Program-made: the position numbers and the translations under genes
NCBI GenBank assembly: GCA_026986575.1
Contig: JALSOH010000004.1
Location: 160,001 to 224,000 of the forward strand
Direction: 5' to 3'
Source: Thermoproteota archaeon
GTDB taxonomy: Archaea; Korarchaeota; Korarchaeia; Korarchaeales; Korarchaeaceae
Length of the DNA stretch: 64,000 nucleotides
In this document: one piece after another, positions 1 to 64,000 of the stretch
Position numbering within the stretch: the stretch's first letter is position 1
Layout of the letters: every line of letters starts with the position of its first letter
The notes under the pieces: model-generated
What the model was told of the DNA's origin: nothing
The model's database searches: none
Seen by the model: the letters and a program-made list of their open reading frames with translations, nothing else

Positions 1-83
1 TCAAAAATTCAGTCCCCTGTCTCACAACTCTCATTGACGTGATTTTGAATAAGTCCGGGCACTTAGCACCTATTAGATAGTCG

Positions 84-299
84 CTATGAGGAATCTCTCT
101 CCGCATTTCGGCCAATGCTGGGTCTCGCACCACCCTCCTCAACTCTCTTAGCTAGATCTATTAGCCTCCTTATTATATCATCGTAGGTTTCTCCCTTCCT
201 CCCAAGACTCTTGAGCATCTCTCTGGTCTCTTTTGATATCTGAATGGTCGTTAGATCTCTTCTAGATTTAGGCATCGTCGTTATGGGTAGTTTATGCAT
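84..299 (-). CDS. Small ribbon-helix-helix / antitoxin-like DNA-binding protein
   Basis: TTIQISKETREMLKSLGRKGETYDDIIRRLI matches the archaeal RHH antitoxin-like pattern; no cognate toxin in view. Confidence 0.7.
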   Translation of the reverse strand: MHKLPITTMPKSRRDLTTIQISKETREMLKSLGRKGETYDDIIRRLIDLAKRVEEGGARPSIGRNAERDSS

Positions 300-369
300 T
301 TTAAACTTAATTATGCATCACATATAATTGCACATAATAATTATATAATTCTACCTCCGAAATTATGGG

Positions 370-1441
370 GTGCACATGGTAAGCGAGAAAGTACGGAGTC
401 AGAAAGTTACTCCTAGGGGAAGACGCATCCCTCATGACCTCAGAATGGAACTCTACTTTTTAGTTAGAGAGCCCCGCGATAGAGGGATGAGTTATCGTGA
501 GATTCAGAGAATTGTGGAAAGGGAGCGCGGTATCAAAATAAGCAGGTCTCACATATCCTACTGGATTCACGGCCTTCATACCCCGCTAAACGAGCCCTAC
601 AATCATGTCGATACTTCCAAGAAGGGTGAGCTGGCTTGGATAGCAGGGATGTTCGTAGGGGATGGTTCCGTGAAGATCAACAGGAAGGGTCGCTTCTTGG
701 TGCTGAAAGTTAAGGATAGGGAGCTAGCGGAGGCTGCCGCTAATAAACTGGCAGTTGTTCTGGGAAAGGGAGAGAGGTACGCGGTAAACAGGATGGGGGA
801 CGGTAGGTACTACGTACAGGTCCAGTCGAGGGAACTAGTCGACCACTTGAGAGCGTGGGAGAACATTCTCTCGCATCTAGAGAGAAGCCCTAGAGAGTTC
901 ATTCAGGCACTCTTCGATTGTGAGGGCGGACCTATAGGACACGTTAGTGCATCTGGCAGGTTCTTCGCCAGAATAGATGTAGGTAATACCAATAGAGAGT
1001 TGCTCGAGGATGTATCCCTGAAGCTCTCTGACATGGGGATTCCAATCAACCGTTTCGATGCATTATCCCAAGGGAAAGGTTTTCGTAACTAGGAAGGGGA
1101 GATCCGTGGCTAGAAGAGACTGTTACTTCTTAAGGATATATCGGCAGGGGGGCATCATTAGGTACCGGGATGAGGTTGGATTTGTCACTTCAAGGAAGCA
1201 GGAGAAGCTAGAGGACATAGTTTACATCCTCTCTAATCTCGGATCTGGACGGGAAGCTGCCGTGGAGTGGATTAGGAGATACGAATACAAGAGAGGGATG
1301 GGCCGCCAGAGGTGGTTCAGGAGGGAGAGGTTCCTTGAATGGGAGGATGCTGTTAAGGAGTATGAGAGGTTCTTAGCCAGGAGATCGGCGATTAATCGTT
1401 ATTATAGGTCACAGCATTCCCCTCTTTCTGCAGGCCTCTAG
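370..1441 (+). pseudogene. HTH + two-motif LAGLIDADG homing endonuclease, split by a +1 frameshift near 1045
   Basis: N-terminal HTH (GMSYREIQRIVE...ISRSHISYW); motifs LAWIAGMFVGDG and FIQALFDCEG; removing one A at 1044/1045 joins ORF 370-1092 to ORF 1058-1441 (GIP-STVSMHYPKG). Confidence 0.8.
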
Positions 1442-1530
1442 CGCCTTTTCCCACCTGTCTCTCCTCCTGTAACTCTCGAGCTCCTCGAATACCCTCATTA
1501 GTAGCTCTCCTCTAAGACCGGAGCTCCTAT
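1410..1530 (-). pseudogene. Orphan 3' gene remnant (...GLRGELLMRVFEELESYRRRDRWEKALEACRKRGML*)
   Basis: Protein-like frame with host codon style and no start codon; family not identified. Confidence 0.3.
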
Positions 1531-1885
1531 CACGTCTGAAATCGGTTTAGATTCTTACCGTCTAAATAGGCTAGCTATCGTGGTTTCTTAACGCAATTCG
1601 TGGAGGCCTTGACCGGCTCCCCGGAACCCACCTCTACCCTCCGCGCGGGGTGTCCCTTCACTCACCTCAGTTATCTCTTATAGAGCACCAGGTATTCCTG
1701 CGCTGTGGTTTTCAAGCCTGAACTATCTTAGAGATACCGCACGGGATCCTAAGGAGGATTATGGCGTTTACACCCACGAATCCAAGCGATAATATGAGAC
1801 GGGATGCGAACTCTCCGTATTGTAAGCCGAGCCCCCTATTATCCTCTGGCGAACAGGAGAACGAGAAACGCATTTAATATAGGTG

Positions 1886-1953
1886 TGGCGGGCCCGCCGG
1901 GATTTGAACCCAGGACCTCCGGCTCCGAAGGCTGGCACTTAAATACCTCTGTC
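1886..1953 (-). repeat. att-like 3' half of tRNA-Arg(TCG), copy 1
   Basis: Minus strand reads CCAGC-CTTCGGA-GCCGG-AGGTC-CTGGGTTCAAATCCCGG-CGGGCCCG-CCA; no D-arm or 5' acceptor strand. Confidence 0.85.
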
Positions 1954-2214
1954 CTAGGGTTTGATAATAGACCAAGACAGGCAGTTACAATAAACATTCA
2001 TACTCATTACCTAGTACATGGGACAGCCAATCTGAGAGCTTAGCTTTGTTAATGCTATGGCTTCGGAGAGGTGATCAAAGGCAATCAATTATACTAATTA
2101 TAACTGTTAATGTCCCATTGAGAGAAATTATGTTATTAGGTTCTCATTGAAGCTTTATCATAAACACCGGATTATATTCATAGTAATATTTCATCCCTTT
2201 AGGGATAGGAGAAG

Positions 2215-2578
2215 CTAAGTGTAATGGGAAATCGCATTATATCATTTTCAACTTCATACGGTAGCCCAGTTTTCTACTGTTTGGAGAGTATATGTGCGAA
2301 ATCTGTGTCACGAGTGACTAGTTCTTCATCGCGGTTGATAGCTATAGCGGCCACTAGTAGGTCTGCAAATGCTTTTGCTTCCTCATCCTCAATTAGCTCA
2401 AGCTGTATTCTATGAGCTAGAATGAAATTGTCTCTGAGGGGAAATATTACTCCACCGTAGAAGCGCTCATAGAAAATGATCCTGGATACTCTACGAAGGT
2501 TACAGCCGTTATATCCTCTTGGATGGGCTTCTTCTCTCTAATCCTATCAATAACGATACCTGTATCCAGTATGGTCAA
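2215..2578 (-). pseudogene. vapC: VapC/PIN toxin pseudogene
   Basis: ILDTGIVID...VTFVEYP / frameshift / RIIFYE...FADLLVAAIAINRDEELVTRDTDF; TTG start overlaps the antitoxin stop; at least two frameshifts. Confidence 0.8.
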
Positions 2579-2787
2579 GACAGCCTCCCCTTCTCCCTGC
2601 GCCTCAGCTCCCCCACATCATAGACCTCTATGTCCTCAGTCAACTCCTCCGATCTAATACCAAGCATCTCCCTAACCTCAGCTACATCAACACGGCCACC
2701 AAGCCTCGCTAAAACGGCCTCTATGACCTCCTTCACCTCCTCCTCAGAGAGCCATGGGGGAATCCTCACTACCACACTCTTAGACAT
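2575..2787 (-). CDS. Putative VapB antitoxin
   Basis: 70-aa acidic ORF whose stop overlaps the PIN toxin start (TTGA). Confidence 0.7.
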   Translation of the reverse strand: MSKSVVVRIPPWLSEEEVKEVIEAVLARLGGRVDVAEVREMLGIRSEELTEDIEVYDVGELRRREKGRLS

Positions 2788-2875
2788 CCACGCATCCCCA
2801 AGACTGTATGAGGCCTAAGGAACCTATAATCCTGTTTCGACGATCTATAGCAGGTACCTCAGGGGTTTTAATCTA

Positions 2876-2942
2876 TGGCGGCCCGTCGGGACTTGAACCC
2901 GGGACCTCCGGCTCCGAAGGCTGGCACTTAAATACCTCTGTC
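2876..2942 (-). repeat. att-like 3' half of tRNA-Arg(TCG), copy 2
   Basis: 41 bp (2902-2942) identical to 1913-1953; tRNA T-arm and CCA visible on the minus strand. Confidence 0.85.
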
Positions 2943-3258
2943 TAACTAATTGATAGTAAGCGGGACAGATAGGTACAGTTTTATACTTATTATTCGGTGT
3001 ATAGGACAGTAGTCTAGAAATTTAGCGCTATTAAGAACATGTTTTGAGAGAATAGGGATAGTCTCCTATGGATATTAATGTCTTTAATGGATAATGGATA
3101 AAGAGGTGAGATCTAATATGCTTACATGTGATTAGTGAGCTGATAGAACCAATATATGAGGCTCTTGATTAAGAGAAAGTTAAGCCACTGGATGATACTG
3201 CCCCTATTCCGATTCTTCCCCCTGCGAGCTCCATAACTTTTCCTTGGCTCAAAAAAGA

Positions 3259-3597
3259 TTAGAGGGTTGAAGGGTCAACCTCAGCCATTGGATATACTCC
3301 TCCCAGGGGGAACTGGGCCTCGTTCAATATCCTCCTTATGGATTCCGCGTCCGGGGACTCCCAGCAGCAGTAAATCCTCTCGATTAAGCCTTCCTCTGTT
3401 AGTTGGACCCATGTGTTAATCAATCTGACCTCTTGGGTGGTGAGGTCCCTCACCTTCTTCCCCATAGCGGAGGCTACCTCAACGGATACCGGCTCAGCCA
3501 TATCGTGCACAGCCAAGAACTTTGGGACATCCACGCGCGATATCAAACGCCTTTCATCGGTAAATCCTCTAACGAATCCTTGGAGACAACTGTTCAT
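3259..3597 (-). CDS. DUF4242 / SCO4226-like small protein (true start probably near 3530)
   Basis: PKFLAVH...RIYCCWESPDAESIRR pattern. Confidence 0.6.
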   Translation of the reverse strand: MNSCLQGFVRGFTDERRLISRVDVPKFLAVHDMAEPVSVEVASAMGKKVRDLTTQEVRLINTWVQLTEEGLIERIYCCWESPDAESIRRILNEAQFPLGGVYPMAEVDPSTL

Positions 3598-3694
3598 GGT
3601 GGATCCTACCTAAAAACCATGCCGCAGAGTGAGCGATATCGGATGGGTCTCTTGCTCACTCTCCCTCCTTAATATGATCGAACCAAAGGGTGCC

Positions 3695-4294
3695 TTAGGG
3701 ATAGAGTGCGTGATTTTTTAATAACTGCTGGGCAGCAATCTTCGGATAATATATTCTCAGCACTATGTCCGTCAAAAGAAGCATGAGTATCATTGCTACG
3801 TCGTCCACCCTCTTCATCCCATATCTATGATTGAAAACACGATAGAAGTAGATGAAGGATAGAGTCGAGAAGGAAGTATCGATTAGCGCCTTGATTGATG
3901 AGTATAGCTCGATACTAGATGCTCCTATAATGGGAAGAAGCACTAGATCCGTTACTAGTGATATAGACGAAAAGAGGAAGTAAAAGGATACAACACTCAG
4001 TATTGGGGAGAGCGGACCCTTATACACGCTTCTATAAAACAAGAAGAGGTAAGTTAGTGCTCCCAGCAGGCCCCAAAGTAGGGCTCCGGTGAAGCTGCTT
4101 CCTAACAATACAAAATATGCGATAACATATGGGGGAATGGATTGATTGGCTACACCCAGCTCGTTCAAGACGATCATTAGGTACAAGGATTGAGTACCCG
4201 TGTAGAGCAAGTATAGGAGAAGGGGCCTTCTCCTATTGGATGGAGGGCTATTGTTAAGCAGATCCGGATTTTCTTCTCTTCTACATATGGCCAT
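3695..4294 (-). CDS. Yip1-like multi-pass membrane protein
   Basis: About 5 hydrophobic segments; last gene of the peptide/M48/SpoIIM operon. Confidence 0.5.
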   Translation of the reverse strand: MAICRREENPDLLNNSPPSNRRRPLLLYLLYTGTQSLYLMIVLNELGVANQSIPPYVIAYFVLLGSSFTGALLWGLLGALTYLFLFYRSVYKGPLSPILSVVSFYFLFSSISLVTDLVLLPIIGASSIELYSSIKALIDTSFSTLSFIYFYRVFNHRYGMKRVDDVAMILMLLLTDIVLRIYYPKIAAQQLLKNHALYP

Positions 4295-4841
4295 TTAACT
4301 TCACCAAGATGCAAGGTATTGAGAGATAATATTCTATAACTGATGATAATATTATCATAATTAAACTTAATAACGCCAATTTTGTTAAATAAACTAACTG
4401 ATCTCTGGAGAGGTCATAGTGATCCCCGCCATGGATGACCGTTACGGCGCTCGAAAGACCTACGGATGAGGAGATGAGGATAGAAGTGATCTCCAGCGGC
4501 CCGTGGAATAGAAAGCAGGGGAGTGCACCTGTCAAGTTTTCTCTGAGAATTTCCCTGACGATGCTACCTACCACCATGCCGTTGAAGCTAAGGGAGAGAG
4601 CCGTGAGCGTTCCAAGTGTCACATATCCTATGGAAAGAATCAGGATAACGGAACTGTTCAAGAGTATAAGTCCGCGTAAATCATAATGTCCATTAAAGGA
4701 ATGAGGAACGAAAACTCCACCTAACCCTTCTGTGTAAGATTGATCTGGGATCAGGAAACTTCCTAAGATCCCGGCCGCATAGAAAAGCGATGCTAAGATC
4801 AGTCCCTCACCCACCCTTGGGCCTTGTTTCGTCCCTACCAT
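4281..4841 (-). CDS. SpoIIM/DUF95 family membrane protein
   Basis: LNSSVILIL...FNGMVVG...LFHGPLEITSILISSSVGL...SSVIEYY matches the DUF95 signature (HGxxE, C-terminal A/SxIE). Confidence 0.8.
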   Translation of the reverse strand: MVGTKQGPRVGEGLILASLFYAAGILGSFLIPDQSYTEGLGGVFVPHSFNGHYDLRGLILLNSSVILILSIGYVTLGTLTALSLSFNGMVVGSIVREILRENLTGALPCFLFHGPLEITSILISSSVGLSSAVTVIHGGDHYDLSRDQLVYLTKLALLSLIMIILSSVIEYYLSIPCILVKLNGHM

Positions 4842-5778
4842 GGCTCATCCTCCTGATGATCTCTATTCTCTTCTCCAAGCTAGGATGCGTTGGAAGTAGG
4901 GAGGGGGTTTCCTTCATTCCATATATTTTGATCAGAGCGTTTATCAGATCCTCTGGATTTGAGTAAGATGCTGCAATGAGATCGGCCTTGACCTCCCTCC
5001 TCCTTATCAGGATTAAGAAGACCGACAACGCTGCCAAGAAGCCAGCCACCACTAGCAGGAAGATTACGGGATCGCGTTTCGTTACTGCCCCCGTTAGGGA
5101 GGAGGGTACTTCGCCTACAAGGAGTAGCATCGCGTACATCAGTAGTGTGTAGCCCAGATACCTGGCGATGTCTCCTTCTTTATAATGGGCGAGTTCGTGG
5201 GCCAGTACGCTCTTGATCTCTCCATTAGACAGCACCTTAAGCAGATCCTCATTTATGAAGACAGTCGGTTGAACGATCCCGCCAAGAAGCGCGGTTTTCA
5301 TTAGAGAGGATCTGAATAATCGGAGCCTTATATTCTTCCTGATCTCCATCTTTCCCTTAAGATCCTCGAAAACCCTCTTCAGATCGTCCGGGGGGTCTCT
5401 CCCCTGACCAATCTTATCGAAGATTATAGGAACCAGATTAACTGTGACGAACAGTACTACGAGAAGAGTGGAGAATTCCACTAGGATGCTGTGGTTGGGA
5501 AGTGAGGAGATCACAGCAGCGTAGATGAAGATCAAATATAAATCGAAATAATTGAGCAGGAGATCCTTGAATAATCTCCTGGCTCCCGGGCTTTCCTTAC
5601 GAAGAATGGGGTCTACAAGGGAGAGAATTATAGCAGCTAGTATCAAGATGAAAAATCCTGTGATAAGGGGGTTAAGCCTGTACTCCACCACGAGGATTAC
5701 GGTAAGAGACATCATAGCTACTGTTATGAGAGCCATCACTAAATTGTAAAGAGAAAAAAATGGAGAGTTAGTTCCCAA
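4807..5778 (-). CDS. M48 (HtpX/Ste24-like) membrane zinc metallopeptidase
   Basis: HELAH zinc motif, REVKAD third ligand, THPSLEKRI, several TM helices. Confidence 0.9.
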   Translation of the reverse strand: MGTNSPFFSLYNLVMALITVAMMSLTVILVVEYRLNPLITGFFILILAAIILSLVDPILRKESPGARRLFKDLLLNYFDLYLIFIYAAVISSLPNHSILVEFSTLLVVLFVTVNLVPIIFDKIGQGRDPPDDLKRVFEDLKGKMEIRKNIRLRLFRSSLMKTALLGGIVQPTVFINEDLLKVLSNGEIKSVLAHELAHYKEGDIARYLGYTLLMYAMLLLVGEVPSSLTGAVTKRDPVIFLLVVAGFLAALSVFLILIRRREVKADLIAASYSNPEDLINALIKIYGMKETPSLLPTHPSLEKRIEIIRRMSHGRDETRPKGG

Positions 5779-5788
5779 TGTAGATCCC

Positions 5789-6034
5789 TTATCCTATTAA
5801 AAAGCTCCCTACTGCTACAAGGGCGCCAGTGAGACCCGTAATTGGAGTACTGCATGCTGCTATTTTTGCTAGGGCTAAGAAATACCCTCCAAGTGCTACC
5901 GCAGCTGCTCCATAGTTACCTTTTGCAAGTAGATAGCCTATTCCCAACTGAGTGGCTGCAGGTGTTAATATAGGAACCACTAGTATTGCTATATTGAGGG
6001 CGAGGAGGGCTAGGGCTTTCTTTTCTGTCTTCAT
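5789..6034 (-). CDS. Putative circular bacteriocin / archaeocin precursor peptide
   Basis: 81 aa, Ala/Gly/Leu-rich and hydrophobic, no acidic residue after position 4; first gene of an operon with M48 and SpoIIM. Confidence 0.65.
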   Translation of the reverse strand: MKTEKKALALLALNIAILVVPILTPAATQLGIGYLLAKGNYGAAAVALGGYFLALAKIAACSTPITGLTGALVAVGSFLIG

Positions 6035-6079
6035 ACCATCGCCCCCGTTCTCCTAACTATTAGAGAATTATAGAATAAT

Positions 6080-6106
6080 GAGAATAATTATAAAAATCTT
6101 GCGCGA
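6080..6106 (-). promoter_or_regulatory. BRE/TATA promoter of the peptide operon
   Basis: Minus strand GCGCAAGA-TTTTTATAA about 55 bp upstream of ATG 6034. Confidence 0.5.
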
Positions 6107-6648
6107 AATCTACTCTTTTTTTCACTAAAAAAAGAAAAACTGAAAAATTTGAAGATAACGGCGTCCTTGAGGTAGAATCGTCTACCTAGATTCCCACGGA
6201 GCAGATATGCATAAATTATACTAAGCAAAGAGGTTATATTTTATAGAGGCTTTGAGGAAGACTCTTATATAGCATTTAAGCTAAAGTTATTGTCAGTCCA
6301 GCGGGAGAAGTTTATGCTGACTTTTGATCACAATTAATTAGTTCGGTTTAGACCCTTCTTACCGGACTCGATCTCTATCCTCACCCCCTCAATAGTTAGA
6401 TCGATGTCTGTCCTTCTATTCACACTCAGTCCAAGTTTTTCGAGTTAGGATGACCATCTCCTCGATCATCAACATGTGAAGACGGATCTTTGAATTGGAT
6501 GGGGGCTTACAATATACAAGATTCTTTCCATGATAGTCAATGGGTTCAGCCTTAACTAACTAGCGCGAGATCTGGAGAACAAAGCCAGTATCTTAGGAGG
6601 AGGCTCTACCATGCCGGCATGTTTGATTGGATTACATAGAGTGGGTGG

Positions 6649-6843
6649 TCAGCATTCCCCCTCTGATAACCTCCTTCTTTTCCTCCTTGGAGAGTGTTTC
6701 AAGGTATAACTCTGCTGCTTCCTGACATTCCTAATCGCCTCATCTAGGCTATCGCCCTGTGTATGGCATCTCGGGAGTTCCCGGACGATCGCGACGTAGC
6801 CTCCGCCTTCATCCTCTAGTGTAATAACACTAAACTCACGCAT
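6649..6843 (-). pseudogene. hicB: HicB-family antitoxin with a frameshift
   Basis: EDEGGGYVAIVRELPRCHTQGDSLDEAIRNVR; the expected EAAELYLE continues in another frame near 6720. Confidence 0.75.
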
Positions 6844-7217
6844 ACTCCTGTCCATTTAATAACCCCCTTAAAGTAAACAGTAATTACCTCTCCAAGACGG
6901 CCCTAGGGGCTAACTTCTAATAAAGTTATATAATGCTTACGTGTTTTCCTGCTCTCGCGCGATTTATTTAAAGATAAGCGTCTCTACAGTAGAATTGTTT
7001 ATCTAGATACGCGTGAAATAAAATATGCTTAGATTGCATCAAGTGGGGGGAAGGATCACTGAGGACTCTTATGGAAAATTTAAGCTAGATCATTGCCGCC
7101 AAGCTAGCAGGAGAAGTTTTATTATTTAGAATTTCTCATTGATCACGAATCGCGCACTGCATTAGTTCAAACTTATATCTGAGACTACTTTTTAATCCTT
7201 CTAACCGTCATCTACCG

Positions 7218-7700
7218 ATGGCCGAGATCCCAAGTAGACCATCCCTCTTCAAGGCTGAGTGTGGCTTCATATTGGTCGCTGGGCTGCTTCCCAGCGATAA
7301 GCTGCCTCTATCAGCCCTACCCGACAGAATAGCCCTAGTCCCCGTCGAGTTAGTGGCTTCCCTGAGGCATATAGTCATGGCAGCTTTCAGAGCATGCAGG
7401 GCCCTTAACACGGGAAGGAATGTGGCCGAAGCATTCGCCTACGAGCTGGGAGCGTGCCTCACGGGTATGAGAGAGGTATCTAAGGTAAGAAAAGCCCTCT
7501 CATCTTTAGGCCCCAAGGTGTTCGTCTCCATCTGCGAGGATGTGGGTGACTGTCTGGGACCGTTGATGGCCATGTTGGCTTGGGGTTCTCGCCTCACCGA
7601 CGTCGAGCCCAGATACAAGCCGGACGACCTGCCCTCCTGTTCCGGCAATGTTGAGGCCCTGGCGATGGAAGAAGGCGCCATGTTGGAGCTGGATCGGTGA
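7218..7700 (+). CDS. cgi121: KEOPS subunit Cgi121
   Basis: VASLRHIVMAAFRA...NVA...EL...LTGMREVSK and C-terminal AMEEGAMLEL. Confidence 0.7.
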   Translation: MAEIPSRPSLFKAECGFILVAGLLPSDKLPLSALPDRIALVPVELVASLRHIVMAAFRACRALNTGRNVAEAFAYELGACLTGMREVSKVRKALSSLGPKVFVSICEDVGDCLGPLMAMLAWGSRLTDVEPRYKPDDLPSCSGNVEALAMEEGAMLELDR

Positions 7701-7781
7701 GGTGGAGTGATGCGAAAGCGGAGGGAAGGGAGAGAGGGGAATGGGATACCTTTTAAAGAGTAGTAGTTAGAAGCGGAGGAG

Positions 7782-8108
7782 ATGGAGATGTCTTCCGAGG
7801 ATTTCCTGCAGGCTAAGGCGGAGGAGCTGCTCAACGAGCTGAATCAGGTGGTCACCCAGATATCCACTCTGAAGGCTGAGCTCGCCTCGGTGGAGGAAGC
7901 GCTCAAGAGGTTGGAGAAGCTGAGCGATGTGGAGGAGGTCTTCGAGAGGATCGGGGTGGTCTACGTCAAGAGGGATAGGGAGTCCGTGATAGTCGAGTTG
8001 AAGGCCACCAAGGAGGCCCTCGAGACCACCATAGGATCGCTGGAGAAGAGGGAGAAGGACCTCAGAGAGACCTTGAACAGGATGTTGCAGCCCTCCCAAG
8101 GTGGTTAA
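7782..8108 (+). CDS. pfdB: Prefoldin beta subunit
   Basis: Coiled coils flanking EVFERIGVVYVKRDRE. Confidence 0.85.
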   Translation: MEMSSEDFLQAKAEELLNELNQVVTQISTLKAELASVEEALKRLEKLSDVEEVFERIGVVYVKRDRESVIVELKATKEALETTIGSLEKREKDLRETLNRMLQPSQGG

Positions 8109-8207
8109 GCCCTAGACCGATCTGAAAGGGAGGGTAGCGCTTTCCAACTTTCATTATTTCACCTCCCCTCAGATCCCTGATAGATGCAGGTTTTAGCTGA
8201 GATGTAT

Positions 8208-9554
8208 TCACTCGAAGTATTTGAGAAGTGTCGATTCGAAAGCCTTCTTCCCTTCCCTAGGTATCTGGGCTCCAGCGGCCATCTGATGACCGCCACCTGT
8301 CCCACCGGCCTCCTTAGATGCCGTCCTGATGAGCTCGTCGAGGTCTATCCGCTTGGAGCTTCCCTTCCCAGTCAGCCTAGCTGACACCTTTATCATGCCC
8401 TCATCGGTATGCGCGTACCCCACTACTATGTCCGCTTCTCTAAGGGATTTGCTGAGTATCGACGTGACCGTGCCTATCATGGTGTCCTCGGCCAAGCCCT
8501 CATCTATGAAAGCCACTCTGCCTACTATTCTGGGCCTGGCGCTCCTCAGTACTTGGGCGAGAACCCTCTTGTAGGACTGTTGCAGCTCTAGCGCTTTCCT
8601 CAGGACCTCTCCTCTTAGGCCGGAAGCTAGCAGGGCTCCCACATGACCGCCCCCCATTCGCCCGCAGGCGTTGAGTATCGTGGCGAAGCTGCCCAGATCC
8701 CTGAGAGGGGAACCCTTGGGCTCCTTCAGATATATGTAGACGTTTCCCACCAAAGATTTAGCTTTCTCTAAGCTCTCCATCCTCTTGACCAGCTCGTTGG
8801 TCAGGTCCCTCTTCTGCTCCTCCGACAGGTCAGAGAGGGTGATCCACCTCTCCCCCACCTTTATGGGTATCCCCAAGGACTCAACGAGTGCCAACGCCCC
8901 GGCTGAGTTGTTGGACACTCCCTCTATGAAGGGATCCACCGTCCTCTCCAGCGATGCTACCAAGGGGTAATCCGGACCTCCAAAGAGCCTGAGGTCCGGC
9001 ATGACCTCTACCAATCCTGATTCCACGGCCAGCTTCAGTATCTCGGCGTTGAGGCCCCGGAAACCATCGTTCTCCTGGACGTCGCCCAGCGCCCCGGTTA
9101 TGGCCATCGGGGCCATGTCGGGATCATCCAGCATCTCGTAATACAGCAGGAAGGCCACCCCAGCACCGCTGATCTCCCTGTCTCCGTCTATCCCGGCAAG
9201 GAACGGATTGAGGATCCTCGCCTTTCCAACATCCCCCTCCGGGCGGTGATGGTCCACTATGAAGATCTTCTTCCCCAGTGAGGATATGATTTGGAGGTCG
9301 CCGGAACCCAGATCTGAGAATAGATATACCTCGTAGGGCTCTCTCCTCAGTTCCTCCACGAGAGACTCGCTGACGTACTTGACGATCGTCAGGTGGAAGG
9401 GGACGTTCAGCCTTCTGAGGAGGGAGATCAATATACCTGCTGAACTCAGGCCATCGGCATCGAGGTGGCTTATCAACCTTACCGTACCCTCAAAGGAGTT
9501 GTATAGGTCCCGGGCGAAGGACCTGACGTGATCCCGGAACCGGCCTAGGTCCAA
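8208..9554 (-). CDS. RecJ/Cdc45-like DHH phosphoesterase
   Basis: SHLDADG, DLGSG, VDHH, DHHA1 GGGH motifs; conserved position after rps15. Confidence 0.9.
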   Translation of the reverse strand: MDLGRFRDHVRSFARDLYNSFEGTVRLISHLDADGLSSAGILISLLRRLNVPFHLTIVKYVSESLVEELRREPYEVYLFSDLGSGDLQIISSLGKKIFIVDHHRPEGDVGKARILNPFLAGIDGDREISGAGVAFLLYYEMLDDPDMAPMAITGALGDVQENDGFRGLNAEILKLAVESGLVEVMPDLRLFGGPDYPLVASLERTVDPFIEGVSNNSAGALALVESLGIPIKVGERWITLSDLSEEQKRDLTNELVKRMESLEKAKSLVGNVYIYLKEPKGSPLRDLGSFATILNACGRMGGGHVGALLASGLRGEVLRKALELQQSYKRVLAQVLRSARPRIVGRVAFIDEGLAEDTMIGTVTSILSKSLREADIVVGYAHTDEGMIKVSARLTGKGSSKRIDLDELIRTASKEAGGTGGGHQMAAGAQIPREGKKAFESTLLKYFE

Positions 9555-9565
9555 GGGAACCCCTT

Positions 9566-10021
9566 CTATGACGCGTAGAGCTCGGCCAGCTCGGGACTGT
9601 AGCGCCAGTCCGGTGGGAGCTTACCCACCCTCTTGTAGTACTTGACCAGCCTGCTTATCTTGGACTCCGTGAGTATGAGACCCCTCTTGGCGTGGAAGTC
9701 CTTCCTATGCTCCTCTAGATGCTTCCTGATCTTGTATGCCTTGCTTATCAGCGCCAGTAGATCCTCGGGTATGGGCGGCGCTGCATCGTGCTCCTCCAGT
9801 ATCTGGGTTATCTTCTTACCGACGACCCTCTTCACTAGAGGTACTCCGTACTCGTCCCTAAGTATCATGCCTATCTGGCTGGGGGAGACTCCTCTCTTGC
9901 CAAGCTTAACCACCAGCTCCTCTATCTCCTCCTTGGACAGGGGGACCCAGTCTAGGGGGGTCTCTCTGGGGGGCCTAGTCGACTCGGACTTGCCCTTCTT
10001 CCTGCTGTGCATCCTAGCCAT
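9566..10021 (-). CDS. rps15: 30S ribosomal protein S15 (uS15)
   Basis: [14 protein letters not shown]...[12 protein letters not shown]...[12 protein letters not shown]. Confidence 0.97.
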
Positions 10022-10025
10022 TTGT

Positions 10026-10616
10026 TCACCCTTCAGCTCCCCATGACCCAAGCTCGTTTTTAAACAATTGCGCCCCCCTCGCCCGAAGGAAACGCCGGAG
10101 TTCCCTCACCGCTGCTCCCCTATGCGAGAATACGTCCTTCTCTTCTCCCAGCTCACCGAAGGTCCTGCCTCCTGATCCCTCGGGAATGAAAATGGGGTCA
10201 AAACCCCAGCCCCCTCCCCTAGGTTCGGTGGATATCCGGCCCCTCGACCTGCCCACGAAGGTCAGTAGCTCCCTCCCCGTGTGTAGCGCTATGACTGAGA
10301 TGAACTCCGCTTCCCTATCATCGATACCGGACATTAGTTTTAGCAGGCCCTCATTTCCCAGCTTCGAGAACACGTAAGAGGAGAACGGCCCTGGGAAGCC
10401 CCCCAGCGAGTGTATGAACAGACCGGCGTCCTCCAAGAAGAAGGGCTTAGGCAGGTGGTCTGCCAGCCACAGGGCCGAAGTGAGCGCCACTTCCTCGAGA
10501 TCGTCGCTCTGCGGTTCGAGATATTCTATTTGGATCCATTGGACCTTCACTATGTCGGAGAGCATCCTCCTGAACTCCTCATACTTGTGCCTGTTAGAGG
10601 ACGCCAGATAGATCAT
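10026..10616 (-). CDS. rdgB: Non-canonical purine NTP pyrophosphatase (RdgB/HAM1)
   Basis: [28 protein letters not shown] motifs. Confidence 0.95.
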
Positions 10617-11200
10617 TTGTATCTCCCTCTAGCCTCCACCTTGACCAGCCTGGCCAGCACCCTGTCAGAGAGTTCACCGCACTTCCGATATCCGCGGAGG
10701 AAGGATTGCCAGAGCGGCTCCCAATCGTCTCTGAGGGACTTGAGGGACCTCTTGAGCACGTAAAGGTCGACGGCATAGTCCTCAACGTCGTGGGTGTACT
10801 CAGCGAGGCCGAAGTCTATGAGGCATATTCCAGAGGGAGTCACCAGCGCGTTGTAGAGGGTAAGGTCGTTGTGGGCTATGTGGGACGAGTGGAGCTTGCA
10901 GGCCATGTCCCCGAAGATCTCCATCCTCTCGGGAGTGAGCTCCTCTGCAAGCCTCACGCCTTCTATGAACTCCATCATCAGTGAGTCCTTCCACACATCC
11001 AACACGGCCGGAACGCTCACCCCTCCCAGTCTAGCCCTCCTCATTAACCTAGCCTCCTTCCTAGTCCTCCCTCTCCTCAGGTGGATGTCCAAGTCGGGGT
11101 GCCTGTACCCCTTCCTGATCCTCCTCTTCACCACCACGGGGAGACCCATGAATTCGGTCCTGTAGAGCTCCGCCTCAGCTCCCCTGTATATCAGCTCCAT
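10613..11200 (-). CDS. bud32: KEOPS kinase Bud32
   Basis: GAEA, YRHPDLD, HNDLT, IDFGL, RGRY C-terminus. Confidence 0.95.
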   Translation of the reverse strand: MELIYRGAEAELYRTEFMGLPVVVKRRIRKGYRHPDLDIHLRRGRTRKEARLMRRARLGGVSVPAVLDVWKDSLMMEFIEGVRLAEELTPERMEIFGDMACKLHSSHIAHNDLTLYNALVTPSGICLIDFGLAEYTHDVEDYAVDLYVLKRSLKSLRDDWEPLWQSFLRGYRKCGELSDRVLARLVKVEARGRYK

Positions 11201-11209
11201 CCCATTAAC

Positions 11210-11878
11210 TCACCTCCAACCGAACTTACCCCTCAAGGGGACGAAGGCCACATCCGTGACCCTCTTGGTGACCATTCTCCCCTCAACCTTCTCGACTAGG
11301 AGGAGTTCCTGGCCCCAGAGACCCGGGGTCCCAACTGGGATGACCATCTTGCCGCCCTCCTTGAGCATTTCGAAGAGGGGTTTTGGAATGTCGGGCGCAG
11401 CGGCGGTCACTAGTATCCTATCGACCTTCACCCTCAGGGGAACCCCGGCGCCGCCATCCATGTTGAGCACATGGACTCTACAGGAGTACCCTGCGGCCAT
11501 CAGATTGTAACGCGCGAGAGTGGCCAAGTGGGGATTTATCTCGACACTCACCACGACTCCCCAAGTGTGGGGCGGCTCCTCCAATGGGGCCACTATCTCG
11601 GCCACAGTAGCTGCGTGGTATCCGCTGCCCGCCCCCACCTCAAGCACCACCTGGCCCACTTCCAAGTCCAAGAGCTCGTTCATCATGAAGACCATGTGGA
11701 GCGCGCTTATGGTCTGCCCCTCCCCTATAGGGAGGGGCGTGTCGGCGTAGACCACATCCTTATAGCTTTTGGGGACGAACATCTCCCTCTTGACCCTTTC
11801 AGCGGCTCTCCTGACCTTCTCGCTCCTTATAATTCCGAGTCTCACCAGCCTATCCACTAACGATTTATGAGTGTCCAT
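11210..11878 (-). CDS. pcm: Protein-L-isoaspartate O-methyltransferase
   Basis: GQTISALHM, VLEVGAGSGY, RILVTAAA, VAFVPL; start at MDTHKSL. Confidence 0.93.
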   Translation of the reverse strand: MDTHKSLVDRLVRLGIIRSEKVRRAAERVKREMFVPKSYKDVVYADTPLPIGEGQTISALHMVFMMNELLDLEVGQVVLEVGAGSGYHAATVAEIVAPLEEPPHTWGVVVSVEINPHLATLARYNLMAAGYSCRVHVLNMDGGAGVPLRVKVDRILVTAAAPDIPKPLFEMLKEGGKMVIPVGTPGLWGQELLLVEKVEGRMVTKRVTDVAFVPLRGKFGWR

Positions 11879-11890
11879 TCGGGGAAACTT

Positions 11891-12301
11891 ATGCTGGAGG
11901 AAATAATAGCTTACGGGCACCCCAACATAACTGCCAAGCACAGGACCACGCTCCAAGTGACCAAGGACGAGGAGATAACCCCGAGGGCAGACTGCATCAT
12001 AGGGGTCAGGGCCGATAAGGCGGTGAGGGACCTCTCGCAGGAGCTTAAGTCCCACCTGATCGAAGGAGGGTCCGTGAGTATCACCATTTCGGTGGGAGGA
12101 ATGGAGTTCCGCCTGGAGGCGGTGGGAGATCCGAGACTCAGGCTCACTCACGCTAGGGATGCGGTCGTGAGGAGATCCGACTTCGTTGATGACAGGACCC
12201 TAGTCATCAGGTCCAGCGCCGCGGCTAGAGATCTGCCTAGGGAGATGGTGAGGGTCATGAGGAGGGCTGACGAGGTAGTGGTCATGGAGATAATCTTCTG
12301 A
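11891..12301 (+). CDS. DUF371 family protein
   Basis: GHPNITAKHRTTLQVTKD...TPRADCIIGV. Confidence 0.9.
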   Translation: MLEEIIAYGHPNITAKHRTTLQVTKDEEITPRADCIIGVRADKAVRDLSQELKSHLIEGGSVSITISVGGMEFRLEAVGDPRLRLTHARDAVVRRSDFVDDRTLVIRSSAAARDLPREMVRVMRRADEVVVMEIIF

Positions 12302-12304
12302 CGA

Positions 12305-13393
12305 TCAGTGAAACCCCTGAGCCACTGGATCCTTAGGTTTGATGATCTCCCTCAGGAAGGAGGTTGCGTAAGTCCCCCTATCGAGGAAGAAGGACAGGAT
12401 TAGGTTATTCTCTCTCCAAAGCGACGCTAGGGACTTGACCCTCGCCAGCGCCGCTCTGAGGTCTCCCAAGGCGCTTATCTCTGGAAGTTCCCTGAACAGG
12501 AACAGGTCCAATGATACGCTCTCCTCACTCAGCAAGTCCCTCAGCGCCTCAGACGCCCATCCCCTCACTCTAGTGTAGGCCCCAGGAATGGGTAGCACCA
12601 ACTCGCCATCTTCGGGGTAGAGGGCCACCTCACCGTTCTCCTTGATGACGAGATCTCCCTCCCTGGGGTTGAGGCCCTCAAGCAACCTCTTTGATAGGAG
12701 CACGTTGAAGAGGTAGGATTGGTAGGAGTGAACGTAGAACCTGAGCAGCTCAACTCCCACCTCGCTAGCCAACTGCCTCAGGCTCCTACCTTGGGTCTCG
12801 TACCCCTGCTCCGCCATCATCGATGTGGCTGACCTGAGGTCCCTGAGGATGAGGGCCCTTCCTATTTCATGATTGAAGGGGGGCCTCACCCCGAACCTCT
12901 GGTAGGAGAAGAAGTTGGGGAACCTGTCGGGTATTGAGGGGGTTAACGCGCCCCCCCGAACAACTACGGTGAAGTGGTTACCGTCGTTCCTCCCCTTAGA
13001 TAGGGGTTCGTGGAGCCGTCCCACTGGCCTGATCCACACGCCATTTCTGACCTCTCTGAGCCTGAATCTCCCCTCCAGCGAGAAGAACTGGAAGGCAATG
13101 GCTCTGGCATCCTTCAGTCCTGCGTACCTGACTCGACCACCCAGTTCCCTGTTGATGAGGGAGGCGAGCTCCCTAGTCCCCATTTTGGTGAATTTGGCGG
13201 CCACCACATAGTGGCAGGGTCCCTCCGACGGGAAGTCCTCCACCCCTAGGAGGACCCGAGATGCCCTCCTTCTCATGAGGACTTCGTCCACTATGAAATC
13301 GCTGAGCCTCTCTTTTATCCTCCCGCCGATTCCATCACCTTCAGTGAGGTAAGTCAGCATCCCCAACCTCTCGTCCAGTTCGGGCACTCTCAC
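12305..13393 (-). CDS. truD: tRNA pseudouridine(13) synthase TruD
   Basis: DFIVDE, YAGLKDARA, PNFFSYQRFG, QSYLFN, GTYATSFLRE. Confidence 0.93.
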   Translation of the reverse strand: MRVPELDERLGMLTYLTEGDGIGGRIKERLSDFIVDEVLMRRRASRVLLGVEDFPSEGPCHYVVAAKFTKMGTRELASLINRELGGRVRYAGLKDARAIAFQFFSLEGRFRLREVRNGVWIRPVGRLHEPLSKGRNDGNHFTVVVRGGALTPSIPDRFPNFFSYQRFGVRPPFNHEIGRALILRDLRSATSMMAEQGYETQGRSLRQLASEVGVELLRFYVHSYQSYLFNVLLSKRLLEGLNPREGDLVIKENGEVALYPEDGELVLPIPGAYTRVRGWASEALRDLLSEESVSLDLFLFRELPEISALGDLRAALARVKSLASLWRENNLILSFFLDRGTYATSFLREIIKPKDPVAQGFH

Positions 13394-13746
13394 CTGTACA
13401 GCCTCAGCCTCCCGGTGACCCTATCGATCCTCTCGCTCTCGTGGGGCCCTATCCCAACGGCCGTGGGGGTTCCGGGTTCCAGCTCGGTCAGGCCAGCATC
13501 CCTTATCAGGACAGCAGGCAGGCCCTTCTCCAGAGCCTCCCGGTAGACATCCATGAGCTCATCCTCGCTCCCCACCTGAACGACCACCTTCTTAGCCCCT
13601 TCATCCCTCCACATCCTGTACACATCCGGCATCCTCTTTCTCACCACTTCCGCTGCCTCAAGTGATGCGTGGGCTACCTGAACCGCAAGTTTGCCGCAGC
13701 TCATTCCCAGATCCTTCCTCACCACTATGACCTGCTTGTACCTCAC
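13390..13746 (-). CDS. pth2: Peptidyl-tRNA hydrolase Pth2
   Basis: KQVIVVRKDLGMSCGKLAVQVAHA, DAGLTEL, GIGP. Confidence 0.95.
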   Translation of the reverse strand: MRYKQVIVVRKDLGMSCGKLAVQVAHASLEAAEVVRKRMPDVYRMWRDEGAKKVVVQVGSEDELMDVYREALEKGLPAVLIRDAGLTELEPGTPTAVGIGPHESERIDRVTGRLRLYR

Positions 13747-14816
13747 GAGAACACCCTCCCAAGCAATCTCAAGTAGTCGAGGGCCACATGTCTCCACGTC
13801 CTAGATAGGGCCTTATCCCTTCCTCTCTCACCCATCTCCTTCCTGAGATCGTCGTTCAGTAGGAGGAAGGCCACTCTGTCTGCCATCTTCTCGGCATTCC
13901 TCTCCTCGATGTAACCATTCACCCCGTCCTCCACGAGGTCCCTAGCCCCACCCACATCGGTGGTGATCACTGGAGTGCCAGCAGCCATCGCCTCCCTTAT
14001 AACCAATCCGTAGCCTTCGAATCTGGCTGGATGAAGGAGGAGATCAGCTGCTCTATAATATTTGACCGTCTCCTCGAACTTCTTACGGCCTAGGAGGATG
14101 ATACGGTCCCTCACGCCTAGACGAGCGGCTTTCTCCTCTATGATCCTTCTGAGGGGACCTTCCCCAATTAGTAAAAAATTCGCAACGACCTCCTTCTTCA
14201 TCAGGAAGGCTGCTATCTCCGGGACCATGTCGAACCCCTTAGCCTCAATCAGGGCTCCAACCGATAAAACCAGCTTGTTTCCGGGATCCAAACCCAAATC
14301 CTCTCTCACCTCCTCCCTAGGAGGGAGTGCTAGAAAGGGATCTGGATCTATCCCTCCCGGTATGACATCGCTTACCTCTATGCCCGAATCTTCGAGGCGC
14401 TCGGCCAACCAACTACTCACTGAGATCACAGCTTCAGCCCTAGAGGATGCAATTCTAGAGAGGCGGGGCGAGATCCTGAGATCACTGCCGTGAAACGTGA
14501 CTGTATAGGGTACTCCGAGGAAGCTTGCGAGCCAGGCAGCGACACCGGAGGTTATGGCGTATTGGGCTAGGGCTACATCCGGTTCCTCCCTAACTAGTGA
14601 GAACGCCGAATAGGTCATGAACGCGAGCCCCCTCAGACCCCGAATCCTCACATTAGGGGACCTCCTCACCTGCTCCCCCCACCTAGATCTGGCGTAGTAA
14701 TAGGAGACGACGACCACGTTGTGTCCCAAAGAAGCGAGTTCTCCCGCCAAGTACGTGGTGTATATCTGCACGCCGCCCATATCTGGGTGGTAGGGCCCCA
14801 CGAGCGCTATCCTCAT
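13743..14816 (-). CDS. Glycosyltransferase family 4
   Basis: GGVQ, TFHGSD, EGYGLVIREAMAAGTPVI. Confidence 0.9.
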   Translation of the reverse strand: MRIALVGPYHPDMGGVQIYTTYLAGELASLGHNVVVVSYYYARSRWGEQVRRSPNVRIRGLRGLAFMTYSAFSLVREEPDVALAQYAITSGVAAWLASFLGVPYTVTFHGSDLRISPRLSRIASSRAEAVISVSSWLAERLEDSGIEVSDVIPGGIDPDPFLALPPREEVREDLGLDPGNKLVLSVGALIEAKGFDMVPEIAAFLMKKEVVANFLLIGEGPLRRIIEEKAARLGVRDRIILLGRKKFEETVKYYRAADLLLHPARFEGYGLVIREAMAAGTPVITTDVGGARDLVEDGVNGYIEERNAEKMADRVAFLLLNDDLRKEMGERGRDKALSRTWRHVALDYLRLLGRVFS

Positions 14817-14892
14817 CTGGAGGAGTTGACAGTTCGACTTGATAAAGACCAAGGTTTAATTCGAGGGAGCGGCGGAATAACTGTGACCTCCC

Positions 14893-15921
14893 ATGGGGGT
14901 CAAGATAGGTGATCTGATAATCAAGAAGGTGGAGCTCAGGCTGAAGGACCTATCTGGAAGGAGGTTGGCCCTCGATGCGTTCAACGCTATGTATCAGTTC
15001 CTCGCCAAGATAAGGCAGCCCGACGGCACGCCCCTAATGACTAGCAGGGGGGAGATAACCAGTGTCCACTCTGGGATCTTCTACAGGACCGCGAACCTGT
15101 TGAAGGAAGGGATAATTCCCGTCTACGTTTTCGATGGGGAGCCACCGGAGTTCAAGGCCGAGACAGTTGAGGAGCGCATAAGGGCTAGGGAGGAGGCTGG
15201 AGAGAGGTGGAAGGAAGCCCTCCAGAAGGGAGATCTGGAGGAGGCTAGGAAGTACGCCCAAGCAGCGTTGATGGTTACGGATGAGATGGTGGAGGATGCC
15301 AAGCAGATACTCCGACTGATGGGCGTTCCAGTCGTGCAAGCGCTAAGTGAGGGTGAAGCCCAAGCTGCCCATATGGCCGCCAAAGGGGATGTCTGGGCAG
15401 CCGCCTCCCAAGATTACGACTCCCTCTTGTTCGGCGCGCCAAAGCTCGTTAGAAATGTTACGATCACAGGCAAGAGGAAGCTCCCCGGGAAGAACATATA
15501 CATTGATGTGCATCCCGAGTTAATAGAGTTAAAGGATGTTTTGAATGCTCACGGGATCACTAGGGAGCAGCTGATACTCATAGGCATCTTAGTGGGGACC
15601 GACTACAACCCCGGTGGTGTCAGGGGGATAGGGGTAAAGAGGGCACTGGAGCTTGTGAAGAGATTCCCGAAGCCCGAGATCCTCTTCTCCAAGGTGAATT
15701 GGGAGTTCGATGTGGATCCCCAAAGCATATTAGAGTTCTTCCTGAATCCACCCACCACCGACGACTACGACATCAACCTGAGGAGACCCGACAGGGAAGG
15801 ATTGCTTAAGTTCATGGTTGAGGAGCACGAATTCTCGGAGGACAGGGTGAGAAAGGTGATAGATGAGGTAGAGGAGGCATACAAGATGTTGGCAGGAGGA
15901 GGATTGGAGGCCTGGTTCTGA
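14893..15921 (+). CDS. fen: Flap endonuclease 1
   Basis: [35 protein letters not shown]-terminal PIP-like LEAWF. Confidence 0.97.
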
Positions 15922-15926
15922 GCCGC

Positions 15927-16175
15927 TCACTCCTCGTCCGGTGTCAGATATCTCCTCTCACCGGCTATTTCGATGAGCAGCTCTCCCTTCTTACCGCTCG
16001 CTGATGTGACGACTTTGCCCATTACCTCCAGCTTAAGTAGGGCCTCCTCTATCTGTGAGAGCGATACTCCCGGTATTTTGGAGGAGACCAGCTCGTACAG
16101 GTCCCTGTCGTTTATTACCTTCTTGCTCCTGACCACATCGTAGACTACTGTGAGGAGGGGTAGGTTCCGGGACAT
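15927..16175 (-). CDS. Small winged-helix protein
   Basis: DRDLYELV...SLSQIEEALLKLEVMGKV; co-oriented with EF-1beta. Confidence 0.65.
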   Translation of the reverse strand: MSRNLPLLTVVYDVVRSKKVINDRDLYELVSSKIPGVSLSQIEEALLKLEVMGKVVTSASGKKGELLIEIAGERRYLTPDEE

Positions 16176-16445
16176 TCAGCCCGCCCTGCTCACTCTCTCA
16201 AGTTCAGCGCTGCTCACTCCTTCGATGCCCTGTATGACCTCCATTATCCTGTCGGTTATTCCGTCCTCCTCTGGGGCGGTGAGCACCACGCTGAGGGCCG
16301 TTATCCCAAAGCCGATGGGTTTCTCCTCGTAGCTCTCTAGACTACTCCCGATTGAGGAGAGGGCCTTCCTGAGGTCCTCAACGATCTTGGCCGATTCTAC
16401 GCTCCCATCGAGGAGCACCCTCACTAGAGCCATTATCCTAGCCAT
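16176..16445 (-). CDS. ef1b: Elongation factor 1-beta
   Basis: EEKPIGFGITAL...IEGVSSAE. Confidence 0.93.
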   Translation of the reverse strand: MARIMALVRVLLDGSVESAKIVEDLRKALSSIGSSLESYEEKPIGFGITALSVVLTAPEEDGITDRIMEVIQGIEGVSSAELERVSRAG

Positions 16446-16455
16446 TCAGACCACC

Positions 16456-16692
16456 TCACGGACCGACGAATCCGCAGTTGGGACAGACATACTCGTTGGC
16501 CTGCTTCCTGCAGACCTTGCACCTTATTATGATAGCCTCTCCGCAGTTAGGGCAGCGGAAGGCCACGAACCCCTGCTCGTAAGTGACCTTCTTACCGCAT
16601 GAGGTGCAGTAAACATCCTCGTCGGGAGGTATTAGGGTGAAGACTAGGCTCTCGCTGGACACTTCATCACACCGGTAAGGGCCCCGCCCCAC
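16456..16692 (-). CDS. DUF1610 zinc-ribbon protein (HVO_2753-like)
   Basis: CTSCG, FRCPNCG, RCKVCRK, YVCPNCGFVGP; conserved upstream of EF-1beta. Confidence 0.9.
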   Translation of the reverse strand: MGRGPYRCDEVSSESLVFTLIPPDEDVYCTSCGKKVTYEQGFVAFRCPNCGEAIIIRCKVCRKQANEYVCPNCGFVGP

Positions 16693-16710
16693 GGTAATTT
16701 AAAGATGTCC

Positions 16711-17778
16711 CTAACTGGTCTGCGACCTGAACCTCTCAGTTAGGGTCACCAAGTAGGTCTTGCCGTACTTCTTCCTCTCCACGACCTTCCTATCGACTAG
16801 ATCCTTCAATAGTCTGCTTATCTTTGGTTTGGAGAACCCGGTCAGCTCGGGGAGCTCCTCCTGCGACACCTCGCCTCTCTCCATGACGACCTCTATGAGC
16901 TTCCTCTCATCCACGGTGAAGAAATCCATTATGTCGGAGGGACCCGGCTTGGGCCTCAGCCTGTAGATCAGGATCGCTACTGCCAGGCCGGCAAGCAGAC
17001 CCGTGAGGAGGGGGAGGGGTTTGAGGATCTCCCTTATTATGAACGAGGGTGACCATCCGCCTGAGAAGGGTTTGCTACCTCCTATCTCTCCGATGACCTC
17101 CACATTATAACCATGAGATGTGAACTTAGCTGCCTCCTCCCTATCTAGGCTACTACCTATCACCACCAAACTCTTCACATCCTTGAGGTGCTCCTTCAGG
17201 GCCGCTTCAAAGCCCTCGGGAGGCCTGCCGTTCATCGTGTAGATTATCGGGGCGTTCCTCTCCACGGCAACAGAGAGTGCCACCATGTAGTAGGAGGAAT
17301 TGAGCCCGTCAGCCAGCACCACTGAATCGCAGTCGTTCCAGTAGTACATAGCTAGGAGGAGGGATGTGTCGAGCCTAGTCGCCCCCCCTATCCTGCTGAC
17401 GGTCGCCCCCATTCTCCGCAGCTTTTCCTCGAATTCAATAGGGACGGCGTTAGGGGCACCTATTATGAGGATGCTCATGCCCTTACGGAACCTCATGAAC
17501 CCGGAGAGGAGGTTGAGCACCTCTCCCTCGTTGTCTGCCGTTAGATGCATGACCCAAGATCCGTGGGTTATACCGTAGGCCATGGCCACTGCCCAATCGG
17601 TGTATATGTCTCCCCTCACGATTACGGCGTCGAAACGAGCTTGCTGTCCCGAGAGGGGGATCAGGGGTATGATCAGAATGATCAGCAGGAGGATGGCGGG
17701 CCCGCCGGGACTTGAACCCGGGACCTCCGGCTCCGCAGGCCGGCGCTCTGATCCTTGCTGAGCTACGGGCCCGCTCAT
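16711..17778 (-). CDS. Membrane-anchored protein: signal helix, cell-wall-binding-2-like domain, TM, C-terminal wHTH
   Basis: VSRIGGATRLDTS repeat motif; TM LPLLTGLLAGLAVAILIY; QEELPELTGFSKPKISRLL; start uncertain because it overlaps tRNA-Arg. Confidence 0.75.
   Translation of the reverse strand: MSGPVAQQGSERRPAEPEVPGSSPGGPAILLLIILIIPLIPLSGQQARFDAVIVRGDIYTDWAVAMAYGITHGSWVMHLTADNEGEVLNLLSGFMRFRKGMSILIIGAPNAVPIEFEEKLRRMGATVSRIGGATRLDTSLLLAMYYWNDCDSVVLADGLNSSYYMVALSVAVERNAPIIYTMNGRPPEGFEAALKEHLKDVKSLVVIGSSLDREEAAKFTSHGYNVEVIGEIGGSKPFSGGWSPSFIIREILKPLPLLTGLLAGLAVAILIYRLRPKPGPSDIMDFFTVDERKLIEVVMERGEVSQEELPELTGFSKPKISRLLKDLVDRKVVERKKYGKTYLVTLTERFRSQTS
17694..17772 (-). tRNA. tRNA-Arg(GCG), CCA encoded
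   Basis: GGGCCCG acceptor stem; CCGGC-CTGCGGA-GCCGG anticodon arm; GTTCAAGT T-loop. Confidence 0.95.
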
Positions 17779-17828
17779 TTGAAACCCTCCAAGTGAGAGG
17801 AGTTTGTGGATTGAAAAAGGTTAATGGA

Positions 17829-17993
17829 TCACTTCCTCACGAGCTTGGTCTTCTTCAGCCGGAGGTTCTTGCTCCTGCACCTCCTGCATCTAGTAGCGCT
17901 TAGGGGATTCCTAGCGCCGCATTTCCTGCATATCTTGTATCCCAGCAGGGCTTTCATAGCCACACTCCTTTTGAACGGGTCTTCTATCGGCAT
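17829..17993 (-). CDS. rpl40e: 50S ribosomal protein L40e (not in the ORF track)
   Basis: MPIEDPFKRSVAMKALLGYKICRKCGARNPLSATRCRRCRSKNLRLKK. Confidence 0.95.
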   Translation of the reverse strand: MPIEDPFKRSVAMKALLGYKICRKCGARNPLSATRCRRCRSKNLRLKKTKLVRK

Positions 17994-18062
17994 TTCGATC
18001 TCCCAGCTAGGGGCATCGCACGGCTTGATAAAACTTTATGCTTGTGGATCGTGGGATAGATC

Positions 18063-18413
18063 ATGGGCTCGGGATTGAGGGAAAGGGTGCTCAGGGAGCT
18101 TAGTGGGCCGGAGGTTCTCCATCTCAGGGAGCTCTTGAGGAAGCTGGATGTCTCCATCTCCGAACTCAAGCCTGTACTGGAGGAGATGGTGAGAGAAGGA
18201 CTGGTAGAGAAGTTCTCTCATGGAGGATACACTTTCTACAGGATAACTAGTGAGGGTAAGGGGTTCCTGCTTCAGATGGAGGCCGAATCCCAACTCACAA
18301 ATGAGGGGATGGGGATAGAGGCGGAAGTGGATGAGGATTCAGAAAGAAGTACTGAAGAAGGTGAAAGTGAGGATACAGAGGGTGGAGGTCAGGTGGACGA
18401 TTCGATGGCTTAG
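18063..18413 (+). CDS. Winged-helix protein with acidic C-terminal tail
   Basis: [30 protein letters not shown]...YRITSEG; E/D-rich tail. Confidence 0.7.
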
Positions 18414-19300
18414 GCTAACCCCCTTTCCTTCATCGCTTTCTCCAGTAAGGAAGCTATTTCGAACGGTGTCTTGGCCACTGGCACCCCGGCTTCCCTGAAT
18501 GCCGCTTCCTTGCTCTTCACGGTACCTTGTCCCCCAGTTATTATTGCTCCCGCGTGTCCCATCCTCTTGCCGGGAGGTGCGGTCCTTCCAGCCACGTACG
18601 CCACCACCGGCTTTGGATAGTTCGTCTCCTTTATGTAACGAGCGGCCCTCTCCTCAGCATCCCCTCCGATTTCTCCTACCAAGACAACTGCCTTCGTTTC
18701 TGGATCCTTCTTAAACATCTCCAGCACCTCTATGAAGTTCAGTCCAGTTATCGGATCCCCGCCTATGCCTATGGTCGTGCTTGATCCGTAGCCGTCCTCC
18801 TTGAGTGAGATAGAGATCTCATAGGTTAGTGTTCCGCTCCTCGATACTATCCCGACCGGCCCGGGAGTGAAGGCATCAGCGGGCATTATCCCTATCTTCA
18901 CCCTGCCTGGCGCGATTATACCGGGGCAGTTGGGTCCTATTATTGTGGCTCCCTTGCTTTTCGCGTAACTCACGAACTTGGCCGTGTCATGGACGGGTAT
19001 GCCCTCGGTTATCACCACCACTAGAGGTATTCCGTTATCGACGGCCTCGACGACCGCATCCAAGGCGAAGGGAGCTGGCACGAATATTATGGAGGCGTCT
19101 ATCGATCCTACCTCCTTAATCGCTTCCTCTACCGTGTCGAAGACCGGAACACCGTGCACCTCCGTCCCCGCCTTTCCTGGAGTAACTCCAGCGACCACGT
19201 TCGTTCCATAATCAAGCATGAGCTTCGTGTGGATTGTTCCCTGCCTTCCAGTAATGCCCTGAACGAGCACCTTCATGCCCTCGCGTACCAGTATCGCCAT
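18410..19300 (-). CDS. sucD: Succinyl-CoA synthetase alpha subunit
   Basis: [28 protein letters not shown] phospho-His loop. Confidence 0.95.
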
Positions 19301-19360
19301 CCGATCACCGGGTCCAATCGGCGGTGTAATGATTAAAATTATCGATGGAAGGATTGCCCT

Positions 19361-20491
19361 ATGAGATTGCTCGAGTACGAGTCAAAGGAGGCGCTTGCTT
19401 CAAAGGGAGTGCCAATCCCCCTGGGTGAAGTCGCCAGAACTCCGGAGGAGGCTGCCGCTATAACCGAGAAGCTGGGTGGTAGGGCTGTTTTGAAGATACA
19501 GATCCCCCACGGGCAGAGGGGAAAGGCCGGAGGGATAAAGGTAGTCAGCTCACCTGAGGAAGCTAGGCAGGTGGCCAGCGAGCTGCTCTCCAAGACGTTC
19601 TACAGCTACAAGCCCGAGTCCTTGCTGGTTGAGGAGCCTATAAAGGTCAAGACCGAGATTTACGTGGGTGCAATTGCCGACAGGAATGCGAGGAGCATGA
19701 CCTTCATCACCACCCCCTATGGGGGAATGGAGGTCGAGGAGATCGCTGCGGAGCATCCCGAGTCCATAGAGAAGAGGTCCGTCCACCCCTTGCTTGGGAT
19801 GGTTCCCTACATTGCCAGGGCTTTGGCCAAGAACGCCTCCATGAACGTGCCTGACAAGCTGAAGGAGATCCAGAAAGTTGTTATGGCCCTATGGGAGGTC
19901 GCCAGGGACTACGATGCCATGATGCTCGAGATAAACCCCCTAGCGGTTACGGAGGACGGCAGGCTACTGGCCCTAGATGCCAGGATAGAGGTGGATGACA
20001 ACGCCCTTTTCAGGCATAAGGAGTTCGAGAAGCGCTACTATGCAGTGGGCAATCCGAGGGAGGCGGAGGCTAAGAAGAAGGGAATAGCCTACGTGGAGCT
20101 TGAGGGTAACGTGGGCACGATGGCCAACGGAGCTGGGCTGGCGATGGCGACGATGGACCTGGTCTACACCTTCGGAGGGAAGCCCGCCAACTTCTGCGAC
20201 GTGGGAGGTGGTGCCTCAGCTGACAGGGTCGCCGAGGCTCTGGAGCTGGTGGTGAGCAATCCCAACGTGAAGGTGGTCCTGATAAACACGCTGTGCGGGA
20301 TAACCAGCTGCGTGGATGTGGCTGAGGGCGTGAGGAAGGTTCACGAGAAGGGCCTCCTCAAAGTGCCCGTGGTGGTCAGGATGTCCGGCAACAGGGCCGA
20401 GGAGGGCAAGAGCATCCTGTCGGAGCTCGGAATAAAGGCGACGGAGAAGGCCGTGGAGGCAGTGAAGCACGCCACCGAGCTGGCCAAGTGA
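19361..20491 (+). CDS. sucC: Succinyl-CoA synthetase beta subunit
   Basis: [41 protein letters not shown]. Confidence 0.93.
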
Positions 20492-20530
20492 GGGAACTTT
20501 TTTATATCCCTCTAATCCCTATAGGTGGTG

Positions 20531-20604
20531 GGGCCCGTAGCTCAGAATGGTAGAGCGCCCGGCTCTTAACCGGGAGGTCGGGGGTTCGAAGCCCCCCGGG
20601 CCCG
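20531..20604 (+). tRNA. tRNA-Lys(CTT)
   Basis: GGGCCCG stem; CCCGG-CTCTTAA-CCGGG anticodon arm; GTTCGAA T-loop; no encoded CCA. Confidence 0.95.
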
Positions 20605-20636
20605 CTATATCGTCTCAAAATCCTATAATCGGATTG

Positions 20637-22394
20637 CTAGAGGATATACTCCTGAAGAAAGCCATAAAATCTCACTGCAAGGCCTCGTTCTGCTGTTTCA
20701 ACAGCTTTCTGTTTAATTTTCTCCTTAGTAGGTATTTCCTCCGCTAGAAGCGTTTCTACCGTATTTAGCAAGCTTTCTGCAAGCGATTCAAGAAACCGAG
20801 AAAACGAATGTAATGACTCTTGCATAGTGTCAATCACTTCGTGGCGATCTCTGTTATAAAGGGACGATACATCTATATTACATGTGCCCTGAATAATATT
20901 AAAAATAGTCCTGAGGAGCTCTTCCGGCACATAAACTCTAACTGGAGATAATGAAGCTCTATATTCCCTTGTCCTCTTTACTTCCTCCGATATGTGCCAT
21001 CTGATGTCCAATAAAGACCTAGATCTTCTTTCTACCTCGTCGTAAAGCAGAGGCTCCTCTATAATTCCGGAACTCACCAAGGGAATAGTTTCGAGGTCAA
21101 AGATTACTGGTTTTCTGTCTGGGTTTAGAAGCTCGTCCCATTGCATGGGATGTATTCTATTAAGGAGGTGGAGAAGTACTTTGGTTGTCTCTTTTTCTTT
21201 TTCATATATTAATGGAAGCATAGTTACCTTAGACTTTGCAGGATCCCACCCGATATCTTTTGCCGAAATTCTAAAGGGAATCTCGTTGTAGACTTTTCTC
21301 TTCATTATTCTTTCTGCCACTTCTTGTGGAAGAGAGCCGCTACCCCTCATTTCTATCAATAGTTCTTCGTCAGTCATTGTGAGTATCTCTCTTAGATTTC
21401 TATTCTGAAATCTGATCATATTATACACCGCTCTTATGATCAACTCCTGATACGCTCTGTGTATTGGATGAAAGTAAACGCTAGTATACATTAAGTCCCT
21501 AGACCTACTCAAGCTCTCCAGAGCATCCGAATACTTCAGATCTATCCTAAGTCTAACGGTTTCTTCACCATCATCGGTTGGTTCCCTAATAAGCATTACT
21601 CCATTAACTAAAGCCCATATATCTGTGTAACCCGTCTCAACGCCTGTAAATAAGGCATCCCTTCTAAGATAATCCATCCTATCTGCGTCGAAACCGACGC
21701 TGATTATATCGCTAAGAAATTGAAACTCTCGAGCTTGCTCCAGTATACAACCTGATTCAATTAGGCTCTTTGAATTTTTAATTCGTTCCTTCATTTTAGA
21801 GTCTTCCCAAGGATACCTACAACCATTTTGATGATCAGATGGTTTTTGGGGAGACTCGCCTATTGAGATGTTCGCTATATTTAAAGGATCCAAGAGCCAC
21901 CAGAATTTCATTTCTCTATCTATGGCTCTATTACGTAACCTCGTTATGAATTCGTTCACCTCTATCATCTGTGGATCTTTTCCTAATATTATCTCGTAGG
22001 TTCTATACTTATCTTTCAACTCCTCTCCGTAACCAGCCCTCCTTCCAAACATGTCCATAGTATGAGAAAAAGGCCCATGACCGATATCATGGAATATAGC
22101 ACTTATCTCAGCAGCTAATCTTGCGATAGATGGTATATTATTGTCTCTGCTGGGCCTTTCTTCAAGTACATCTAGTATCCTGCTCGTTAAGTAGAACACT
22201 CCAAGGGTGTGAGCGAATCTTGTATGGGTTGCTCCTGGGTAGACTAGGTCCACCGTTGCTAACTGTTTTATCCTACGTAATCTTTGGACCGGCCATAAGT
22301 CAAAGGCCCTCCTATGGAGAGAGGAAGATGGTACAAAACCATATAGGGGGTCATAGAATGTACCTATCTCATACGCGCTCGACATATGTCCCAT
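20637..22394 (-). CDS. HD-domain dNTP triphosphohydrolase-like protein (SAMHD1/YwfO type)
   Basis: QRLRRIKQL..VYPGATHTRFAHTLGV, HDIGHGPFSH, DADRMDYLRRD, VYFHP. Confidence 0.9.
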   Translation of the reverse strand: MGHMSSAYEIGTFYDPLYGFVPSSSLHRRAFDLWPVQRLRRIKQLATVDLVYPGATHTRFAHTLGVFYLTSRILDVLEERPSRDNNIPSIARLAAEISAIFHDIGHGPFSHTMDMFGRRAGYGEELKDKYRTYEIILGKDPQMIEVNEFITRLRNRAIDREMKFWWLLDPLNIANISIGESPQKPSDHQNGCRYPWEDSKMKERIKNSKSLIESGCILEQAREFQFLSDIISVGFDADRMDYLRRDALFTGVETGYTDIWALVNGVMLIREPTDDGEETVRLRIDLKYSDALESLSRSRDLMYTSVYFHPIHRAYQELIIRAVYNMIRFQNRNLREILTMTDEELLIEMRGSGSLPQEVAERIMKRKVYNEIPFRISAKDIGWDPAKSKVTMLPLIYEKEKETTKVLLHLLNRIHPMQWDELLNPDRKPVIFDLETIPLVSSGIIEEPLLYDEVERRSRSLLDIRWHISEEVKRTREYRASLSPVRVYVPEELLRTIFNIIQGTCNIDVSSLYNRDRHEVIDTMQESLHSFSRFLESLAESLLNTVETLLAEEIPTKEKIKQKAVETAERGLAVRFYGFLQEYIL

Positions 22395-22427
22395 CTCACA
22401 GAAAAACGTCGAAAGTCGGAGTGCACC

Positions 22428-22925
22428 TCATGGCCTAGTGGATAGGAGGATATGTAATGCTTGTCTAGCGGTGCTTCTCAGGGATCTTAACGTTTCTGTC
22501 TCATTTAATGAGCCTATCTCATTAAAGAGCCCTTCAGCGAATTCCTTAGTCTCCTTATAAAGGTCCTCAGCTTGCCTAAGCTCTTTACGGAAAATCTCTA
22601 TAACCAGCCAACCTCTATCCGTTGGTGTTATGGGGCTTCCCCAAGTCAGCAATTCGGCTGATCTAAGGTTCCTTAGATCTTGATCTAAAAGTCTACTGTG
22701 AAGGGCTGTAGAGAAAGAATAGTCGAGTGGTACACCTCTGGACTTAGCGATTAGTGCTATATAATGTGCTGTGTTTATGGTAAACATCTCTTTCATACGT
22801 GTTTCGTTTACGCCTCCGGAGAATAGAAGGAATTTCTCTCTTCGTGGTATGAAACCCTTAGGGAGCGCTTCTATGAACTCTCTTATAACTTCCTCCAGAT
22901 GGGGCACGTTCCCACCTATACTCAT
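22428..22925 (-). CDS. Winged-helix protein, YwgA/Panacea(SocA)-like
   Basis: YSFSTALHSRLLDQDLRNLRSAELL...TPTDRG resembles the YxF..S..L..DL..L and wing motifs; upstream of the HD gene. Confidence 0.5.
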   Translation of the reverse strand: MSIGGNVPHLEEVIREFIEALPKGFIPRREKFLLFSGGVNETRMKEMFTINTAHYIALIAKSRGVPLDYSFSTALHSRLLDQDLRNLRSAELLTWGSPITPTDRGWLVIEIFRKELRQAEDLYKETKEFAEGLFNEIGSLNETETLRSLRSTARQALHILLSTRP

Positions 22926-23029
22926 ATATGTGCTATGGGACCCAAAGTAATAATAAAAAGTTAGGTTAACCCTAACCCTCAGTTGTTGTTAAAGAATAGA
23001 TCTTCGATCTATTAAGAAATTATGTTTTA

Positions 23030-23105
23030 TGGTAGCCCCGCCCGGATTCGAACCGGGGTCTCCGGGTCCAGAGCCCGGCGTGCTTGGCCGCTACACCACG
23101 GGGCT
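23030..23105 (-). tRNA. tRNA-Gln(CTG), CCA encoded
   Basis: AGCCCCG stem; CCGGG-CTCTGGA-CCCGG anticodon arm; GTTCGAAT T-loop. Confidence 0.95.
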
Positions 23106-23267
23106 CCGAGGTGATCATCGTCATGATACGTTCATAAGCTTTGCGGTGAAGTCCTCGCTGTCCCCTAGAAAGACCAACTACATCACTGATCTGCTGAGGA
23201 TTTATTTTATGTGTATCGGGCACGAACACGTAACTTTTTGAGCATTTAAGATGAGAGTATCCAACTA

Positions 23268-23600
23268 ATGGAGCGTCCAACTGGCAGAGTCCCTCGTCGA
23301 GGTGTACAATCTGATCAAGAGTCATGGCAGGGGTGACGGCGCTCAGAGAACTCTCCTTTGAGGTGCAAGAGGGGGAAATTTGCGGACTCTTAGGACCTAA
23401 TGGCGCGGGTAAGACCACGACCCTCAAGATGCTGGTGGGTCTGCTCACTCCCCGAGGTAGTAGGGCGCACATAACTGGGACATGACATCGTGCGTGAGAG
23501 AGTGGCCGCCCTGAAGTACGTGGGTTACATACAGAGAATCCCGTCCTCTTCAGAAATATAACAGTGAGAGAATTTTTGGAAATGATCGCGAGTGGTAACT
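23268..23600 (+). pseudogene. ABC exporter ATPase remnant
   Basis: [34 protein letters not shown] Walker A; several frameshifts; truncated after VREFLEMIA. Confidence 0.8.
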
Positions 23601-23754
23601 TGGTGGCCTTAGTGTCCTACCCGCGATAGCTCTGATAGGAGATTACCGAGCTGGGTACTCGGGATGTCCGGTGATCCTAAGTTTCTGAAATCGGTAGGTG
23701 CGATGATCATCTTCATCCTCGCTCCCTCCATCATGACATCGATTTGGAGATTGT

Positions 23755-24264
23755 GTGGGTGGTAGGTCTGTGAATCTACCGCGTCTACTCGATAGAGATG
23801 AGGCCTTTCGGGGAGCTCTCATTCTCAAGTACTTCTATAGGATGACGGTCCCTCTGGCTGTATTGTCGGCATTCATCTTCGGCTTTACGAGGAGTCCAGT
23901 ATCCTTACGGCTCCTCTGTGTCTTCTCGCCCGTCGCGATCGTAGCTGTCTTTATGACGACTCTTCCTATAGTCTACTTCCTCCCTAGGAGGAGGGTGTGG
24001 AGGGTTGTCAGGTAGAACCCCCCTGGCTATTACTCGTTGGATTGGCTGGTGACGATCTTGGCGATCGCATCGATCTCGATGGTAGTCATAGGCTTCTTCT
24101 TAGCTATCTACTTCACCATCGTCAGCTGGGAGATTATACTGCTGGCCTCCGCCTCCTCTCCCTTAATGTCAGCGTTCCTGATAAGGTTCCTAGGGGGATC
24201 AGTTGGGCGATATGCTCTATTTCGCGGACCTAGCAGGTTAGCTTCTGGAGGTCTTCTCCTTTAG
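23755..24264 (+). pseudogene. Fragmented membrane protein, possibly an ABC permease remnant
   Basis: Two consecutive same-frame hydrophobic ORFs (23755-24015 and 24037-24264) after the ABC ATPase remnant. Confidence 0.4.
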
Positions 24265-24981
24265 GGATCTTACTTTCTCCTCTACGTTGCCGCCTTCCTC
24301 TATATGAGTTCCCACCACCACTATGTCGGCGCCTGCCCTGACTCTCTCCTCCACCTGGTAGGGGGACTTTAACCCCCCTCCCACTATTATCCTGAGTCCC
24401 GTCCTCGCTCGAACTGTAGCCACCATCTCGACTGGAACTGGCTCCTCAGCACCGCTACCCGCCTCGAGATACACCCACCTCATGCCCAACAGCTCAGCCG
24501 CCATGGCATAGGCCAGCACTATCTCCGGCTTCTTCCTAGGAATGGGATTCACCCATCCGACCCATCCCGCAGCGCTAGTGTGTCCGGGTTCGACTATGAG
24601 GTATGCGGTGGGCATGACCTCTATTCCCAGTCTCTTGACGACCGGCGCCGCCAAGGCTTGGGCCTGGATTATCCAGTAGGGGTTGGACGAGTTCAGGAGG
24701 GACATGAAGAGTATCGCGTCGGCGTAGGGGGAGACCCCGTCCACGTTACCAGGGAAGAGTATCACAGGGAGGTCGGATCCCTCCTTGGCTCCCAGTATGG
24801 TATCATTGAGCCCGAAGGCCGCGCCAACCGAGCCACCAACGAATATGAGATCGGCCCCACCTCTCTCGGCCTGGGAGGCTATTAGACGCGCCTGATCCCT
24901 ATTGAGGTTTGCGGGATCCAATAGCACGGCGAGAAGGGCCTCCTCCCTTGACTTCTCCCTTATCCTATCCTCTATGGACAT
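24238..24981 (-). CDS. Geranylgeranylglyceryl phosphate synthase
   Basis: LLDP, FVGGS, LPVILFPG, SLLNS, YLEAGSGA, IVGGG. Confidence 0.95.
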   Translation of the reverse strand: MSIEDRIREKSREEALLAVLLDPANLNRDQARLIASQAERGGADLIFVGGSVGAAFGLNDTILGAKEGSDLPVILFPGNVDGVSPYADAILFMSLLNSSNPYWIIQAQALAAPVVKRLGIEVMPTAYLIVEPGHTSAAGWVGWVNPIPRKKPEIVLAYAMAAELLGMRWVYLEAGSGAEEPVPVEMVATVRARTGLRIIVGGGLKSPYQVEERVRAGADIVVVGTHIEEGGNVEEKVRSLKEKTSRS

Positions 24982-25019
24982 CTCTCTTTGGGAGGGAGGA
25001 GACAATATAAGGAGGGGTG

Positions 25020-25370
25020 TTAGCCATCTGTCCTTAGCTCAGCCAACCTAGCCAGCCTGGCAGATAGATCTTTGAGCCTCTTCCTGCTATCCGCATCCAA
25101 ATCCATGCGCTCCAGCTCAGAGACTATGCTCTCCAGGTAGTCCAGCAACCTCTGGTGGCCCTCTCCAACCAGACCACGGAGCTGGAAGCCCTGAAGGGGA
25201 GTCACCCTAGAGTAGAGCTTCGGGCCCAAGTAGCACCTCCTCTTCCTCCACCTGCCTCCCTCCTTGTACATGTGAACCGCGTAGAAGTACACCTGCTTGG
25301 ATCCCTTGACTGTCCTTCTCTCGATGTAGCTGTAGGGCTGACCGCAGCGTGGACATACCTTCTCGCTCAT
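25020..25370 (-). CDS. Zn-finger DNA-binding protein resembling the SSV1 D-335 integrase N-terminal domain
   Basis: CPRCG...YFYAVH...RCYLGP followed by a coiled-coil C-terminus. Confidence 0.55.
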   Translation of the reverse strand: MSEKVCPRCGQPYSYIERRTVKGSKQVYFYAVHMYKEGGRWRKRRCYLGPKLYSRVTPLQGFQLRGLVGEGHQRLLDYLESIVSELERMDLDADSRKRLKDLSARLARLAELRTDG

Positions 25371-25372
25371 TA

Positions 25373-25421
25373 CCCACAAATTTATGGGTAAAAATATAAC
25401 CTTTGCCCCTAAATTTATGGG
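25373..25421. promoter_or_regulatory. Two near-perfect 16-bp palindromes (consensus CCCATAAATTTATGGG) flanking a TATA element
   Basis: CCCACAAATTTATGGG at 25373-25388 and CCCCTAAATTTATGGG at 25406-25421. Confidence 0.6.
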
Positions 25422-25442
25422 AGACTGGAGGCGAGTGACCTG

Positions 25443-25997
25443 ATGAAGAGAGGAATCAGGATACTCGCTATGGACGATGCTCCCTTCAATAAATGGTCGG
25501 ATGAGAAAGCATTCCTCGTCGGGCTTCTCTTTAGAGAGTTAACTCTTGAGGTGGCCTTGAGGGAGATTGTGAGCGTCGATGGCGATGACTCGACCTCAGC
25601 CCTTATCAGGATGGTGAGGCATCCAAAGGTAAGAGAGGAGGTGAAGGTGGTCTTCACTCACGGGACGACGTTCGCGGGCCTCAACCTGCTCAATATGCGA
25701 TCCTTCTACGAGGAGACCGGCGTGCCGGTGATAGCCGTCACCTCAAAGGAACCTACTGATGAGATAAGGGATGCGCTCAGGGCCGCAAAGCAGGAATGGA
25801 AGGAGGAGATTCTAGGGAGGAACCCGCCCTATAAGGCGCTCGAGACCCCACATGGAACCTGCTACTACTCCCACCTTGGATTGGGAAGGGATGAGGTTGA
25901 AGAGTTGCTGAGGAGGTACTCCATAGAGTCCAAGCTACCTGAGCAGCTTAGAGTGACTGACCTAGTAGCGAGGCTGCTCGAGGGCCTTGCCCCCTAA
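25443..25997 (+). CDS. DUF99 / endonuclease V-like protein
   Basis: RILAMDDAPF, VDGDDST, GTTFAGLN, KLPEQLRV. Confidence 0.88.
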   Translation: MKRGIRILAMDDAPFNKWSDEKAFLVGLLFRELTLEVALREIVSVDGDDSTSALIRMVRHPKVREEVKVVFTHGTTFAGLNLLNMRSFYEETGVPVIAVTSKEPTDEIRDALRAAKQEWKEEILGRNPPYKALETPHGTCYYSHLGLGRDEVEELLRRYSIESKLPEQLRVTDLVARLLEGLAP

Positions 25998-26052
25998 ACT
26001 ATTTATTGACGGAGGGGATCATCAGGAGAGCTGAAGGAAAGGAGGGATCCCT

Positions 26053-28386
26053 TTGTCTAGACGAGAGCCCAGACTCAAGGAAAAGCACTGGTCTCCCGAT
26101 ATGGAGCTCGAGATGCAGAAGGTGTGGGAGGAGGAGGACACTTATCGCTTCAATCCGGACTCTGATAGGCCTCTCTTCTCAATAGATACGCCCCCTCCCT
26201 ACGCTAGCGGTAAGTGGCACATAGCTGCGGCCATCCATTATTCTCAGATCGACATGATCGCGAGGACCCAGAGGATGAGGGGTTACGAGGTCTACTTCCC
26301 CTTCGGGGTGGACAGGAACGGCCTCCCGGTTGAGGTGGAGACTGAGAAGAGGTACGAGATCAAGATGTTCGAATATCCTAGAGAGGAGTTCCTCAGGCTG
26401 TGTAGGGAGTTCTTGGATGAAGCTGAGCAGGACATCCTCTCGATAGTCAAGAGGCTGGGTATTAGCGCAGACACCAAGAACTACTTCCAGACTGATAGTG
26501 AGAAGTGGAGGGCTGTGACTCAAGCCACCTTTATCGATGCCTGGAATAAGGGGTACATCTACGAGGACTACAGGCCGAACATATACTGCCCGAGGTGCAG
26601 GACCACTCTAGCAGATGCGGAGGTCGAGTACAAGGAGCTCCCCACCAGACTCGTGTACCTCAAGTTCAAGGTGGAGGGGAGTGAAGAGGAGGTGGTCGTG
26701 GCCACTACCAGGCCGGAGCTCCTCCCAGCATGTAAGGCGGTCATATACAATCCCGACGATGAGAGGTACAAGTGGCTGAGGGGGAAGAGGGTGGTCACGC
26801 CCCTAGGGGATGCCATACCCGTTATGGAACACCCGTATGCCGATCCCGAGTTCGGGACCGGCTTGGTGATGATATGTTCCTATGGTGACAAGATGGATGT
26901 CCAACTCTTCAGGGAGCTCGGTCTGGAGCCGAAAATAGTGGTCAATGAGGACGGCGCCCTCAATGAGAACGCTGGGGAGTACGCGGGCCTCACCATACAG
27001 GAGGCGAGGGAGAGGATAATAAGGGATTTAGAGCGGAAGGGGTTTGTTGAGAGGATCGAGACCATCATGCACAGGACTCCCGTGTGCTGGCGCTGCAAGA
27101 CTCCTCTGGAGATAGTCCCGATGAGGGAGTACTACCTAAAGCAGGTTGATCTGATTCATGAACTCGAGGAATACCTTGATGTGGTGAGATTCTACCCGGA
27201 GTGGGCGTCCAACTACTGGAGGGACTGGTTGAAGTCCGTGAGTTCCGACTGGCCCATATCCAGGAGGAGGTACTACGCCACGGAGATACCGGTATGGTAC
27301 TGCAAGAGCTGCGGAAAGCCCGTGTTACCGCCTCCCGGCAAGTACTACCAGCCTTGGAAGGAGGATCCGCCCTACGACAAGTGCCCGCACTGTGGTTCAA
27401 CGGCTGGCTTCGAGGGGGAGAAGAGGGTCTTCGATACGTGGATGGACTCCTCCATCTCGCCCCTAGTCTACAACGGATTCGGTTGGGACGACGAGTTCTT
27501 CAGTAAGCTAGGATCGAGCGATTTGAGGCCTCAGGGCAAGGACATAGTGAGAACTTGGCTCCATTACACCTTCCTGAGGGTGCATCAGGTGCTCGGGAAG
27601 CCAGCCTTCAAGCACGTCTGGATATCGGGGATGGGGCTGGATGCGAAAGGCAGGGCTATGCACAAGAGCTTGGGTAACATAATATACCCGTGGCCCTTGT
27701 TTGAGAAGTACGGGGCCGATGCTGTGAGGTTCTTCGGTGCGGCAGAGGCGCATCACGGTTCCGACTTCAGGATATCTGAGAGGAAGATAGAGGGCGCCTA
27801 TAAGTTCCTGCAGAAACTGTGGAACGTGGCCAGGTTCATCTCACAATTCGAGGAACCCAAGGGGATGCCTGAGCTGGAACCCTCTGATCTCTGGATACTG
27901 GGGGAGCTGAACAAGTCTATAAGGAGGGCCCTGTCGGGTTATGAGAGGTTCGACTTCTTTGACCCGGCTAACGAGGTCAGGATCTTCATCTGGGATGTGT
28001 TCGCCCCCCACTACATAGAGCTCGTCAAGGGAAGGGCCTACGGTGATTGTGTAGATGAAGGGAAGTCGGCGGCAGCGAGGTGGACCCTCCACTACGTCCT
28101 GAGGGCCGTACTTAGATTAGCGGCTCCCGTCATCCCCCACATCACTGACTACATATGGAGGAGCATCTACGGAGGAACGGTCCACAGGGAGCTCTTTCCC
28201 GAGGTAAGGGAGGAGTGGGACACGGAGTACTTGGAGCTCGGAAGGAAAGTGATGGAATTCAACAGCCTAGTCTGGAAGACCAAGAAAGAAAGGGGCATGA
28301 GGATGAAGGATCCGATAGAGATGAAGATCCCTGAGGACCTCAAGCCCTTCGAGGAGGATCTGAGAAAACTTCACAACATAAAGTAA
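26053..28386 (+). CDS. valS: Valine--tRNA ligase
   Basis: DTPPPYASG, ATTRPEL, DWPISRRR, DTWMDSS, RPQGKDIVRTW, AMHKSLGN. Confidence 0.95.
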   Translation: MSRREPRLKEKHWSPDMELEMQKVWEEEDTYRFNPDSDRPLFSIDTPPPYASGKWHIAAAIHYSQIDMIARTQRMRGYEVYFPFGVDRNGLPVEVETEKRYEIKMFEYPREEFLRLCREFLDEAEQDILSIVKRLGISADTKNYFQTDSEKWRAVTQATFIDAWNKGYIYEDYRPNIYCPRCRTTLADAEVEYKELPTRLVYLKFKVEGSEEEVVVATTRPELLPACKAVIYNPDDERYKWLRGKRVVTPLGDAIPVMEHPYADPEFGTGLVMICSYGDKMDVQLFRELGLEPKIVVNEDGALNENAGEYAGLTIQEARERIIRDLERKGFVERIETIMHRTPVCWRCKTPLEIVPMREYYLKQVDLIHELEEYLDVVRFYPEWASNYWRDWLKSVSSDWPISRRRYYATEIPVWYCKSCGKPVLPPPGKYYQPWKEDPPYDKCPHCGSTAGFEGEKRVFDTWMDSSISPLVYNGFGWDDEFFSKLGSSDLRPQGKDIVRTWLHYTFLRVHQVLGKPAFKHVWISGMGLDAKGRAMHKSLGNIIYPWPLFEKYGADAVRFFGAAEAHHGSDFRISERKIEGAYKFLQKLWNVARFISQFEEPKGMPELEPSDLWILGELNKSIRRALSGYERFDFFDPANEVRIFIWDVFAPHYIELVKGRAYGDCVDEGKSAAARWTLHYVLRAVLRLAAPVIPHITDYIWRSIYGGTVHRELFPEVREEWDTEYLELGRKVMEFNSLVWKTKKERGMRMKDPIEMKIPEDLKPFEEDLRKLHNIK

Positions 28387-28387
28387 G

Positions 28388-28497
28388 TGGCGCCGGGGGT
28401 GGGATTCGAACCCACGAGGCCCGTGAGGGCCACCGGATCTCGAGTCCGGCCCCTTGCTTCGCCGGGCGCCTGGGCCCTCTGGCTAGGGTACCCCGGC
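28388..28497 (-). tRNA. tRNA-Ser(CGA) with a 21-nt D-loop intron (28458-28478)
   Basis: GCCGGGG stem; CCGGA-CTCGAGA-TCCGG anticodon arm; long variable arm; CCA; BHB-like intron in the D-loop. Confidence 0.9.
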
Positions 28498-28553
28498 ACT
28501 ACCCCGCCACTTTCTCCCTGATCTCTGGGGCTATAAATGTTGGGGGTGATAAG

Positions 28554-29312
28554 ATGGATGCTGCCCTCGTCTTAGGGACCGCTGGATCCGGTAAGACCAC
28601 CTTCACTGCGAGCTATTCGGAATGGTTAAGGAGGAGGTTCATGCCGCTCCGGAGTTGCACAGCCAACTTGGATCCGGGAGTGCTGAGCCTGCCGTACAAA
28701 CCCGATTACGATGTTAGGGAGCTGATCAGCGTACAAGATATAATGGGGAAGGAGATACTGGGTCCTAACGGCGCTCTGGTGAGGGCTGCGGAGATCATGG
28801 TGGCTAAGATGGGTGAGATAGTCGAATCCCTATGCTCCCTCAGCTGCGACCATTTAGTGATAGACACGCCCGGTCAAATGGAGATCTTCGCCTTCAGGCC
28901 CTTGGGGAGGGTGCTGTGTGAGAGGCTCTCTTCATGCCTAAATCTGGCTGCCGTCTTTTTGGGAGATCACGAGCCGGGAAGGGAGATGGAGGACATCGTC
29001 ACCTCGGCCCTGCTAGCCAAGATACTGGAACTGAAGCTTGGAGTGACTGTGATCCCCCTGCTCAACAAGATGGATATCTGGCGGGGCGAGGGAGTCGAGA
29101 AGGTATGGGAGAGGGTGCTGAGGGGGGAGGTGGATGGGCTCGATGCTGGCGAGGGTACCCTGTCGGACGCATTGCTGGAGCTCGTGAGGGCCGTTTCCTC
29201 TTTTAAATCACCGGTCAGGGTGGTACCCATCTCGGCTAGGGAGGGAATTAACTACCAAGAGGTTTTCGATCTTCTAAGCGAGGTATGGTGCTCTTGCGGA
29301 GATATGACCTGA
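28554..29312 (+). CDS. GPN-loop GTPase
   Basis: GTAGSGKTT, NLDPG, LGPNG, DTPGQME, NKMD. Confidence 0.93.
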   Translation: MDAALVLGTAGSGKTTFTASYSEWLRRRFMPLRSCTANLDPGVLSLPYKPDYDVRELISVQDIMGKEILGPNGALVRAAEIMVAKMGEIVESLCSLSCDHLVIDTPGQMEIFAFRPLGRVLCERLSSCLNLAAVFLGDHEPGREMEDIVTSALLAKILELKLGVTVIPLLNKMDIWRGEGVEKVWERVLRGEVDGLDAGEGTLSDALLELVRAVSSFKSPVRVVPISAREGINYQEVFDLLSEVWCSCGDMT

Positions 29313-29854
29313 TTGGTATCGACCTGGCCGTTAGGAAACCCTCCTCCCTAGCGGGTTACTCAAAGGGGAGCAAGATAGAGATATGGAGGATGACCCCCTG
29401 TGAGCTACTAGAGGAGGGGTTGGAAACCGAGCTCGTCGTTATAGACGCGTCCCTCTCCCTTCCTAAGGAGGGGGCCTTCAGGGACTTCGAAAGGGAGGTG
29501 TTATCGAGGGGATACAAGCTCCTACCCGTAAAGAAGGGGCCGATGAGGGATCTAGCGATCATGGGCTCCCAGCTGAAGCTCAAGTTGGAAAGTAAAGGGG
29601 TTAAGGTGTTGGAGACACATCCATCCTCAGCCCTGAAGGCGATCGGAATGACTAGGTATCATGTGGTCTCCCTCCTGTCGAAGGTGGGCTTCACCCCGAG
29701 CCCGCCTGTGAGTGAAGATGATGAAGATGCCCTTATATGCCTGCTAGTTGGGATGCTCTACCTGAAGGGAGGAGTGGAGATCTTCGAGGGTGAGGAGGGG
29801 TCGATGGTCCTGCCCAAGCTGGGATTGAGGCTCAGGGATTTGGATCTCACTTGA
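29285..29854 (+). CDS. DUF429 RNase H-fold predicted nuclease
   Basis: IGIDLA, IDASLSLP, ETHP, DDEDALIC. Confidence 0.85.
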   Translation: MVLLRRYDLIGIDLAVRKPSSLAGYSKGSKIEIWRMTPCELLEEGLETELVVIDASLSLPKEGAFRDFEREVLSRGYKLLPVKKGPMRDLAIMGSQLKLKLESKGVKVLETHPSSALKAIGMTRYHVVSLLSKVGFTPSPPVSEDDEDALICLLVGMLYLKGGVEIFEGEEGSMVLPKLGLRLRDLDLT

Positions 29855-29900
29855 AGGAACTGAGATCACCTTTTTAGTAGTGATGGGGTAACTGACCCAG

Positions 29901-31337
29901 ATGGCACAGCAAGTGGAGATCGTCAGGAGAGTCCTAAGTAGAGGCTATAACATATCTCCAGAGGCTTTGGCCCTCTTAATGGAGCGGGATATCGGGGAGG
30001 TAGACTCCTTACTAGATTTAATTCCTGATAAACCCGTAATAGAATTGCATGACTTGGAAGAGGCCTTAAGAAGGATGAGGAGGCGCGTGGAGAGGCAATC
30101 CTCTTATGCGACTGGAGAGGTCGTGGAAGGAGTAAGCGTCATTAAGGCTCCCACAAATTTGGGGGTAAAAGGAAGCTCGGAGGAGTTCGTGGAACTCATG
30201 AGGAAAAGGTTTCAGTTCCTGAAGTCTGTTCTCATGAGTAAGAGCGAGATAGATCCCATCCCCATATCTAATCTTCTGAATTCTACGTCTAGAAATGGAG
30301 ATAGAGTGCTCGTGGTTGGGATGGTCTTGGAGAAGCGAGTACTGAGAGACTTCTCCATAAGGATGGAAATAGATGACGAGAGCGGGTCGATCCCCGTCAT
30401 ATTCAAGAAGGGGAGTAGATATTGGGATAAGGCCGACAAGATTCCTGTAGATAGCGTGATAGCTGTCAGGGGAACCTTCATCAATGGAAAACTTTACGCC
30501 GACACTTTCAGGATCCCAGATCTCGATGGCAAGCTGGTGAAGCCGGGCTCGGCATCTGGAAGAGTTGCTCTCGTGAGCGACATCCATATGGGAAGTAAGT
30601 ACTTTAACGAGGAGGCCTTCGAGAGGTTCGTGAGGTGGTTGAACAGCGATCAGGCAAGAGATGTGAAGTATTTGATGATCTGCGGCGACTTAGTCGACGG
30701 TATTGGTGTATATCCTAATCAGGAGGAGGAGTTGAAGATATCAGATGTGTACAAGCAGTTCCAGCTGGCATCAGGGTTCTTGGAGAGGATCCCCAAGGAC
30801 ATCAAGGTAATCTATATACCCGGTAATCACGAGCCGGTCAGGCAGGCGGAGCCTCAACCAGTCGTCCCAGAGGAGTATTTGGATCACCTGTTGGAGGTTA
30901 GACCAGATCTCATAGCCCTTCCCAATCCGGCGATGATAGGTATAGGCGATGTACGTGTCCTGATCTATCACGGACGAAGTTTGAACGCCATCTTCAAGCA
31001 CATACCTGGATTGCAGCCCATAAGGCCCGAGACCGTCGTTGAAGCCATGAGATGGATCCTCAGGCTAAGGCACTTAGCTCCTATCTACGGAGAGCATCCA
31101 ATATCGCCAGAGAGTGAGGACTGGCTTCTAGTGGATCAGATACCCCATGTCCTCCATGTCGGCCATATTCACGTCTACGGAGTAGGGGAGTACAATGGGG
31201 TGAAGATAGTCAATTCTGGGACTTTTGAGAACGAGACTCCATACATAAAGAGTTTGGGGATTGAGGTGACTGTGGGGAAGGCCCCAATACTGGATCTAAA
31301 GAGTATGGAGATTGAGGTGAAGGATTTCTCCTCATAG
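29901..31337 (+). CDS. polB: DNA polymerase D small subunit DP1
   Basis: OB fold, SDIHMGS, GDLVDGIGVYPNQ, PGNHE, YHGRS, GHIH. Confidence 0.95.
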   Translation: MAQQVEIVRRVLSRGYNISPEALALLMERDIGEVDSLLDLIPDKPVIELHDLEEALRRMRRRVERQSSYATGEVVEGVSVIKAPTNLGVKGSSEEFVELMRKRFQFLKSVLMSKSEIDPIPISNLLNSTSRNGDRVLVVGMVLEKRVLRDFSIRMEIDDESGSIPVIFKKGSRYWDKADKIPVDSVIAVRGTFINGKLYADTFRIPDLDGKLVKPGSASGRVALVSDIHMGSKYFNEEAFERFVRWLNSDQARDVKYLMICGDLVDGIGVYPNQEEELKISDVYKQFQLASGFLERIPKDIKVIYIPGNHEPVRQAEPQPVVPEEYLDHLLEVRPDLIALPNPAMIGIGDVRVLIYHGRSLNAIFKHIPGLQPIRPETVVEAMRWILRLRHLAPIYGEHPISPESEDWLLVDQIPHVLHVGHIHVYGVGEYNGVKIVNSGTFENETPYIKSLGIEVTVGKAPILDLKSMEIEVKDFSS

Positions 31338-31340
31338 CCG

Positions 31341-32525
31341 TTACCTTATGCCCATCTGGGCTAAGAGGTTCCTCATCTGCCTGAGGGGGAGGGCCATTTT
31401 CTTCACCACTTTTGTGTTCCCCCTAGCCCCCCCATATTGCATCTCTATCTCGACGAGACCTTGGGACTCCAGCTCCCTCAATATACCCGAGACCCTCCTC
31501 ATAGTCAGCGGCTTCACCCCGTACAAACTAGCCCTCTGTTCGTACGCCCGGTAGATGGTACCAGTTCCAGCCCTGACCACCGGTCGTTCGAGCACATCGG
31601 CGATGGCTGCTAGTATGAGCCTGTGGTGGAGAGGCAGGGTCCTGACAGTTATTGAGACCTCCTCCTCGTTGACCGTATCCACCGCCATGATAGCGTGCTT
31701 CTTCGTCAGTTTCTCAGCCCTCTCGTTCTCCGCTAGCTCAGCAGCCATCCTCAGAATGTCTATAGCCCTCCTAGCATCACCAGACTCTTGGGCTACCCTG
31801 CTAGCTATGTACTGCAAGGCTTCGTCCTCCCAAGTGCCGACCTTGAGCCCCAGATCCGCCCTCTGCCTGAGTATCTGATACAGCTGAGGATGGTTGTAGG
31901 GTGGGAACTGCAACCTGTTTGGTTCGAAGCTGCTCCTCTCCCTAGGATCTAACCTCTCAAGGAAGTCCATTGTGTTGCTGATGACCACCAAGCTTATGCT
32001 CAACTCCTCAGGGAGGTCGTAGTTCAGCCTAGTGAGGGCGTACAGTAGCCTCCCTCCATCCCTCTTAACCAGCAAATCCACCTCGTCGAGGACTATCACC
32101 AGCCTAGAGCTTGAGGTCGTGTAGGCATCGACGAATTTGTCCCAGAGGACATCGAAGGGATAGCCTGACGGTGGAACTAGAACTCCCATGGACCGATTCA
32201 ATTGATAGAGTACCCTGTAGGCCGTGGTGGCTTGGCTGCAGTTCACATATGCGAATTTAGCCCTGAGGTTCGGATACTCATTCCTGTACTTCTTGATCAC
32301 GTGCTTCACTACGGCTGTTTTACCCGTACCAGGCTTCCCAATGAAAGCTACATCGCTTGGGGGTTGATCCACGAGTAGATCGGAGAGTATCCTTGAGAAT
32401 TGGAATATTTGCTCCTCCCTACCGGGCAGGGTATCAGGGATATAAGAGTCCCGAAGGACCCGCTTATCTTTAATTATGGTGTAGGACATGTAAGAAGTAT
32501 CGATAAACGCCTCATCCAATGGCAT
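31341..32525 (-). CDS. cdc6: Orc1/Cdc6 replication initiator
   Basis: YIPDTLPGREEQ, GKPGTGKT, VLDEVD, GDARRAIDIL, C-terminal wHTH. Confidence 0.95.
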   Translation of the reverse strand: MPLDEAFIDTSYMSYTIIKDKRVLRDSYIPDTLPGREEQIFQFSRILSDLLVDQPPSDVAFIGKPGTGKTAVVKHVIKKYRNEYPNLRAKFAYVNCSQATTAYRVLYQLNRSMGVLVPPSGYPFDVLWDKFVDAYTTSSSRLVIVLDEVDLLVKRDGGRLLYALTRLNYDLPEELSISLVVISNTMDFLERLDPRERSSFEPNRLQFPPYNHPQLYQILRQRADLGLKVGTWEDEALQYIASRVAQESGDARRAIDILRMAAELAENERAEKLTKKHAIMAVDTVNEEEVSITVRTLPLHHRLILAAIADVLERPVVRAGTGTIYRAYEQRASLYGVKPLTMRRVSGILRELESQGLVEIEMQYGGARGNTKVVKKMALPLRQMRNLLAQMGIR

Positions 32526-32559
32526 CTAACCACTTCCCCTCCGCCCGGACCTGAATAAG

Positions 32560-32805
32560 TTGTATTGCCTTTGGAGGATTTAAAGTTGGTGCCTTTTTAA
32601 AGAGGAAAGGTTCTAATGATAAGATGATAAGTTCTAAGTAATACAACCTTATTATAATGGAATGCGCATCATTTCCATTCCATCAACTCCGGAGAGAGTC
32701 TCCCCAGTGGTTCAACTCCTTCAACTCCAATGGGCAGGTAACGGATCGGAAATACAGGGATTTCAGCTCCACCACCCTAACATCGGAATGGAAGGAGTTG
32801 AAATT
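32560..32805. other. Candidate replication origin (AT-rich tract plus TTCAACTCC repeats)
   Basis: Upstream of cdc6; five TTCAACTCC-like motifs (32683, 32711, 32720, 32762, inverted 32794) beside AT-rich 32580-32660. Confidence 0.55.
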
Positions 32806-33544
32806 GTGGTGTGAGTGTCCCCACCACCAGCCCTATGGTGATCACAATTATGGCGTAGATTAGGAGGATCCAATCGCCTCTCCCATACTCGTAAACCACG
32901 TAGCTACTCCTCCTCTCTATAGCCCCAAAAGCCTTTGTCTCTAGGGCCTCTGCCAGCTGGTGACCTCTTCTTATCGCTATTATTATCATGGGAATCAGTA
33001 TAGGGATCAACCTCTTTACCTTCTCTAGGAACCCTCCTCTCTCCAACTCGTAACCTCTGCTAACTTGGGATGTGATGATCATTACCACGTCATCCGCCAA
33101 AACAGGTATGAACCTTAGAGCTATCACAAAGGAGAAGGTTATCTGAAGAGGGACCTTGAGCTTAGTCAGGAGATCTCCTATCTCCGCCGGGCTGGTGCCC
33201 GTCATGAATATTGCGGATGCTATTATCATACTTACCAGCCTCAGCACCATTGCGAGGCTGAACTCTAGACTATGGGTAGTGAGGTAGTTTAGCACCACCA
33301 GTACTACGATGAACAGAAGGGACGCCTTGAGGGATCTCTTCACCCTTCTCTCAGATCTTGATAAGATTATTAGTGGTACTTGGGCTATAAGGGAGAATAT
33401 CTGTATTGGGAGCGAGGCGCTGATGAGAGGAAGGGCTATGAAGGAGGCGAAGAGTATGAATTTTGTGGAGGGATTGAGCCTGGAGTATGGTGTCTCCCCC
33501 ACTTGAGTCCTGAAAATCTCCACCATTCCCATGGGATCGAGCAC
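32777..33544 (-). CDS. ecfT: ECF transporter transmembrane component T
   Basis: LNPSTK, IALRFIPVL, SQVSRG, LAEALETKAF. Confidence 0.9.
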   Translation of the reverse strand: MLDPMGMVEIFRTQVGETPYSRLNPSTKFILFASFIALPLISASLPIQIFSLIAQVPLIILSRSERRVKRSLKASLLFIVVLVVLNYLTTHSLEFSLAMVLRLVSMIIASAIFMTGTSPAEIGDLLTKLKVPLQITFSFVIALRFIPVLADDVVMIITSQVSRGYELERGGFLEKVKRLIPILIPMIIIAIRRGHQLAEALETKAFGAIERRSSYVVYEYGRGDWILLIYAIIVITIGLVVGTLTPQFQLLPFRC

Positions 33545-34324
33545 TTAACCCACCTCCAGCAAAGAATCGACTATGTATCTGTAGGGAGGTATGAGGCCGT
33601 TAGTAGCGAGATTCCTTATATCCGAGAAGATCTCTTTAGGATCTCCTCTATTGATTACGACTCCATAGCGGAGCACGAATACCACATCAGGGCCGAGCTC
33701 GTCCAACCACTCCAAGTCGTGGGTGACGATCACGACACCCTTACCCTCCCCCCTCATCCTCTTGAATATCTCCGATAACGACTCCTTTGAAAGACTGTCC
33801 TGTCCTATTGTGGGCTCGTCTACTGCTAGGAACTCCGGCTTCATGGACAAGATACATGCTATCGAGAGTCTCTTCATCTCACCACCGCTTAGTGACCAAG
33901 GACTCCTCTCTCTCAACTCCCAGAGACCTACTTCCTCCAATGCCCACCTAACAGACTCCTTAATTTCTTCTGGATCCATGCCTATTGATTTAGGGCCGAA
34001 AGATACCTCCTCATATACGGTCTCTGAGAAGAACATATGCTCCGGATTCTGAAAGACCAACCCGACCTTCTTGGACAGCTGCGCGACGCTGGCCTCTCTC
34101 GTGTCCACCCCATCCACAAGGACCCTCCCCTTCATCTCCCCCCTGTAGAAGTGCGGTATCAGCCCGTTCAGGAGCCTCAAGAGGGTGGACTTGCCCGAGC
34201 CATTCGGACCAACGACACCGTAGATTTTACCCCTCTCCAGCTCTAGACTGACATCTCTGAGGGCATTCATTCCACTTCCCTCATACTTGAACGTTACCCC
34301 CTCAACTTCGATCAATCCTGACAC
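33545..34324 (-). CDS. ecfA2: ECF transporter ATPase A2
   Basis: GPNGSGKST, VFQNPE, LSGGE, DEPTIGQD. Confidence 0.92.
   Translation of the reverse strand: MSGLIEVEGVTFKYEGSGMNALRDVSLELERGKIYGVVGPNGSGKSTLLRLLNGLIPHFYRGEMKGRVLVDGVDTREASVAQLSKKVGLVFQNPEHMFFSETVYEEVSFGPKSIGMDPEEIKESVRWALEEVGLWELRERSPWSLSGGEMKRLSIACILSMKPEFLAVDEPTIGQDSLSKESLSEIFKRMRGEGKGVVIVTHDLEWLDELGPDVVFVLRYGVVINRGDPKEIFSDIRNLATNGLIPPYRYIVDSLLEVG
34041..34201. repeat. 161-bp near-identical repeat, copy 1 (in ecfA2)
   Basis: Matches 34861-35021 with 2 mismatches. Confidence 0.95.
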
Positions 34325-35144
34325 CCCTCCTCAGAGCTACTATGAGCTCTCCCACTGCGAGCGGCTGGGCTCCCACTACCCCATACTTCCTAGCGAGCTT
34401 GACCACGCTGGGGGGTCTGACCCCATGCAGCGAGATGTCTCCTCTGTAGAGCAACTCCCTAGGATGGCCCTCCCTCACTATCCTCCCATTGGACATCACT
34501 ATCATCCTATTAGCCTTAGGGGCGAACAGGTCGAGCCTGTGCTCAGCAACCACCACAGTCACACCCTCCCTGTTCAAGTTTCCCAACACCTTAGCGATCC
34601 GCGCTGAGCTGAATGGATCCAACTCGCTTGTGGGTTCATCTAGCACGATAACATCGGGCTTCATTGCTAAAACGGAGGCGATGGCCACGAGTTGCTTCTC
34701 CCCACCGCTCAGCTCAGCTGTGCCCCTCTTCCTCAAGTGCTCTATCCCTAACTTCTTGAGGACCTCATTTATCCTCTCAATAATTTCCTCCCTAGGCAAC
34801 CCCAGATTCTCGAGACCGAATGCTATCTCCCTATCCACTCTGAGTGTGACGATCTGATTATCCGGATTCTGAAAGACCAACCCGACCTTCTTGGACAGCT
34901 GCGCGACGCTGGCCTCTCTCGTGTCCACCCCATCCACGAGGACCCTCCCCTTCATCTCCCCCCTGTAGAAGTGCGGTATCAGTCCGTTCAGGAGCCTCAA
35001 GAGGGTGGACTTGCCCGAGCCGCTGAGTCCGGCTATCAGGAGAAACTCACCTCTATCTATCTCCAAGCTGACCTCGGACAGCGCTGGTCTCTTACTGCCC
35101 TCGTAACGGAATGTCACGTTTTCTATTTTCAGCATCGGGGCCAC
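34302..35144 (-). CDS. ecfA1: ECF transporter ATPase A1
   Basis: GLSGSGKST, VFQNPDNQ, LSGGEKQ, DEPTSELD. Confidence 0.92.
   Translation of the reverse strand: MAPMLKIENVTFRYEGSKRPALSEVSLEIDRGEFLLIAGLSGSGKSTLLRLLNGLIPHFYRGEMKGRVLVDGVDTREASVAQLSKKVGLVFQNPDNQIVTLRVDREIAFGLENLGLPREEIIERINEVLKKLGIEHLRKRGTAELSGGEKQLVAIASVLAMKPDVIVLDEPTSELDPFSSARIAKVLGNLNREGVTVVVAEHRLDLFAPKANRMIVMSNGRIVREGHPRELLYRGDISLHGVRPPSVVKLARKYGVVGAQPLAVGELIVALRRGVRIDRS
34861..35021. repeat. 161-bp near-identical repeat, copy 2 (in ecfA1)
   Basis: Matches 34041-34201 with 2 mismatches. Confidence 0.95.
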
Positions 35145-35205
35145 ATGCTCACACTGTCAAAAAAGATTATAATACCTCCCACTGCCATCCAGCTGAGGGA
35201 TCCAA

Positions 35206-35859
35206 ATGCCTAGGAGGAGAGCGCGCAGAAAGGGACCGGCCAAGACGTGGTACCAAGTATATGCTGTGGATGTCTTTCCGAACCAGTGGATCGGCGAGAC
35301 TCCGGCCAGCGACCCCGAGAAGCTCATGGACCGGAATGTGGAGGTGGTGGTGAGGGACGTCACAGGGGACTTCATGCACGAGAAGTACAAACTGTGGTTC
35401 AGGATCTTCAAGGTTGATGGCAACAAGGCCTATGCCCGCTTTGTGAAGGAGATGCTGAATAGGGACTACATGAGATCCATAGTCCAGAGGAGGAGCTCTA
35501 GGATAGACGTACAATCTGAAGGGGTGGCCAAGGATGGTAATGAAGTCCGAATCTTCACCCTCATCGTCACATCGGTGAGGATCAGGAGCAGTCAGAAGAG
35601 TGCCGTAAGGAAGAGGGTCGACGAGTATGTGAGGAGCCTCATCCCAGAGTACACGGTGGAGGAATTGGTCAAGTCGTATATATTCGGTGAGCCGGTGCCC
35701 GTGGTCTCTGAGATCCAGAGGATAGCCTCTAAGGTCGCTCCAATAAAGTACGTGGAGCTCAGGAAGATGGTCATACTGAAACCTGCTGAGGTTCCAGAGA
35801 TACCGGCAGGGGTGGAGCAGGAGGTTGAAAGCAGCACTACTGGCAGCGGGGAAGGGTAA
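35206..35859 (+). CDS. rps3ae: 30S ribosomal protein S3Ae (eS1)
   Basis: KTWYQVYA, IGETPA, RDYMRSIVQRRSSRID, VELRK. Confidence 0.95.
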   Translation: MPRRRARRKGPAKTWYQVYAVDVFPNQWIGETPASDPEKLMDRNVEVVVRDVTGDFMHEKYKLWFRIFKVDGNKAYARFVKEMLNRDYMRSIVQRRSSRIDVQSEGVAKDGNEVRIFTLIVTSVRIRSSQKSAVRKRVDEYVRSLIPEYTVEELVKSYIFGEPVPVVSEIQRIASKVAPIKYVELRKMVILKPAEVPEIPAGVEQEVESSTTGSGEG

Positions 35860-36880
35860 GAGGTTACGACCAGTCACAGAAGCGAGGCCAAAGCCCCTCC
35901 TACCTATAGCTGGTTCCACTCTTTTTGAGTACAACTTCTCCCTGATTTCCGATCTACAGGTATATGCGGTCGTTAGCTACAGGAAGGAACTATTCATTGA
36001 CCTGTCCCAGCGCCTCAATTTCAAGATCGTGGACCAAGGCAAACCCATGGGAACGGGTCACGCGGTGATGAAGCTCAGAGATGAGATAAGGGATGACATC
36101 CTACTCATTTACGCCGACATCTACCTCCCACCTGACTCTGTCGAGAGGATCCTGTCCTACCGCGACAGGTACGACCATGTGGTGGCAGTTACTCCGGTGG
36201 AGAGGCCTTGGGAGTTCGGGGTGGTGGAGCTATCCTCGGGTCTTCTTAGGAGGATAGTGGAGAAGCCTAAAAAGGGTGAAGAGCCCTCGAACCTAATAGT
36301 GGCTGGAGCCTTCTTCCTCTCCCAATCAATCTTCGATCACCTGATGGATGTGACCCTATCGCCTAGGGGAGAGATAGAGTTGACAGACGCCCTTACGCTA
36401 GCTGCTTCGCGAGGGGAAAGGGTTGGAGTAGTCACCATCTCACCTTGGGTGGACGCGGGAAGACCGTCAGACTTCTTGCTAGCCCAGAAGTATCTGATGA
36501 ACGACGTGATCAGTGGCGAAAGGTCACCTCCGGAGGGGTACGTCTTGGAGGGGGACATACTCATATCGAGCACGGGGGTTATTGAGAGCTCGGAGCTGGA
36601 AGGACCTTCGGTGGTGGCGGGGCTGCTGAGAGAATCGACCTTAGGCCCTTACTCATATCTGGAAGCTGATTCTCGCGTCACGAACTCGAAGATCCTCAAC
36701 TCCATAGTAATGAGGGGCTCATCGATCCTCAAATCTGAGGTGGCGGATTCTCTAATCGCAGACGATGGGGTGGTCGAGGGGAGTACCTTGACAAGCTCGG
36801 TTACCGCACCATCTTCTCACATCGTCAATTGCAAGATAGAAGGGGAGAAGGTATGGGAGAGTAGGGCGTGTGTCACCTAG
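35825..36880 (+). CDS. Sugar-phosphate nucleotidyltransferase (GlmU/RmlA-like)
   Basis: LAAGKGKRLRPVT..RPKPLL, VEKP, SPRGEIELTD, left-handed beta-helix tail. Confidence 0.9.
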   Translation: MKAALLAAGKGKRLRPVTEARPKPLLPIAGSTLFEYNFSLISDLQVYAVVSYRKELFIDLSQRLNFKIVDQGKPMGTGHAVMKLRDEIRDDILLIYADIYLPPDSVERILSYRDRYDHVVAVTPVERPWEFGVVELSSGLLRRIVEKPKKGEEPSNLIVAGAFFLSQSIFDHLMDVTLSPRGEIELTDALTLAASRGERVGVVTISPWVDAGRPSDFLLAQKYLMNDVISGERSPPEGYVLEGDILISSTGVIESSELEGPSVVAGLLRESTLGPYSYLEADSRVTNSKILNSIVMRGSSILKSEVADSLIADDGVVEGSTLTSSVTAPSSHIVNCKIEGEKVWESRACVT

Positions 36881-38066
36881 CGGCCACTATCTTCACGACG
36901 TCTCTGTGTCTCAATACGTAGTCTAGAGATATCCTCCTCTTCTCCCTAACATCTATCCCGTAAAGGGCCTTCTTAGCTATCTCACTGTGGATCTTCTCAG
37001 CCAGATCCCTGACCGTACCACCCTTGGGCAGCAGTATGGCATCCGGAAGGACGTTCCCATCTTTATCCGACAGCTTAGTCTCATTCTCAACTGGGAAAAC
37101 GACCTTCATACCGAGCACGTCATAAACAGCGGATTCCAGCGTCTCCTGAACCCCTGTACTCCCGTATCTCTTCAACACCCTCTCCCTAATGGCCTCCAGA
37201 GCCCTCAGCTGAGCTCTAGTGAGTCTGGACTCATCCATCACATCGAAGTCGGGATCTCCTGGCTCGTACCTGATGAGTCCCGCCTTCGCCGCTTTCCTCA
37301 GGATAAGCTCGGCTTCAGCCGACACCGGAATTACGTGCTCCTCCAAAACTTCTCTCATCCTCTTTATATTATCCTCTGCTTCCGATACATCTACCTTGTT
37401 AGCTGCCACTACAAAGGGCTTCCCCCTTCTCAAGATCTCCCTCGAGAATTCGATCAGGTCCTCATCTCTCCAGTCTAGAGGAGATTTCTCCAGCGACAGT
37501 TCCCTCAACACAACCTTGATGATTCCACTATCTATATCCAGTCCCGAGAGGACCTCGTGTAGCGCCGCATCAACCGAGGAGCCAGCCACGACCCTTCCCC
37601 TGATCTTACTTTTGGATCTCTCTATGATAGATGCCACCCAGAGAGCGAACTCCTCTTTTACAATTGTAACATCCTCTATGGGATCGTGACTGGATGGAGG
37701 TACGGGATTGCCCTCTTCATCGGTGGAGCCAGAGGCGTCCACCACGATCACGTTCACGCTGGCCCTCCTCAAATCATCTAGGAACTTGTTTCCGAGTCCC
37801 CTTCCCTTAGACGCACCCTTCACCAACCCAGCAACGTCCAATAGCTTCACCGGAACGTATCTGTACCTACCATTGCACCAACCGTACTTCGGATCGCACT
37901 TCACCCCGAACTCAGTGCACACGGACTTGACCCTCACATACCCCACGCCCTCATTCGGATTTATCGTGACGAAAGGTCGATTTTCCCTCTCTGCCTCCAC
38001 TAGGGTAGCAGCTGAGAAGAAAGTGGTCTTACCGACGTTCGTCTTCCCGACCAAGCCTATTAGCAT
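36873..38066 (-). CDS. ychF: Obg-family YchF-like GTPase/ATPase with TGS domain
   Basis: GKTNVGKTT, PFVTI, DVAGLV, GLGNKFLDDL, ANKVD. Confidence 0.92.
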   Translation of the reverse strand: MLIGLVGKTNVGKTTFFSAATLVEAERENRPFVTINPNEGVGYVRVKSVCTEFGVKCDPKYGWCNGRYRYVPVKLLDVAGLVKGASKGRGLGNKFLDDLRRASVNVIVVDASGSTDEEGNPVPPSSHDPIEDVTIVKEEFALWVASIIERSKSKIRGRVVAGSSVDAALHEVLSGLDIDSGIIKVVLRELSLEKSPLDWRDEDLIEFSREILRRGKPFVVAANKVDVSEAEDNIKRMREVLEEHVIPVSAEAELILRKAAKAGLIRYEPGDPDFDVMDESRLTRAQLRALEAIRERVLKRYGSTGVQETLESAVYDVLGMKVVFPVENETKLSDKDGNVLPDAILLPKGGTVRDLAEKIHSEIAKKALYGIDVREKRRISLDYVLRHRDVVKIVAAR

Positions 38067-38116
38067 CCTGCCTTCTTGAACTATCAAATTTTAAAATCCA
38101 CCAGTGGAGGGCCTGA

Positions 38117-38734
38117 GTGCAGGGTGTAAACTTGGTAGTCGCAGGAAGGTACATGGAGAAACTGGTCTGGAGGAGACGCAAGGAGGATCCGGACTTGGTC
38201 AAGCTCTGGAAGGATAGACTGATACGGTGGAGAAGGGAGCCAGCGATAGTCAGAGTGGAGAGACCCACCAGAATAGATAGGGCAAGGACTCTAGGGTACA
38301 GGGCCAAACAAGGATTCGTAGTGGTGAGAGTCAGGGTCAGGAAAGGTGGTAGAAGGAAGGGAAGGCCGAGATCCGGCAGGAAGCCTGCGGGACTGGGCAT
38401 CCTCAAGCTGACCCCTAGTAAGAGCATAAGGTGGATAGCTGAGGAGAGGGCTGCGAGAAAGTTCCCCAACTTGGAGGTCCTCAACTCTTACTATGTCGCC
38501 GAGGACGGCAAGTACTATTGGTACGAGGTGATAATGGTAGATCCTCATCACCCGGTCATAAAGGCCGATCCTAGGATCAACTGGATACTCAACCCCGCCA
38601 ACAAGAGGAGGGTATTCAGGGGACTCACGAGCGCCGGTAAGAAATCTAGGGGTTTAAGGGCTTCTAGAGGAATACCCGACATAGTCAAGAGGTTCAAGCG
38701 CAAGAGGAGGCTGGCTAAGAGGCCGGGAGCCTGA
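38117..38734 (+). CDS. rpl15e: 50S ribosomal protein L15e
   Basis: [37 protein letters not shown]. Confidence 0.97.
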
Positions 38735-38739
38735 GCGAT

Positions 38740-39192
38740 TTGTGGCCCCTCATCCTCTCCTCCGCGGAGATCACCACAATAGTATATCCCACGGAATTGG
38801 AGGAGAGGGTGAGAGATCTCCTACTCACACTTGCAGAAGGGGAAGGTGACCTCAAGCTTGAGGAGGAGAAATTCACGAGCCATTACGGCTACTCTTTCAA
38901 GATACTAACGATTAAACTCGGAAAGAGAGCAGCGGAATTCCTCCTGAAGCGTGTTATCTGCTTCTTAGAGGAGTTCGACTTCCTCTCCCTAATGAGTACG
39001 CTGGAAAGTCATGTGGACGGGAGGGATCTCTACCTAAGACTCGATAAACAGGAGCTAGCCTTGGGTAGGTACATGTTATTCTCGGGGGGTCCAGGGGGGT
39101 ACGTGAGGATCAAGCTGACGTTCAGGAAGAAAGTGAACGACTTAGAATCCTTGCTCAGAGAGGTGAGGGAAGACCAGTGCCCCGCTACATAG
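38740..39192 (+). CDS. Exosome-operon RNA-binding protein (COG1325)
   Basis: VYPTE..ERV, SHYG, LYLRLDKQ; conserved operon position. Confidence 0.8.
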   Translation: MWPLILSSAEITTIVYPTELEERVRDLLLTLAEGEGDLKLEEEKFTSHYGYSFKILTIKLGKRAAEFLLKRVICFLEEFDFLSLMSTLESHVDGRDLYLRLDKQELALGRYMLFSGGPGGYVRIKLTFRKKVNDLESLLREVREDQCPAT

Positions 39193-39830
39193 ATATAATA
39201 GCACCTGAGAGTGAGGAACAGCTCGAACTGATGGTGAGTAGGGCAATTTCACTTGGGTTCGGTGCGGTAGGGATTGTCGGAGACTTTCCTGATCTTCCCA
39301 ACGGAACCTTCAGGGTCTCCATAGTGGGACCATCCTCCATTCCTCAAGAAGCGAGGAAGATAAGGAGTAAGGTGAGACTTCTTCTATCCTCACCCAAGAC
39401 CCTCGAAGAGTCAAGAAAGGTCACTTTCAGCAAGCTCGTAGATGGTGTCGTTGCGAGCTACGACACTGGTAGGCCCAATTTCGATTACGTATCAGCGAAG
39501 CTGCTCAAGAGGAATGAAGGGACCCTCTTAGTTCCGGTGGCATGGATGATCAGGAAAATGCTCGAGGAACCACATGTTATCAGGAACGTTCGGCTGGAGG
39601 TCAGGATTGCTCTCAAAGCGGGATTATATCCCGTGATTGCCTCGATGGCCCGAGATGTCAGAGAGATAGTGCCTCCCCGTTTACTCGTCTCCTTTGGCGA
39701 GTTCATTTTGGATCTGAGGAGGGATCAGGCTAAATCCATGGTTAAGGACTTCCCATCTTATCTCATCAGCGAGGAGAGGAAGCTCAGAACCAAGGGAGTT
39801 GCCTTAGATGAAGTTCAGGGTTCCCATTGA
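39177..39830 (+). CDS. rnp3: RNase P protein Rpp30
   Basis: PHP-like fold, FDYVSAKL, IASMA...PPR; position before Pop5. Confidence 0.75.
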   Translation: MPRYIDIIAPESEEQLELMVSRAISLGFGAVGIVGDFPDLPNGTFRVSIVGPSSIPQEARKIRSKVRLLLSSPKTLEESRKVTFSKLVDGVVASYDTGRPNFDYVSAKLLKRNEGTLLVPVAWMIRKMLEEPHVIRNVRLEVRIALKAGLYPVIASMARDVREIVPPRLLVSFGEFILDLRRDQAKSMVKDFPSYLISEERKLRTKGVALDEVQGSH

Positions 39831-40146
39831 ACTCAAAGAGAGGAGGAGGTATATCTGCGTGTACGCGCCGGTTTCCAAGTCCGATCTGAATAAGGCCCTC
39901 AAGAGGAGATTGAGGGAGTTATCGGGGATTAAGGGGAGCGGTATCTATAGATTCACTCTGCTCCCTTTGGGGAATGCCAACTTCCTAGTTAGGACAACCG
40001 AAGCCTCCTTAGCAGCCTTGCTCACGGCCCTCCTCATAAACAGATACAAGGATATCCCCTCACTGGAGGTTAGAGGTATCTCGGGCACCCTAAGGAAGGC
40101 GAAGGAGTTATGCGCCGTTCCTCCCACTGTCAAGCGACGTAGTTGA
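39808..40146 (+). CDS. rnp2: RNase P protein Pop5/Rpp14
   Basis: LKERRRYI...GISGTLRKAKE. Confidence 0.85.
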   Translation: MKFRVPIELKERRRYICVYAPVSKSDLNKALKRRLRELSGIKGSGIYRFTLLPLGNANFLVRTTEASLAALLTALLINRYKDIPSLEVRGISGTLRKAKELCAVPPTVKRRS

Positions 40147-40219
40147 TCGTGATCACGGAGGGAAAACTCTTTATGTCCTAGGACTTTTCAATGACTGAAC
40201 ATCCTAGTGGGGTGGACAA

Positions 40220-40930
40220 ATGTTTCCACAGGTTACAGGGTATGATAGAGCGATTACAGTCTTCAGTCCTGATGGCAGACTTCTCCAAGTGGAGTACGCC
40301 CTTTCTGCCACTAAAAGGACCCCTCTGGCCTTGGGTATAAAATGCAAGGACGGAGTAGTCCTCCTAGCCGTGAGGAAGTACATCTCTCCGTTGGCTACCC
40401 CTCCCGAGAAGATATACAAGATAGACAACCACATAGGCGCGATTGCTGCTGGTCTGGTGGGTGACGGCCTCGTCCTCATAGAGAGAGGAAGGCTCGAGGC
40501 CCAGTACAACAGGCTCATCTATGGTGAACCAATAACCGTGAAGAACTTGGCTAAGAGGATTGCCGTCCACAAGCAGCAGTTTACCCAGTATGCCGGTCTA
40601 AGACCGTTCGGCGTCATGATGATGATAGGAGGCATAGATGAGGAGCCTGAACTCTACGTGACCCATCCGGGAGGGGCCTTCTACGACTACGCGGCCTTCG
40701 CGGTTGGGAAGAACTCCGACAAGGTGAACGAGACCCTGAAGCAGACATATAATGAGGGTATGTCCCTAGACGAGTGCTTGAAGTACGCTATAAAGCTGAT
40801 AATGGAGGCAGAGGAGGGTGAGGTGACCGCGGACTCGTTAGAGGTTGCAGTCATAGACAGAGAGACGAGGAAGTTCAGAAAGCTGTCCAGAGATGAGCTT
40901 GAAGAGTATGTAAAGGCCGCGAAGGGGTGA
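40220..40930 (+). CDS. psmA: Proteasome alpha subunit
   Basis: GYDRAITVFSPDGRLLQVEYA, RPFGV. Confidence 0.97.
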   Translation: MFPQVTGYDRAITVFSPDGRLLQVEYALSATKRTPLALGIKCKDGVVLLAVRKYISPLATPPEKIYKIDNHIGAIAAGLVGDGLVLIERGRLEAQYNRLIYGEPITVKNLAKRIAVHKQQFTQYAGLRPFGVMMMIGGIDEEPELYVTHPGGAFYDYAAFAVGKNSDKVNETLKQTYNEGMSLDECLKYAIKLIMEAEEGEVTADSLEVAVIDRETRKFRKLSRDELEEYVKAAKG

Positions 40931-40935
40931 TTTAG

Positions 40936-41613
40936 GTGCCCGAGCCAGTAATAGCGAGGATTACTCGGGCCGGAAAGAGGTTCGAGATATATGTGTATCC
41001 GGAGAAGGCCTATCAGTTCAGGGAAGGCAGACCAGTAGATGTGAGGAGTATTCTGGCAGTGGAGAACGTGTTCACGGACGCCAGAAAGGCCCTGAAGGCC
41101 TCCTCAGCTGATCTCAAGAAGGCCTTCGGAACTACCGATCCTTACGAGATAGCCGAGATCATTCTTAAGGAGGGAGAGGTTCAGCTGACTGCGGAGTATA
41201 GAAAGAAGCTTCAGGAGGAGAAGACCCGCTGGATAGTCAACTACATACACAAGAACTTCGTCGATCCACAGACCAACCTCCCACATCCAGTATCTAGGAT
41301 ACAGAAGGCCATGAAGGAGGCCAAAGTGAAGATAGATCCAATGAAGGAGCCCGAGCAACAGGTCAAGGAGGTAGTGGAGCAGCTTAGGAAGATACTCCCC
41401 CTAAAGAGCGGTCAGGTTAGGATGACTGTGATCGTTCCCGCTTCGGTGTGGGCCAAGGCGAGATCTCTCTTGGCTGGTCAAGGGAGCATACTGTCGGAGA
41501 AGTGGTCTGACGATGGGACCCAAGTCACCTTTAAGGTGGAGCTCCCTATAGGGGCCCAGATGCTCGTCTTGGAGAGAATAGGAGAGATGGGAGGCCAGGC
41601 GAAAGTTGAGTGA
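40936..41613 (+). CDS. Ribosome maturation protein SBDS
   Basis: [29 protein letters not shown]. Confidence 0.95.
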
Positions 41614-42298
41614 AAGTGCGATACTCGTAAAGAACAGGGAGGTTGTCGTTCCTGGGCAGCCCCTAGCTAGGGGGAGGTTCAAGCTAGGTAGGGACGTTTT
41701 CCGGGACGAATCTGGCATCATCAGGGCCAAGAAGCTGGGATTAGCCGATATAAAGGAAGATACTGTGTCAGTAGTTCCGCTTTCCGGCGCTTATATCCCC
41801 AAGGAGGGGGACATAGTCATAGGGATAATCTCTAGGATAAGCGGGTCCACCATAATAGTGGACATAAGATCTCCCTATCAAGGCGTGATCCCCATACCCA
41901 GGGGGAGGGCTACCGAGAGGGTGGATATGAGGAAGTACAACCTGAAGCTGGGCGATGTGATACTGGCGAAGGTCAAGGCGTTTGATGGATCATCATCCCT
42001 CCTCCTCACGATAGACATGGAGGGCTTGGGGAAACTGGAGGGAGGCTACATACTCGAGGTGGAACCTGCCAAAGTGCCTAGGGTCATAGGGAAGAGGCAG
42101 TCCATGCTGACGATCCTCAAGGAGAAGACTAGGAGTGATATAATCGTTGGGAACAACGGTAGGATATGGGTGCGCTCCCCCTCCTTGAGGGAGTTACTTG
42201 CTCTGGAGAAGGCATTAAGGAAAATAGAGACAGAATCTCACGTCTCAGGACTCAGCGATAGAGTATCTTCTTTCTTGACCCAGGAACTCTCTGATTGA
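41606..42298 (+). CDS. rrp4: Exosome subunit Rrp4
   Basis: [31 protein letters not shown]. Confidence 0.95.
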
Positions 42299-42312
42299 GG
42301 AGGTGTAAGGTC

Positions 42313-43068
42313 ATGCCCTTGTATGTCGAGAAGAAGCCCGAGGTCCTGATAACAGAGGATGGTGTGAGGACTGATGGGAGAAAGCCCTATGAAATGAGGC
42401 CTGTTAGAATGACCGTCGGCATATTGGACAAGGCCGACGGATCGGCATTCATTGAGTGGGGCGGTAATAAGATACTGGCTGCAGTTTTCGGTCCGAGAGA
42501 GGTGCATCCCAAGCACCTAGTCCTGCCTGATAAGGCGCTGGTGAGAACCAGATATAACATGGCGCCCTTCTCCACTCCGGAGAGGAAGAGGCCTGGACCG
42601 GACAGGAGAAGTGTGGAACTCTCCAAGGTGATAAGGGAAGCCCTGAAACCAGCCATTTTCGTGGAAAATTACCCAGGATCCGTGATCGACATATTCATAG
42701 AGGTGTTGAGATCCGACGCTGGCACTAGAGTAGCTGGAGTAAACGCCGCATCCCTTGCCCTAGCTAACGCGGGGATAGCGATGAGAGGTCTCGTGGCTGC
42801 CTGCGCGGTGGGCAGGGTGGGGGATTTCGTGGTTTGCGACCCTAATCATGATGAGGACATGTGGGGGGACGCTGACATGCCGATGGCCATGCTCATGGAG
42901 GCAGAGGAGATAACCCTGCTTCAAACCGACGGTCCAATGACGGAGGAGCAGTTCAGGGAGGCGCTCAAGCTGGGAAGGAACTCCATCCGCTTCCTCTATG
43001 AGATGCAGAAGGAGGCCCTGAAGAGGCCCTACCAAGTTGTGGAGAGATCCGTCAGGGGTGTTGTGTGA
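42313..43068 (+). CDS. rrp41: Exosome subunit Rrp41
   Basis: RTDGRKPYEMR, GPREVHP, YNMAPFS, DAGTR. Confidence 0.96.
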   Translation: MPLYVEKKPEVLITEDGVRTDGRKPYEMRPVRMTVGILDKADGSAFIEWGGNKILAAVFGPREVHPKHLVLPDKALVRTRYNMAPFSTPERKRPGPDRRSVELSKVIREALKPAIFVENYPGSVIDIFIEVLRSDAGTRVAGVNAASLALANAGIAMRGLVAACAVGRVGDFVVCDPNHDEDMWGDADMPMAMLMEAEEITLLQTDGPMTEEQFREALKLGRNSIRFLYEMQKEALKRPYQVVERSVRGVV

Positions 43069-43874
43069 TGTTTGAATCCGAGATGCTCACCCACAACCTG
43101 CTCAAGGATTACGTTAAGGATCTGGTATCGAAGGGCCAGAGGATCGATGGTAGGGGGTTCCAAGACTACAGACCAATAGAGGTGAAGGAGGGGACATTTA
43201 CCAAGGCTGAGGGCGAGGCTTGGATAAAACTGGGGAACACTCAAGTACTGGTCGGCGTGAAAGCCGATGTGGGAGAACCCTTCCCCGACACGCCAGACAA
43301 GGGGGTACTAGTGTCCAACACAGAGCTGCTTCCACTGGCTTCACCAACGTTCGAGCCAGGTCCTCCCAATGAGAACGCCATCGAAGTTGCGAGAGTAGTG
43401 GACAGGGCTATAAGGAGCGCTGATGCGGTTGACATGTCCTCCCTCGTGATAGTGGAGGGTAAGCTCGTCTACATGCTCTTCCTTGACATGTATGTCCTGG
43501 ATTACGACGGGAATTTAGAGGACGCCCTGACCATCGCTAGCCTCATAGCTCTCGGAAGGGCCGAGATCCCCAAGGTGGAGATAAAGGACGACGGTGAGAT
43601 AGAGGTCAAAGAGGAAAAGTGGAAGGTGAACCTGAAAGACCTCCCCATAAACTTCACGTTCGTCAAGATAGGGGACCAGCTGCTTTTGGATCCGGTGCTC
43701 GAGGAGGAGCAGGTCTCCGACGCGGCCATAACCTTGGCAATAGACAAGGAGGGCAGGGTCTGCTCGATCCAGAAAAAGCACGGCAAGTTCACCATGGAAG
43801 AGATTTTAAATGCCACCAGCATAGCCCGTAGCAAGTGGCCTGAGATAGCAGAGAGGGTGAGGGAGGCAATCTGA
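43065..43874 (+). CDS. rrp42: Exosome subunit Rrp42
   Basis: RIDGRG, PFPDTPDKG, FEPGPP, DYDGN. Confidence 0.96.
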   Translation: MMFESEMLTHNLLKDYVKDLVSKGQRIDGRGFQDYRPIEVKEGTFTKAEGEAWIKLGNTQVLVGVKADVGEPFPDTPDKGVLVSNTELLPLASPTFEPGPPNENAIEVARVVDRAIRSADAVDMSSLVIVEGKLVYMLFLDMYVLDYDGNLEDALTIASLIALGRAEIPKVEIKDDGEIEVKEEKWKVNLKDLPINFTFVKIGDQLLLDPVLEEEQVSDAAITLAIDKEGRVCSIQKKHGKFTMEEILNATSIARSKWPEIAERVREAI

Positions 43875-43875
43875 T

Positions 43876-44124
43876 ATGACCGGCGCGCCTAGAGCCAAGC
43901 TGAGGACCCCCAGATACGGTCTAAAGATCAGGAGGAGGGTTGAACACATCCTCCAGAAGTCCAAGAGAACGTGCAAGTGCCCCTACTGTGGTGCCAATGC
44001 CGTCACGAGGGTCAGACTAGGTGTCTGGGCCTGCAAGAAGTGCGGTAAGGTGTTCACCGGAGGTGCTTGGGAACCCTTCACTGCCGTGGCCAGGAGCGCA
44101 GAATTAGCAAGGGAGAGGGCTTGA
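43876..44124 (+). CDS. rpl37ae: 50S ribosomal protein L37Ae (eL43)
   Basis: PRYG, CPYCG, GVWACKKCG, FTGGAW. Confidence 0.96.
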   Translation: MTGAPRAKLRTPRYGLKIRRRVEHILQKSKRTCKCPYCGANAVTRVRLGVWACKKCGKVFTGGAWEPFTAVARSAELARERA

Positions 44125-44711
44125 TCCTAATAACTACTACGAGAAGGCCCTCTCGCCGTACCCGTTCTTTTGTTCGGGACCTATACCATGTCCTTCCAAA
44201 CGCGATCAGGAGAAATAGGGGAAAGATGTCCTTAGAGGATTTAAATGAACTGGCTCTTCAGTCAGGAGCCGAGAGGGTGCTCGTCGTAGGTACTTCTAGG
44301 GGTAACCCCTCCTTCTTATCCTTTTATGAGCCTCACCCATCAGCAATAAGGCCCATCTCGATAATACACCTGAGAGGGGTTTCCTTAAGGAGGGAGATAA
44401 CTGAGAGAAGAGCCCCTCACTCGAAGGACCTCTGCATCATGTACTCTCGCCCGGATTTAGCACACTTAGCTCAAGTACTCTCCCTTTCCTTCGATGTGGG
44501 AGAGCCCATCCTAGCGCCGCTCGAACAGCTGACTCAAGTGGAAGTATGCGACCTCGCACTTCACCTGTCGCAGGGATCGGGCGACATAATCAACTCATCC
44601 TTCTACAGGACCAGACCACCTTGGGAGGTGGGCCCTAGGATGAGGATGGGGGGGTTCCAGGAGTTTGAAGGTGGAAGTGGATCTGAGAGTGAGAGTAACG
44701 TTCGAGAGTAG
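44121..44711 (+). CDS. Brix/Imp4 domain ribosome biogenesis protein
   Basis: ITTTRRPSRRTRSFVRDL, NRGKMSL, GNP, VGPRM. Confidence 0.9.
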   Translation: MILITTTRRPSRRTRSFVRDLYHVLPNAIRRNRGKMSLEDLNELALQSGAERVLVVGTSRGNPSFLSFYEPHPSAIRPISIIHLRGVSLRREITERRAPHSKDLCIMYSRPDLAHLAQVLSLSFDVGEPILAPLEQLTQVEVCDLALHLSQGSGDIINSSFYRTRPPWEVGPRMRMGGFQEFEGGSGSESESNVRE

Positions 44712-44895
44712 CAATGAAGCTTCTCGCTTCTACAGAGCCCTACTCCCAGACTTCTCCGATGTGAAGATAAGTCTAGAGGAGGATTCGGTGGTAATCGACC
44801 TCGCCAGCCTTCCCCCATCCAGAGCCAGAGCTCTAGCTAATAGCCTCTTGAGAACGGTTCAACTCTACCAGAAGATGTTCGAGACCCTTAAGTAA
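44665..44895 (+). CDS. pcc1: KEOPS subunit Pcc1
   Basis: FYRALLPD...RARALANSLLR; conserved position after Brix. Confidence 0.75.
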   Translation: MKVEVDLRVRVTFESSNEASRFYRALLPDFSDVKISLEEDSVVIDLASLPPSRARALANSLLRTVQLYQKMFETLK

Positions 44896-45586
44896 TCTTG
44901 GGATAGGCTTCAAATGGCTTCTCCATCAGGAGAACCGAGAGCCCATTATACACCAAGTAAAAGAGGGACTCGCCCAAACCTCTCTTCCTAACTCGCCTAG
45001 CTGAGGTATAAACGACCATCTCTGGGACGAATTTTATCTTACCTATCCTAGATGCGGCCATGGAGAGTAAAGCATCCTCAGAGACCGTCACATCCTCCCT
45101 GAATCCGCCCAGCTTCAGTAACACGTCCTTCCTGAAGGCCGAATTGAATCCCATTAGGTGGGGCCGTCCCATGAAGATGGTGAACCTCACCATCAGGTCG
45201 TAGGAGAGAATGTACGCGGCCTTGAGTAGACCTTCTCCATCCTCTAGGGGATAAGCAGGCCCGCCCAAACCGACCACCCCCTCCTCCTCGAATCCCTTAA
45301 TGAGCGCGGCCCTCCACCCTTTAGCCACGACCGTGTCGGCGTCAACGAACGCTACCATGTCTCCAGAGGATAATCTAATCCCAGCATTCCTGGCCTTGGC
45401 AGGTGAATCGTATTCAGTTGAACTTCTCACGATATCCGCATATCTCTCGGCTATTTCAACTGTGCCATCCTCACTCCCTCCGTCGATCACCACTATCTCA
45501 TCGACATCCTCATTCCTCAGGGCTATCAAAGTTCTCTCAATGTAACTGGCTTCTCTGTAAGTCGGGATCACCACAGAAACCTTCAT
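44888..45586 (-). CDS. Glycosyltransferase family 2
   Basis: VSVVIPTY, DGGSEDGT, ARNAG, FVDAD, SED, TSARR. Confidence 0.92.
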   Translation of the reverse strand: MKVSVVIPTYREASYIERTLIALRNEDVDEIVVIDGGSEDGTVEIAERYADIVRSSTEYDSPAKARNAGIRLSSGDMVAFVDADTVVAKGWRAALIKGFEEEGVVGLGGPAYPLEDGEGLLKAAYILSYDLMVRFTIFMGRPHLMGFNSAFRKDVLLKLGGFREDVTVSEDALLSMAASRIGKIKFVPEMVVYTSARRVRKRGLGESLFYLVYNGLSVLLMEKPFEAYPKIT

Positions 45587-46380
45587 AGAACGACACCTGT
45601 GGCGGTGGAGATGAGGGCGACCACGCCAGTAGATATCAGGTTCACTGCGTGGTTGTCCAACCATTTCAATCCTCTGACAGGCCTTGCACTCCCATTACAC
45701 AGAGAAGGGTCCTCAACTATCCTATCCTCTTCAACGCACCTGTACCTGACCTGCAATAGGGCCCCAAGCAGACTATCTATCAGGCTACAGGAGAAACCTA
45801 AAGATACGGCCAAGAGCAGCTGGTTTGGCCCTATCATGGAGAAAGAAAACGCCTCAATGGCTATCAGAAGAGCGCCTATCAGGCTTGCGAGTGTCCCTAA
45901 CGGAGAAATGGCACCTGATGTGCCCGGTGGTACCCTCCTCAAGGTGTGGATCATGATCGGCGGATCCGTGCTTAGCACCCCTATCTCGCTCCCCAGAGTG
46001 TCTGAGAGCGCCCCAGCTAATGAGGACACGAAGGCCAGCATGGCCGGCTCCCAAGAGGTCAATGAGTAGAGTAGGAGCATGGATGTGGGGAAGAGCAGAT
46101 TGGCTGCAACGTTCTTCCATGTCCTAGCGCCGCCCTTAAGCTCCGCAGCACCCAACTCCTCCTTCAAACCGTACTTGTACTTGGTGAATGCCGATCCCAC
46201 CAGAAAGAACGTGATTAACATGAAAGTCGCGGGCAACCCGCCACCTAACACGAACACGATACCCACGAGCAGACCAGCTACGAATCCCGACCTGTCTATG
46301 GATCTATTGAAGTATCCAGCGGATCCTACGGTCAGGACCACTGCAAGGCCGGCTAATGTGCTCACTAGATCGGCGGTCAT
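45583..46380 (-). CDS. DUF92 (TMEM19-like) membrane protein
   Basis: RTWKNVAAN, SDTLGSEIG, PPGTSGAISPLG, DSLLGA, DNHAVN. Confidence 0.92.
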   Translation of the reverse strand: MTADLVSTLAGLAVVLTVGSAGYFNRSIDRSGFVAGLLVGIVFVLGGGLPATFMLITFFLVGSAFTKYKYGLKEELGAAELKGGARTWKNVAANLLFPTSMLLLYSLTSWEPAMLAFVSSLAGALSDTLGSEIGVLSTDPPIMIHTLRRVPPGTSGAISPLGTLASLIGALLIAIEAFSFSMIGPNQLLLAVSLGFSCSLIDSLLGALLQVRYRCVEEDRIVEDPSLCNGSARPVRGLKWLDNHAVNLISTGVVALISTATGVVL

Positions 46381-46442
46381 CTCCCCAATCCAGCCAAGGG
46401 ATCGGGTAATCGTTTAAAAATGAAGGCAGTTACACAGCGATG

Positions 46443-46519
46443 GGGGCCGTGGTCTAGCTAGGTAGGATGCCAGCCTGGGGCGCTGGTGGTCCCGGGTTCA
46501 AATCCCGGCGGCCCCACCA
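46443..46519 (+). tRNA. tRNA-Pro(GGG), CCA encoded
   Basis: GGGGCCG stem; CCAGC-CTGGGGC-GCTGG anticodon arm; GTTCAAAT T-loop. Confidence 0.95.
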
Positions 46520-46521
46520 GC

Positions 46522-48075
46522 TTAAGAACTTCCCCTCCTTACCGGCACGCCCTCAACCAGTCTATCCGAGAGGACCCTGATGATCTTGACCTCGAGCACC
46601 TTTCCGACCTTGGGCCTTCTACTCACTCTCAACTTGACAACCGGGCCGCCAGCTAGGGGATAGGCGTAGCTCTCCTTTCCTACAGAGGGGGCGATGATTA
46701 CCTTGATTACGGCTCCCAAAAGCTCCCTCTTTCTCATCCTGTTGAGCTCGATCGCCTTTTCCGCTATCATTTTGGATCCACGATCCGAGATCACGTCATA
46801 ACCTTCGAAGGCCGTTCCCGGAAGTGGTCTGAACCTGTAAACCGTTATCTTCTCCGCACCGTACCTGTAGGCCAGCTCCATCGACTTCAGGGTCATCTTG
46901 ACCACCCTATCATTCTGTCCAGGCAGGCTGTGTATGAAGTAGGCGTAGGGCCTGAGTCCCACCTCTCTCAGTTTCCTTATTGCCCCCATCGATTCATCAG
47001 GCCCACAGGGCCTACCCAGTAGGTCCGCATGCTCCGGATCTCCCGTCTCCACCCCTATGTGTACTGGTGTCCCCTTGAGGTATCTCCCCAATACCTCGGC
47101 AACTTTGTCGTTGACCAGGCAGGGTTTCACATTCTCAACCTCGAAGAAAAAGCGGTATTCCCGGGAAAGCTCCTTGATGGCCTTCAGCAACTCCTCTATA
47201 GCGTTCACATTGGGTCCTGGATCGTAGGGATGCGTGAGAGGTCCATTGACCAGCTGTTCCCTACCATACTCTAGGAAGTCGGCGCCACTGAGCACTATCC
47301 TCCTGACCCCCATCTCAGCCAGACCCCTGACCTCCTCTATGATGGAGTCCTTATCCTTGGACTTCGGCGGCCCGTAAAGAGCTGGAATAGAACAGTAGCC
47401 ACAGCCAGGAGGGATGCCCTGAGGACATAATAACCTCTTCCTCAGATCACGCTCATAACAAGCTCTGCAGAGATCGCACATTTCCTTAGAAGCCCCTATC
47501 TTCGGTCTATTGAAGTTAGAGCAGCTCCTCACGACCTCAACGTAGACCCTGCTGCTTCTGTAGTGGGGTACGGTCCTGTAAAACCTGACAGCAGATACGG
47601 AGGGCCGGAACCTCCTGAGATCCTCCGCTGACAAGTTAGAGACACGGGTCAACATCCCGTCCCCAGTTATCAGGTTAGGAATGTCCTCCAAATCTTGAGG
47701 AATCTCGCCCTCAGAGAGGCCTCTCCCCAGGAGGGACTCGAGAGCGACCTCTCCCTCACCCCACACTCCCAAGTGAAAGCCCAATCTAGGTACGACGCTG
47801 GGATCGGAGGTTATCGGCCCACCTATGACCTTAATACCCCCGAATCTGCTCACAGCCCTTCGAACAGCCGGCTCATCCATGCTCATAGCGCTGACCAAGA
47901 GGACATCGAACTCACTTGCCCCCTTCCTAAGGTAGTCCTCCACCCTGTAGATCCTATACTCTAGGTCAAACATCTCCAGTATTCCTGCTATCGCCCTGGG
48001 ACCTGCCCCTATAACGTCTAGGGATGATAATCTCTTTCTTTCACCGGCGGCCAGCGCATCCAATATTAGAAACAT
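46522..48075 (-). CDS. Radical SAM protein with B12-binding-like N-domain and TRAM-like C-terminus
   Basis: VYVEVVRSCSN...GCGYCS with a Cys-rich insertion; DVIGAGPR N-terminus. Confidence 0.85.
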   Translation of the reverse strand: MFLILDALAAGERKRLSSLDVIGAGPRAIAGILEMFDLEYRIYRVEDYLRKGASEFDVLLVSAMSMDEPAVRRAVSRFGGIKVIGGPITSDPSVVPRLGFHLGVWGEGEVALESLLGRGLSEGEIPQDLEDIPNLITGDGMLTRVSNLSAEDLRRFRPSVSAVRFYRTVPHYRSSRVYVEVVRSCSNFNRPKIGASKEMCDLCRACYERDLRKRLLCPQGIPPGCGYCSIPALYGPPKSKDKDSIIEEVRGLAEMGVRRIVLSGADFLEYGREQLVNGPLTHPYDPGPNVNAIEELLKAIKELSREYRFFFEVENVKPCLVNDKVAEVLGRYLKGTPVHIGVETGDPEHADLLGRPCGPDESMGAIRKLREVGLRPYAYFIHSLPGQNDRVVKMTLKSMELAYRYGAEKITVYRFRPLPGTAFEGYDVISDRGSKMIAEKAIELNRMRKRELLGAVIKVIIAPSVGKESYAYPLAGGPVVKLRVSRRPKVGKVLEVKIIRVLSDRLVEGVPVRRGSS

Positions 48076-48088
48076 CCAGTAGTAAGAC

Positions 48089-48634
48089 TTGATGTCAGGT
48101 AAATCTTTTCCCTTCTCGGAGTGTGGAACCCTCCTATCAGACTTGGTACTGAGGGAAGAAGCGAGAGAGATGGTAGCAGAAGCGAAAGGGAATCTTATTA
48201 CATCCATCGAGGAGGTACCTGACGCTCCCTTAGTGTCAGTAGGTGACAGAGTCACTTACTTACTGCTAGAGAATGGTAGAAGGCCTGAGGTCGCAATAAT
48301 AGATCTCATGGAGAGGAGGTCTAGGGAAGCGTTTGCTGTGTATCGGCTGAACGGATACCTCATCCTGTCCTCGAGTAACCCCCCGGGTAGAATAAATAGA
48401 GAATCCTGGAACGCTGTTAGGCTCGCTATAGATATGGCGTCCCACGGATTCAGGGTTGTCTTGATCGTGGATGGTGAAGAGGACCTATTGGGCTTCCCTG
48501 TCACTCTGCTGGCACCCTCCGGCTGGTACATGCTCTACGGCCAGCCAGGCATGGGAATGATCTTAGTAGAGATCAACGATAAGGTGAAGAAGGAGGCAGA
48601 GAACCTGCTCATTAGAGCATTTAAACCTCTCTAG
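48089..48634 (+). CDS. GTP-dependent dephospho-CoA kinase (DUF359)
   Basis: SVGDRVT, NPPG, VDGEEDLL, YGQPG. Confidence 0.9.
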   Translation: MMSGKSFPFSECGTLLSDLVLREEAREMVAEAKGNLITSIEEVPDAPLVSVGDRVTYLLLENGRRPEVAIIDLMERRSREAFAVYRLNGYLILSSSNPPGRINRESWNAVRLAIDMASHGFRVVLIVDGEEDLLGFPVTLLAPSGWYMLYGQPGMGMILVEINDKVKKEAENLLIRAFKPL

Positions 48635-50375
48635 GAATTTTATGCCTCCTAATAAGTATGAATGGATGATTCTCATCGAAATCCCTGTATTCTTGACCTG
48701 ATAGAACCGCCTTACCTGTAGCCAACAACTCATCCCTCGAGTTCACAACGAGCACTTCGCTCTTGGGCCTTATCTGGGGATCTGCCCAGTCCACGAACTT
48801 CACGAAGACAGTAGTTCCCCTAGCAACCGTCTCCTCAAACCTCTTCTTCACGCACACCCTTGACCTAGGTGAGGGGAGGAGTTTAATCATCTGCTCCGCC
48901 CCCTGCAGCGTGGGAACGAACATCCCGTCGCTTGGCCTGATGAATCCAAGGGTAATCCCGTCTCTCATCACCTCCCTAGGCATGCCCGTCCTCTTGGACC
49001 TCCTTATTCGGACACCCTCACCGAGCTCTCTCAGGGAAGAGTGGAACTGATAGGAGAGCAAGGATGAGACCAGTTCCTCATCGGAGGGTTCATCCATCAC
49101 GTCCTCCTCATAGGGGAAGACCGTCTGACCGAATGGGTACGCGTACTTCAACCCTAGGGGGACCCTCCCGTAGAGCCTCCTCGTGATGTGCCTCCCAAAC
49201 ACGATGTCCTTGACCCTATCCCGGGCTCTGACCACTTCGGGCCTGAAAAATGTCTCTGGACCCGAGTACAATAGACCTGATGATTTGGAGAAGGGCTCTC
49301 TGATTTCAAGAAGATCTTTCCAATTCTTTAAAACGTATTCGAGCGCCATATACAGCTTGGGGTGGAACCTAGCTCTCTCCTGCACGAGCTCCCACAGCCA
49401 CTCGCCCCTTATGGCCTCCCTCACCTTCCTGATTTCGGCAATCGACACGTATAGGTTGTGTTTCGCTATTAATCGAACCCTCTCCTCTCTAGGAAGCTCT
49501 CTAACCTCCTTTGGGGTATATCTCGTGCATACCGGACATGAACACGGGAACTCGTCGATATCATCCAGCTGAAGAGTTCCGTGAGGGGTCATGTACCTTC
49601 CTTGCTCAGCGTACAACACGTACGCTGCCGAATCGAAGGAATCCGCACCTAGGGCTGCGAAGAAAGCAAAGGTGGAAGGGTGGCCTATCCCCCAGAAGTG
49701 GAAGGGCTTTCCTGACTTGAGGATGGACCTCACGAGCAGAAAGTGCTTGGCTTGTAGGGTGAAATCATATCTCTCTAGAGCAATCTTGAGGGAGCCCACC
49801 CCGTTATATTCGAAATCTAATTCCCTTATTCGTCTGGAGCTGTACTCCACTAGATCGGTGTGGATAGATCCCTGAGGTGTTCCCACCCACAGAGTTCCCT
49901 TCAAATTTTCCCTCAGCTCTGACCACTCCTTCGCGTTCTCCAATGTCCTCATGACTCCTTTTTCCGCCTCTCTCCTGCTGATCTCCGATGACATTGGGAC
50001 GTCCAGTATGGACCCGATGTCCGATCCTATGGCGTGCTGGAACTCCAGTATCTCCCTGTTGGATATCCCGACATCCCCATACCTGTAAATCTGGTAAGCG
50101 CCGGAGTCGGTCATCACGATCCCATCAAATCCCAAGAAGGAGTGGATTCCCCGCTCTAGAGCCCTATCCCTCAATTCTCCTGACTTGTATATTATGTAGG
50201 AATTCGTTATCAGGGACCTAATCCCCATCTCCTTCATTTCCTTGGGAGTTACCACGGGCTTGTTTGGGTTATATACCGGAAAGAACTCCGGCAGAGTAAG
50301 CGTACCGCTCTTGGTCTTGAGGTCAGATAGCCTAGCTGAGGCGTCGCTCTTCCTGACCCTGAAGATCAGATCCAT
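48621..50375 (-). CDS. tgtA: Archaeosine tRNA-guanine(15) transglycosylase
   Basis: MTDSGAYQ, DSFDSAAY, CSCPVC, HNL, C-terminal PUA domain. Confidence 0.95.
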   Translation of the reverse strand: MDLIFRVRKSDASARLSDLKTKSGTLTLPEFFPVYNPNKPVVTPKEMKEMGIRSLITNSYIIYKSGELRDRALERGIHSFLGFDGIVMTDSGAYQIYRYGDVGISNREILEFQHAIGSDIGSILDVPMSSEISRREAEKGVMRTLENAKEWSELRENLKGTLWVGTPQGSIHTDLVEYSSRRIRELDFEYNGVGSLKIALERYDFTLQAKHFLLVRSILKSGKPFHFWGIGHPSTFAFFAALGADSFDSAAYVLYAEQGRYMTPHGTLQLDDIDEFPCSCPVCTRYTPKEVRELPREERVRLIAKHNLYVSIAEIRKVREAIRGEWLWELVQERARFHPKLYMALEYVLKNWKDLLEIREPFSKSSGLLYSGPETFFRPEVVRARDRVKDIVFGRHITRRLYGRVPLGLKYAYPFGQTVFPYEEDVMDEPSDEELVSSLLSYQFHSSLRELGEGVRIRRSKRTGMPREVMRDGITLGFIRPSDGMFVPTLQGAEQMIKLLPSPRSRVCVKKRFEETVARGTTVFVKFVDWADPQIRPKSEVLVVNSRDELLATGKAVLSGQEYRDFDENHPFILIRRHKIPREV

Positions 50376-50431
50376 GAGGAGAGCCCTAAACCCCTTCTCA
50401 CACCAAAATAATAAAAAGGAAGGCTGATGGT

Positions 50432-50674
50432 TCAGGAGATACCATTTCCCTCGCTTTTCAGTAGGTTAAGCCCCTTAGGAGTTATGAAGACTCGCTCCCC
50501 CCTGAACCTCCTCCTCCTCGTAATAAGGCCCTTGTTGGCGAGGTACTTCAGGACAAACTCCCTAGCTACCCTGTCGGGAATAAGTTCAGATGCAACGATA
50601 CCGTCATTTCCCGCTTTCTCTAGTTTACGTAGGATCCTTAAATGCGCATCCATTAGAACCCTCAATTTATTCAC
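50432..50674 (-). CDS. Small winged-helix DNA-binding protein
   Basis: LKYLANKGLI...VFITPKG. Confidence 0.7.
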   Translation of the reverse strand: MNKLRVLMDAHLRILRKLEKAGNDGIVASELIPDRVAREFVLKYLANKGLITRRRRFRGERVFITPKGLNLLKSEGNGIS

Positions 50675-50878
50675 CTTTCGCCGTCATCCGGCATCAGCCG
50701 GAGGGATGACGACGTGGGAGGGCCTGGCCCCCCCCAACTAACACTTAGGTAACATTTCTGTCTATAAAACTTTACCTATCTGCCTTGCCGTTCCACCACT
50801 ATTTACGTCGATTGGTTAAGCGAGATCCCTACGTGAAAACGCTGAAATAGGGTCGGGGTTAGAAGTTCAGGTGCCACT

Positions 50879-52018
50879 ATGGAATGGGATGTCATAATAG
50901 TCGGCGGTGGACCCGCTGGCCTATCCGCAGCGAGGTTTTCCTCTGAACTAGGGCTTAAAACCCTGCTCTTCGAGGCCTATTCTGACATCAAGGCTTGGAA
51001 GCCTTGTGGTGAGGGAGTGAGCAAGGAGACCTTCGAAACCGCTGGGATAGAGCCCAAACCCGGTATAGTTGCAAACGAGCTCAGCATGAGGGTATACGCC
51101 CCATCGGGCAAGTATGTCGAGATCCCGCTCCATGGCTTCGCGATAAACAAGGACCTGTTCCTCCAAGAGATGGGTAAGGAGGCACTAAAGGCAGGTGCCG
51201 AATTCAGGATAGGGGAGAGAGTGGAAGGCGTCGTCAAGGAGGGCGGCAAGGTCATAGGCGTCAAGACCTCTAGGGGTGAGGTGGTCAAGGGGAAGGTAGT
51301 CATAGGTGCGGACGGTTACAACTCGGTTGTCGCCAAGACAGCCGGTCTCGATAACACTACAGAGCTGATCCCCGTTTACCAGTACAAGATGGTCGGTGTG
51401 GAACTGGACTCCCACACAACCGGCCACATATATGTAGGCTCTATGGCTCCCGGGGGATACGCTTGGATATTCCCAAAGGATGAGGAGATAGCCAACGTTG
51501 GTATTGGAGTGCGACCAGGAGCACCCAAGCCCTATCTGGATAAATTCATAAAGGACAGGCCAGAACTCTTCAGAAAAGCCAAGATAATGGGGGTTGGAGG
51601 AGCGGCAGTCCCAATTGGGGGAATGGCTAAGGAGTACATCGCGGACAACCTCATACTCCTAGGAGACGCGGCGGGAATGGTCATTCCTTTCACAGGCGCC
51701 GGTATCCACTCCTCCATAGCTGCAGGCAAGGTGGCTAGCAAGGTCATAAAGGAGGCCATAGATAGGGGAGATACCTCGGCTAGATCCCTCAAAGCCTTCG
51801 AGAAGGAGTACGAACATTGGATAAAGAGAATAAACGATAGTCTGAAGGCTATGAGGGTCTTTGAGAAACTGAGCGATGATGACCTCAACCAACTGGCGGA
51901 TGTACTGGATTACGAGGATGTGATAAACTTGGCAAACGGGATGAATTTGGGTAAAGTGGCCATGAAGCTAATGAAGCATCCGATCCTAGCCACCAAGGTG
52001 GCTAAGGCTCTCCTGTAG
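50879..52018 (+). CDS. Digeranylgeranylglycerophospholipid reductase (GGR)
   Basis: GGGPAG, KPCGEG, GADG, PGGYAWIFP, GDAAG. Confidence 0.92.
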   Translation: MEWDVIIVGGGPAGLSAARFSSELGLKTLLFEAYSDIKAWKPCGEGVSKETFETAGIEPKPGIVANELSMRVYAPSGKYVEIPLHGFAINKDLFLQEMGKEALKAGAEFRIGERVEGVVKEGGKVIGVKTSRGEVVKGKVVIGADGYNSVVAKTAGLDNTTELIPVYQYKMVGVELDSHTTGHIYVGSMAPGGYAWIFPKDEEIANVGIGVRPGAPKPYLDKFIKDRPELFRKAKIMGVGGAAVPIGGMAKEYIADNLILLGDAAGMVIPFTGAGIHSSIAAGKVASKVIKEAIDRGDTSARSLKAFEKEYEHWIKRINDSLKAMRVFEKLSDDDLNQLADVLDYEDVINLANGMNLGKVAMKLMKHPILATKVAKALL

Positions 52019-52029
52019 GAGGTGTCTCT

Positions 52030-52821
52030 TTGCCTATAAAGGAGGGCGACACTGCCCTCCTAGTTGTTTACAGCAAGAAGGGAAGAGCCAAGAAGTTCCT
52101 AGTTAGGATCAAGGAAGGTAAGAGGGTTCACACCCATAAAGGATATGTAGATCTCTCCCTACTGATCGGGAAGGATTGGGGATCGGTTGTTCAAACTAAT
52201 AAGGGCATTCCAGTCGAGGTGCACAGGCCAACACTATCGGATATCATCGAGAAGCTAGGCAGAGCCACCCAGATAATATATCCCAAGGACTCGGGGTTCA
52301 TCCTACTGAAATCAGGGATCAAGCCAGGAGATAAGGTGGTCGAGATAGGAACGGGATCCGGAGCTCTGACCATAGTGCTCGCCACATTTCTGGGTCCCGA
52401 GGGGAAGGTGTATAGCTACGATGTTAGGGAGTCGTCACTCAAGATGGCGGAGAGGAATTTGAAGGCCCTGCAACTGACCAACGTCGTCCTGAAACTGAAG
52501 GACGCGAAGCAAGGGATAGATGAGGAGGACGTGGATGCGGTGTTCGTAGATATACCCGATCCTTGGGAACTCCTCCCTATGATCCACGAGAGGCTGAAGC
52601 CCAACGGCATCTTCATAGCCTTCGTTCCCTCCTGTGAACAGATAAGCAAAACCGTAGTGAGGGCTAGGGAAGTAGGGTTCAGCATGGTGGAGGTTCACGA
52701 GATATTGGATAGGGAGTATGAAAGCGATGAGAGGAGGACCAGGCCCCATCCTAGAATGATAGCGCACACGGGCTTCATAATAATCGGTAGGAAGATTAAT
52801 CCGCCCTCCTCCTCATCCTGA
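52030..52821 (+). CDS. trmI: tRNA (adenine-57/58-N1)-methyltransferase TrmI
   Basis: TQIIYPKD, EIGTGSG, DIPDPW, HTGF. Confidence 0.95.
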   Translation: MPIKEGDTALLVVYSKKGRAKKFLVRIKEGKRVHTHKGYVDLSLLIGKDWGSVVQTNKGIPVEVHRPTLSDIIEKLGRATQIIYPKDSGFILLKSGIKPGDKVVEIGTGSGALTIVLATFLGPEGKVYSYDVRESSLKMAERNLKALQLTNVVLKLKDAKQGIDEEDVDAVFVDIPDPWELLPMIHERLKPNGIFIAFVPSCEQISKTVVRAREVGFSMVEVHEILDREYESDERRTRPHPRMIAHTGFIIIGRKINPPSSSS

Positions 52822-53128
52822 ACACTATCTCGTACTCCCCTGGCTCCAGCTCCGCGACAGCCACCTCCTCGGTGATCGTCCTAGAGAGATCGATTTCCCA
52901 TTCTCCCTCCGATACTTTCCTCAGGAAGGCCTCCTCTATCAGTAATGGGACCCCGCCTTCAGGGGCCTCGCGTTCGACCTCCCCTTCAGGCTCTTCGCTA
53001 ACCCTGTAGACGACGAACTCCAGATCTCTCGAACCGCAGGATGGGCAGATCTCTGGAAGGGTCTCATCCGCCCCCTCCAAATCCTTCCGAAACCCGCAGG
53101 ACCTGCAAACTAACACTACCTTCAACAA
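52796..53128 (-). CDS. Zn-ribbon protein, OapC/DUF2072-like
   Basis: CRSCG..CPSCG, GEWEIDL, PGEYEI; downstream of the GTPase. Confidence 0.7.
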   Translation of the reverse strand: MLKVVLVCRSCGFRKDLEGADETLPEICPSCGSRDLEFVVYRVSEEPEGEVEREAPEGGVPLLIEEAFLRKVSEGEWEIDLSRTITEEVAVAELEPGEYEIVFRMRRRAD

Positions 53129-53394
53129 GGTCCTACACCCGAAATGAGGACGGAGCCCCTCCTCTTAGACAGCCTTACCCCCCCAGGGTGAATGAGATAA
53201 GGACCCCCCTCAGAGAGCTTCTCTATCTCCATCCCAGATGATTCGCCCTCATGTCTAGAGAGTAGGGATTCTAGGGCAGAGACTACCGCCTTAGGATCTA
53301 TAGTCTTCGTTATGACGACACCTCCCTCCATCAAGAGGCTGACCACTTCCTCAACACTATCCTCAGAGAGTTCCTCTAGGAACAGGATGTTCAT
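53122..53394 (-). CDS. OapB/DUF2073-like protein
   Basis: GGVVI...DP...SGMEIE; middle gene of the GTPase triad. Confidence 0.55.
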   Translation of the reverse strand: MNILFLEELSEDSVEEVVSLLMEGGVVITKTIDPKAVVSALESLLSRHEGESSGMEIEKLSEGGPYLIHPGGVRLSKRRGSVLISGVGPC

Positions 53395-54047
53395 CCACTG
53401 GCTACCTCCGCTATGGCCTCATAGAGGCTCTCAATATTGTCTCCCCTTAAAGCCGATATCTTCACGACCAGATCCTCCGAGAAGGCCTTCTCCACCCTGT
53501 TAGGCCTGGAATACGGGAGGTCGATCTTATTAGCCACCACTATGTACGGTATCCCCCTAGCCTTAAGATTTCCAGCTATCACCCAGTTAACTTGCGATGT
53601 TGGATCCTTGGTGGAGTCCAACACTATCAAGGCCACATCAACCCTCTCCATCGACTTTATGGCCTCAACGACTCCCTTAGCCGCCTCAGCAGCTCTCTCC
53701 AGAGCTTCCTCTTTCTTAAAACCGTATCTAAGGAAACTCCTGTAAGTGACCCTCATCGCTATTCCTGGCGTATCAACGACATCCATCACCAAGGAAGAAC
53801 CATTTCTTAACTTGAGGGAGACGTTCTCCATCACGCTGACGGTTCTGGTCTCGTGAGGCACTCTGCTCACGGTCCCGAGCTTCTCCCCCACGAAGTCCAT
53901 ACAGATCTTATTGGCTAGAGTTGTCTTCCCAGAGTTGACAGGGCCATAAATACCCAGTATTATCCTCTTCCTCCTACGGAACAGCCTAGAAAATATCCTA
54001 GAAAGGAATCCGCCACTCTGCTTCGGCTCGACGAGTCTGGCCAGCAT
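53391..54047 (-). CDS. Era-like GTP-binding protein (OapA)
   Basis: GIYGPVNSGKTTLAN, PHETR, DTPG, DPTSQVN, ANKID. Confidence 0.88.
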   Translation of the reverse strand: MLARLVEPKQSGGFLSRIFSRLFRRRKRIILGIYGPVNSGKTTLANKICMDFVGEKLGTVSRVPHETRTVSVMENVSLKLRNGSSLVMDVVDTPGIAMRVTYRSFLRYGFKKEEALERAAEAAKGVVEAIKSMERVDVALIVLDSTKDPTSQVNWVIAGNLKARGIPYIVVANKIDLPYSRPNRVEKAFSEDLVVKISALRGDNIESLYEAIAEVASG

Positions 54048-54122
54048 TTTCCCATATAAACTGGTTCCATTGCCGTTATAAAGGGCCTAACTGGGATGTA
54101 ATGCGCCATAAATATCTAACTC

Positions 54123-55472
54123 CTAGCTCAGCTGGACTATCTCTCCCAGCTTGGGGATATACGTCCTGATTCTCCTCTTCTCCAACTTTCTCCTCAACTG
54201 ACGCATCTTGTCCGGCTCTCCATGGACCAGAATAACTTCTTTCAGCCCGCTCTCGCTCAACTTGGATACGAAATTGATAAGGTTTGGTTGGTCAGCGTGA
54301 GCGGAGAAGTCGGCGAACTTGACATCCGCCTCTATACGTATCGTGCTGCCATCGGGCATGGGTATGTCCCTCTCGCCATCCATCAGCAGTCTGCCCCTAG
54401 TTCCCCTAACTTGGTATCCAGTCAGATAGATCAGGTTTCCCTTCTTCGTCCCGAAGTGCTTTAAGTAGGTGAGAACCGGGCCTCCTTGGAGCATTCCAGA
54501 TGTAGTTACCACTATGAAGGGCTCACTGAGATCCAATATCTCATCCCTGCTCCAGACCTCCTCTATCGCCCTGTGATCGAACAGACCTTTCTTGCTCTCC
54601 CTCACCCTCCTCTGCAGCTCAGGTCTAAGCCAAGACCAGTAAATGGTATAGAATTTGGAGACCTCCCTGATCATGCCATCAACGAATATCGGGACCTCGG
54701 GGAGGAACCCAGACTCCATATAGTGGATGAGCGTCAGAAGAACCTCCTGGGCTCTCCCTAATGCGAAAGCTGGGACGATCGTCACGCCACCGGACTGAAT
54801 CACGGACCTTATGTCCTCAACGAACTTCCTCTCCACCTTCTTCCTAGAGGGGTGGACATCTTGGTCTCCTCCATACGTACTCTCTATCACGAGGTAATTC
54901 ACCTCCGGAAGGTTTACATTTGCGCCCCTGAGCGTCCTAGTATTTGATGTGTTCAGATCTCCCGTGTACAGGAGGGAAATCCCGTCAGGCGATCTCAGGT
55001 ATATCATCGCGGAACCCAGTACATGTCCCGCATTGAATGGGATGACCTCCCAGCCGTCCACTTGAGTGGACATGCCGAATCTGATAGACCTCTCCCTCTT
55101 CTTCAGCAACCCTATATCCTGATTAGTAAAGGGCTTCGGTTCGTCTTCAGGAAATAGATTAAGGAAATCCCTCAGTAGGATCTCGGACACATCTACAGTG
55201 GGAGGGGTAGCTAGGAAGTCGCATTCCCATTTGGATACTACGGCGGGGGCATACCCCGAGTGATCTAGATGAGCATGGGTCAGCACTAGGGAGCTGACAT
55301 CATGCTGAGGATCCAAGGGGAATTTGTCCCTGCCCCTTCCCCCGAAATCAACGCCAGAATCAAGTATGATCGATCCTTCCTTCTCGATCACCTCTAAGCT
55401 GGACCTTCCCACCCTCTCGGCGGCCCCCAAGAACCTGAGCTTAATCCCGCTCGTTCTTACGCACCTCCTCAA
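54123..55472 (-). CDS. Beta-CASP metallo-beta-lactamase ribonuclease (aCPSF-like, no KH domain)
   Basis: THAHLDH, AGHVLG, ESTYG, SGMLQGG, FSAHAD, VHGE. Confidence 0.92.
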   Translation of the reverse strand: MRRCVRTSGIKLRFLGAAERVGRSSLEVIEKEGSIILDSGVDFGGRGRDKFPLDPQHDVSSLVLTHAHLDHSGYAPAVVSKWECDFLATPPTVDVSEILLRDFLNLFPEDEPKPFTNQDIGLLKKRERSIRFGMSTQVDGWEVIPFNAGHVLGSAMIYLRSPDGISLLYTGDLNTSNTRTLRGANVNLPEVNYLVIESTYGGDQDVHPSRKKVERKFVEDIRSVIQSGGVTIVPAFALGRAQEVLLTLIHYMESGFLPEVPIFVDGMIREVSKFYTIYWSWLRPELQRRVRESKKGLFDHRAIEEVWSRDEILDLSEPFIVVTTSGMLQGGPVLTYLKHFGTKKGNLIYLTGYQVRGTRGRLLMDGERDIPMPDGSTIRIEADVKFADFSAHADQPNLINFVSKLSESGLKEVILVHGEPDKMRQLRRKLEKRRIRTYIPKLGEIVQLS

Positions 55473-56826
55473 TTAGTCTTTTAGCTCTCTCAAATTCCAG
55501 ACTGGCTATCTCATGCCCAGCCCCGATATATGTGTTCGGATCTCTCAGGGCCTCAACCTCCTCGGGAGTTAAGAGGCTGCTTATGGTTGGGTCTTCCAAG
55601 GCGATCTTGAATAGGGACTCTCCCCGTTCGTAGGATGCCATCGCTACCCTCCTCACCAGCTCGTGGGACTCCTGTCTTCCTAAACCCTTCTTCACTAGGG
55701 CTATCATCAACCTCTCACTCAGAGCTAGGTCAGAGTACCTTGCGAGGTTCTCTCTTATCCGGTCCTCATTGATCATCAGATTTTTCATCACATCGGTAAG
55801 AGAGATGAATTGCTCTTCCAGCAGCAGGAAAGCTTCGGGCAGAAAACACCTTTCTGCAGAACTATTCGTCAGATCTCTCTCATGCTCGAGCACTATGTTC
55901 TCAAGCGCCGCTATTGCGAGAGATCTCACCACCTTCGCTAGCCCACAGACCTTCTCGCTCTTTATGGGGTTCCTCTTGTGAGGCATGGTGCTGGATCCAA
56001 CCTGAGTGGCGGATTCGAAGTACTCTTGGATCTCTCCTATCTCCGTCCTGTGGAGGTTCCTTATCTCGTTGGCTATGGCATCTAAGGAGGAGGACATTGC
56101 CGATATCGATATGATTAACCGGGCTAACCTATCCCTAGGTACTACCTGAGTGCTTATCTCTGCAGCTTTGAGGCCGAGCCTACCCAACACATCCTCTTGA
56201 AATTTTATGGGATCTTCGACGCCTAGCTCCACAAGCGCGGCCATTGTCCCAACAGCGCCAGCTATCTTGCCGACTGTAGCATCATTTAAGGCCTCTAATA
56301 AGCTTTCCAAACCCTTCCTCACGAAATACGACCACAGCGCGAACTTCATTGAGAGAGGGATCGGGTCCGCTATGACACCGTGCGTCCTACCTAGGGCCAC
56401 TATCCCCTTCTTCTCTACCTCCTCTCCTCTCCTGACGATTTCCTCTAGGAGGTTTACGGCCCTCCTCACGAGCAGAGATCCAGCCTCTCTGATTTGCAGG
56501 GCCATCACCGTATCAAGCACGTCGTTGGAGGTTATCCCGAGGTGCACATGCATTCCGCTCCTCCCCGCCTTCCTAGCCAGCACCCTGACTAGGGCCATCG
56601 TCTCATGCTTCGTGGTCTTTTCTTCCTCCCTCACCTCATCCCAGCTTACGGACTCAGCTGCCCTCCTCACATCCTCGACCGCTTCTCTGGGCACTATCCC
56701 TCTGTCCGCGAGCGCCTCGACTAGGGCGACCTCCACTCGGGCCATGAGCCTCACTCTGTTTTCAGGTTCGAAGACGCGCCTCATCTCGCTTGATCCATAT
56801 CTGTAATCAATCGGATGAACCGGCAT
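55441..56826 (-). CDS. purB: Adenylosuccinate lyase
   Basis: HPIDYRYGS, TSND, GRTH, GSSTMPHKRNP. Confidence 0.96.
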   Translation of the reverse strand: MPVHPIDYRYGSSEMRRVFEPENRVRLMARVEVALVEALADRGIVPREAVEDVRRAAESVSWDEVREEEKTTKHETMALVRVLARKAGRSGMHVHLGITSNDVLDTVMALQIREAGSLLVRRAVNLLEEIVRRGEEVEKKGIVALGRTHGVIADPIPLSMKFALWSYFVRKGLESLLEALNDATVGKIAGAVGTMAALVELGVEDPIKFQEDVLGRLGLKAAEISTQVVPRDRLARLIISISAMSSSLDAIANEIRNLHRTEIGEIQEYFESATQVGSSTMPHKRNPIKSEKVCGLAKVVRSLAIAALENIVLEHERDLTNSSAERCFLPEAFLLLEEQFISLTDVMKNLMINEDRIRENLARYSDLALSERLMIALVKKGLGRQESHELVRRVAMASYERGESLFKIALEDPTISSLLTPEEVEALRDPNTYIGAGHEIASLEFERAKRLIEEVRKNERD

Positions 56827-58918
56827 GGATCATTGACCTCGCCTGTTCTATTATCTCCTTGGACAGGCGCCTTCCTATCCCCGGCAACCTCTCAAGATCC
56901 CTTGGAGTCGCCTCAGCTATATCCTTAACGGTTCTGTACCCTGCCTCAAAGAGGACCTTGGCCCTTATCCTACCCACCCCTCTTATTGAGACGAGTTGGA
57001 GCATCTCCTCCGGTATGCCATATTTCAACCTCATGGACAGGGTGCTCAACCAATCAGCAAGCGTTCTCTTCCTCAATAATCTGGCTATCTCCGAGAAAGC
57101 GTAACAGAGCCAGGCACCTGTCTCAGCCAATCCTCTCAGATCGCCCGGTTCTATTCCAAGTCTCTCCTCGATATCTCCTTCAGCAAAACCCTCAATCCAA
57201 AGTTTCAAGGAGAGAGCAGCCTTGGTAATTTGAAGGAGCTCGTTCATTGAGGAGACGGGGATCTCTTCAATGGGAAGGAGGAGATCCATCCCCTCCAGTA
57301 CCTCCTCCAACAGGGTTCTTCCGCCACGCTGGAGAGAAACCCTCGGCATGTCGGGAACCATTGAGATGAGATGTAGGACGGGTAGCTCTACGGAATCACC
57401 GGAGCTGAATCTACGATCAAGCTCGTCCAAGGATTGGATCATTAGGTGAGCCGACGACGGGTCTACATAGAGCTCAGAGACCCTCTTGCCAACTGGAGTG
57501 GCCTCATAACCGTCATACTCACTCACCAAGAATCCTTCTCTTTCTAGAGACGACAGGACGTAGGGTAAGGATCTCTCTAGGAGCCTACTCCCGCCTTGGA
57601 TGTAAAGGAGTGTCTTCCTAAAGATTTCATATAGATCCGACTTACTCATATATCCCCATGAAGCTACAAGCGCCAAGACGTGGTTCCTGAGCTGAGAGAT
57701 ATCGTAAAGCGACGAGGTTATCGGCTCAGGCTCAGAGGAGAGGTATCTCTTGAAAACTCTCTCGGCATCCCTTTCACTTCCGACGACCACAAAGGCTTCG
57801 CCATAGGGGTCGTATCGGGGTCGACCGGCTCTCCCAACCATCTGCCAGAATTCCATCACCGAAATAGGGGCCATCCTACCCAGTCTCCTGTCGAACCTCC
57901 TGTAGGAGCTTATGATGACGGTCCTAGCCGGTAAGTTCACTCCCGCCGCCAAGGTTGGAGTCGCAGTTATCACCCTGATCTTTCCAAAGCGAAAAGCGTT
58001 TTCTACAGCTTTTCTCAACTCGAAGGGTAATCCAGCATGATGGAAGGCGACCCCCCTCCTCATGAAGAGGGTGAGCTTCTCCACGAGCTTGGAGGAGCTG
58101 TATCCATCCAGACCCCCCTCAACCAACTCTTCTAATTCAACTCCTTCCAGATTCAACTTTGATGATAGCTTCTCAGCCCAAGAGACAGCATCTATCCTCC
58201 TGTTGTAGAATATTATAACTTGGCCGCCGCTCTCCAAGCTCCTCACGACTAGAGGAAGGACTCCCTCCCCGGGCAACGGTTCGATCTCTCCATCCCGAAA
58301 TATCAGGTGTCCAGCGTGATACATTGCCACCCTCAAGGGAACAGGTCTCCAGTTAACTCTTAGAGGAGTAGCACCCAGCCAGGATGCAATTTCCTCCAAG
58401 TTAGTGATGGTCGCGCTGAGAGCAATTCTCCTCGCATCGTCGTTATCGTACATGAACTTGGAGACGGCCATCTCGAGAGTAGGTCCCCTATAGGGATCGC
58501 CGACGTAGTGAACCTCGTCTAGCACTAGGAGGGTCAGCTGCCCTAACCAACCGGCCCCATGCCTCTGAACCGAATCGAACTTCTCATACGTCATCACTAT
58601 GAGATCGTACTGGGCTAGGGGCTCTTCGGACGAGTCGTAGTCACCTATCGAGATCCTTACTCTATGACCGCTGAACACCTGAGAGAACTCCTCGTACTTC
58701 TCATAGGCCAAAGAACGCAAAGGTACTAGGTATAGGACCTTTCCTCCCTTTTCTAGCTCCTCATTCATGACCATCTCTGCTGATAGCGTCTTTCCAGCTG
58801 CCGTGGGGGCGGCTAAAACAAAGTTCCCTTCCTCAAGCAGATTCCCCTCTAGAACCACCCGCTGCGTCGGGTAAAGCTCAGTCACACCCAAGCGATCGAG
58901 AAGATCCTCTAGCCCCAT
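56807..58918 (-). CDS. hel308: Ski2-like DNA helicase Hel308/Hjm
   Basis: APTAAGKT, DEVH, LSAT, HHAGL, TLAAGVNLPA, QMVGRAGR, HhH tail. Confidence 0.95.
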   Translation of the reverse strand: MGLEDLLDRLGVTELYPTQRVVLEGNLLEEGNFVLAAPTAAGKTLSAEMVMNEELEKGGKVLYLVPLRSLAYEKYEEFSQVFSGHRVRISIGDYDSSEEPLAQYDLIVMTYEKFDSVQRHGAGWLGQLTLLVLDEVHYVGDPYRGPTLEMAVSKFMYDNDDARRIALSATITNLEEIASWLGATPLRVNWRPVPLRVAMYHAGHLIFRDGEIEPLPGEGVLPLVVRSLESGGQVIIFYNRRIDAVSWAEKLSSKLNLEGVELEELVEGGLDGYSSSKLVEKLTLFMRRGVAFHHAGLPFELRKAVENAFRFGKIRVITATPTLAAGVNLPARTVIISSYRRFDRRLGRMAPISVMEFWQMVGRAGRPRYDPYGEAFVVVGSERDAERVFKRYLSSEPEPITSSLYDISQLRNHVLALVASWGYMSKSDLYEIFRKTLLYIQGGSRLLERSLPYVLSSLEREGFLVSEYDGYEATPVGKRVSELYVDPSSAHLMIQSLDELDRRFSSGDSVELPVLHLISMVPDMPRVSLQRGGRTLLEEVLEGMDLLLPIEEIPVSSMNELLQITKAALSLKLWIEGFAEGDIEERLGIEPGDLRGLAETGAWLCYAFSEIARLLRKRTLADWLSTLSMRLKYGIPEEMLQLVSIRGVGRIRAKVLFEAGYRTVKDIAEATPRDLERLPGIGRRLSKEIIEQARSMIHAGSSD

Positions 58919-58922
58919 TCTT

Positions 58923-61061
58923 TCATCCTTCTAACAGGCTGATTTTATCCAGCTTGGGGAATATTATCAGACCGTCCTCGTTGAGCTTTTTCAGGATGTC
59001 CTCTATCACGTACTCCTTCCCCCTCAGATTGAGCTTCTCAGCGGCTAGCCTCACCACCACATCCCTATCAACGGTACCGTCCTCGGATTCCTCCACCAGC
59101 TGCTTGATCAGCGAGTAGACTATCTCCCTCCTCTTAACCATCGTATAGGAGACACCGGTCATGAGCCCGGTGATATCTCTTATCCCAGATACGACGTCAT
59201 GAGCGGCTCCCTCCAGCATTATATTCACCAACTTGATCGCCATCTCGGCGTCCTCGGCCATCACCTCCTTCCTGAGGTGCATCCTAGCCCTAGCCTCGCT
59301 GAGCCTTATGAGAGCCTCCAATTGCCTTGGGGTTATTGCGATGGTCTCAAAGAGGATATCCCCCCCTTCCTCGTCCCTAGCTATACCCTTCTTCCTCATC
59401 TCGACGTAAAATTCCTTGATCCTCCTAGCGGCCTCGTCAGTTAGCGTTGGATCTATGTTCTGCTTCGCGTACGCTATGTACTTCTTCAACAGAGTAGGAT
59501 CTATCGGGGGCCTGGCTTCGGGGTTCCTCCCCATTCTAGTGATGAGGATATGCTCAGCTACCATGCTGTCGGCTTCGAGGCTCGGCCTGTCCTTCATTAT
59601 GAACACCAAGTCGAACCTGGAGAGGATCGTTGGAGGGAGGTTTATGTTCTCGGTTATGGAGACGTAGTCGTCATACCTTCCCTTCTTCGGGTTAGCTGCA
59701 GCGATTATGGTGGTCCGTGCGTTAAGTGTAGCCACTATCCCTGCCTTAGCTATCGAAATGGTCTGCTGCTCCATGGCCTCATGTATAGATCTCCTGTCGT
59801 CCTCATTCATCTTGTCGAACTCGTCAATGCAAGCGACTCCTCTGTCCGCCAACACCAGCGCGCCAGCTTCAAGGGTCCATCCACCTGTTGCAGAGTCCCT
59901 AACAACCGCAGCGGTCAGGCCTGCTGCGGTCGATCCCTTTCCCGTCGTGTATAGGCCTCGGGGCGCTAACTGCGCAGCATATTTGAGAAGTTGACTCTTG
60001 GCAACTCCCGGATCTCCCACCATGAGGATGTTTATCTCTCCTCTTACCTTAGAGCCGTCGGCCAGTATCTTGGTACTACCTCCGAAAAGGGCGTATGCTA
60101 TCGCCCTCTTTACCTCTATCCAGCCGAACACGGAGGGGGCAATGGACTTGACGATGAGATCCTCTAGATCTTCCCTCTCAGCCAGCCTCCAGATCTCCTC
60201 CTCGTCCTCTGGAGTTATCTCAAGCTTCTCGTAGATCCTATTTGGAACCTCAACGTGCAATATCTCCAAATAACGCTTATAGATCGGGCCTTGCCCCCTT
60301 CCCTCGTCCCTTCTAGCTGGCTTGATCCTTATTATTCCCGTGATCTTGACCCTATCTCCCGGCTTGACCTCATCCACTATATCATCCAAAAGGACCCCGT
60401 CTATGTGCTCGGGCATCATACCTGGAGGGAGGTCCTCGGGCCTCTCTTGGATCCTTATAGTCCTCCATCGCACAAATTTGCTTAGTTCGGGCGAAAACTT
60501 CATAGGAGCGTCATGCTTCGGGCATCTTTCCGGAGGCTTAACTTTACCCCCATTAATATCCAAGATCACTATATCTTGTTGATCCTCAGGGCATACATAA
60601 ACCGCTTGCAAGAGTTTATCATAAATATCAGAGACTCTAGTTACTATTCCCTCTATCTCTATCAATCTCCCTATAGAGAACTTGGTCACATCCCTCAGGG
60701 ACGCTTTTGTGGGAATGTTGTAAAATCTTAGGTGGAAATCCCCTTCACTGTAAATCCTATATTTCTCCTCTCCGATCAAATCACCTAAGAGCTCGCTTAC
60801 AAGCTCCTTCAGAGCTCTGGAGGCTGCCTCTAAATGGAAAGTCGGGTGAACTATGATATCCTCGGCTATCTCCCTGAATTCGGGGTTAAAATTGTAAAGA
60901 TGAACCCAGTTAACCTCTAGGGATCTCCTTTGATCCTCTATCATCTGAGCTAATGCGTTGCTATAGATGGGCTCGCTGTCCTCATCCAAGTAGAACCGTA
61001 TGAACTCCTTATACTTCTCGGCGAGCTCATCGGGAGATAGAAGAGGGGCCCTCTCCACCAT
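58923..61061 (-). CDS. mcm: MCM replicative helicase
   Basis: GDPGVAKSQ, IDEFDKM, SRFD, RQLEALIR; no intein. Confidence 0.97.
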   Translation of the reverse strand: MVERAPLLSPDELAEKYKEFIRFYLDEDSEPIYSNALAQMIEDQRRSLEVNWVHLYNFNPEFREIAEDIIVHPTFHLEAASRALKELVSELLGDLIGEEKYRIYSEGDFHLRFYNIPTKASLRDVTKFSIGRLIEIEGIVTRVSDIYDKLLQAVYVCPEDQQDIVILDINGGKVKPPERCPKHDAPMKFSPELSKFVRWRTIRIQERPEDLPPGMMPEHIDGVLLDDIVDEVKPGDRVKITGIIRIKPARRDEGRGQGPIYKRYLEILHVEVPNRIYEKLEITPEDEEEIWRLAEREDLEDLIVKSIAPSVFGWIEVKRAIAYALFGGSTKILADGSKVRGEINILMVGDPGVAKSQLLKYAAQLAPRGLYTTGKGSTAAGLTAAVVRDSATGGWTLEAGALVLADRGVACIDEFDKMNEDDRRSIHEAMEQQTISIAKAGIVATLNARTTIIAAANPKKGRYDDYVSITENINLPPTILSRFDLVFIMKDRPSLEADSMVAEHILITRMGRNPEARPPIDPTLLKKYIAYAKQNIDPTLTDEAARRIKEFYVEMRKKGIARDEEGGDILFETIAITPRQLEALIRLSEARARMHLRKEVMAEDAEMAIKLVNIMLEGAAHDVVSGIRDITGLMTGVSYTMVKRREIVYSLIKQLVEESEDGTVDRDVVVRLAAEKLNLRGKEYVIEDILKKLNEDGLIIFPKLDKISLLEG

Positions 61062-61543
61062 TATTCATCATCCCTTACTCCTAGGAAGACGCTCATCCAC
61101 CCATCTACAACTGCCCTCAGGGCATTATAAAGGATGAGTTCTTCAGGCAGAAGATTTTTGGGAGTTCTTTTACTCGTTAATGCTATCGAGGTCCTTATAT
61201 GATTCAAGATCTTGGAAATCCTCTTATTTACTAGGGAAATCGCATCCCTACGTATAAGAGAATCTTCAGGGGACCGCTCCAATATCTCCCGGATCAGTGG
61301 ATATGTGTAAGGAGGGAGTTCTAGGGGCATCAAGGACACTTTCTCCTTGTAAAGCTTCTCACTGATGATCTTCCAGTCCACCTCCTCGACCTCAGCGAAC
61401 CCCTCCTCCGCTAGAATATCAGCCAACCACTTGGGTACTTCCACTTCCACATCCTTGAACAACCTAATTCCAAGCCTCTCCAAGCTCAAATCCCTTTTAG
61501 GTGCGATCTTAACCTGCTGTATCTCTTCTAAGACGCGAGCCAT
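61061..61543 (-). CDS. GINS subunit (Gins23)
   Basis: EVPKWLA, KR..KI, NLLPEE; directly upstream of mcm. Confidence 0.8.
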   Translation of the reverse strand: MARVLEEIQQVKIAPKRDLSLERLGIRLFKDVEVEVPKWLADILAEEGFAEVEEVDWKIISEKLYKEKVSLMPLELPPYTYPLIREILERSPEDSLIRRDAISLVNKRISKILNHIRTSIALTSKRTPKNLLPEELILYNALRAVVDGWMSVFLGVRDDE

Positions 61544-61618
61544 TCTCTTAGATATCACGGGAGGGCACCCACCTATTCCAGAAAGTATGTTAAATAAGCA
61601 CGACTCCAAATTCATGCG

Positions 61619-62473
61619 ATGCTGGTAAAGGGCTCTCCAGCGAGCAGCGTAACGCTGATATACAATGACGGCAAGAAAAAGACGTTAAAACTGGCCAAAA
61701 GGCTTGAGAGTCTACTTAAAGAGTCTAAAATAAGGGTTGTGGAACTGGAAGATGGTCCGGACGTGGTCGTGGTGATTGGTGGGGATGGGACGCTCCTCAG
61801 GGCCTTCCATCAGACCTTGGGTGGGGTACCGATATTGGGAGTGAAGGACGGGACGTACGGAACATTGCTGGAGGTCGATCCAGACGAGATAGAGTATATA
61901 CCAGATATATTATCGAGAGGAATGTACTGGCTCGAGGAGGCGTCGACCATTGAAACTAGGGGTAACGTCAGACTCATAGCATTAAACGAGTTCTTGATAA
62001 GGAGTGGAAAGCTAGGTAAGTCGTCTAGGCTTGGAATAGCAGTTGACGGGATTCCAATTGGGGAGTGCATATGTGACGGAGTCATAATATCTACTCCAAC
62101 TGGCTCCCTAGCTTATTCGCTTGCGGCTGGCGGTCCTCTAGTTGATCCCAGATCCAAGGACATGGTCGTGTCCTACGTAGCCCCGTGGCCACCTAGCCTC
62201 ACCCTCGCAGTCAAGTCCTTCGTACTCCCTTTGGAGTCGGAGGTGGAGATATGGTCCCCAGACCCCCAAGCCTACATTGTAGCTGATGGTCTTACTCCAC
62301 TAAAGATGAGACCTCCGATCAGAGTTTCAGGCTCGGATATCAAAGGTGTCTTCGTCCGATTGTCTTCAAACCCAGCCGACTTCTACAAGAGGATAGTCAA
62401 GAGGATGGTTCCAAGGAGGCTAACGGGCATAATGGACTACTTAGAAACAGGCATACTCCCACAAAACCTTTAA
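61619..62473 (+). CDS. nadK: NAD kinase
   Basis: GGDGT, LNE, DG..ISTPTGS.AYSLAAGGP. Confidence 0.93.
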   Translation: MLVKGSPASSVTLIYNDGKKKTLKLAKRLESLLKESKIRVVELEDGPDVVVVIGGDGTLLRAFHQTLGGVPILGVKDGTYGTLLEVDPDEIEYIPDILSRGMYWLEEASTIETRGNVRLIALNEFLIRSGKLGKSSRLGIAVDGIPIGECICDGVIISTPTGSLAYSLAAGGPLVDPRSKDMVVSYVAPWPPSLTLAVKSFVLPLESEVEIWSPDPQAYIVADGLTPLKMRPPIRVSGSDIKGVFVRLSSNPADFYKRIVKRMVPRRLTGIMDYLETGILPQNL

Positions 62474-62504
62474 ATTCCTGAGAATGAGAAGACATGAATG
62501 CGGG

Positions 62505-62591
62505 GCGGGGGTGGCCGAGCCAGGTCCAAGGCGACGGACTCAAGATCCGTTGGGCGTCAGGCCCGCGTGGGTTCGAATCCCACCCCCCGCA
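62505..62591 (+). tRNA. tRNA-Leu(CAA)
   Basis: GCGGGGG stem; ACGGA-CTCAAGA-TCCGT anticodon arm; long variable arm; GTTCGAAT T-loop. Confidence 0.95.
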
Positions 62592-62598
62592 TTCAACC

Positions 62599-63747
62599 TC
62601 ACGGTTCCCCGTACTCTTTGAATATCTCCATGAGAACCGGGTTTATCTCAACTATCTTCGTCTTACCCACCGAGGTTCTCCTCACTACACCTGCCGAGTC
62701 CAATCGCTTCAAAATTCTAGATACCTTGCTCTTAGAGAAGCCCGTAAGCTCGGGGAGATCTTTCTGCTCGATTTTCCCTCCTCTCTCTAATATTATATCA
62801 AGTATACTGCGTTCATCCCTGTCAAGCCTCTCCACCAGCTCTCTGTATTGCTCCACTGTCTCATCATCTAAAACTATCTCCTCAGGCGAGGAACCAGACC
62901 ATCCCTCCACTCTGGGTCTCCTTGATGCTCTCCTGTAGAGCATGAAGGCTATCCCTCCCGTTATGACGTTCGATCCTAGAATGACTAGCAGTAACTCCGT
63001 GAGGGGTAGCCCCCCCTCCACACCGTTTAACGGTGTAGTATTGGTGACGACTATTGTGGTCTCTTCGCTCTTAGGGGGCAGAGCTTCTCCCTCCACTCTA
63101 AATACTATGCTGAAGTCCCATGCGTTTCCTCTCGGTAGAGGGAAGGGTTTCCACAATGCTGTCAGCCTCTCAGAGAGAGGATCCATCTCCACTGCACCGG
63201 AAGTCCCTATCTTAGTTATGGCAGCTCCGTATGGAAGTAATATCCTCATCGTGGACCTGTTATATTCTACGGTAGCATTGGGCATGTAAAAGCGATATAC
63301 TAGCCTATACGTGTTGTCTTTAAGCCTGACCAGTATGGTGTTCGGCTTGAACATGAAGGAGAATGTAATATTCCTTACATCACCGGGACCCATCTCCTTT
63401 CCGAATCTGACCAGTATGACGTCGGCATAGGACTCCGTTTCTATCTTACTCACGGAGATGTCCCCCGATAGCGGCCTCAGATTCTCTATGCCTTTATACG
63501 GGTTCTCCATGACTATACCTACCGGTAGTATTGGGAACATCAGGGAGTTAACGCTACCATTGTACTCTTCACTGACAACGATCTCAGCGGTGATCGTTAC
63601 CTTAACAGACGTATTCTCATAAAGCTCCGTACTAACATTCATTTTATTTATAGTCACGCCAGCGACGGGTCCCCCGACGGAGTGGAAACTCAACTGGGCT
63701 ATTATGAGTAGAAGTATTCCCGCTAGTATCGTTGCGTTTTGTTTCAT
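62599..63747 (-). CDS. Membrane-anchored protein: beta-rich extracellular domain, TM, C-terminal wHTH
   Basis: Signal peptide, many NxS/T sequons, TM, EQKDLPELTGFSKSKVSRIL. Confidence 0.85.
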   Translation of the reverse strand: MKQNATILAGILLLIIAQLSFHSVGGPVAGVTINKMNVSTELYENTSVKVTITAEIVVSEEYNGSVNSLMFPILPVGIVMENPYKGIENLRPLSGDISVSKIETESYADVILVRFGKEMGPGDVRNITFSFMFKPNTILVRLKDNTYRLVYRFYMPNATVEYNRSTMRILLPYGAAITKIGTSGAVEMDPLSERLTALWKPFPLPRGNAWDFSIVFRVEGEALPPKSEETTIVVTNTTPLNGVEGGLPLTELLLVILGSNVITGGIAFMLYRRASRRPRVEGWSGSSPEEIVLDDETVEQYRELVERLDRDERSILDIILERGGKIEQKDLPELTGFSKSKVSRILKRLDSAGVVRRTSVGKTKIVEINPVLMEIFKEYGEP

Positions 63748-63835
63748 AAGCTCTTCACCTTTTTATAGCTACCTAAGGGGAAACCTAGGAAAACATTATT
63801 AAACTATCACGGCTCTAGTCGATGGGAGACCTGAC

Positions 63836-64000
63836 TTGAAGACAAATCCCCTCCTTTTTCAGTACGTAGTAAACTGGGTTAGGAAATTGAACTCACGAGC
63901 GTCCTTTTCTGATGTAGAGGTTATAGTAGAGGGCCCGAATGATGAAGCTGCTTTAGAGGACATAGGTGTTCATGCTACCTTCACGCACGCCTCTTGGCTG
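63836..64000 (+). CDS. Toprim-domain protein (partial, runs off the window)
   Basis: TTG start; VIVEGPNDEAALEDIG Toprim motif. Confidence 0.7.
   Translation, partial: MKTNPLLFQYVVNWVRKLNSRASFSDVEVIVEGPNDEAALEDIGVHATFTHASWL

What the first reader, a model, noticed from the sequence alone, without database searches (positions are those of the whole stretch)
3695..6110. Candidate archaeal circular-bacteriocin (archaeocin) operon: peptide + M48 peptidase + SpoIIM/DUF95 + Yip1-like
Seen: four tightly coupled or overlapping co-oriented genes with lower GC than the core genes. The first encodes an 81-aa Ala/Gly-rich hydrophobic peptide (MKTEKK leader, ending ...GSFLIG); an intact HExxH M48 protease, a DUF95 protein and a multi-TM protein follow. 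Known: head-to-tail circular bacteriocin loci (AS-48, circularin A, uberolysin types) characteristically encode DUF95/SpoIIM and Yip1-type membrane proteins, and some encode M48 peptidases. Inference: M48 removes the leader, and DUF95/Yip1 cyclise, export or protect against a membrane-active peptide. The operon is intact while neighbouring accessory genes are decayed, which suggests selection. No ABC ATPase is in the locus, so export may be ATPase-independent or supplied in trans.
Basis: partly seen in the sequence, partly recalled or inferred. Interest (0 to 1): 0.88.

Follow-up and report, generated by a model that had tools for sequence, protein, structure and literature searches.

The report
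Archaeal circular-bacteriocin-like peptide operon
A hydrothermal-vent archaeon carries a small accessory operon (a short hydrophobic peptide, a membrane zinc protease and two membrane helper proteins) whose gene set resembles the bacterial clusters that make ring-shaped antimicrobial peptides, a kind of system not yet shown in archaea, though no product has been seen.

Summary
Four tightly packed minus-strand genes lie at 3695-6034: an 81-aa hydrophobic peptide of no known family, an M48 protease with intact HELAH, a stand-alone SpoIIM/DUF95 protein, and a 199-aa multi-pass membrane protein. All are under purifying selection and sit on low-GC DNA.

The circular-bacteriocin reading is partly supported:
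- A 2025 preprint describes bacterial altitudin S clusters with precursor, adjacent M48, SpoIIM and YIP1, which is the same set plus an ABC transporter.
- A protein-language-model search places the peptide nearest three circular-bacteriocin clusters.
- The genome has three more stand-alone SpoIIM modules, each headed by an 86-100-aa peptide with a signal-like head. One, about 12 kb upstream, carries the missing ABC ATPase.
- The phylum's usual SpoIIM is a different RDD-SpoIIM fusion.

Against it:
- No HMM match to any bacteriocin family.
- Low-confidence three-helix models with no structural match.
- No ATPase in the operon.
- The "Yip1" label fails the HMM and profile tests.
- M48 relatives also occur without an adjacent SpoIIM.
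- The peptide family has only four known sequences.
- No expression or product data exist.

I put about 0.5 on a bacteriocin-type maturation operon and about 0.3 on true cyclisation.

The parts
6035..6100 (-). AT-rich upstream region with TATA-like stretches and a GGAG-type purine run just before the ATG. Probable promoter and 5' leader of the operon.
   Evidence: Read directly from the sequence. Not tested: the promoter tool models bacterial sigma-70 sites and was not used.
5789..6034 (-). Gene for an 81-aa hydrophobic Gly/Ala-rich peptide (peptide A), the candidate precursor. It has a basic N-terminus (MKTEKK), one strongly hydrophobic segment with prolines, then a conserved core that ends exactly at an invariant Gly.
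   Evidence: ORF. No Pfam or NCBIfam family at E<=1. Only 4 distinct family members were found, by a word-index search of 5.8 billion proteins and a profile search of 1.84 billion representatives. dN/dS 0.11. ESM Atlas nearest clusters are cyclic bacteriocin families (0.92 with 189 shared features, 0.90 with 174, 0.83). GRAVY 1.21, net charge +4.
4807..5778 (-). Membrane M48 zinc metalloprotease (323 aa) with HELAH at residues 194-198. Candidate leader peptidase.
   Evidence: PF01435 3.1e-22 and PF05569 1.7e-09. The HtpX and BlaR1 NCBIfam models all score far below their cut-offs. Catalytic residues are invariant in 4 of 4 homologues. This subfamily is present in 5 of 43 genomes of the phylum, all in one genus.
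4281..4841 (-). Stand-alone SpoIIM/DUF95 membrane protein (186 aa). Its start overlaps the M48 gene by 35 nt.
   Evidence: PF01944 9.6e-13. Orthologues at 95% identity (G020) and 64% (G003). It differs from the phylum's usual 474-577-aa copy, shown for one example to be an RDD-SpoIIM fusion.
3695..4294 (-). 199-aa multi-pass membrane protein of no HMM family, overlapping the SpoIIM gene by 14 nt. The Yip1 likeness is a lead only.
   Evidence: No Pfam, NCBIfam, PHROGs or PADLOC family. The word-index search found 4 proteins including the window's own, and the G020 copy makes a fifth. ESM Atlas features score 0.92 to a cluster in which 39% of members carry Yip1, and structure TM is 0.66/0.64 to a Yip1-domain cluster. 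The Yip1 HMM finds two other genes in this genome but not this one at E<=10. hhalign against those two gives probability 0.55%.
1..7200 (.). Low-GC (0.453) accessory stretch that holds the operon. It starts about 90 nt after a tRNA gene and an RNase P RNA gene, and also holds tRNA-like fragments, a split LAGLIDADG gene and antitoxin-like remnants.
   Evidence: GC. Neighbour families. Repeats. tRNA and RNase P RNA just upstream of the window. The same position is occupied in G020.

Best explanation
This is an accessory operon of the circular-bacteriocin type, closest in gene content to the altitudin S kind. Proposed mechanism follows, with each step marked as shown or inferred. (1) Shown: four co-transcribable genes, all constrained by selection, encode a small hydrophobic peptide, a membrane M48 protease with an intact zinc site, a stand-alone SpoIIM/DUF95 protein and a further multi-pass membrane protein. 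(2) Inferred: the 81-aa peptide is a precursor. Its basic and hydrophobic N-terminal part is a leader, either about 28 residues up to the Pro-rich TPAAT stretch or only MKTEKK. The leader anchors the peptide in the membrane and is removed by the adjacent M48 protease. (3) Inferred by analogy with bacterial clusters, where DUF95 is class-defining but mechanistically unsolved: SpoIIM together with the 199-aa partner handles the core, giving head-to-tail ligation and/or release, and probably protects the producer. (4) Inferred: the product is a very hydrophobic, weakly cationic membrane-active peptide used against competitors in the vent community. Export may use the ABC ATPase and permeases of the sister module about 12 kb upstream, or may need no ATPase.
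For: Gene content matches a proven bacterial system. Altitudin S clusters hold a precursor, an M48 gene adjacent to it, SpoIIM, YIP1 and an ABC transporter, and the product was shown by mass spectrometry to be cyclised (passages). M48 or M50 genes also occur in a few other mined clusters. The peptide's nearest ESM Atlas clusters are three different cyclic-bacteriocin clusters (0.92 with 189 shared features for the PF12173 cluster, 0.90 with 174 for PF09221, 0.83 for CclA_1). The architecture recurs: all 4 stand-alone SpoIIM genes of this genome (modules A, B, E, F) lie in an operon headed by an 81-100-aa peptide with one strongly hydrophobic N-terminal segment and a less hydrophobic 52-70-aa core. 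Module B adds an ABC ATPase (PF00005 1.6e-30) and two permease-like proteins, and the G003 copy keeps peptide, SpoIIM and permeases together in a different order. In another genus, SpoIIM is followed by an Rce1-like/CPBP protease. Stand-alone copies are accessory: 37 of 43 phylum genomes have SpoIIM, but only 6 have more than one copy, and the common copy lies in a 474-577-aa frame (an RDD-SpoIIM fusion in the one I scanned). Peptide A occurs in 2 of 21 genus genomes. In peptides A and B the C-terminus ends at exactly the same invariant Gly in every homologue. dN/dS is 0.11-0.24.
Against: There is no match at E<=1 to any Pfam or NCBIfam family, which would include the circular-bacteriocin models such as PF12173, PF09221 and PF16942, and no PDB sequence match at E<=10. 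The AlphaFold2 models are low-confidence (pLDDT 69 and 62), show three helices, and give no Foldseek match at E<=0.001. Every described cluster has an ATP-binding gene and this operon has none. Core GRAVY is 1.22-1.49, above the 0.5-1.1 quoted for subgroup I, which would also suit a resident membrane protein. M48 homologues of the same subfamily occur with no SpoIIM nearby in G007 and none downstream in G019. The Yip1 identity fails the HMM and hhalign tests. The peptides of the different modules are not detectably related to each other, except F and C. The language-model score of 0.92 is reached by 4-10% of shuffled proteins according to the tool's own note.
Confidence: 0.5

Rival explanations
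1. A resident membrane complex. The 81-aa product is an ordinary three-helix integral membrane subunit that stays in the membrane with SpoIIM and the 199-aa protein. The M48 enzyme is an HtpX-like quality-control protease. Nothing is secreted or cyclised.
For: AlphaFold2 predicts three helices spanning the whole peptide. GRAVY is 1.21 for the whole peptide and 1.49 for residues 7-81, with small-residue-rich helices. The best NCBIfam similarities of the M48 protein are to HtpX models. M48 homologues occur without an adjacent SpoIIM gene. No bacteriocin HMM hit.
Against: All HtpX and BlaR1 models score far below their cut-offs. The genes are accessory and patchy: peptide A is in 2 of 21 genus genomes and this M48 subfamily in 5 of 43 phylum genomes. 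They lie on low-GC DNA with mobile-element debris. The same peptide-first layout recurs with unrelated peptides, once with an ABC exporter. The language-model neighbours are cyclic bacteriocins.
Confidence: 0.22
2. A linear exported peptide. The N-terminal segment is a Sec-type or class III (prepilin-like) signal. The core is released as a linear hydrophobic peptide (toxin, signal or surface or pilin-like subunit). M48 trims it, and SpoIIM and the partner serve in export or immunity. No head-to-tail bond is made.
For: All five peptides examined (A, B, E, F and C) have one hydrophobicity peak of 2.3-2.7 near the N-terminus, followed by a Pro-containing polar stretch and a less hydrophobic core. 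In peptide B the leader diverges more than the core. The KKA-LAL start of peptide A resembles my recalled consensus for archaeal prepilin-peptidase sites; this is recall and was not tested.
Against: Stand-alone DUF95 next to a small precursor is, in the literature I read, tied specifically to cyclised peptides. The sister peptides lack a Lys/Arg-Gly/Ala prepilin-like site. The exact, invariant C-terminal end fits a ligation substrate, though it does not prove one.
Confidence: 0.15
3. An orphan immunity or resistance module. The small peptide and the membrane proteins protect the cell against a neighbour's membrane-active peptide (for instance the product of module B), and the operon makes no toxin of its own.
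For: As I recall, not from a call, circular bacteriocin clusters carry small hydrophobic immunity proteins. YIP1 proteins travel with the accessory ABC transporter genes of such clusters. This operon has no ATPase. A fuller module lies in the neighbouring low-GC stretch.
Against: The peptide gene sits first, next to a protease, as the structural gene does in altitudin S clusters. Its language-model neighbours are precursors, not immunity proteins. In G003 module A stands next to module C rather than module B.
Confidence: 0.08

Closest known systems
Altitudin S-type circular bacteriocin gene clusters of Bacillales (bioRxiv 10.1101/2025.10.31.685828; passages read)
   Same: The precursor gene lies directly next to an M48-family metallopeptidase gene, together with SpoIIM/DUF95 and a further multi-pass membrane protein (YIP1 there, Yip1-like at best here). 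The authors likewise suggest that M48 processes the precursor.
   Different: This one is archaeal. There is no ABC transporter in the operon. The precursor is 81 aa rather than 132 aa (56-aa leader plus 76-aa core). The peptide is very hydrophobic and weakly cationic (GRAVY 1.2-1.5, +2 core), against pI 10.3-11 and charge +7 to +13 with low hydrophobicity. No sequence of that system was available to me, so homology of the peptide or the M48 protein was not tested.
Subgroup II circular bacteriocins (gassericin A / acidocin B kind, Pfam PF12173)
   Same: The best ESM Atlas neighbour is a cluster in which 44% of members carry PF12173 (0.92, 189 shared features). The quoted leader of 22-35 residues and core of about 58 residues with variable charge fit a 28 + 53 split of peptide A.
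   Different: Pfam and NCBIfam returned no family at all for the peptide at E<=1, so no PF12173 match. There is no structural match. Those clusters carry an ATP-binding gene.
HtpX-type M48 membrane proteases
   Same: M48 domain with HExxH and a downstream Glu, flanked by membrane helices.
   Different: Scores are 21-41 bits against cut-offs of 245-422 for the HtpX equivalogs. The gene is patchy, genus-restricted and sits in accessory operons.
RDD-SpoIIM fusion protein, the usual SpoIIM copy of this phylum
   Same: The same Pfam domain, PF01944.
   Different: The usual copy lies in a 474-577-aa open frame, present once in almost every genome, and the one scanned (G012) has an N-terminal RDD domain. 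The operon's copy is a stand-alone 186-aa protein found in 3 of 41 searched genomes.
DUF95/arCOG01996 genes of archaeal 'dark matter islands' (Makarova et al. 2014, PMC4158269, Table 1 passage)
   Same: A stand-alone DUF95 membrane protein enriched in variable archaeal islands.
   Different: The passage I saw lists it only as an uncharacterised membrane protein, with no link to a precursor peptide or protease.

Membership tests
Circular (head-to-tail cyclised) bacteriocin gene cluster | DUF95/SpoIIM gene in the cluster | tested here: met
   PF01944 9.6e-13, above the cut-off. Described as class-defining in PMC13289728 and PMC8534725.
Circular (head-to-tail cyclised) bacteriocin gene cluster | Small precursor gene (leader of 2-56 aa plus core of 58-76 aa) in the cluster | tested here: inconclusive
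   An 81-aa peptide gene heads the operon. A 6 + 75 or 28 + 53 split is possible, but no cleavage site is established.
Circular (head-to-tail cyclised) bacteriocin gene cluster | ATP-binding (ABC) protein gene in the cluster | tested here: not met
   None among the four genes. The nearest is in sister module B, about 12 kb upstream at G000:C4:150944-151591. Xin et al. state that all reported clusters have one.
Circular (head-to-tail cyclised) bacteriocin gene cluster | Precursor belongs to a known circular-bacteriocin sequence family (PF12173, PF09221, PF16942, TIGR03651) | tested here: not met
   No family at E<=1 in Pfam or NCBIfam. There is only a language-model likeness.
Circular (head-to-tail cyclised) bacteriocin gene cluster | Compact 4-5-helix (saposin-like) fold of the core | tested here: inconclusive
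   The AlphaFold2 models have pLDDT 69 (full length) and 62 (residues 29-81) and show three helices. Foldseek against the PDB gives nothing at E<=0.001. The alignment has only 4 rows.
Circular (head-to-tail cyclised) bacteriocin gene cluster | Peptide bond between the first and last residue of the core; antimicrobial activity | not testable with these tools
   Needs mass spectrometry and bioassays.
Altitudin S-like subgroup | M48 metallopeptidase gene adjacent to the structural gene | tested here: met
   A 10-nt gap separates the peptide stop from the M48 start. PF01435 3.1e-22. The hallmark is described.
Altitudin S-like subgroup | YIP1 family membrane protein | tested here: not met
   The Yip1 HMM misses the 199-aa protein at E<=10 while finding two other genes in the genome. 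hhalign probability is 0.55%. Only an ESM Atlas lead remains.
Altitudin S-like subgroup | Long leader (56 aa) and a large, highly cationic, weakly hydrophobic core | tested here: not met
   The precursor is 81 aa, the core charge is +2 and GRAVY is 1.22-1.49, against the values.
HtpX (M48B) housekeeping protease | Score above the NCBIfam HtpX equivalog cut-offs | tested here: not met
   The best HtpX score is 40.3 bits against a cut-off of 285.

The most novel reading that the evidence does not exclude
The operon is the first archaeal system for head-to-tail cyclised peptides, and a minimal one: four genes with no ATPase. The adjacent M48 protease would be the long-sought leader peptidase, or even the transpeptidase. 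SpoIIM plus one partner protein would be enough for ligation and release. This vent archaeon and its relatives would carry a diversifying arsenal of four to six such SpoIIM modules per genome, with interchangeable membrane proteases (M48, Rce1-like/CPBP) and unrelated core peptides.
Probability: 0.2. Interest if true: 0.85.

Novelty: new variant of a known kind. Interest (0 to 1): 0.62.

Why it matters
How circular bacteriocins lose their leader and are ligated is described in the papers I read as a long-standing open question, and no responsible enzyme is known. A compact thermophile operon in which the precursor sits directly beside a membrane M48 protease, SpoIIM and one partner protein, with no transporter genes in between, would be a simple system for reconstituting those steps. 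The mining studies I read found such clusters only in Firmicutes, Actinobacteria and Thermotogae, and my three library searches found no report of an archaeal one. If the product is real, it would add a new class to the short list of archaeal antimicrobial peptides. It would also give a function to the stand-alone DUF95 genes that are enriched in archaeal variable islands.

Tried and rejected
- Complex prediction of peptide A with the M48 protease: the verdict was 'no answer' (score 0.01, mark 0.32). It counts neither way.
- Sequencing runs: no RNA holder is listed and 4 DNA holders are, so I did not lay reads.
- PDB sequence searches with the peptide A profile and with peptide B: nothing relevant.
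- Foldseek of both peptide models: nothing at E<=0.001.
- PHROGs and PADLOC: only weak M48-type hits in PHROGs and none in PADLOC, so I dropped a phage or defence-system identity.
- The genome-contig scan with the 199-aa protein found only the two congeneric MAGs. Its two search patterns were narrow.
- Re-running the 199-aa profile at E<=10 added nothing, so I could not build a Yip1 bridge alignment.
- hhalign of peptide A against peptides E and B: not significant. BLASTP between modules for SpoIIM and the partner proteins: not significant.
- I considered a CAAX-type substrate for M48 and rejected it, because the only Cys (C61) is 20 residues from the C-terminus.
- I considered an ATP-synthase c-subunit-like proteolipid and rejected it, because the helices hold no acidic residue.
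- The paper most likely to bear on novelty, Makarova et al. 2019 in mBio on archaeal antimicrobial peptides, is not held. Supplementary files were not consulted.
Full report
**What is there**

One search shows four co-oriented ORFs on the minus strand:
- 5789-6034: 81 aa, begins MKTEKK and ends GSFLIG.
- 4807-5778: 323 aa, TTG start.
- 4281-4841: 186 aa.
- 3695-4294: 199 aa.

They are separated by a 10-nt gap, then a 35-nt overlap, then a 14-nt overlap. An AT-rich stretch with TATA-like runs lies 30-65 nt upstream of the first ATG (read). The plus strand holds only short ORFs of 42-83 aa.

Pfam results:
- The 323-aa protein matches Peptidase_M48 (3.1e-22), with a weaker BlaR1/M56 match.
- The 186-aa protein matches SpoIIM PF01944 (9.6e-13).
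- The peptide matches nothing at E<=1, and the 199-aa protein gives only noise.

NCBIfam gives only far-sub-threshold HtpX and BlaR1 similarities for the protease. HELAH (residues 194-198) and E262 are invariant in 4 of 4 homologues. Operon GC is 0.451, against 0.527 for the rest of the window.

**Are the genes real and selected?**

The window is G000:C4:160001-224000. A congeneric genome, G020, has the same four genes in the same order at the same chromosomal position, with protein identities of 89-95% (89% M48, 93% peptide, 95% SpoIIM and the 199-aa protein). A third genome, G003, has M48 (cut by the contig end), SpoIIM (64%) and the 199-aa protein (54%).

Between G000 and G020, dN/dS is 0.11 for the peptide (19 synonymous and 7 non-synonymous differences), 0.24 for M48, 0.22 for SpoIIM and 0.15 for the 199-aa protein. 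Neighbouring core genes give 0.01-0.19.

The peptide family is tiny. A word-index search of 5.8 billion proteins found the window's own protein plus one other. A profile search that read 1.84 billion representatives found two. With G020 that makes four distinct sequences at 59-93% identity to the window's, and all end at the same invariant Gly. The 199-aa protein has five known members.

**Setting**

- The operon lies in a low-GC stretch (window 1-7200, GC 0.453). This stretch begins about 90 nt after a tRNA gene and an RNase P RNA gene.
- A second low-GC stretch lies upstream of those RNA genes, between them and the 16S-23S rRNA operon.
- The window stretch also holds two 79-nt tRNA-3'-half-like direct repeats.
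- A LAGLIDADG gene is split here but intact in G020.
- There are antitoxin-like remnants.
- Peptide A was found in 2 of 21 genomes of the genus.
- This M48 subfamily was found in 5 of 43 genomes of the phylum, all in the genus.
- In G003 the operon sits in a different neighbourhood.

It is therefore an accessory, probably mobile, cassette. PHROGs and PADLOC give no phage or defence identity.

**The wider pattern**

This pattern was the most informative result. Pfam SpoIIM is present in 37 of 43 genomes of the phylum. Almost all have one copy, inside a 474-577-aa open frame. The example I scanned is an RDD-SpoIIM fusion. Only 6 genomes have more than one copy: G000 has 5, G003 has 6, G020 has 3, and G019, G047 and G049 have 2 each.

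G000's four stand-alone copies each sit in an operon headed by a small peptide:
- **Module A:** the finding itself.
- **Module B** (G000:C4:149471-152974), about 200 nt after the 23S rRNA gene. It has a 100-aa peptide, then SpoIIM (1.4e-15) starting on a GTGA overlap with the peptide's stop codon, a 197-aa membrane protein, an ABC ATPase (PF00005 1.6e-30) and two permease-like proteins.
- **Module E** (C6:405061-406435): a 94-aa peptide, a 136-aa membrane protein and SpoIIM (1.1e-17).
- **Module F** (C1:32242-33989): an 86-aa peptide, a 105-aa membrane protein, SpoIIM (1.3e-17) and a 235-aa membrane protein.

Related modules in other genomes:
- G003 carries a relative of module F directly downstream of its module A.
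- G003 also has module D: three small membrane proteins, then SpoIIM (1.7e-17), then an M48 that is 56% identical to the window's.
- G003 has a rearranged module B in which the permeases precede the peptide and SpoIIM.
- In another genus, G047 has a 99-aa peptide, then SpoIIM, then an Rce1-like/CPBP protease.

All five peptides I profiled (A, B, E, F and G003's C) share one layout. Each has a basic N-terminus, one strongly hydrophobic segment (15-residue hydropathy peak of 2.3-2.7) containing Pro, a short polar stretch, and then a less hydrophobic 52-70-aa core rich in Gly, Ala and aromatic residues. In the peptide B family the head diverges more than the core, and the C-terminus is conserved to the last residue.

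The peptides of different modules are not detectably related, except F and C (E = 5e-6). The SpoIIM and partner proteins of different modules are also not similar in pairwise comparison.

I ran no chance control for the peptide-first pattern.

**Comparison with what is known**

From passages I read:
- SpoIIM/DUF95 is treated as the class-defining gene of circular bacteriocin clusters (PMC13289728).
[quoted passage not shown] No leader peptidase is known. Clusters were found in Firmicutes, Actinobacteria and Thermotogae (PMC8534725).
- YIP1 genes are common in these clusters, and a few clusters carry M48 or M50 peptidase genes (PMC8659200).
- A 2025 preprint shows by mass spectrometry that altitudin S is cyclised. 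Its cluster, and those of all its homologues, have an M48 gene adjacent to the structural gene, plus SpoIIM, YIP1 and an ABC transporter.

Module A therefore reproduces that hallmark set apart from the transporter, and module B supplies the canonical precursor + DUF95 + ATPase trio. Independently of context, the ESM Atlas feature search puts peptide A nearest a class IIc cyclic bacteriocin cluster (0.92, 189 shared features). A circularin A/uberolysin cluster follows at 0.90 and a CclA-type cluster at 0.83. By the tool's own calibration this is a lead, not proof.

**What does not fit**

- The peptide hits no bacteriocin HMM and no PDB sequence.
- AlphaFold2 gives three helices at pLDDT 69 for the full length, and 62 for residues 29-81. 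Neither model finds a structural neighbour. With four rows in the alignment, this is inconclusive rather than negative.
- The operon has no ATPase.
- The core is more hydrophobic (GRAVY 1.22-1.49) than the range quoted for subgroup I.
- M48 homologues occur with no SpoIIM nearby in G007 and with none downstream in G019.
- The fourth protein is not a demonstrable Yip1. The Pfam model finds two other genes in this genome but not this one at E<=10. A profile comparison with those two gives probability 0.55%. Only the ESM Atlas supports the label, with a 0.92 feature score to a cluster that is 39% Yip1 and structure TM of 0.66/0.64 to a Yip1 cluster.

**Mechanism and odds**

I consider it most likely (about 0.5) that module A is a peptide-maturation operon of the circular-bacteriocin kind:
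- The peptide is a precursor held in the membrane by its N-terminal segment.
- The adjacent M48 protease removes the leader.
- SpoIIM and its partner mature or release the core and shield the producer.
- Export is either ATPase-independent or borrows module B's transporter.

On the leader, comparison with the sister peptides favours a signal-like leader of about 28 residues and a 53-residue core, which fits the subgroup II proportions quoted. From recalled HtpX topology, which I did not test, the M48 active site probably faces the cytoplasm. That would fit cutting after MKTEKK better. I cannot decide between the two. True head-to-tail ligation I put at about 0.3.

The rivals are a resident membrane complex (0.22), a linear exported peptide (0.15) and an orphan immunity module (0.08).

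**Novelty**

My library searches listed no paper that reports an archaeal circular bacteriocin cluster. A 2014 survey lists DUF95 (arCOG01996) among the families enriched in archaeal "dark matter islands", but only as an uncharacterised membrane protein. The 2019 mBio survey of archaeal antimicrobial systems is not held, and supplements were closed, so an earlier mention cannot be excluded. I rate this a new variant of a known kind. It is interesting mainly as a compact, thermophilic, possibly ATPase-free version that could make the unsolved leader-cleavage and ligation steps testable.

Noticed in passing
L017:6472-9974 (= G000:C4:149471-152974, about 12 kb upstream of the finding, outside the window): Sister module B begins about 200 nt after the 23S rRNA gene. 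It has a 100-aa Trp-rich cationic peptide ending FTVG, SpoIIM on a GTGA stop/start overlap, a 197-aa membrane protein, an ABC ATPase and two permease-like proteins. This is the canonical precursor + DUF95 + ATPase trio. It is conserved in G020 and rearranged in G003.
   Followed up: partly
L068:3062-4436 (G000:C6:405061-406435) and L069:1243-2990 (G000:C1:32242-33989): Two further stand-alone SpoIIM modules (E and F) are headed by 94-aa and 86-aa peptides with signal-like heads. Peptide E ends with a Gly/Ala-rich tail that looks like peptide A's but is not significantly similar to it.
   Followed up: partly
L027:5395-8051 (G003:C18) and L014:9179-13220 (G003:C57): G003 has an M48 paralogue (56% identical to the window's) downstream of another SpoIIM and three small membrane proteins (module D). 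It also has modules A and C in tandem. G003 has 6 SpoIIM matches in all.
   Followed up: partly
L065:4032-5891 (G047:C21, another genus): A 99-aa peptide is followed by SpoIIM and an Rce1-like/CPBP protease (PF02517 2.2e-10). On the opposite strand lies a 164-aa membrane protein with an HELAH motif that matched no Pfam family. Two large secreted-looking proteins with Gly-rich tails lie upstream.
   Followed up: partly
window 1891-1969 and 2880-2958: A 79-nt direct repeat (87% identical) contains a tRNA T-arm and acceptor-like 3' half on the minus strand. ARAGORN and Rfam call no whole tRNA there. These may be attachment-site remnants of successive integrations.
   Followed up: partly
window 370-1441 (+): A LAGLIDADG-type gene with an HTH is split into 240-aa and 127-aa ORFs here, but is one intact 366-aa ORF in G020 (L013:2858-3958).
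   Followed up: partly
window 84-299, 2447-2787, 6649-6855 (all -): Small antitoxin-like ORFs (DUF7557/VapB-like, and a HicB-like ORF that is shorter than its G020 counterparts) and a 43-aa ORF that I read by eye as a PIN-like fragment (no Pfam hit). This looks like toxin-antitoxin debris typical of variable islands.
   Followed up: no
window 3695-10051 versus L013: Synonymous divergence between G000 and G020 is lower for SpoIIM and the 199-aa gene (dS 0.11-0.14) than for flanking core genes (0.38-0.68). This hints that part of the cassette was exchanged between the two lineages more recently than they split.
   Followed up: no
L017:12952-14246 (-): A 265-aa protein with a very Cys-rich C-terminal third is followed by a 171-aa membrane protein. 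Neither has a significant Pfam family (the 171-aa protein's best hit is E 0.095). They lie in the low-GC stretch between module B and the RNase P RNA gene.
   Followed up: no
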